Shown piece by piece: positions 1 to 64,000 of a stretch of 64,000 bases of DNA. The stretch is taken from the NCBI GenBank assembly GCA_964035545.1, contig OZ037767.1, positions 7,208,707 to 7,272,706 of the forward strand, in the 5' to 3' direction. The stretch's first letter is position 1, and the number at the start of each line of letters is the position of its first letter. The notes under the pieces were generated by a model that was not told where the DNA came from, searched no databases, and was given only the letters and a program-made list of their open reading frames with translations. The DNA comes from Bugula neritina (Eukaryota; Animalia; Bryozoa). The translations under genes were made by a program, and so were the position numbers.

Positions 1-3000
1 TGCTCCTTCATCTCCCACCTGTTTATGAGCAGCTCATGTCTCAAGCTTTCAGGTTAGTATAGTTCATTACTTTGGCATCTGTGCTTGACTTGCTGTGAAT
101 ATGTATAGTGTTACCAGAAAGTGGCAGTGTTACCAGAAAGTAATTGTGTTACCAGAAAGTAATAGTGTTGCCAGAAAATGATAGTGTTATCAGAAAGTGC
201 TAGTGCTACAAGAAAGTGTTAGTGTTACCAGAAAGTAATAGTGTTACCAGAAAGTGGTCCCTTTATTTGTCTCTATGCAAACTCACGTTAAGAATTGTTT
301 GAATGAAAATAACTAATGATTACTTTAACATCACTTTGATTTTTCTAATTTGAGTTTATCTTGTGTTATGTGTTACTTTATTCTAACAAAGTTATATAAT
401 ATAATATATTGTGTGTTACTTAATACTCATAGAGATATATAATATAATATAATATGTAATGTAATATACCTGAGTTCTCATCACAGGTGTCTGATCTGCT
501 GCAAGGGGTTCCCCACATCCTACCACCACAAGCACCACCATCTCACAACTCACACCGATGAGTCATACACACCAGCAGTGCTCGTAGGCTTCAGCAGCAA
601 CGAGCTGCGGCAGCTGTGGGGCACCCAGGAGTACGCCAAAATGGTATTAGCTGATTGGTCAGTTAACATGACAGCTCCTATGAGAGGTATGCAAGTTCTT
701 AATTTGTTCACTGGTGGTGGTGCGTGTGTAGCCATGTGGAAAGTTGGTCACATGCAAAGGTTAACCAGATCAGCACAATAAATGTATACTAGTACATATA
801 ATATGAACACTGTAGATTAGCTTACACATGATCTAATATAATATGTCGCTGGAGTTGTCTACACATGTACAAAATGTGTTTTACATGTAATCGTGTATGT
901 AATGGTGAATAAATTACTTATTCTCAACATGGAAATTGTAATATTTATTGGTTAGTTAGCTTTTTATATGAACTTTTTGATCACTTTGTGTCCATATTTT
1001 CCCTTGTATCCACAGAAGTATTGTTGATATTGTAGAGGCCGTAGCAGACTACAGTCACTTCTGTACTGATGAAGTCACTCTGTCTACTCCAATCCCTCCA
1101 TCATCTCCTCTTCCTACTGCTGTATGCTGTCTGGAGACTGAAGGCAGCTGCCAAACCACTGCTGACCCGACTCAGTTGAATGCAGAGTCAGCGAGTGTAG
1201 AAAAGACAACTCCCTCGATGTACTCCAACAGTGTAATATCTAACATCCATATGGATGAGGGAGTAGAGCAGAGTATATTCTACGCCGGACCAGATCTGCC
1301 AGCTGTGCAAGGTGATTGCTATACACTACCATTAAAAATCTGATGCAAGTTTATAGTCACTATCCCTGTGAGAACCTCTGATGGAAAGTGGGCTAAGGAC
1401 TTATTCATATGTGGCACAGAAGCAATTATGACTGGAGGCTTTTCCTAACATCACCAATGGTCTTTCCTGGGGTTCAAACCCATAACTTAGCCAAACACTA
1501 TAACCGCTAGACCACGGCTGCTCTCTACAATATACTCCCATTGACCATAGGCTAGCAAATTTATCACTGTGAGTTAGTCTGCACTTGTTTTATTAATAGA
1601 AGTGTACAAAAATTACGGCTGGCGGTGGTTTCTCTTTCACTAATGAACAGACAACTTCTCTATTATAAAACCAATTATTCTACCCCGTGGTTTACTGTTC
1701 CATTAAGCTACGTTATGCACGAGCCTATATTATTTTGCAATGAATTTCTATCATATTGTTGAAACTTTTGAAATTTGTTTCTAATTAACAATGTACATCT
1801 TTTTGACTCTATAAATAAACTAGTCATTTTATTTAGATCCTACGCCGTGTCAGCATGACTCAGATGGTGAAGATAAGAAGACATGTTTGGAGGAAGCTGC
1901 CGACACCATGCCTGTGCAACTCCTTGCTGCTGTGAAAGGGAAGAGTGTCTCTGTCCCCTTTGCCTACATATGCTGGTACTGTGGCCGGCCCTTTGTGGGT
2001 CGCAGTGTGTTCTACCTACACCTGCTTCAGGAATTGCTGGCTATGCCAGGTAAGTTTTACCTAGACCTGGGGCAGGTGTTACGGGCTGTACCAGGTAGGT
2101 TGTATTGTCTCTTACACACATTCAAAACACTTGTTATGGATATTTTATGGCAAACAACAGTACAGTTCGGTTTCTGTTTGGTTATTGATGTTGCAGTGCT
2201 CAGAATTATGCAATTCTAAAATGTGTTAGAGCAAATTGCTACCAAATGCCTTAGAAGACTAACAGTTAATATATTTTGGAAGCTTGTAAGAAGCCCCTTT
2301 AGTGCAACTGTACGGTGAAAGTAAACCAACTCTATGCATTTTATGTTATCAGCTCATTGCTGCTGGGCAGCATTGTGTTTAATTTCAATTGTTATGAATA
2401 GATGCAAAGTTCTGTTGTATGCAAGACGATGGTAACATGTGACATGCTGTGTATATTTAGCCAGGGGAGTCTTGGGCGGATGTGAGTTCGGGGGTGTGGA
2501 GGACACAGCCCATTGTGGTGTCTGTAACACAGATGTAGAAGTGTGTGGCCTAGAACAACATCTCTCTTATCATCACTCTTCTGAAGAGGTCAAGGTAAAG
2601 GGCAGATATTACCGAGTAATAGTCGGTGGTGCCAGTCTTAATGATGGGACAATTTTCTAGTTTAGTAAATAGAGGTAATAGATGTGTGTTGTAGTGTGTT
2701 GTAGTGTGTAGTAGTGGTGGCGGTGGTGGCGGTAGTAATAGTGGTAGCAGTGGTAGTGGTAACACTGTGTAGTAGTAAGAAAGAACAATAGAATGATTAC
2801 TGACTGCAGGGGAGTAGACGCTACAGTGGAGAAGTAGCACAGTTTCTCATGTAATAGTAAACTATTTGGACTCAGTGTTTTTTCTATCATAAAAATACAA
2901 TTGCTCTGATATAATTCTAGGATGGTGGTGCAGAAGATAACTATTCTAAAAAAGAGAAGCAATGCCCTCACATGTGTTGTACTGACGTCTTTTCTCATTG

Positions 3001-6000
3001 GTCAGACCTTGGCAATCATGTGATCAACACACACACTCCCCAGCATATGAAGTCTCTAATAAGACACAGATGTACGGCATGCAAGGAGGTCTTCCTAAGT
3101 TACTACCACGCTAGAAGTCATTGGGAGCAAAATGCAAAGACTTGTGGGACAGGTAAGGAACTTCCTGAAAATTTATACACAATAATTCTTATTATGGTTG
3201 ATAATATTTCTTTGTTCTTGTAGAAGCTTTAGTCACACAACGCTCAAGGACAGTTATATGATTCTTCATTTAGCATATTTCTACTGTGATGTTATTACTC
3301 ATTGTTTCTAGAAAGATCTTGTTAGTACCAGAGACCTCCAATGCAATTTCACAACATGCGGTTAAAGTTAATATTCTTGGCAGAGACCTGTTTTCTCTCA
3401 ATACTCTCCTGTTCATTTTCAGCTCTGTTCAGCATATTGTTGACATCATTTTTATGCTTTTTGCATAATATTTAGAACAAAGATAAAAAAATTTAGGATT
3501 TTCAAACAATAAATTTATTGTTTGGAAATCCTAAATTTTTCTACTAGCTGTGCTTTTAGAATGTGAAATAGATTTGAATGCTCCTCACCCTCTGGGGTTT
3601 ACAAAGTCTTCTGTTATTTTTATAGGAGCTAAAGGTATCGCAGCTGAGAGTTTTGTTGCTCACAATCTGTCCCTGGACTACCTGACAGTGCACCACCTGT
3701 GTTCTCACGATTTCAATTTTACTAAGTATAAGAAGTTCACTTTCTGCTCAACATTCAAGACTTCTCGTAAGTCATGTGTTGCTAAGTGATGTGTTTTACT
3801 GTAACTCATGCGGTGCTAACTGAGATGTGACTCACTATAAGTCATGTAATACCGTAACTTTGATTGTCATTCATTGTGATATTTCAATTCTTGTGCAATT
3901 CTGGTGTAGTTGTAGCCTTGTATATAATTCACGTTATCTTATGATTTACATGCCTGCCAGGTGCAAGCATTATTACTGCTAGGTCTGGTTTTCTCTTTTA
4001 CTCTCCTCGTGATTTACGTGTTTGTTCTGGAATAAAAGGGTTTCATAGCCAAATTGTTGGAGTAATTTTATTTTTTTACAAAACAAATTGATCAGTTCGT
4101 CCTGCTAAGAAAGCAGTAAGCTGATAATTGGTCAATGGAAAACTGAAACACTAGTCAATGTACTTCTTTTTTTATTGATTCTGGAGCCAAAATTTTATTT
4201 CAAACTTATTAATTGTAATTATCTTAAACAAGTTAGTCAATAAGCATCCAAGTATATTATATCATCACTGTCCGATTTGAAAATATTATATGGTTTTTTA
4301 ATTCATCATTCTGATTTGTGATTAAGAAAGCTCTTGTTTGGTTTTGTACTTTGCATTTTTTCATGGCTTACAAAAGTACTTCTAGTGCTCCGGTTTTTAG
4401 CCAGGCTGACTGTGCAAATACCGCATGCCTATTAGATGTTACATCATTCCAATAATAGTCTTGTTACTTTTTCTTCCAGCACTTGTATTTCGTGTACTTT
4501 TTGCAGATTTTCTTTTATGTTTCGTGTGTCAAAGACTGTTTTGCACTGATGCTAAGGATTTGGAGAAAGCCTCTTTGGACGAGGCTGTAGAGAGCTTACA
4601 GCAAACCCTCTCTGACCACTTGCGTGCATCTCATCAAATAACATTGACCACAGGCTATGAGTCACCTCCCCTTCCCTATAGTGTCTCTGACAAAGAAGAT
4701 GGTAAACTTAATTACCTTCTGACATGCAATATGTGTAGCATATTCGACTCTGTATAGTATACTCTACTCTGTAAAGTATTCTCTACTCTGTATAGTATAT
4801 TATACTCTGTATAGTATACTCTACTATGTATATTATACTCTACTATGTATAGTATACTCTACTCTGTATATTATACTCTACTCTATATAGTATATTATAC
4901 TCTGTATAGTATGCTCTACTCTGTATAATATACTCTACTATGTATAGTATATTCTACTCTATATAGTATATTCTACTCTGTATAATGTACTCTACTCTGT
5001 ATATTATACTCTGCTCTGTATAGTATATTCTACTCTATATAGTATATTCTACTCTGTATAGTATATTCTACTCTATATAGTATATTCTACTCTGTATAAT
5101 GTACTCTACTCTGTATATTATACTCTACTCTGTATAGTATATTCTACTCTATATAGTATATTCTACTCTGTATAGTATATTCTACTCTATATAGTATATT
5201 CTACTCTGTATAATGTACTCTACTCTGTATATTATACTCTGCTCTGTATAGTTTACTCTACTCTGTATAGTATATTCTACTCTGTATAGTATATTCTACT
5301 CTGTAGAGTATACTCTACTCCGTATAGTATACTCTACTCTGTATAGTATATTCTACTCTATATAGTATATTCTACTCTGTATAATGTACTCTACTCTGTA
5401 TATTATACTCTGCTCTGTATAGTTTACTCTACTCTGTATAGTATATTCTACTCTGTATAGTATATTCTACTCTGTATAGTATATTCTACTCTATATAGTA
5501 TATTCTACTCTGTATAGTATATTCTACTCTATATAGTATATTCTACTCTGTATAATGTACTCTACTCTGTATATTATACTCTGCTCTGTATAGTTTACTC
5601 TACTCTGTATAGTATATTCTACTCTGTATAGTATATTATACTCTGTATAGTATATTCTACTCTATATAGTATACTCTACTCTATATAGTATACTCTACTC
5701 TGTATAGTATACTCTACTCTGTATAGTATATTCTACTCTGTATAGTATATTCTACTCTGTATAGTATATTCTACTCTGTATAGTATACTCTACTCTGTAT
5801 AGTATACTCTACTCTGTATAATATACTCTACTCTATATAGTATATTCTACTCTGTATAATGTACTCTACTATACAAGAGTTTTCACTTGCAGATGGGATG
5901 TACGACCATGCCACAGATGTTGAAGAGGAAGCTGCTAAAGTAATTGAGAAGCCGGCCCCTGGAAGTACCTCTGAGCTATTAGCGCCGATCAAATGTGAAC

Positions 6001-9000
6001 AAAAAGATCCGGGTAAAGACAACTCCCCAGTTACTCCTGCTCTTGTTAGTCTTCTTAAAAAGTCATCTGATGAGCGCGTAAATAGGACTTCCTCTAAAGT
6101 GAAAAAACACAAAGCTAAAAAGTCAACGATTGATGAAAATTCTTTAGTTAATTCCTCTGCCACTACCAGGTCTGATGGCAATTCACTGGAGTCGTCTGAT
6201 ACTACTTATTGCGGCATTCATTCAAACCATAAATACTCAGTCCGTTTGCCAAAATATTGCCTGAGATGTAAGAAGATTAAAGACTGGATTGAGTTGATGG
6301 GTTGGCAAAAACAGTATTCGTTTACAATGAATTTTGCTATGCGTAGGACAAAGAGGCATTGTAAGGTGCACGCTAAAGGAATAGTAGCCATGCACTGCCG
6401 CCACAGGCACCTCAGTTATTGCATAGAGTGCTCAGAGGTTGCAAAGCCAGTCAAATTACAGCCAAACTATTACTGTGACACTCATGGCCCTATTTACAAA
6501 GCTGTTTATTCAAAGCCAATATGTGCTGTTTGTGAAACAAAGCTTAAACCATATCCAACAGATCGAAAACCTGCTCCTGAGGTTAAGCCAGGAAATCTAG
6601 AAACATCGAGTAAATCTGAGAAATTAAAGGTCATTTCAGCAGCTGAGCAGACTGTAAAAACTTCTGAATCCATTAAAAAAACACCAACCAACTGGCAGCT
6701 AAAGGGTGCAATTCTGACATCTCTCAAGTGCAAAATACACCAGACGGTGTCACTGCATTTGTGTGAAGATGTCAACTCCATGCAGATGTTGATATGTCGC
6801 AAGTGCCGGGTTTTAGGCTACACATTTTCCTCTCTCCCTGGCCAAATTGCGCTCCGAATTCTGCCCAGCGAAAACTGTGAGTCACACCCTGAATCTGCAG
6901 TACACGCTGTCGCAGGTAGCGATGCCAAGTTTTGCAGCTCATGCGCCTCCGCCAAACTGAACACAGACGTGTTCTGCAGATTCCACACCGATGCAGTCTT
7001 GGTGTACAATTCGTGTGGCAAGGTCGTTGCAGCTTGTGGCACGTGCAGAGATTTCCCATTTGAACTAAAACCTGAGGGGTCGTGTGTGATGCAGCCCAAT
7101 AGTCGGCTGTTTTGTGGTATACACCCTGACTCCACCATTACAATGGCCTCTGCTGAACAATTCTACTGTAACAGCTGTCGGCAAGGTGCCACGACCTCTA
7201 CCCCACCGCTGCCTGAAGTGCCAACATCAACTAGCGCATCTACTTCGGGTAATATTCCTTCTGATATTTCCAAACAGGATCTGGCCTTGTGTTACAGTCT
7301 CTTTCAGCAAAAGGAAGCCTCCATGGAGGGTATTGAGTCGGCAACTATCTGTAAAGTACAAAATACGCCGTCAGACGACCAGAAATGTGGTTATATTGAG
7401 GACTCTGGTCGCTTAATGAATGTGAAACTTCATTCAGTTGAAAGAGTTGATACTTCCGTAACACCCTCCGACAGTAAAATGGCCGATACTGAAGAAACCC
7501 ATTCTCCGCAGAAAGGTAAGTAGCAGTGTTTAACCTATAAACATCTGTATACAACGGCAGCCATATTTGATCTATATTGTACCAGATAACATTGCTACAG
7601 CACTTTTGACAACTCTTTGTATATGAAGATTCTAACAAATAAGTCACTAAAGTTACAAATGCAGAGTCATGAGTTAATTTATTTACACAATAAAGTATTT
7701 CAATGATATTTGTTTTTTTTTAGTTTGTGAGATGAAATGGAAACCTGGGCAGTGTTTACCTTGCATGTATTGCTCCGATACACTCAATTCTTTTAAAAAG
7801 TACAAACATCATCTTAAGAAAAAACATGCTGCTTCTAAAATTCCTCCTGTTTATGCCTGTTCCAAGTGTCGATTCATCACACTCTTTGAGATGCAGTTTG
7901 AGGAGCATGCCCAGATGCACGGAAGGAAGGATGTACACATGTGTCCAGTTTGTGACTACCTAACACTCAAGGTTGAACAGATGACTAAACATTTGCGATA
8001 TAAATGCCGAATTAAAGGTGATGCCTCAATTGTAGCCAGACGATGCAGTGAATGCAACTTTGTTGCTTGGAGTTCCAAGGCGTTTGATGAACATCGGGCT
8101 ACGCATCTTGTGAGAGACTCGAGTAAAACAAGTCCTAGCAAAAAGTTGTGCTTAGAGAAAAATTCATCTCCGCCAGAATCTAGTGCGGCTATACCAGCTA
8201 AAGCTGACCAAGGCAAGGCAAAGTGGAGAATTGGTCATAAGTACTATTGCAGGCTATCAAAGCAGTGCGGCCATGCTAGTTCCTCACAGCTGGATCACAA
8301 AAATCACGTGAAAAAGAAACATCCAGGGGAAGTAGCGCGCAAGCTGATTCCGTGTAACATCTGCTACTTCGTCTCTGACCGTGTTGCTGCCGCCGAGAAG
8401 CACCGAGTCCTGCACGCTGACTCAGGCAGCATCCAGTGTACTTCCTGTTTCAGTCTATCGTCCAACGCGGACCTTCACGCTACTCATCTCAGATATTGTC
8501 CTTCTCAGAGAAAGTTAAACCGCAGTAAGTGTAAACTTTTATTGATATAAATTTTTTGCTTCGGCGTATCAACATAACTGCACAATAATACCTCTTATTT
8601 GATTGGCTGTTACAGGTTCTTCAAAACAACAAGAGTTCCGTGAAGGTCAGGTGTATTCATGCAGGTTATGTGACAAGTTGGTCTCAAATTACTCTGAGTA
8701 TTGCCAACATTATAACGAGCATCACCCAGACCAGAGGAAGATGCGGCTGTTCCCTTGTCCACAGTGTAACTACGTGGCCGACCAGAAGACAACTCTAGTG
8801 GAACATATGCGGCTGCACACTCTCCCTGACACTATTGAGTGCACGCGCTGTCATCTACTCGCTCTTCCAAGAGGGTATGGTTTACGCATCCATTTAAGAA
8901 AGAGTTGGTGTGGAAAGTACGTGAAACCTCCTCCTTTGCCTACAAAACCTACACAATCTGGTAAGTACTGCTGGTTAGCACACTGGGGTAATACCACAAT

Positions 9001-12000
9001 AGTTAATATAATTTGACACGCGTATGCCCCAGCTGTACTCAAGCAAGTTTATAGTCACCATCCCTGTGAGAAACCCTGATGGAAGGGGTGTTTTTTAAAG
9101 AGGGCTAAGGACTTATTAAGATGAGGCACAGGAGCAATTAAGACTGGATGCTCTTCCTAACATCACCAATGGCCTTTGTCAGGGCTCGAACCTTTGACTG
9201 TGCTTACTAGGCAAACGCTCTAACCCCTAGAGTCTAGACCACGGCTGCTCCTTGCTGCATCCCTCGACTATAGCTGCAGTGCTATTGAGTCATAGAGCCT
9301 TGTCATTATTGTCTGTTCAATGTGTTTTCTCCTTTCACTTTTGACCAAGTGTAGGGCCACACGACGCGTTTTACACGAGCGTGACGTGCGAGAAATCCCA
9401 TTAGAATCCACGCTAGTGACCTGCCACACACAGCGCGTTTGTTGCGAGTGCAAAAATTTATTACCTAATGATGTTAGCATTGAAATTTACTGCTCGCCTA
9501 CAGACGTTTATTTTTAAACTACATCATTGACAAAGTGATTTGGATATTATAAAAGCGGAAATGCAAACTATATAAAACTGTTTTAATTCAGCTTGCTAGA
9601 AGTTAAATCGTAAATCAAAATAAAAAAATGTGCTCGCTAAATATTACATGGTAATAAGCCAATTAGATCAAACACGCACAAGCGTGTCACACTTCTCGCT
9701 CAGCATGTTAGACGATTGAAAATCTGTACGCAACGTCTAATTTTTGGGCTAAATGAGATTTCTCGCACGTCACGCTTGTGTAAAACGCGTCGTGTGGCCC
9801 TACACTAAGTATAACAAAACAAACTGTTAGGGCAGCACTATGGATGTTATTAACTAAACCAGCACTATCTATTCAATGACCCCCTCAAAATGGTGGACTG
9901 CAATTTCTGATTATTGTTTGTACTGTTTCTAGTCTGAAGAAAAGGAAATCTACATAAAATTTTATCTTTATCGTGCTAGCCGCGTCCATGTTTTATTGCA
10001 TGAATACAACTCTGTCTATCTAAGAGATCAACTCTATAATATGATATATTACGTATATTGCAGTATATTGCATGTATTAGGCTATATTACTGTATATTAT
10101 GTGTATTACTGTATACTGCGTATATTACTGTATATATATTGCGTATATTATGCATTTTACTATATATTACCTTATACCTATCACGTGTATTACTAAATAT
10201 TTACTGTATATTGTGTGTATTACTGATGCGTAAATTCTGCCTTTTCAAGATGACCCGAAGAGATGTTTATGGAGGAAAAAGCACATCTACCAGTGTAGAC
10301 ACTGTCAGAGTAAGATCACCTCTAGACATGACTATAAAATTCATATGAAGACGATGCATCCACACGAGCCAGTCAAGGTCATATATCCCTGTAATCAGTG
10401 TAACTTCATTACTGACCAGTCACTCTTGCTCAACTTGCACCAAGACAAGCACACGCCGCAGGGCACCTACACGTGCAAACTGTGTAATAAGTCTTTGACC
10501 AACAGAATACAGTGGGTGCTACATAAAAAGAGGTGCAAAGAGTTGCAAAGCGGAGCTGAAGAATCTGGTATGTGTAATCTAAAATACTAACTTACTTTAA
10601 ATATGAGAAACTGTGAAACAAAGCAAAACTGTTTTTGATGTGCTTTTGCTTACACAATAAATTTACTGTTGCGAGTGAAAATAAACAGATGTATGTCGAC
10701 ATATACACAGCGAAACAGTTTGTCTCTCATAATAGTGGGGTGAAGTGTCAGTATTTTAAATATCCCTCGTCTAACTGTTCACCTTTCATTATGACATTTA
10801 TGATGCCTCTTAAAGCTAGTTTTCTTAACTCAAGAATATGCCAGCATATGTTTTCCATTTTTACTTTTTGTATTGTATATTATTGTTACTTGGTTTACTT
10901 TGTCTCGAAACGATGAAATGACAATTTTCTTTGTTGTGTGTTTCAGGGGTTTCGGCCAATAGCAATCCTGTTGATTCACAGGTGTGGACGAAGGGGCACA
11001 AGTTCTTTTGCCGCCATTGCGATTCTCTCCTGGCTACAAGTGATGAGTATACTGAGCACATGACGTTCAGTCACAAGGATGAGGAGTTGCGAACTCTCTA
11101 CCCCTGCTCCAGATGCAGTCATGTGACTGATGATGCTCACTACGCAGCCCACACACAGTGCCATGTCACCGGTGAGAAACTCACCTGCAGCAGGTGCTTC
11201 TTCATTTGCCAAGATGAAGCTGCCCTTTTGCAGCACCAGAAGAGATGTTTGAAGGGAGAACCTGACTCTCTAAAAGGTTCTAGCAACCTGGATGCAGCAT
11301 CTATGGAGATCAACTCTACTGAGAGTTTACCAGAACAGGAGAAAACTGATGCAGTGCCATCTGTTGAAGTATCAGCAACTCAGTGTGAAAGTTCTGCTGA
11401 TCAACAAGAGGGAGAGTTGATAGCAGCTGTGGACAAGAAGGAACTTCTCTCAGAGAACCAGAACCTAGCTGGAGAAGACACCAATCTACAACCAACACCA
11501 AATGCAACCCCCACCATCTCTCCTGATACTCAAGAGAAACCGGATAGTTCTGTAAGGTTGCAGGAAGCATCTGTAGCTGGTAAAACTGTCACCTCTGAAC
11601 ATGTGGTGGTTCCACCTACTTCTGCTGAAGCAGCTAATGAAAACGTCATCTCTGAACATGTGGTGGTTCCACCTACTTCTGCTGAAACAGCTAATGAAAG
11701 CGTCACCTCTGAACGTGTGGTGGTTCCACCTACTTCTGCTGAAGTGGATGGTAGCGCTAACCCTACCGTGAACGTGAAAAAAAATCTCTCACAAGGTAAT
11801 TCTCATTTATTGCAATTTGGCTGCATTATTGTTTTAGGAGTCTCTTACAAATATTTAAGATTTAATGAAGTTTGTGCTATACTCTTTCATTTGTGAGATG
11901 ACTCTATTGCAATTTAATGATGATCTATTCTCTGTAAGCTATTTTATATTGTTATTGTGTGTCAGTGGTAAACTTTGCATATCAATTTCCAAGTTACTTT

Positions 12001-15000
12001 GATCCCTACTGTTGATTTTTTTGTGCAACCATATATTTATTTATTTATTTTATATTACTAGCCTCTAATGTTCCCATGTTCTTCAGACAGTTGTCAAATT
12101 TTGCTGATTTTATTGAATGTTTATTTCTGTAGTTTCAGAGAAGAGGGTTGACCATACATTCTACTGCCGATACTGCTATTACGTCATCTCAGATCTGGCC
12201 GACTATAAGTCTCACATGGCAAAGAAACACGCAGACAAATACTGCAGTGGGGTGGTGCATTATTGCCCAAAATGCCGTTTTGTTACCGATTTACCCCAAA
12301 ACTATAAACACCACATGGCCCGCCACAACGTGCATGAGTCACTCAGATGTGACGTCTGCTACTACTTGGCTCCATCCCAAATGTCTCTCAGAAAACACTT
12401 TCAATCTTTCTGCTGTCCTGCTGCTAAAATTGCTGCCGATTCTAAAATTTTGGTTGTTCGGAATGTAAGATCCAAATCTCAGCTGAATGTAACCGAGAGC
12501 CAGTCAGATGGAGGGCGTACCAGTGTCTCTGAAGGTACTTCTACGTTTTCTTTCTAAACAGTTTTGTAAATAAATGATGTCATGTCCTACTCATGTAGCA
12601 AGTAATAACTCTAAGTATATAGCATTACTCTCAACAATCTAGATAATTGTTATCACAGTCTGTAAATACTTGTGTTGTGTTTTCACATATTATGTAACAG
12701 TGACTAAGACAACTTCAAGTGTATATTTTAGACAATCTTAGACAATCTCCTACATTTCAACAGGTTTGGGATGTCATAAAGAAACTATTGGAAAGTCGTC
12801 TGATACTCTGAAAGCTGAGAAACCTGATATTATTGATGACAGCCGCAGCGTAGCTCCAGCTTCTAGTAACAACTTTTCTGAGCCAGAGACTGGTGATGAT
12901 GTGGAGAGTGGGGACAAACCTTCTGGGAGAATGTCTAGTGTAAATCAGGTTGATCAGTCAAGTATGGAGGTGGGTGTGACAGAGAGAGCACGTGATGTTA
13001 ATGTAGATTCTGGTGAGGTCTGTAAAGATACGTCTGCCGGATTGCCTTCTGGGTTAGAGGATGTATCCCCTTCATCAAAGATAGATTCTCTCCAAACGCC
13101 ACGCGTAGACTCTGATAGCAAACCATCTAAAGCACCTGCTCACGGAGATTATCAGAAAGTGAGTGATGAACAGGTGTCTGGAGCATTGATTGATGCGGAC
13201 AAGAGCCTATGCACCAACACACAACCTGAAAGTTGCCAGCTAGATATAGTGATTAAAGATGAGGATATTCTGGTCTGCGAAGTACCAGATGTTAAGGCTG
13301 ATTCCCGTCACACTTCTGATAATGAGGATGGGGTGCGGAGGGTACGTCGCTCTACCAGGTCGAGCAGCAGCAACAATGCCCTGGCTAGAAAAAGTAACTC
13401 CACTACATCTCAACAAAGCTGTGAACTCAACCAGGTACAATCTGCTTCCTGTTATGACATCATCTGCTATTTGTTAGTAATTTTAGGCAGGGTATTCTAC
13501 ATACTTGCGGCAATCACCAAGTGCTAGTAATAAAATATATTACTTTGTATATTGTTAATATTATAACTCTATGCAGTTGTATGGTCTAATGTACTCACTA
13601 TATATGCATTAGATTAGACTTGTATTTATTTGCCAGCAAGTTGAAAACAGATGTACTGAAGTTTCAAATTTTGAAGTTCTTAATTTAGTATAAAGTAGTA
13701 CAACTAGTTTAGTACAGAATTTTCATAACGAGCTGTGTGGTTATTTGTGTTTATAGAGTCAAGTTAGAAAGACCAGATCGAAAACATCTCTTTCCAGCAC
13801 ATCTCTAGGCAACCGAGAAAGTTCAAAACCAAAAAAGCAAAGTAAAACCGAGAAATCAGGTGCCGCTAAGTCTAGTAAACAGAAGACGAAAACGTCTGCA
13901 ACTTCAAAATCTCCCGTGATAAAGACGGAGCCGAAGCATGAAAGTGGAGAATCTACTCTGAAATCTGATCCTCAAAAAGCGGCGAAATTAATTGAATATT
14001 CGAAGCAGTCAGCTCAGCTAGCTGCCACAGCTGCTGTACCAGTTGACGATGGCTCAGGCATAACGCTCAATGATGAGGTCTTCACTAAAAAACATAGTAT
14101 GACAATAGGTGACGTTAGCGGGGAAGCTGCGGTCCTTCTAGAAGGTGGGTTTTCTAGTATACTTATTTTGTTGCAAGAGTTTTGTTTTCAGAATTTTTTG
14201 TCATTGAAGTCCGATTTGAATGCTATTTATTTTAGGGTTCCGCAAGGGTGGTCTAACCAAACCAATGATTACTCAGTCTGTAATTTCTTTATCCTCCAAG
14301 AACTTAGCATGGGTTGGCAGGCACATAAAGTTGGAAAAATTAGCTGTTTCTATTCCAGTTGACAAAGGGCAGGATTACACTGCACTAGACCTTCCATGCA
14401 ACTTTTGTAATACTAAAGTAAGAGGCATGAAGGATATTTTGACTCATGGTTGTAAAAAAAGTGAGAACAAAGATGTATGCTACGTATGCGCAAAGGTGTT
14501 TCCCGGAGAAAATTACACAGATATTCATTTAGCATGTGTACATCTGGAGATACCGTATGACGAGTATGTTGAATGGCTGACTCTAGGAACAGATACCAAT
14601 CCTCATGTAATGTCAGCGGCAGAGCAATCACAGGAGCACAAGGATAGAGTTGCTGACCATAAATCAACTGTTCCCAATCTCTCCACAACCCCCCACCGTC
14701 TACCCACTCACATCAGGGTGAACGAGTCCCCACACGGTAAATTTGGTGAAACAGTTGATACGTCGTTAAATAAAAGCTTGGAAGAGGAAGCTCTTCCAAG
14801 TGATCAGCAACGTGATATATTCTCGCTGGAAGACCGTCGACAGTCTCGAACTTCTGATCATTCAAGTTGCCAGTCAAGGCCATCTCAGAGGCCATCTTCA
14901 GGTGAACAATATACTGATTCCAGGCATGTTAAGCGGAGAGTAGACAAATCCGAACCACATCTTGAATATAGAAGTCACAAATATTCCAGACAGTCACATT

Positions 15001-17065
15001 CAACTGGTGGTAATAGTGATTACAGAAGAATTAAAAGTAATGATGGTAGATGCTCAGGTTAGTAAACTGTAGAAAAATTAGTTGTGTGATATTTGCGTAT
15101 TGAAAAATAAACGTTATAAACAGTCGCTGAACTGCAGAGCACCCCGACTCTGCTCGTGCGAGACATTTATGCAAAAACTTACTTGTAATAAAAGGCGTGT
15201 TTTAAAACTAAATCTACTCATTTTTATGTTTTGTTAATTTATCTCCCCTTGCATGTTTTTTGCTCACTGATATCCGAAGCTCTTTTCAAGCAACAGAAAA
15301 CTCATGCTTATGCCTGGTGCTTCAGTTTTTGTTGAGATATATAAAGATTGGGATGATTTTTAAATACTGCTGCTGTAGTGAGTGAATGACTTGTGGCTGT
15401 TTGACATTGTCCAGCCTATCTGTCACACCAAAAAGTAAAACCATACACTAGAAATTGTTTAAATGATTTGCTTACTTACATTTTGTAGTTAATCTTCAAG
15501 ATCATGGTTTCAAAATCTGATCATGATCATAAATTTCTAATCGCTGACAATGTGGTCTTCAGTAGTTTCGGAAACCTGTTTTAATTGCCCGTAAAGGCTC
15601 AAAACACTTTCTTGTACTTTTTCATGCCTCCGTAAAAATTAATCAAAAGCATTATTCAAACTATAGATACAGAGAAATGATGGCTTTAATGTATTTTATT
15701 TGTTGCTAATGAAATATTATATCTTTATGATATATTGTATATTTTCATTGCATTATTATTGGTATTTTAGAAAACAATTCACTAAAAGATCACCGAAAAC
15801 CTGCTGAAATTTCTCGGCGTGCTCAACAGGTAGCGGAACAGCATAGCTACAGATCTTCACGTCACTCTGATGATGATATCGGGGCAGGTAATAGGCCCAG
15901 ACTTCCAGCTTCACATTATCGTCACTACAGTCGCCATGATGATGTGGGGGCGTTTGACGAACACAGACGACCTGTTCCTCGTCGAATTCACCGTAGTCCT
16001 TTGGCAGATCAGAGAGAGTATGAAGAGCAAAGGTATCACGGTCACCGTGACGATTATAATGATGAGAAGTATATGCGGCATGCGCCTGCTTTTACAGAGC
16101 GTAGCTATTGGGCAAGGAATTATGGTGGCTATAGAGAGCGTAGGCAACATATTGAGCGTGATCGAGCTTCTGCACAACGTACTCATCATGATGCTAACTT
16201 TTCACATAAAATTCCTGATCGAAAAGGCAGCCCCTGGTCGACATATGATGTAGAACGATCTTCCCGTAAGACTGACAGTGAAAGTCAATTTGATTTAAAG
16301 CATGCGAGTAGCTATGTACACAAGACAGATGCAGATAGCATCAACCGTATCAAAAACCGATATCGATATAGTTACAGCAAAAATAAAGCTGGTTCTAGTA
16401 ACAGAAGAGGTTCTGGCAGGTCTCCCTCCCAGTCGCATGATCCTGAGCGAGATTTCAGTAAATCACAAAGAGGTTTGAAAGATAAAACAAGGGAGGAAAG
16501 TGATAGAAGTAAGACACACCATTTACGTGATGAAAAGACTTCCGGTCACGGGACTGTACCACATTCTGGTGGTCGCAAGAGTTCACATGAAGGCCATCAC
16601 CTACCGACTTTCCAGGAAAAGCATAGTACACAGAGTTCTAAAGATGACTTGAGAACTACAATGGATCATAGACACAGACCTGCACCTTCCCATTCCTCTC
16701 CGTGCAAGAGTGGACAGAACAGGGATGGAGACAGGAAAGACCTGAAGCTTTGCAGTAAATCCCAAAAAGAGGACAAAAATAGAAGTGACAGATTTATTGG
16801 CCGAACCGAAAGGCCTCGACAAAGTGAAGCTAAACATCAAGGAAGTCCTGGCATTAGTCCGACTAGTTCTGATAAACTCAAAGTGTCACCAATCAGCCAG
16901 TCCTCAGCTAGGAGCAAGCGTCCTCATTCCGACGATCAGCCTGACAAAAAACATAAACGGCGCCGTGAAAGCTCTCCTCATGGTCAGGAGTTTGTTATGA
17001 CTACTCATGATGGACAAATAGTTCGACTTAAACCATCTAAAGGAGGCACGCTTGAACTTGCTTGA
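1..17065 (+). CDS. Giant multi-zinc-finger protein (C2H2/C2HC fingers, CxxH..CxxC repeats, R/S/H/D-rich C-terminus); 5'-truncated by the window edge
   Basis: Hand-built GT-AG exons: <1-52, 487-630, 1016-1311, 1837-2049, 2461-2594, 2921-3152, 3626-3766, 4507-4701, 5893-7515, 7724-8524, 8616-8960, 10250-10567, 10947-11795, 12133-12534, 12764-13434, 13757-14144, 14236-15057, 15771-17065 (TGA). Phases join into one open frame (8921 nt, about 2,970 codons). Many C-x2-C-x12-H-x3/4-H fingers, e.g. CLICCKGFPTSYHHKHHHLTTH and CPQCNYVADQKTTLVEHMRLH. Individual small-exon boundaries are less certain than the overall gene. Confidence 0.85.
105..258. repeat. 19-bp minisatellite (TAGTGTTACCAGAAAGTAA-like, about 8 copies), intronic
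   Basis: Directly visible tandem units with a few substitutions. Confidence 0.9.
1346..1523 (-). mobile_element. tRNA-derived SINE, copy 1
   Basis: The minus strand begins GAGCAGCCGTGGTCTAGCGG (Pol III A-box TGGTCTAGCGG) and has a B-box-like GGTTTGAACCCC. Clearly homologous to copies at 9044-9250 and 52208-52395 (shared CAAGTTTATAGTCAC...GTGAGAA...GGGCTA.GGACTTATT...GGCACAG). Confidence 0.85.
3487..3540. repeat. 54-bp loopless palindrome (1 mismatch), intronic
   Basis: AAAAATTTAGGATTTTCAAACAATAAA|TTTATTGTTTGGAAATCCTAAATTTTT. Confidence 0.9.
4745..5872. repeat. About 1.1-kb 19-bp minisatellite (TAGTATATTCTACTCTGTA and variants) with higher-order structure
   Basis: Tandem 19-mers fill almost the whole intron. 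Variant units recur in the same order. Confidence 0.95.
9044..9250 (-). mobile_element. tRNA-derived SINE, copy 2
   Basis: Minus-strand A-box TGGTCTAG and B-box GGTTCGAGCCC. Homologous to 1346-1523 and 52208-52395. Confidence 0.85.
9349..9805. mobile_element. MITE with about 50-bp terminal inverted repeats, PIF/Harbinger-like
   Basis: Left GTGTAGGGCCACACGACGCGTTTTACACGAGCGTGACGTGCGAGAAATC and right GATTTCTCGCACGTCACGCTTGTGTAAAACGCGTCGTGTGGCCCTACAC. Flanks CAA/TAA fit a degenerate TWA target duplication. A second copy lies inverted at 54079-54520. Confidence 0.9.
10040..10225. repeat. Degenerate AT-rich simple repeat (TATTACTGTATA-like)
   Basis: Low-complexity tandem motifs upstream of the exon at 10250. 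Confidence 0.7.
11587..11744 (+). repeat. Coding tandem repeat: 57-bp / 19-aa unit (VTSEHVVVPPTSAE.ANE.) x about 2.8 within a zinc-finger gene exon
   Basis: TCTGAACATGTGGTGGTTCCACCTACTTCTGCTGAA recurs three times, nearly identical at the DNA level. Confidence 0.9.
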
Positions 17066-19649
17066 AATTTTGATAATTGTATTATACAAACAAATTAACA
17101 GTTTATTTCTGCTCAATTTATGACACATACTGACTGATGTTTATACTGTAAATAGTAAACTTTATGTCATAATAACCCTGATGAACTTACATTAAAAGCT
17201 TTCGGAGTTTGATCAATACTCTCTAATTTCTTGTGTATTATATAGTTTGCAACATTAAGTATTGTAGTTAAACCATGGTACTTCAGTAATATCGAATCAT
17301 TATGCTTTGTGCATGTAATATTCTTATTTTAATATTATTATAATGCCTTGATGTTTGTCCTTTACTTCCTTATGATATTAGTATGAAACTAAAATTATAG
17401 CTCTTCGAACTTTATTAGTAACTAACATATTTACAGTCATGGTGCATGTCCTTTTCGACTGCTGGTCCTATATACATTATATTATTATTTTTCATGTAAA
17501 ATTAAATGTGCTGAAAATATTGTGTGAAATATCTATAATATATTATATGTATAACTCACTACGTCTCTTCTCTTAAAATTTTAAAGCATCCATGTTTGTC
17601 CTACTTTGTGCTCAACATAAAATTGAGCAACAAAAAGAATGCCTCAACGATGTATCAGCTGGAATGGTTAACTTAAAGCTTCCTTGGACACAGTGTGTTG
17701 ACTGCTATAGTGACTCAATAATATTTTTGAGAAGGGCATCTTCAAATAGCTGTTGCATAAATGCTAAATAATATAATAATATTATTGTCTCAGCTCTATT
17801 TACATTCTGAAACGAAAATAATATTTTGTGATTGCACCTAAGTAATAATGGGTAATCATAGTTTTAATTGAGCCCTATGTAAAAGTCATAATAATAAATT
17901 TATATAACACTTACAAGTTTTTCCAACTGCATAGTAAATAAAATGCTGCAAGCTGATATTACAGATCTATGTAAAACATCAATTGCAATTATATAAATTT
18001 AGCAAGTATAGTGATTGGGCGCATGCAATATAGCTGCACACACAAAGTACACACACGCACAAGCACACACTCACGCACGCACACACACGCACACTCACAC
18101 ACACTCACGCACACGCAATTAAAGTGGAAGTTTCTACCAGCAAAGTTGAGTAAAGAATCAATATTTAACTCAAAATAAATTTTCTCAATCAAAGAAGGTT
18201 GGGAAAGCAATAGCTCATGACTGAAACAGGTTTCATATAAATTGTGTTGGAGCTTCAAAAGCTTATAGAGTTATCTTTTCTTCAAAAACTTACCTATCTC
18301 TTTTCTGATTTTATTGAAGCGCAGTTTATAACTAAAATTGACATATTTTTTGTTAGTTTTAGATTTTGCAAATTGATCAACAATCAATATTTTTAAAATA
18401 TAATTTTTATGTAAAATTGAAGTACAATTAATTTTTTCAAGTAATTGAACTTGCGAAACCTTTACGTAACAAACCGAGTGCTTCAGCAAGAAAAAACTCG
18501 CACATTGAGTTTGACAGAAGTGAATATAAAATTTACAAAATTAAAATAATGATTATACTATAGCAGAAGAATTGAGTTCAAGTCACGTTCAATTGAATGT
18601 TTGCAAAACTTAACTCGATTTACCCTATGGCAACCATAGTATTACCATTATTATTATACTTGTTGTTATCCCAACTAGAGGCTGAGCCTGAGGCTGATGT
18701 CAGGTGTGTGACACTCACACTGACAGTGACAGTCACAAGCACAGTGACACCGACGTCTAACAGTCATATAATCATGTATTACTATGGATATGATGCTCTA
18801 TGAGTATGAGTATGGATATGAGTATCAGTATGACGATGACTATCAGTATCTATTACACTTACAGTTAAACTTAATTAAATTTAATGTTAGTTGTTATGTC
18901 AGTATTTATTACTCATTACTGATAGCGATTGTAATTACTTTTAGTTTTACTGAGCACTCCGTGTCACTATCACCATGACTGTTGCTCAAGCTGTTAGTAA
19001 TAATTTAATTACTAATCTAATATTTCCACATTGATCTGCTGTAAATTTAGACTTGCTCCTAGGCTCAAGTCTAGTGTAAGTAATACACTAATACTTCTAA
19101 TAATAGCAATGAAATTAGGTTTTGCTAATACAATATTAATACTAATTTTGAATTAAATTAGATTTTGAAAATGTGATTGTTGATTTAAACTTTGATTTAT
19201 TAATTTACAATTTTGTTTGCAGCAACTTTAGATTCACCGAAATTACACAAACACTCTAATTAACTCATTATGATTAAGTAGTTTACACCAGTGACCTTTA
19301 TCTACTGTCATGTCTACTATCATAAAGATTAAATAGAATGTCAATAGGTTGATGTACTGCTTGACTACTAATGATACATGGTATTAGATAGCAATGACTT
19401 ATGAGGGTAAATGAGAAGCTGTGAAAGAATCTAAATTTAAATTTTAAGTAATTGAAATACCACTTTATCATATGTCGGCACAATTACAGTTATAAAGATC
19501 AGGCGGTGTTATTTTAGTTTTTATAAAAGTGCATTTTAATAGCCTATTATTGCAGGGTTGGTTCCAGAAAACATCTCTTTCATTATTTCTATGCTATGAC
19601 CATGATCGTATTCATGTTTGGTGTATTTGCTGTAAAAGCTATACCTATG

Positions 19650-20101
19650 GGTTTCATCCCAGATAGAAGCTTTCCTCTTGGACACTTTCCATTTAGACGC
19701 TTCTCAGTTAGACACTATTTTGGTACAACATTTATACCTATACCTATATAACTGTTGTATTGATTGCTAAATATGAAATAATAGCTATTATCAATTATCT
19801 GGAATAGTATTCCAATATTCTTCAATTTTTGTGAGACAAAAAAGCAATACATTTAATTTAATGAATACTTATTAAAGTAATACCTGTTCAAGCAGCAAGA
19901 AGTATAGAAAATGCAAAATTAATAAGTTAATGCAGATCATAAGAGTTTATTTATGCATGTACTAAATATCTAGCAATTGATCGAAGTTTATTTAAATATA
20001 CATATATTTCAATAATATTAAAATAAATTGCACACAAAATATATGTTGTACCAAAATAAACAAATAGCGTCTAACTGGGAAGCGTCTATCTGGTATGACA
20101 C
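19650..20101. mobile_element. MITE with 9-bp target site duplication (Mutator/MULE-like)
   Basis: Direct repeat ATACCTATG at 19641-19649 and 20102-20110. Imperfect inverted ends: left GTTTCATCCCAGATAGA...TAGACGCTTCTCAGTTAGACACTATTTTGGTACAACAT, right (reverse complement) GTGTCATACCAGATAGACGCTTCCCAGTTAGACGCTATTT...TTTTGGTACAACAT. Confidence 0.8.
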
Positions 20102-20321
20102 ATACCTATGCAGTACGCTGGAGGCAAATTTCTTATTTTAGATTAGTGCAGAATTATTTTTTTTATTGCAATTATTTGAAGTATTTAGTAGAGTCTTTAA
20201 GTTTATATTAAGATTTTTGTTCATCAACGCAAATAGTTTGAATATTGTCGTACATATAAGTTCTAACTGCAGTACTTTTGTCATGCTGTTGCTAATCATG
20301 CTGTCTTAGTGAGAACTCGAC

Positions 20322-23300
20322 ATGGGAATCAAGGACCTGATAGTCTCCTTGCAGGATAACCCATATTTTGGTGCAGGAGCTGGCTTGTTTGGAGTTGGTG
20401 CACTGGCAGCCGTCAGCAGAAAGGTACGTCTTAGGATCTTGCTGACAATTAGCTTACACTTGTTTATCAAAACACTTATTTAGCATTTGTTTTAATAAAA
20501 ATAAATTTAAACAAGTATCTCTTTGTTATTTTACGATGAAGTTATGGTTAATACTTCACTAAGTATCTAAATGTTGTTGTAAAAAATAATTCTTTGTTTA
20601 AATCAGGTTAACCTAGTTTGAAGTTTTTTATTTTTTTATCAGGTGTAGTAATTAGAAGTAAGACACTGTATTGTATAGGCTACATAAAGATAGCACAAAA
20701 ATAGTTATTCAAATGGCACACTATATTACATATAGTGTTTTAATCAATTTTGTAATTCTATTTCAGTCCAAAAATTTATAATTATTGAACATTTTATTTC
20801 ATTTAAGGTGGCTAATAGACTCAGCATACTTAGCACTATTAATATTAAATGAAGGAAGAGAAAAGTCATATTTATATTTTAGGGTTTACAATTTGGCAGT
20901 ATCCTGTTTAGAAGACATTGCATGATGTCTTTAGAAGTGACCAATAGAGACAAGAGTTACTATTGGGTGCTGAGCTGGATCAGTAAACATGCGAAACAGA
21001 GCACTCAGCATATTGGTGTAGAGACTTCCTTTACTCAAACAGACACTGGTGCAGTCCACACCCAGTACCACTTCGTACCAAGTGTTGGCGATCACTACAT
21101 CAGGTTAGACTTTTAGCTTTCACAATTCGGAACAAACTGATGATTATAATATGAACTCTAAAAACAGTTTGCTATAAATTTCTAGGCAGTAATTAGTTTC
21201 TTTTTTAAAAAAAATGTAGTCATGTAATATGCTGTATTAGCTTCAGTACCATAATGTAATATATTGATTGGACTAGCTTATTTAATATGCTACCCTCTGT
21301 ACAATTTGTAACTTTTCAGGTTCCAAGGCACATGGATAAAAGTAGAGCGGAATAGAGAAGTCAGAGCTGTAAGTGATGGTATGTTTGATTGTCATTGTTT
21401 TTTTTTGTAAGATTTCGCAATATGTGAGCTATTTGTGCAATAACTCTAATTTCATGTTTATGGCTGTAGAGATTTGTGTGTATTTATTGACTTCTAAAGA
21501 CTTCTTTAGTTCCAACAGTTGGAGGGGTGGGTGAGTATGGAAAGCCCTCCTTGTAAACCTTTCCCATACTGGGATTCCAACCCAAGACCTCTGGTTTGCA
21601 CACCAACCATTATACCACAGGGGCTACTTGGTAAAATCTGCACTACATCCCACCCAGTTCCCAAGAACTTCTCTGGTCTCTCTACTACTCCTTCAATTTT
21701 CAGGCTCCCCTGGCTTTTCAACTCCCTCGGATTACTACTACACTTCACTAAAGGCTGAAATAGCCTGTAAAAGTTTTGCCCCCACTGGCATTCGAACAGG
21801 TCTGATATCCCCTCTGTGCAGATTACCCATTACACCACAGGGGCTACTGGGTATTCTCCATACTACTCATATATTTCTTGTTTACAGCTGCACCCTGGGA
21901 ATCCGTAACTCTGACTGCATTTGGCAGAAACAAGATGTTGTATTTCAATATGCTGGACGCGGCGAGAGAGTTAGCGGTGGCGGATGAACAAGGTCGTACT
22001 CCAATCTACACAGTCCGAGGCATCAACTGGGAACCTCTCGGGTCTGAATCTTTCATTAGTTGTTTTTGCAGTTCTTTGAATTCTATTTCAAAATGAATTA
22101 AATTTAAAAAAATTTCTGATACTTCAAGGTAGCATTATTTATTACTTATTATTCACAGGTGTTAGTTTAGAGAGTTGAATAAGAATAGGTTTTAAAAACA
22201 TTTTTTATCTGAATTTCTATCAACTCTATGGTTTTTTAGTTCATTTATAAGTAAAGCGTTATTTTGACTCTAATTTTGATGTAATATTTAACATATATTA
22301 TCAGCTCATAGAGTTTGCTATAGTATGGGAGTGTTTAGGTTAATAAGCAAGACTGGCTTTGTTTGTTTTTTCCCAACACAAACCAAACAGATTTTGAGAA
22401 ACTCACATTTTTATCATTATTTCACAGTTTTAAGATTTTTAAAATTTAAAACTGAAGATGTAACAGCAAATTTTTATTCTGACATAAAATATGGTATATA
22501 CATTTTTGAATTTGTTTTTTTTTAATTTCACTGCTTTAATAGCTAAATTAATTTATGGTATTGCTATGTTAAATTTTGCTATCTGTGAATTAATTGTTCT
22601 CTGGTGAAAATTATGAATTTGAAGACCACTAACAATTTTTGCTTATATAGAAAAAATATAGGTGTTTTTGGAGTTGTTCACTTAATAGCTGTCAGGTCAA
22701 GTGCAACAACTCCTATCTTTCTGCAGTCAGAGTATGCTATGATGTATTGTTAAATTAATCAATTGTCAATAGGAACAATGTTTTTAAACAAGATTTAAAC
22801 TGGCAAAGTGAACCTGACTTAATAGGTGCATTAACTCTTGAAGATTGTGGAAATCTAGCAGTGCTATGTGCCGATAGCCTGTGTTTTTCTTTAGTCATAT
22901 GTCTGTAGATTGCTCGAACAGTTTTGTAATACAAGGTTTCACATTTAATGCAGAGTACATTAATTAATCAGTCTAGTAATAAGTCTTTTTATCTGGTGCT
23001 GAAGTACTTATTGTAAACTTGATTAGTACGCGGAATCTTTTTGAAAAATTAATAGTAAATATTAAATAAAAAGATTTCTACTTACCTGGGAATTTTTCAC
23101 AAATTAAAATCATTTGACAATCTGGCTCACTAACAATTAGAAAAAATGTATTTTATTGACTTCTAGATTTTGCATTCTTTTTTATAAAAAAAACACTAGA
23201 AATCACTTTACAGTTTGCTGGTTACTTACTAGCTTTAGGATGTACATTCCTATGAATTTGTCTCATCAGATTTTAATCGGCAGAAGATTATAGCTGCATT

Positions 23301-26300
23301 TTATTTTTATATCCATTAATCTATTAACTCCCTGTGCTTTTACTCACTACTTGAAAGTATTTGGGGCACAACTAAGCGTCAGTCATCTTTAAAGCGAAAT
23401 TGTTATAAAAACAAACAAAAGTCTGTCATCTCACAAATTTCCTTAGTTCTACCGTAAAATGTTTGAACCAATATGAAGCTTCTAGTTTACATCTTTACTT
23501 GATATATTTTGGTGTTTTTAGAGTTTTGATCTTTAAATTTATATAGATATAAGTATTTTTTGTAACAGTCCATTCACTCTTCTATTCAGTTCACATTGCA
23601 TAATAGTTCGGTTTCAGTTTCCAGTTTATATACTATTTTTTTTGGTATACAATCACTTTTTGTGCTCACTACGAGTTTAATCCAAGATGTTTGATGACTA
23701 AATGGATTATGATTATGTCCACCATAAATTTTACATTGAATAACTTTGCCCACCCATTTCACAATAAATCAGGTGATTTTTTTTGAAAAAATGATAATCT
23801 CATACATAACTACCTAACAACTTTTTATATGAGCTATAAGGTATGTATCAGTGTAATTATATAATATTGATAATGGACCGCTTTTTATTATTATATTGCT
23901 AGGATTTTAGTATTTAATTATTATTTATGTTGAATCTAATGTTGTAATATGGATTGCATAAGTATGCATAATTCACCTATTTTTTTGAACATGTAAATTT
24001 TAAACACTTTTAAAAGTTTTAATTGTGTTTCACACAACTTAAAGCAGTTTTTAATCATACCCTAGCACCAACATCCAAAGTGCAAGTGTACTAAATGCTC
24101 TCGCATATTACAGCTACTATGGCTAGAGGGTGGACCCTGCAAGAGTGAGACAACTCTGTCATGATGTTGAATTCAATGGCTAAAGCTAATTTGTTCTGAA
24201 TAATGAAATACTTCAGATTCCCATAACATTTATATTCTTTATAATTAGGTTGTTTACTTCCTATTATTACTTCTTCACATTATTCAAGTTGGTAGTCAGT
24301 TTAAACTTTTATCACCAAGTAGTTTAAACTCAGAATTCTCTATGAAGCAAAGAAACTTTATTAACTTAGTTTAACATTATTTCACCAGCACCACAAATCC
24401 TATTATTTTCATACCTTCTGATGTAACAATCAGCAGTGACTTGTTTTGCAGGCGAAGTACACAACGAAAACGTACATTAAATTCTGTGATACTGAAGGAA
24501 GGGGTGGCAGAGAAAATATTAGCGGATGTGAAAGAATTCATTGGAAATCCCCAGTACTATCATGACAGAGGAATTCCATACAGAAGAGGTTATCTCCTCC
24601 ACGGACCACCAGGATGTGGGAAAACTAGTTTCATCACTGCTCTAGCTGGTAAACTAGCTTAATATCCTATGAAGTTGAATATTTTTATATACAGAGGCTA
24701 CGATATACACACACTAATGAAAGAAACACTCGAGAATATAACACTCACAACTCACAACATGAAATGTATATAATGTGAAGCATAAATATAAAGTATTTGC
24801 TTGTAAAGAGGAATACAGAAAAATCTATTTGGGATAAATTCTAGTTTAAGAAATTTTCTAACCCAGCAAAAATCTAAAGAGTTTTCAAACCCAAATTTCA
24901 TGCCAAGGAAATTTCAGGCATCTGTTAGGCAAGCAGCTATTCGTTGAGCGAGTGTTTTATTTTTAAATAATTTCAGCACCCTATTTTTATGTTCAGCTTT
25001 TTACTGCCATTTTCAAAATTACTAAAATCCTGCCCTCATTTGCAAGCAAATAAAATACATGGTGCAATCTGTGTATTGCTTGATATCTTTAGGTTATTGT
25101 AGAATAGTTTGTTAAAACTTGCACAAATGTATATCCCCGTTAGGTTTGTCAGCTGTCTATAGGTCATGGCCCTCAAAAGTTAAGCAAGCATTCATCAAAT
25201 CATTGTATTCGCAGAAAAATAATGTAATAAACGGAGTGAACATGCTGTCAAAGGGAGAAAGCCAAAAAGTCTACTGAAATTTTATGTTTCTACAGAGCTT
25301 ATGATCTCCAATACTCCTTTGCTGAAATTTTTTTGCCAATAAGCTGTCTTTTTGTCTGACATTCTACCATCTAGATTGATGTTGACATTTGTGCAAAATA
25401 TTCCCACAGAACAAAAGCTTCACTGATTCTATTTTTAACTGTTTGAGATTTAAATGCATTTAGTGTGCAGGTATAATTCTAATGGATAGATTTCTTTGTA
25501 AGGTTTCTTGCAGGTTGATAACACCAATGTATTATTATACATTGAGTTTTTATAGCAATATGTAGATACAGCCTTGAAACATGTATAACAAATTATTATA
25601 ATGGTACAAGAAAACTAAATACGACAGAACAATAGCAGTTGTGGTACACTTTACCATATTTATGTAGATAAATAGTAACTGATTTCTGTATTTAAATAAT
25701 GTTGATACATTCCCACTCACGACCACAAAAACTTTGTAGAGTAGTCAATAACGCCAGCGCAGTCACTACATGACTTGGAACTTAGGCAACGAGTTGGTAA
25801 AGTGTCTACACTTGACTCTAATTATAAATACTTGCAGCTAAAACTGTGAGTCATAACTCAACATAACACCTGCTAATAAGTGATTTAATAAATAATCTTT
25901 AAACACATGTTTTAGCTTGTAATAACCCTCTGGGTTTACCGTGGGAAGCAGGTAGCACCTCCTTGCCATGTTCTAATCAGTATTGGCTAGTGGTTTTTTA
26001 AACAGAAATATTTTTGTTTCTTTAAAAAACATGACTTAAGTCATTCTGAGATTACAATAAAATGTTTTGCTAATCCTTTAATTATAAGAAATTATGTCTA
26101 CGGTGTGACAAAACATTACTAATCATAATGAAACTGGCTATAGCAAGTTTTTAAATGGAGCAATCTAATGCTGGATGTACTAACCCAGCCATTATTACTA
26201 TTTAATAGAAAGAAAGAATAAGGGGTTCATCATGAAGCTTAGTTTGTGTTTAAAACATTCTGTTGTACCGTAGTTTGTGTTTATTTATACTTACATGTAT

Positions 26301-29300
26301 ATTATGATCTAAAACAAATCTTTTTTTTAATAATATAATCAACTCCAGTAATCAGCATTTATACATATTTTTTAGCAAATAGGTTTCACTTGCGTTATCT
26401 AATTCTACAACATCTGATAGGCTAGAAAGAGAAAACCTTCTATAACTTGCTCTCCTACAAAATGAACTTGTTCCATATGCTATATGTTATATTATATGAA
26501 GTTGCCTTCCCCTGGTGATATTGAGCACTGTGCAGATTTCCTTGTACATAGTAAAAATTTTCTGGTCGTGTAGAGGATACGGAACAGAGTGCTATCTCAT
26601 GATTGCTAACAATCTGTGAATGATATAAATTACAGACTTTTTTAACTAGACTACACATTGTTTACCTGCCTACAGGTGAACTAGACTACAGCATATCCAC
26701 ACTGAATCTCAAAGACTCTGGTATGAGTGACTCCAGGCTGAACTACATGCTGGCACACGCAGAACCTCAGAGCATTATTCTTCTGGAAGACATAGACGCT
26801 GCTGTCAGCAGTAAAGATGGAGGTGAGATGTTGTAGTATAATACTGTAATAGTGCAATATAGCAATACGATACTTTAATATGGTGATAGGATCCTTTAAT
26901 ATAGTAGTATAATACTGTAATATAGTAATATGATATTGTAATATAGTAGTACAATACTGTAATATAGTAATACAATATTGTAATATAGTAATACAATATT
27001 GAAGCATGGTAATACGATAGTGAAATGCAAGAGTGTAATATAATAAAGTAATACAATACATGTAGTGTAATATGATAGTATTATATGATGCTGTGTAAAA
27101 CTATAGTAGCACAGTAGTGATTGCTGTGATACCATTTATTAGAGAAAAATTGGACCCAGGCAAACAAGAGGCTTACTTAGCATGGGTTCTCACCATGTTT
27201 GACCCCTCTTAAGGTCGGGGTGTTAAAAAGGCAAATCATCACCATGAATTTCTGTGTATTAGCCAATGAGCTGGTGCCACACTAGCAGTACAATTGAGCA
27301 ACCTGCTCTATGGTGGATAGTTTTTTCAGGAATAGTTTTGCTGCTAGATGATTATTATCACATATGAGTTTGTATAATACAACCTGTTTTGACTAATGTG
27401 CGTACAAAGTCAATAAAGAGATAACAACTCCCAAGTTGCTTTGAAATGATGTCATACTAGACATCTCCACTTCCTGTCATCAGATGCAGCCGGCCATATA
27501 ATCTGCTCCGTAGCAGCTGTTATTTGTCTGCGTGTCTGTGTAATGAAACATCCGCCCTAATTCAGCCCATCATCTCGCTATTCCAAGTGCTTCATCAGAT
27601 AATCTCGGCTTGCAACAGCCTCTTCAAGTGTTTTAAACATTTTTATGTCCCATGCTTGATGTACATGGATAGCAAATTCTTAATTTTAATGAGTTTATTA
27701 TAATTAATATGTTACCATTTGCCCTCACTGGCACAGATTATTCAGTCTTTGGTGTAATTTAAGGTGTAAACAAGTTTATGTCCCACCATTATGTCTGAGT
27801 GTATCGCAGGGAAGTAGGTAGCATAGCACTGGGATTAATAAGTTATGTTTAGTAACATTAGCTCATGTTGAATAGTCCTTGAAGTCAGTCTGTGCCTGTA
27901 AAACGAAGAAAATAACATGCCATGTGTGGGGTTTGAACCCTCACAGCCCCTGCCCTTTCGGCAATGTGGAGGGAGCCTTATCCTCTACACTACTTAGCTG
28001 ACCTTTGAAACTAAAGCTAAATAGTAAGCCTACTATGAGCTCACCTCACATTACAGAGGAGATTCCTCAGCATGACTCTGTAGGTACAGTAACACATCAC
28101 TCCACACTGTTGGAGTAAATGCAAGGAAATTCCAAACCTCTTTGATGACCTAATATAACTGATTATTATCTCGTGACGTACATGCTGCTTAAATTATATA
28201 AATGAATTGCATCACTTTTACAAAGATTAGCTAACCTCTTCCTTGGTGTTTCCGTTAACTAAAGTTTAGATTAAAACAATTATTTGTCTTTACAGAGATG
28301 AAGAGAGTAGATGGGTTGGGCAACGTGACCTTCAGTGGCCTCACCAATGCACTCGATGGGGTCGCGTCTTCTGAGGCTAGAATTCTCTTCATGACTACAA
28401 ACCATCTGCACAAGTGGGTATTCTGTAACTCTCTCTCTCTCTCTTTCAAAGCTATAGCTCTCTCTCTCCCCCTTTCTCTTTCCCCTTTCTCTCCCCTTTC
28501 TCTCTCCCCTTTCTCTCTCTCCCCTTTTTCTCACCCCTTTCTCTCTCCCCTTTCTCTTTACCCTTTCTCTCTCCCCTTTCTCTCCTTCCCCCTTTCTCTC
28601 TCCCCTTTCTCTCTCCCCTTTCTCTCTCCCCTTTCTCTCTCCCCTTTCTCTCTCCCCTTTCTCTCTCCCCTTTCTCTCTCTCCCCTTTTTCTCTCTCTCT
28701 CTTTTCTCTCCCCTTTCTCTCTCTCTTTTCTCTCTCTCCCCTTTTTCTCTCCCCTTTCTCTCTCCCCTTTCTCTCTCTCTTTTCTCTCTCTCCCCTTTTT
28801 CTCTCCCCTTTCTCTCTCCCCTTTCTCTCTCCCCTTTTTCTCTCCCCTTTCTCTCTCTCCCCTTTTTCTCTCCCCTTTTTCTCTCCCCTTTCTCTCTCTC
28901 CCCTTTTTCTCTCCCCTTTCTCTCTCTCCCCTTTCTCTCTCCCCTTTCTCTCTCCCCTTTCTCTCTCCCCTTTTTCTCTCCCCTTTCTCTCTCTCCCCTT
29001 TTTCTCTCCCCTTTCTCTCTCTCCCCTTTTTCTCACCCCCCCTCTCGCTCTGTTTCAACGCTGTATCTCTTTCTGTTTCAACGCCGTATCTCTCCTATGT
29101 TTTCCTCATTCATTTTGTTAACTTTTACCTTCAGGGACTTAATTTATTATACTTATTAGGTCTTAGGATATTAGTACAACCACCTAATATCTTATTAAAC
29201 CAACATAATAATACTCTGTAGTATATTTATTAAGTTTTTAATAATAACTTAACTTTTTAACAAGAAGATGAGCTTTTAATTTTTATGAATGAAATAGTTT

Positions 29301-30677
29301 TCACCATATTGTGTTCAAAGAGCTTGATGCTAATGTTGTTATGGCTAATGTAAACATGGAATAGAGAAGAAATATAGCTATTCATCCTTTCCACCGGATG
29401 TTCATCATTAGCTACAGTTTAGCAACTCAATGTACAAAGTATGCTCATTTATTATGTCTTGCCTACCACCATTTGACATTGGAATTTAATAATCTGTATC
29501 AACATTAGCCATACAAAATCCGTCTATAGCAAACTCAGTTTATGAATGAAAAACATTGGTTGCTCCGGAAGGTTCAACATGTTATCGATAACCCAATTGG
29601 CTGTCATCTGTAACGCCACTACCTGATTGGCCAATTCCTGTAACATAGAATATGATTGGAGCATTATCTCAAAGTCGTCTAGCTTTTTGTGTTCCATTGT
29701 CAGGTTGGACCCGACTTTGATCCGGCCAGGGCGAGTCGACTTCCAACAGGAAATAGGTCACTGCACAAACTGGCAGCTGCAGCAAATATTCTTGCGGTTT
29801 TATCCGGAAGAATCCTCTATAAAAGCTCAGCAATTTGCAGAAGAAATTGGCAAACTTCCAAACCTAGTGACTCCTGCTATGCTACAGAACCATTTCATGC
29901 ACCACAAGGTAACCTCTCGTTATCTAAACAGCGTTGCCAAAGTGTCTGTTTTCAAAAGATTTTATTATATAAAAAGCTACTTAGAAATACGGCATGAGTA
30001 ATGAATGTATCATAATATGTATATCAATATTTAGCAACTCTAATGTTTTATTATTTCATTCACATGATTTTCTATAAATGTGTTACTAATGATAAAAGTG
30101 GTAAATAAATCACCATAATCCTCTGGTTATTAGAATCATTTGTTACAGAATTGGACAAGATCAAACAGAATCTGATAAATTGCATATTTATTAGGTTTTT
30201 AATGGAGTTGGTGTATTCTTAGTGGGTATCAGGTGTTTATGAAACACATTGCACTATAAGGTGTAATAATCTGGAGCAGGTATATGTGTGTTTCCTCCTT
30301 TAGTTGGTGACTTCATCTTTTAGCCATCTACGCAGTACCGTACTCACAGAACACATGTACTTGTATCACACAACTCACATTCATGTTATTTTGTTGCATT
30401 GCCACTCAATTAAATTTCTTTTCAAATTTATTATGTGTCCTTGAAAATGATAACTATGATCATGTTATGTATATTGTACATATTGAACATGTTTGGTTTT
30501 ATCTTTTAGAAAGTTCTTGAAAATAGTGCATTTGTATAACGTTTAGAATATATAGTACTATTAAATAGCCTTATAGTTGAACCTGTTTAATCTCAATATT
30601 CTCTCTCTGTGTAGAGCAATGCTGACGCTGCCTTGAAGAGTCTCGAGCAGCTGCTAGTCTCCAGAGATGAGAAGTGA
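20322..30677 (+). CDS. BCS1L: Mitochondrial chaperone BCS1 (AAA ATPase, complex III Rieske assembly)
   Basis: Exons 20322-20423, 20883-21103, 21320-21378, 21888-22041, 24452-24648, 26676-26822, 28296-28413, 29704-29908, 30615-30677 give 1266 nt, 421 aa. Diagnostic motifs: [46 protein letters not shown] (Walker A), [10 protein letters not shown] (Walker B), [39 protein letters not shown]. Confidence 0.96.
21555..21870 (-). mobile_element. Two degenerate tRNA-like (SINE-head) segments in a BCS1 intron
   Basis: Minus strand GTAGCCCCTGTGGTATAATGG...GGGTTGGAATCCC (about 21560-21630) and GTAGCCCCTGTGGTGTAATGG...TGTTCGAATGCC (about 21780-21850). A- and B-box-like motifs are present but no intact cloverleaf. 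Confidence 0.55.
26835..27110. repeat. Degenerate (TAATA/TAGTA)n simple repeat
   Basis: Low-complexity AT-rich pentamer array after BCS1 exon 6. Confidence 0.8.
27925..28005 (-). mobile_element. Degenerate tRNA-like SINE head
   Basis: Minus strand GGTCAGCTAAGTAGTGTAGAGG...GGGTTCAAACCCC (A-box-like and B-box). Confidence 0.4.
28430..29045. repeat. About 600-bp polypyrimidine/polypurine (CT/CCCCTTT) tract
   Basis: Almost purely C/T on the + strand, directly after BCS1 exon 7. Confidence 0.95.
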
Positions 30678-32849
30678 TGATGTCATACAACAGACTAAAA
30701 TGTGGACGCACATACTGAGCCAGTTTTAGTTTAGGTGTTGGACGTGTAACATGGACGTTCGTAATCTCTGCCAGTGACGTCAAATCGTCTCATGTTTTAC
30801 AAATTAAGTGAGATTAGATAAGTTTTTGCATTTCTACCAAAGCTTGGAGGCTTCTTTTTATAGAAATGCCAAAGTTACCATGCCATGTTTGCTTTTCCTG
30901 TGCCAAATTCCAACTGACTAATTCAGACTCTGTGAAACTGCTGCTTTATAACTGACGTTACCTGATAATCGAGTAATTATTAATTTATTATATTTTCTCT
31001 CCTGTTTTGTGAATAAAAATAAAGCAGAATCATGATACATAGGAGAATATTGAATTGAAATTCGGTAAGCAGTAAATATATTTGAATTATGCAGCGTTAT
31101 ACGATCAGGGAAAGATTGTCCTACAGTAATGCGTCTCCCCACCTCAAACAACTTATTGGTTTACAGAAGTACTTTATTTAAAAAGCAGCAGTCTAAAATT
31201 GTCTCATTGCATTTCCTCTAATATGGTTATTTTTTTATAAAACTTGAATTCAAAATAATTTAAAGTTATACTAGTAGCACACGTTAGTTTGCTAGATTAA
31301 TTATTAGTAGTAGCCTTGTGATGCGAGTTTATTCCTAAATAATCTCAGATTATATGAAGCATATCCTTAATAAGATAACCTGACTGCCACTGTTTGTTCT
31401 GTACACAAACGTACCAGAAATATATCAAACTATTTTATGTATTATATTACTTACACAAGTAACATCACTGTTCATAATATATTCACGACTTTAAACCATG
31501 CTGTATGTATGTTGAGGGGTAAGTGCAATAGGGATAACTAAACCTAGATATTCGATGTATGTGGAGGGTTGACATCTGGTTTTCATGAATCTCCCGCTGA
31601 TTGGACAACTTATGCTACAACTGCATTAAAATCTCTCTTTTTCAGACCCATCAGTTATTATGTTAATGGTAAATGTAGTCCTCTGTTTTAGTAAAGATTT
31701 TATAATTTTATTTTGAAAATGATAGCCGGCCGCATATCTTGAGACGCCCTCCTCCAACCATTTGCTGCTCTCCCCATCGAGAGAGCTTTTGGGGACATCC
31801 TGGTTCTTCTCGTGAAGTTCCTCCTGGCAGCCGTTAGACCCACCACAGTCACTTATGCCAAAATACTTGAGTTTTTTTACAAAATATACATTACGAGTTG
31901 ACCTTGAAAGGGTGCGGTGAGACTATGTTTTTCACCAGTTGGTTGATTTGTGAATATGCCCACATCTGTGGTGTGAAAATGGTGTATCTATGACTTTATA
32001 TTATGAGCACTGAGATGCTATTGTATGTACTAGGTATTCACAGATATACTTACTATTCTATACTTGCTATTCTAAAGTTGAGTTTTCATTGATGAGGTCA
32101 ACTTTTATCAAATTCAGACTAGAGACATTGCCAGCAGCTGTGCCTCCTGTTTCCTCCTCCTCGGTGTCTGGGTTCTGATGTAAGAATCGTGTCCTTGACA
32201 CCAGGAAGTCATAGCCTGAGAGTTGTTTGCACTATACTTCAGTTCTCTGTCCTTGGGACTACCACCCACACAGACTATCAACCAACTGTACAAGGATGTT
32301 CGTGTTATGACATAATAATGTACAACTGCTTGCGGTTGCAGGGCTGAAAGGGAACACACAGGTACCTTCTGAATGGTGCAGGTCAGCACTGAACACTACT
32401 ACAGCGTGATGCCTCATGCAGAAAGTATAATATATGTGTGAAAAAGTGCTGATCGTCACTACTCTTATAATACATATTTTATTTAGGAAGAATCTGCCTG
32501 TGTAAAACAATTATATAATAAACTGTATGTTAAAATCAGATGCAGATAAACCTTGTTGATTGTTGCCTTCTCTGCAGAAAGTGGCAGATTCACTTTTGAC
32601 TTTGCCAAAATTATGGGGCTTCTTTAGCCTAGTCTAATAATTATTTATATAACTCAATATTTATATACATAACCTAAATATATAACTTCAGTGGGTATGT
32701 GGAAAATTCACACCTGGATCCTCATGAGAATGTAACAACACCTCTATTGATAACAACATGATACAGTAAAAGTGTCCAACACTATTTTTAGTCTCCAGAC
32801 TTTACCAAATCAATGCCTACAAATGCCCTGGTGTAAACATGTTGTATTC

Positions 32850-33350
32850 TATAATACTGTATTCTATACTATAATACTGTATACTGTACTATATTACTGC
32901 AAATTGTACAATATTACTGTATATTGTATTATATTACTGTATATTGTACTATATTACTGTATATTGTACTGTACTTTAATACTGTATCGCATACTGCACT
33001 AAGATATTTCTATATAGTATAATATACTCTAATATGGTATACTATATTACTACACTCTATATTATATTGTGGAGTAATATAGTATACCGTACCACATAGG
33101 CATTATAGAATAAATCTTTGTATAACATAGTATAATGTTGTATAAGTAGTATACTATATTATATACGGTTATACTCTATATGTAAATATAGTACACTATA
33201 TGAGCAGCATATATCTATATTATTATACTATATTATAGTATAGTACAGTACATTATAATGTTGTACATTATATAATACTGTGTAGTATTGTAAACTACTG
33301 CCCTCTATAATACTATATATACAGTGTAATATACTGTGCAGTATTATACT
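32850..33350. repeat. Degenerate (TACTG/TATTA)n simple repeats
   Basis: AT-rich pentamer arrays in the intergenic region. Confidence 0.7.
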
Positions 33351-35574
33351 ACACTGATGTCTATTAGCTATGAGTAATATTTGGTTTGCAATATTCAGTT
33401 TCTTATTCACATAGCATATGCCTTCACAACATGAGTAGTGATCATAGTTGGAAAAGGTTGTAAGAGATACAAATAATCAAGCAAACCTGCAAAATTGCAA
33501 TGACCTAAACTAAAAAAAGTGTACACACAGTTATGCATAGTAACTCATATAAATTACAATATTGTTTTACTAACCTAGCTGCCCTAAGATATACCTAATA
33601 AATCAGTCATTCTCTTAAAGTAGTCCTGATGGAGATCAGATTTGGTTTGTTTTAGTTGAAATTTAAGTACAATGTTTTTGGAAAGGGGGAAAGCTAGTCA
33701 CTGTGTGGGGAAATTGTTTTGGGAGCAGTAAAGTAACCTATTGCTGCATCATTATAGGCGATAAATAGCATGTTATTTGTGTATGTAATTTATATAGAGT
33801 AAAAATAAACACAAAACTGAGCCTCAAATACTTTTTCTCAAGGATGACAGTATTTTCCTTAAACTAGTATTCATAAAAAAATTCCTAAAATTGTCAGATG
33901 TACCTCTTCCAAATTAACACCCAATTTTTTCTAAGTAGTAGTAGCTAAATATAGCACACCTGCTTCAAAATAACATGTCATTTGCTTATAACTTCAGGAA
34001 CAGGACTAGAAAAAGCTAACTCTTTGAGCAGTTTCAGAAAGGAAACTCTCAACTAACTGAGATATATGGTTGATTAATTGTGACAGAAAAGTTCAAAAAT
34101 GAGTTTTACCTTTTAAAATCTATCAGCTTTACTTGAACAAAAATAAAAGTATATGATTTGCAGTGTCATGATTCTTTGATTGAAATAGACCATAAAAGCA
34201 TATAAGCCATAGTCATAATCATTTATGAGAAAATGCTATGCCTGTAGTAGAGTTTTAATGCCAAGGTCAAACTGGTATACATAGTCACAGTATGTAGGCA
34301 CTGCTAATGCAGCTCTATAAGCAGCCTGCTAGAGAAAAGTACAGCATATCTGATTGCTCTAATATATTCCTATATGCTTAAAGAAATTTGAGGAGGCAAA
34401 CTTGATTTTCAGCCAAAGCAAGGCTTTCAATTTCAAGGAGGATCTCAATTACCAAAAAAGTGCTCTTTTTAATAAGTTTTAATTAGAAACTAATTGGGTG
34501 ATATTGGCAGTGTTCCAACAAGCATTCAGTACAATTAATCACCACATGGCACAGTAAAACTATTATGGTGAACAATTTATGTAATATATTATAGCTTTTC
34601 TTTTCAAGGTTATTCTGAAATGTCTATAGTTGTTAGTCTGTGCAGTACGAACTTAACAATGTTTCAGATATAAGTTCTAAAACTTGAGGTATGTCAAGCT
34701 TCTGCAATATAAGTGACTTATTAGTTAAAGGTTGCAGCTGTACCAACATTAAGATAAGCAACTTGGTTTAGCTCTCTAAAATACTATTATTCCTTTAGCT
34801 AATGTTGTTTTTACTTGCCTATAATTATTATATTGTAGTAAGTAAGGCAAGAATTAACCATTTAGACAAGCAATTGAAAGCTTGCTAAAAATCTCCAGAC
34901 AACAATTCTGTACAACATTCCTGGCTTGACTTTAAGAAACTTTCTGAAAAAAATTTGCTTTAATTTAATAGTTTGTAAAAAACAAAGCTATCAAGTATAC
35001 TTTGAATATTAAAAAATATAAACTTTTTGAAAACCGTCTGCTTAAGCTGTGATTCTCTGGAAATTTGCTGGCTTAGCGGGAATAAAAATAGTTTCAATAA
35101 TTAAAACTCCAAAAATTAATGATGTAAGAAGACATAATAAACAAGCAAATATTATTATAATGCTACTACATTTTAAAACAAATATTTTAGTTCAAATGAA
35201 GAAATTCATCATCTAATGTTATCATCTATATAAGGCTACTCTATATAAGAAGCACTAGTATCCGCTGATAAATAAATTACTCTTTTATATATTACAAAAA
35301 TAAACATCTTTAACAGACAAATATGGCCAATGTAAAAATTAATGCTTGGTTAATGATATTACATTAGACTGACTTTTAGCAAATCATTTCTCAGCTGTGT
35401 ATAATGGCAGTTTAGATATTGAAATTCCTTTTTAGTCTAGCTTGGCTTGATGGTGCAGTGCATAAGAAGTATGATTGCTAGACATTTATTATGTAATTAT
35501 TGAATAAATGCATTAACTTTTCTTAAAATATAAAACCTCACTGAAGTCAAATTGTTTTCAAGCTGTTAGATAGA

Positions 35575-35790
35575 ATTAGCCTTGTGCTGAGAGCACTAGA
35601 CTAGTAGGCACTAGGTTCTGGGTCTAAATTTTAGTAGGGTCTTGGTGATGTCAGAAAAGGCATTAAGTCAGAATTTCTCTTTTCAAAGTCCTCACACCAT
35701 GCCGCCTGCAAGACGAGAAATACAGTTCTTAGCTTGCTTAACAAGACCATTAGGAGTTCTCACGAGGGGGGAGGGGGGTGAAAACCTTAA
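35575..35790 (+). mobile_element. Diverged copy related to the SINE family, + orientation
   Basis: TGGTGATGTCAGAAAAGGCATTAAGTC and TTCTCACGAGGG...GTGA match the reverse complement of the core and tail of the 1346/9044/52208 copies (TGGTGATGTTAGGAAGAGCATCCAGTC; TTCTCACAGGGATGGTGA). Confidence 0.55.
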
Positions 35791-36480
35791 ACAGATATAG
35801 ACTTGTCTCTTCCATGCTTGATTGGGACAAAGCAAGCTTGTATTTGGAGTCTGAAAGCTTGGGATATAATTTTTCCCCCAAGTTATTTATTTTTCATGCT
35901 TTACCATCGAAGCACTGCATATTCACTACACATTTGCAATGTTGAAAGGCAAGGTACTGTAATATTAGGGCTGAAAGTTTACTGGGATATGCACAAGATA
36001 CTTCTTTTATTCTGATTTTTAACTATTTAGTCTACTATGTAAGGTTGTTTGTCTCTAAACTGAAGTTGTTTTTATTCAAATACTGCAACTATCATCTCAT
36101 ATGATCTAATGGCTATAATGCTGTTAAATGTTTATATTATAAGCTTTATAATACCATTTCAGCTAATCTTTACTCCATTTATGATGTTATTCATTCATAG
36201 ACATTACTTTACATCGCAGCCCTTGATCCATAGAGTGTGTATTCCTAGTATGCGGTGTCTTGGCTTACCATCCTAATCTTTATTAGGCTCTCAATCATTA
36301 TAATTAGTTAGCCGTGTGTTCAAGCGTCCAGTGAGGTGAGGAAATGCCACTGCTATGAAACTATCTTCATGCTAACACACTTCATTTGGAGTTGACATTT
36401 GAAGTCAGTCAGCTGTGCCACCACATGGCTTTCTCTTCTTCTTATCTTGTATTTTTAAAGTTCTAAACGTTTGCTCTAAA

Positions 36481-57055
<20,575 letters not shown>

Positions 57056-57891
57056 AGAGAGATAGGAGACAATTTAGACAAACTAATTTAAAACTGTAAC
57101 TGGAGTTGTTCAGTTTTAAACAGTGTATTATATGCCATATATTCTAACCACAAATGTAATAGAAATTGTTTTACATATTTTTGGGAGTACTTTACAATAT
57201 ATATTTAATGCTCAACTAATTTATTTTTAAGACTCTGACTATCATTTTAATAGTGCTAGGTATGTATGTTATATTGCTAAAAGTAACATGTGCTCATATT
57301 TTTAAGCATTTTTTACTGTTTTGTTCAAATCGTCTGAATAGTTTTTAAAAACTTTTTAGCAAAGCCATGAAGAAAATTAAATATTTTACAAAACCAAATT
57401 TTCTGACTAACATATGAGTATTTTAACAACTTATCTATAACTATAGGTTCCGGTATGGTTTTTGGCTAAAACTATTTTTATTAGTTTAGATTGCATTCAT
57501 AATGTTAACTAGTGCAATTTGGTGTAATGTACATAAATATATGACTATTTTCAAGTATCTATATATAATGTTAACAACTATAAACATTAGAAAATTCAAT
57601 AAAGTAAAAATTACATGCTATTCATTGACATTATGTGTGCTGCAAGCAACAAGAAACAAACTCAGATGGCCTGAGATTCGGGTGAAAGCTTCTTAATTAG
57701 TAGAATTCAGAAAAAAGAACTATCATTCTATTTTAAAAGCTGAAACCTGTACTTTTATACTTCACATTTTATATTTATATTCTTAGCTTGATATTTGAGA
57801 TCATAGTTGATTTCCAGTACTTCTGGCCAAATATTTTAGCACAATAGTTCTATGTTATAATTGATTTCAAGCTACAGAGACTACTGATAAT

Positions 57892-58329
57892 TCAGTCATC
57901 ATTAGATCTCTGTGTAGCATCACCAGATGTGCGAGCAGCTGGTTTTGGGTATGACATCATTTCCGATGTGACCTGTTCCCAAGAATCGCTGCTTCCAATA
58001 GAACTGCGAGAGTCGGTACGCCCGAACCTCCTACTGCCTCTATATTCACTGTAAACATTGTCTAATGCTTCGTGAGAGTTATGGTTCCTTGGCATTGGAG
58101 TTATCCTGTCATCAGAATATACAGATTGACCATCTTCTCTTTGACTTTCTGTACACGAAGACTGGTAGTCATCTCTTTCCTCGTCAGATTGCACAGACCT
58201 CTCATCTACTCTCTGTTCTGGAACATCTTCCTCTCCACTCTCACTCTCAGTAGTACTCGGACTGGATTCATACCTCCTCATTGTAGTGTCGATGAACTCC
58301 GGGTCAGCAAATGAACTGGCATCCAACAC
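57892..58329 (-). CDS. Terminal coding exon of an unidentified host gene (acidic, Ser-rich, probably disordered C-terminus)
   Basis: A 145-codon open frame begins right after a minus-strand acceptor (TTTCTAG|GTG at 58330/58329) and ends in TGA. Composition is host-like. Upstream exons must lie beyond the Polinton insertion. Confidence 0.7.
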   Translation of the reverse strand: MLDASSFADPEFIDTTMRRYESSPSTTESESGEEDVPEQRVDERSVQSDEERDDYQSSCTESQREDGQSVYSDDRITPMPRNHNSHEALDNVYSEYRGSRRFGRTDSRSSIGSSDSWEQVTSEMMSYPKPAARTSGDATQRSNDD

Positions 58330-58641
58330 CTAGAAATTTTCAGTTATGAGCAAGTTAGCTAATTCTGATTATATCTCTTGTTTATGTAACTATAGCCATT
58401 CCTATATCAATTATTTATGCTGATAACTAAAAGATTTGCATTAAGCCAAAACTGAACACACAAACATAGCATGTAACATGGACAATATAACATAAAAAAG
58501 TATAACACATGACATACTGTATAAAATATAACATATAGCGCATATAACATACACCATGTGCCATATACTGCATATAACATATATCATATAACATAGAACA
58601 TAATGCATAATACATATAACATATACCCTACAACATCTAAC

Positions 58642-58742
58642 AGTAGTAGAGGGTGGATGGTCCTGGGACAACCCTTCCCCCGTCGAGTCTTCGACTCTCC
58701 GGTGTCAGGGATTGTCCCAGGACGCATCCACCCTCTACTACT
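58642..58742. repeat. Terminal fold-back hairpin (101 nt) at the Polinton end
   Basis: AGTAGTAGAGGGTGGATG-GTCCTGGGACAA-CCCT pairs with AGGGATTGTCCCAGGACGCATCCACCCTCTACTACT (34 bp, two bulged bases on the inner arm). The apex contains GAGTC-TTC-GACTC. Confidence 0.92.
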
Positions 58743-58830
58743 CTATTAATATTTTTATTAATTTTTTAGTATTAATTTTAAAAAATGTATTTTTTTTTTA
58801 CTATTTTTATTTTTTATTATTAGTAATAGA

Positions 58831-58867
58831 AATAAATTATTATACGCTGAGAATATAATAATTTATT
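58831..58867 (-). terminator. Perfect 14-bp AT-rich hairpin downstream of the Polinton gene cassette (candidate 3'-end/termination signal)
   Basis: AATAAATTATTATA-CGCTGAGAA-TATAATAATTTATT, about 100 nt after the last stop codon. It contains AATAAA in both orientations. Function is inferred. Confidence 0.45.
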
Positions 58868-58968
58868 ATCAATAGCGTTTAAATGTTATAACTCGAAAAT
58901 GTTGGTAAAGATTTAGTAGATTTGGTTATATTTTCATTATTTGTTGATAATATAGGTATAATAATGTT

Positions 58969-59493
58969 TTAATTAGTTATACTATTATAATAAAGTTTAA
59001 AATATACGTAGATAAAAGGTAATGCTGAGGTGGTTATTTCGCTAGTGGGAGTGTCAATTAAAATTACGTTATCGGGTTTATGACTCGGATAATCACTCGA
59101 AAGAGCTATTGTAAATGAAAAATTATTATTAGCGTTAACAATTTTATTAATATTTATTTTACTATACGGAACATTATGTTCGGCACCGCTAATAGTATAA
59201 AATAAATTTTCTTTAGATTCATCAAAAGGATTTACGCTATTACGAATATGTAAACCTATTTTTTTATCGGTCCAATATAACGCTCTTTTTTTAGCCCAAG
59301 TAAAACGGTCACCATAAAATTGTATTAACGCGTGCGTTATTTTAATTGGTTTATCTACTAAATAATCGTTAATTAAATCTACCGTAAAACTATTAATATT
59401 TTCGTAATAATAAAATCTACTGAAGCCAATAAAACCTGAAATAAATGCTTTATTAGTCGTTATATCAACTTTACTAAATTTATAGATATTCAT
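58969..59493 (-). CDS. Polinton ORFan, 174 aa (paralog of 59490-60023)
   Basis: Intact ORF with an ATGA overlap with the upstream ORF. Shares LIQFY, LYWTDK, ISGAEHNVP, HKP.N.IL.DTP.SEIT..ALPF.YV..KLYYN with its neighbour. Confidence 0.85.
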   Translation of the reverse strand: MNIYKFSKVDITTNKAFISGFIGFSRFYYYENINSFTVDLINDYLVDKPIKITHALIQFYGDRFTWAKKRALYWTDKKIGLHIRNSVNPFDESKENLFYTISGAEHNVPYSKININKIVNANNNFSFTIALSSDYPSHKPDNVILIDTPTSEITTSALPFIYVYFKLYYNSITN

Positions 59494-60023
59494 TTATAAT
59501 TATAATAAAGTTTTATTAATACGTAATGAAAAGGCAATGCCGCATCGGTTATTTCACTAGCGGGAGTATCGGTTAAAATAATGTTGCTGGGTTTATGATT
59601 AGGATAAGTTTTTGATAATGTCATTGTTAATAAAAAATTTTTATTAGCTTCAATAATTTTATTAACGTTTATTTCGCTAAACGGAACATTATGCTCAGCA
59701 CCGCTTATATCATAATAAAAAATATTTTCAACGGCTTCATCACGTTTAAATGTGTTAGCACTATCTCTAATTTCTAAGCTTACTCGTTTATCAGTCCAAT
59801 AAAGTTCTTTAGTATTATGAGCTTGTTCACGGTAAAATTGTATTAATATATTCGTTATTTCAATTGGTTCATCGACTAAAAAATCTCTAATTAATATTCC
59901 CTCAAAATTGTCAAGTCTACCATTAAATAAAAAATATGACGGAATTATAATATCCGTAATATACGGTTTTTCATTTATTATATTAGCCTTAGCCGAATTT
60001 CCAAAAATATAAACTGAACTCAT
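59490..60023 (-). CDS. Polinton ORFan, 177 aa (paralog of 58969-59493)
   Basis: Intact ORF whose ATG directly follows the protease TAA. Clear paralogy to the next ORF. Confidence 0.85.
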   Translation of the reverse strand: MSSVYIFGNSAKANIINEKPYITDIIIPSYFLFNGRLDNFEGILIRDFLVDEPIEITNILIQFYREQAHNTKELYWTDKRVSLEIRDSANTFKRDEAVENIFYYDISGAEHNVPFSEINVNKIIEANKNFLLTMTLSKTYPNHKPSNIILTDTPASEITDAALPFHYVLIKLYYNYK

Positions 60024-60425
60024 TTATATTAGTAATTTATTTATAATTAATTGAGGCGTTTCATGTTTAGACATTTTTTTAAGCCAATATAAACACAAGT
60101 GTCCGCATATAACTGTATCGAATTTTTGTACTTGTTCCGTATTATAAAATATAGGCGGTTTTAAATATTTCATTATTTCTAAAGGAGGATGTAATCCAAA
60201 ACTATCGAAATAATATTTTTTATTTCCATTTTTATACCAAGCTACCCAATGAGTACCGTTACCCATTAAATCGTCTAAATTTAATATACCACATTCTTTT
60301 TTACGTGGCTTAATGGGTAAATTATTTCTTGAGAATACTCCTCTAAAATTAGGAATTTTTAATTTTTTAATAGCAAACTCTAATTCAATATTTGATAAAG
60401 CTTTATTCTTTAACTTTATACTCAT
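60024..60425 (-). CDS. Adenain/Ulp1-like cysteine protease (Polinton PRO, capsid maturation protease)
   Basis: Catalytic motifs GTHWVA (His), YFDSFG (Asp), Q-x6-CGHLC (oxyanion Gln and Cys); FRGVFSRNNLP N-terminal motif. Confidence 0.93.
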   Translation of the reverse strand: MSIKLKNKALSNIELEFAIKKLKIPNFRGVFSRNNLPIKPRKKECGILNLDDLMGNGTHWVAWYKNGNKKYYFDSFGLHPPLEIMKYLKPPIFYNTEQVQKFDTVICGHLCLYWLKKMSKHETPQLIINKLLI

Positions 60426-63400
60426 TTATTATAACCGTAAGGAACCGTTGTTATACCGTCTTCTAGTATTATTCTTTTATCGTCTTCGGATGATAACGCC
60501 ACTTTATTTATAGTCTCAGCGTACATCGTATGCTTATGACTTCTTAAAACATTCATCATTCTAAGCTGATCTCGTCGCGTTAATAAACACTCTTTATAAT
60601 CGTTAAATGTTATACGATTATTACGAGTAATTTTATTAATACCCTTACACTTTTTTTCTTCAATTTCATCCATTTTGTAAGAGTATAATTTGGCTCTTAA
60701 TCCGACAAATTCAGTAATCTGCTTGCCACCGGCTTCATCCTTAAACTTCCCTATTACTTTTTTATTCTTATTATTTAATAATTTATGATTTTTAGGATAA
60801 TTACTCGTATCAAATTTATTTTCAATATCCGGTAATATATCCTCGTAAAAGTTTTCAGTTTTTATGTGATACATTAAGCTATCCGTATCCGTAAACAGTA
60901 ATTGAGCCTTATTACCGTATTTCGGTTTAATATACTCGTAATGGAAGTCGTACATAAGAATTTTACTAATATCCAAAATTGCCGCTCCCAAATATACGGG
61001 TTTATCAAACTTTAATTTAGTTACGTTCATATGAACCGCTACTAAATTTTCGGAAAATATAGTGAAGCTTTTAAAGTTAGGCTGATTAGTTAGCTTTTTA
61101 GCTTCGCTTTCGCTAGTAACTAACTTAATGTTAACTCTATTTCGTATATTTTCCATTGTTTTACCGAACACGGAATTGTTCATTAGCTTAAAGAAATCTT
61201 TTTCAAAATCACTCTTAGCTAAAGTTCTTAGTTCGGTATTTAATTTTATATATTTTTCTAACTTATTCGATTCGTTAAAGGTTATACCTCTATGAATCTT
61301 CGTTAACTTAATTCCGTACATAAGACATTGTTCCAACGCTTTATAGTGTATAACGTAATTCCTTTTATTATTTAAATTTGGAACTAGTTTTTCCACTTTA
61401 TTAACCGTTAATCTCTCGGGACAGAACGGATAATCTTTATGCGAGCCGTGCAACTTTTGCGAATATTCTAAATCCACTTCTAAGAAGCTAGGCGGGAAAA
61501 ATTTATTTTTCTCTAACTCTTTGCACCGCTTTTCAGTCATCCACTTAAAATTACCTACGGGCAAATTTTTGGACATAGCCCACCCGTATAAGTTATTAGC
61601 GTCCAAATAAGTGATATAACTGCTAGGTTCGCTAGCGTTATAATTTTCCATGTACTTATTATTGGCTTTAGCGTATCTATGACTGATCATACTTACACCG
61701 CCCCTAATAGCCTTTTCAAAGAAGAGTAATTGGTCAACATCGGTAATTGGGTCTAGCTCTAATTTAGTGGTTTTAAGCATAGCGTCCCAACTTAAACCCG
61801 GAGCTGTATAATACCAAACGGGATCCAATTTATAATGTTTAAGACACACGTTTCTAAAGTTTTCAAAAACGTCGGCTAGCTGTAACACGTCGACTTCCAT
61901 ATACAAGTCGTGATATTCTCTAAACGTTTTTATATTAAATTCTTTCCAAACGTTTTGAGCGTGTTCGTAATCCTCGTCCGATATATTACTCTCGGTTAGA
62001 CTCGAGTAAAATTCTTCTTTAGGCGGTAAACATTTTTCATCCAATACGTTTATATTGTTAAAATAATTGTACGGAAATACTCCTTTTCTTAATACTTAGT
62101 CTAATTGTCTCCCCTTAAAATGTTCGCTCAAGTGTTTAAAGTCGTCGCGTTTTAAATTCGCTACTAAACTCGCTAAACTAGAACTCATAAATTTATACGA
62201 GTCTAAAAAGCGAATTTCACGCGTAACTTTAACTTTTTTACCTTTATTATTGGTAAATTCGTCTACTAATAATTTTTTACTAAAAGATATATATTTTTCT
62301 TCGGTATTAGGTATACACGAAGGTTCACCGCCTAAGTTTTTAATAAACAAGTGAGCGTCGTAACCCGATAAATTATGAATAAATATTGGATAAAATTTTG
62401 GAATTTTATAATTTAAGTTGCAATGTTCGTGCGCAGCTCCTCTATAATTTTTGGTTAAGTGACAATGATCTCTTACTCTGTCATTACCCAATTTTTCTTC
62501 GCATATATGACAAATTTCAGCCAACTCGAAAGACTCTTGTTCGCTAGCCGAAATTTCCATTGGTTTAGGAAATTTATGTTTTTTATACAAGTTTTTAATG
62601 TCGAGTTCTAATAATCTCATAAATAGTTCACCAATATCTTCGTCTTCGTATTGCTTAGTATAACTTCTGTACTCGCACTCGCCGGTAACGCTCACGATAT
62701 AATATCCAAAACCCGACGGTTCGTGTTGCTGATATTGGTTAGTATAGCTTTTCTGAGAATTAGGCTGACAACTTTGTATAGGCTTAGTAAAACATTCAAA
62801 GTCCGCGTATACCGTGAATGGTACTCTCATACTACGGCAATGGTGACTAGACTGAAATTTTATTTTATTTTTTATTTTCGGAAAGACCGTAGTTACACCG
62901 TTATTTGATAAACACCAATCTTGATGCTTTTTTAAAGATTCGTTAGATCGAAACGAATTCATACAATTTACGCAAATATGTTTAGCGCTAACGCGTTTAT
63001 TTATTTGCGAACCGAGTAATTTATTTAAATTTTTAATATAAGCGTAATGACTCTTTTTGTCGTCGCTTATATAAAATAAATTTATAATTTTACCCTGATT
63101 TTTAGTTTTTTTCCATAAATTTATTGTTTTACCGTCCCACGTAAATACATTAATTCCGAAATTGGAATTAACCTCTTCAAAAGCGTCAATAGATTTTTTA
63201 GTAGCGGGAAATTCAACGCCTTCCCACAAAACTTTATTAACGTATTCTTTATAATTATTAATTCTTTCGGGATGGTTTTTAGGTGTATGAACACTCATTA
63301 AAATGGCCCACATAAAGCACTTATTATCCTCATTTTTAGGATTTATTACGGCTTTCTTTAATTTAATTTCTTTCGGAAGATCAATCCACGATGATCCGTT

Positions 63401-64000
63401 AAGAGGTTGATATTTATTAATATTAATTTCCATTTTTTTAATGGCTTTAAACATCCAGCTACTTCCTTTCGCGTTTAACGAAGCAAAATTTTCTTTTATA
63501 CGTTCAATTATTTCATCGTATATTTCATTAATATTCGTAGATTCTAATATAGTTTCAATATTTGATGTAAATGGCATAATTTCTACAATAGTTTCTCCGG
63601 TACGTACATTAATTTTTTCCATTTCGCAATACATAAATATTTTAACTTTTATAGTAGGTTTTAATAATTCTATTACATTTAATTTTACTAGTTTACTAAA
63701 TGAATTTATATCGTATTTGGGTAAACCCTTAATTTCATAAGTTTGAAACCAACCTTTAGCGGCTTGTTCTTTAAGCTTAGGCTGATTATATAAAGCCATA
63801 ATTTTATCCTTAATTGGATTTACAATTTTTGCAATTGGCTTTACAATACCCTTAACCCATTTTTTTATATTACGCGTAGTTTGTGTAAATATTTCTCGCA
63901 TAATTTTTTTTGCGGGTGTAGGTATTAACGGGGCTTGTCCTATATTCGGAACGGGTTCGTCCATAGGCGATAATAGCCGTATAAGTTCGGCTTTTCCTAA
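60422..64000 (-). pseudogene. polB: Protein-primed family B DNA polymerase (pPolB) with N-terminal TP/vOTU, C2HC finger and EndoVII-like insert; interrupted by one in-frame TAA at 62096-62098; N-terminus beyond the window
   Basis: ORFs 62096-63964 and 60422-62044 are in the same frame, joined by LD*VLRKGVFPYNYF. Exo I VYADFEC, Exo II HNLSGYDAHL, Exo III YMEVDVLQLADVFENFR; Pol A YLDANNLYGWAM, Pol B KLMNNSVFGKTMEN, Pol C FTDTDSL. The frame stays open to 64000 (LGKAELIRLLSPMDEPVP). Confidence 0.9.

Follow-up and report, generated by a model that had tools for sequence, protein, structure and literature searches.

The right end of the window, by which we mean the whole 64,000-nt stretch of Bugula neritina DNA that was analyzed, holds one end of a Polinton/Maverick element joined to host DNA. 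The element starts at position 58642 and extends past the window end at 64000. Two hallmarks of Polintons/Mavericks were found here: the (AGT)2 terminal motif lies at the host junction, and the motifs of a protein-primed family B DNA polymerase are visible in a window ORF. The features of this part of the window are as follows:

58636..58641, plus strand: six bases of host DNA preceding the tip, possibly the left copy of a 6-bp TSD (from the sequence)
58642..58742, no strand assigned: terminal fold-back with AGTAGT at both ends (fold, 18-mer count, and contigs starting exactly at 58642, 4 of the 16 listed)
58642..58659, plus strand: outer arm of a perfect 18-bp stem, which pairs with 58725-58742 and starts with the canonical (AGT)2 (fold; motif per PMC8097293)
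58672..58710, minus strand: asymmetric core (six G·A oppositions on the minus strand; sister contig alignments)
58711..58724, plus strand: inner-arm segment with bulged bases 58711 and 58724 (fold; contig variant tables)
58743..58968, plus strand: AT-rich interior spacer, 15% GC (composition; first 6 to about 30 nt common to sister families)
58969..60023, minus strand: two tandem paralogous ORFs of 174 and 177 aa, 54% identical (ORFs, comparison)
60024..60425, minus strand: ORF of 133 aa, putative adenain-like cysteine protease (weak PF00770 match, E 6.8e-4, 19.8 bits, below the curated cut-off of 21.3)
60422..63964, minus strand: protein-primed DNA polymerase of probable pPolB2/Beta type, in two ORFs (62096-63964 and 60422-61900), with the frame open to the window end (homologs)
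62417..62512, minus strand: EndoVII/DHHRN-type nuclease motif inside the polymerase (CxxC, DHCH, R, HxxCN; motif residues)

The polymerase was identified through its homologs, 1432 proteins of 1090-3110 aa at E<=1e-3, the best of them 80% identical. The upstream piece is 80% identical to P0001, an intact 1252-aa homolog, and among the best 120 homologs the one that carries an organism name comes from a coral. Pfam gave no match for either of the two polymerase pieces, and the split near 62096 could stem from decay or from a sequencing indel. Since it carries the inserted nuclease motif, the polymerase was placed, by sequence, with the pPolB2/Beta-type Polinton group. In 28 of 38 relatives, the polymerase is preceded by a Rho_N-like domain, which may bind nucleic-acid ends; the part of the window equivalent to this region begins at the right edge. 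No Pfam family matched the 174- and 177-aa ORFs, and the best ESM Atlas result for the 177-aa ORF (0.87) was uninformative. Elsewhere in the window, positions 5859-17065 hold a cluster of intronless ORFs of 146-554 aa, almost without Pfam matches except for one weak Spin-doc zinc finger match at 7732-8550. This cluster is possibly another mobile element.

The first 101 nt of the Polinton (58642-58742) form an imperfect palindrome that is predicted to fold into one rod. The outer part has 34 bp, consisting of 18 bp, a bulged G at 58724, 12 bp, a bulged A at 58711 and 4 bp. The rod continues inward with a 4x4 loop, 3 bp (CCG/CGG), a 2x2 loop, 5 bp and a 3-nt apex (GAGTC-TTC-GACTC). The plus strand of the hairpin has a folding energy of -41.8 kcal/mol, compared to -14.2 +/- 2.4 for shuffled sequences (z = -11.5), and none of 200 shuffles equaled it. 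The minus strand folds better, at -44.6 (z -11.3). The hairpin is 58% GC, versus 28% in the 200 nt before it and 15% in the 226 nt after it. The terminal 18-mer occurs exactly twice in the 64-kb window, head to head, where 0.02 occurrences are expected by chance, and AGTAGT is thus present at both ends of the fold-back. A preliminary description made from the sequence had reported this geometry, the GC-rich hairpin between AT-rich flanks and the duplicated end motif; refolding, composition and the 18-mer count agree with it on all three. It had also compared the segment to parvovirus and poxvirus termini, and an imperfect terminal fold-back with unpaired bases is indeed what 58642-58742 contains.

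The two strands of the hairpin are not equivalent. In the core, six oppositions depart from Watson-Crick pairing, and each of them is G·A on the minus strand, which has its 3' end at the tip. They form two tandem GA/GA steps and one isolated A·G, and the remaining G·A closes a C-GAA-G loop. Read on the plus strand, they become T·C. Both motifs, the tandem GA step and the C-GAA-G loop, have exceptional stability in DNA. By a rough, post hoc estimate, the chance of finding six of six G·A on one strand is 4e-5 to 1e-4. When the 39-nt core was folded alone, it was significant on the minus strand (z -2.3) and not on the plus strand (z -0.9). The better fold of the opposite strand and the G·A-only mismatches were missed in the preliminary description, and the strand asymmetry is new. 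Since an accidental fold-back is not expected to yield this strand pattern, the terminal hairpin very probably works as a single-stranded DNA structure.

Contigs containing part of the region came from five runs in two studies, and all were assembled contigs. Four runs were compared over 58000-64000 and two runs over 58610-58830. One 284-nt contig of run X5 extends over 58397-58680, from the host flank into the hairpin, and differs from the window at 0 positions. Since X5 is possibly the source sample, its contig counts against an assembly fold-back and not as a second individual. Together with contigs of both studies that span the asymmetric core into the interior, this independent contig excludes the assembly fold-back that the preliminary description had named as a way to be wrong. 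Summed contig depth in X5 cannot be read as copy number; it amounts to 73-82 in the host flank, to 2115-6593 in 58804-64000 and to about 7,500-13,000 in 58658-58753, with the step at the hairpin. Over 58642-58753, the summed depth is roughly two- to fourfold above that of the genes, in comparisons run at different thresholds. This excess could arise if each element contributes both of its ends, if there are non-autonomous copies ending in the hairpin, or if contigs overlap.

The comparison over 58610-58830 gave 132 contig pieces, 16 of them among those listed. An exact start at 58642 was seen in 4 of the 16 listed contigs, and two X4 contigs have about 100 unrelated letters before 58642 (agreement 0.57). 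To the right of the hairpin, the sisters have at least the next 6 nt in common. The six host bases at 58636-58641 have no direct repeat right after the hairpin. Because the left side is variable, the right side is common to the sisters, and there is no flanking duplication, we conclude that the hairpin is the end of an element and not a MITE. A free-standing MITE with its own TSD on both sides, unlinked to coding DNA, was a further possibility raised against the hairpin, and the differing flanks and common right side do not bear it out. Neither was the hairpin absent from sister copies: it is a true Polinton tip, kept in contigs of two studies.

Sister variants were read by eye from variant tables, which list only differences away from the ends of the pieces, and the sequences were not rebuilt. 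The sister alignments hold over 58675-58709; the left limit, beyond which they loosen, is 58672 or 58675, and the right limit is 58709, 58710 or 58717. No substitutions within 58678-58707 appear in the variant tables of the aligned sister contigs, a conservation that is partly built in, since contigs with a diverged core would not align. In the arms, three kinds of paired change were seen. In X5 record 12, where one contig covers both arms, 58672-58674 changed along with 58708-58710, and 58662 along with its partner 58721; an X4 contig carries right-arm changes matching this record. In both X4 and X5, a two-base insertion behind 58673 is paired with changes at 58709 on the other arm. Outer-stem positions 9, 10, 11 and 16 differ on both arms yet stay complementary. 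For the insertion and outer-stem families, two of the three kinds, the left and right records are not physically linked. Loss of the bulge at 58724 is shown by no listed contig (the indel table has no row at 58724). Beyond the hairpin, the sisters stay similar for another 6-30 nt, which weakly suggests that hardly any more TIR is available to form a panhandle. We consider this a real and conserved terminal hairpin on a pPolB2 Polinton, and probably a functional one.

Resolution of the AAV type or the poxvirus type predicts inverted forms of a terminal hairpin, and flip/flop isomers had been suggested for this end. An inverted copy is expected to betray itself in one of four ways: 58724 deleted on the side of the interior, an insertion after 58659, host letters hanging loose beyond 58742, or a joint at which the strand changes. 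The complete indel table (9 rows) contains no bulge-swapped indel, the contigs compared over 58610-58830 contain no strand-changing joint, and the 12 of 32 loose-end rows that were listed contain no loose host letters behind 58742. Contigs were oriented by flank or by interior. All 11 orientable contigs, of the 16 listed among 132, are in the window's orientation, one of them being this locus itself. The sensitivity of the test is limited in that flop-specific contigs could be about 40 nt, clipped or missed; at this sensitivity, the suggested isomers did not appear and AAV- or poxvirus-type inversion is disfavored. Some parvovirus left ends keep one orientation, and a single orientation also fits asymmetric resolution of the parvovirus type.

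The polymerase was said in the preliminary description to carry an endonuclease-VII-like domain, and such a motif is indeed present. It lies at 62417-62512, and the window protein has retained all of the catalytic residues D, H, H, R and N. The same residues are listed for T4 EndoVII and its family (PMC6083498). Among the best 120 polymerase homologs, 116 have the motif, and in every one of these 116 one zinc cysteine is replaced by H. The residue three places after the motif N, a putative counterpart of T4 E65, is never E in the 116, and this was given no weight. Of 38 aligned relatives, 37 match PF02945 at E<=0.01; the match of P0001 is confined to profile positions 4-61 of 82 and falls below the cut-off. 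A looser form of the motif is present in 17 of 22 IMG/VR loci, a count that leaves out L005, a duplicate of the contig of L016. In sequence searches of the PDB with the nuclease motif, no solved EndoVII chain was matched. The motif was reported in 2018 in 15 Caenorhabditis PolB proteins, in or beside the resolvase clade and with function unknown, and the window polymerase has the same insertion; the motif also serves homing and restriction enzymes (PMC6083498). Nematode Polintons with and without a nuclease-bearing polymerase have highly conserved TIRs in common (bioRxiv 10.1101/2023.08.22.554363). The passages on the EndoVII-type domain of pPolB2 in these two sources make no link to termini, and the word 'endonuclease' has 0 occurrences in the adintovirus preprint (10.1101/697771). 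With a motif that is clade-wide, was already known from Caenorhabditis and is found in nematode elements whose TIRs are common to elements without it, the special link between domain and hairpin drawn in the preliminary description is not supported. Judged by its residues, the EndoVII-like domain is a plausible enzyme, and nothing ties it to the hairpin. The hairpin offers a concrete candidate substrate for the pPolB2 nuclease domain, whose function is called unknown in the relevant passages of the literature.

Terminal palindromes are known from related elements. In Halocafeteria seosinensis, endogenous virophages (subtypes 1, 2, 5 and 6) and PLV subtype 4 have them at their TIR tips, and a preprint of July 2026 compares them to parvoviruses and poxviruses and puts forward a hairpin-priming model as a proposal (bioRxiv 10.64898/2026.07.28.741278). 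As in the window, an integrated Polinton-class element carries the palindrome at its extreme end, where host DNA adjoins it. The Halocafeteria elements are from a protist and have mostly non-pPolB replicases, with 52 nt in the figured case, whereas the window has a pPolB2 Polinton with AGTAGT ends and an imperfect palindrome of 101 nt. The strand-specific G·A pairs, the paired arm changes and the single orientation are not mentioned in the relevant passages of the preprint, and its supplements could list pPolB-bearing cases. Outside those supplements, Kapitonov and Jurka 2006, Pritham 2007 and Repbase, literature searches together with term look-ups in PMC11296320, PMC11131425, PMC12220804, 10.1101/697771 and 10.64898/2026.10.13.758929 yielded no terminal hairpin on a pPolB Polinton, no G·A strand bias and no resolvase role for the nuclease domain. 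The novelty claimed for hairpin-ended replication is therefore reduced: terminal palindromes and the hairpin-priming model were already in the 2026 preprint, and what stands is that none was found for pPolB Polintons. Fold-back tips were previously known mainly from protist virophages and PLVs without a protein-primed polymerase, and here one is present on a pPolB2 Polinton with canonical ends, in an animal genome.

Other systems bear comparison. Canonical Polinton/Maverick TIRs with (AGT)2//(ACT)2 ends (PMC8097293) resemble the window in end motif, in polymerase and putative protease genes and in multicopy insertion. In contrast to them, the window has the motif repeated head to head 100 nt inside, so that the end can pair locally; the word 'hairpin' is absent from PMC8097293. 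Parvovirus and poxvirus termini share with the window an imperfect fold-back of about 100 nt with unpaired bases at a genome end. The window differs from them in that Rep/NS1 and a telomere resolvase are absent from the part of the element it contains, no flip/flop was seen, and the end continues into host DNA as an open duplex. Bidnaviruses, which are pPolB-parvovirus hybrids, are described as being without terminal hairpins in the section on them in PMC4061559. Streptomyces telomeres have GNA loops closed by sheared G:A in their 3' overhangs, which are likely nuclease-resistant, with terminal-protein priming on 3' hairpins and fold-back repair of lost end bases (PMC5449611). The window resembles this Tpg/Tap end patching in its 3' strand, which is predicted to fold, and in its candidate GNA loop with sheared G:A, and under the reading favored below it would also share terminal-protein priming and fold-back repair; this is an analogy and not a homology. 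The Streptomyces system, as described there, is bacterial, has several short palindromes and an internal origin, and uses the primase Tap and not a B-family polymerase.

We tentatively favor a reading that we rate at somewhat under an even chance, in which the 3' end of the displaced strand folds back to make a local duplex, and protein priming starts the second strand there. The polymerase would copy from one end, displacing a single strand. The 101 nt at the 3' end of this strand would then collapse into a stiff rod, held by sheared G·A pairs and a GAA mini-loop and also protected against single-strand nucleases. As the second-strand origin, the rod would take the place of the long end-to-end panhandle of the textbook model, with the AGT repeat available for jumping back. 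The orientation would never invert, because the hairpin would be copied and not cut and transferred, and the fold could serve as a template for repair of an eroded tip. The EndoVII-like domain would not be needed. A local origin of this kind would explain why the end motif is present a second time, why the strands are biased and why one orientation is seen. The (AGT)2 repeat has been linked to jumping-back protein priming (PMC8097293), and the motif is retained at the window tip. The restart of Polintons on a displaced strand is itself a model, the end-to-end 'racket', and not an observation. If a local origin is correct, Polintons and Streptomyces arrived independently at telomeres with a folded 3' end. 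Short oligonucleotides can be used to probe the question, since the folding strand is defined, the mismatches are all G·A, the bulge is kept and a single orientation has been observed.

The weak point of protein priming on the local duplex is that the same fold offers a 3'-OH primer, whose extension is the geometric default and would need blocking. Self-priming is unlikely in our view. Here the folded 3'-OH would prime the second strand, and a nick or cruciform cleavage would reopen the covalently closed end, asymmetrically enough to leave one orientation; the EndoVII-like domain may be the enzyme. It stays a live rival, since the fold-back sets a paired 3'-OH beside the template. In the predicted fold that 3' end is perfectly paired, hairpin priming has been proposed for Halocafeteria (bioRxiv 10.64898/2026.07.28.741278), the catalytic residues of the nuclease motif are intact, and the persistent asymmetric bulge could direct a one-sided nick. 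The listed contigs contain no inverted form, however, and the AGT jumping-back repeat is kept. A resolving role for the domain is further weakened by its presence in 116 of 120 homologs and in homing and restriction enzymes, by the partial, below-cut-off PF02945 match of P0001, and by the TIRs that nematode elements with and without the motif have in common.

It is also unlikely, and we rank it behind self-priming, that the hairpin is not an origin but a protective cap or a recognition signal (for single-strand excision, the integrase, the packaging ATPase or the Rho_N-like domain), with replication from duplex ends. The G·A-rich GNA hairpins of Streptomyces are proposed to be nuclease-resistant and neighboring palindromes bind Tap (PMC5449611). 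In the Polinton, the core sequence is better kept than the arms, and the Rho_N-like domain of the 28 relatives would be at hand. What this reading leaves unexplained is the second exact AGTAGT copy and the perfect 18-bp stem, which rebuild a duplex terminus. Quite unlikely is a hybrid route, in which the first strand would be protein-primed, the second would be primed by the G·A-stiffened hairpin, and the closed end would be reopened by the polymerase's own nuclease domain through an asymmetric nick in the bulged inner arm, so that one orientation alone results, on which the integrase could act. One polypeptide would then, if this were true, combine the replicase with a telomere resolvase.

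We regard as improbable that the palindrome is a neutral by-product, an ancestral end that self-copied once by fold-back and was inherited and homogenized by occasional template switching. Arm-to-arm copying alone would give the paired changes, and accidental annealing is named as an alternative in the Halocafeteria preprint (bioRxiv 10.64898/2026.07.28.741278). Such copying would erase bulges and mismatches, however, and it gives no account of the six of six strand-specific G·A or of an unpaired core kept better than the arms. An assembly artefact or a free-standing MITE beside the Polinton, to which the raised depth over the hairpin and the possible existence of hairpin-ended non-autonomous copies might point, is very improbable and largely refuted already by the junction matched with 0 differences, the imperfect arms, the lack of a flanking duplication and sisters that vary on the left and agree on the right.

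Similar ends, and with them the other end of the element, were sought in several collections, and the other end did not turn up. A gapped end pattern of 10+10 nt had 0 matches in IMG/VR. An 8+8-nt pattern, with 9 of 64 parts of IMG/VR scanned, gave 121 loci, and none of the eight best folds was like the window end. One 8+8-nt match, L117 (z -7), was dropped, as its start resembles what we take to be the segment end of an unrelated RNA virus. An IMG/VR pattern that included the loop motif gave 30 of 30 weak folds, the best at -20.3 kcal/mol over 116 nt. All 8 metagenome matches to the terminal 18-mer were without a hairpin, the 23-nt core had 0 matches in prokaryote genomes, and the 10 Rfam matches were generic hairpins, all far below gathering scores. 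With P0001 as query against IMG/VR, 0 were confirmed. No AGTAGT-tipped hairpin was seen among 23 polymerase-related IMG/VR loci (22 contigs), whose tips are mostly unassembled. The only long TIR among these loci (1090 bp) belongs to L014:1-16929, a complete-looking 16.9-kb relative with the nuclease motif; its assembled ends, which may be truncated, have neither a fold-back nor the AGTAGT motif. Another of the IMG/VR loci, with a polymerase 43% identical, has a 184-nt fold-back of -63 kcal/mol (L003:4657-4840) between a protease-integrase ORF and the polymerase. It starts with TGAT and ends with ATCA, end motifs opposite in polarity to those of the window, and contains two inner tandem units. 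This fold-back could mark a place where element ends meet, or it could be an element inserted there.
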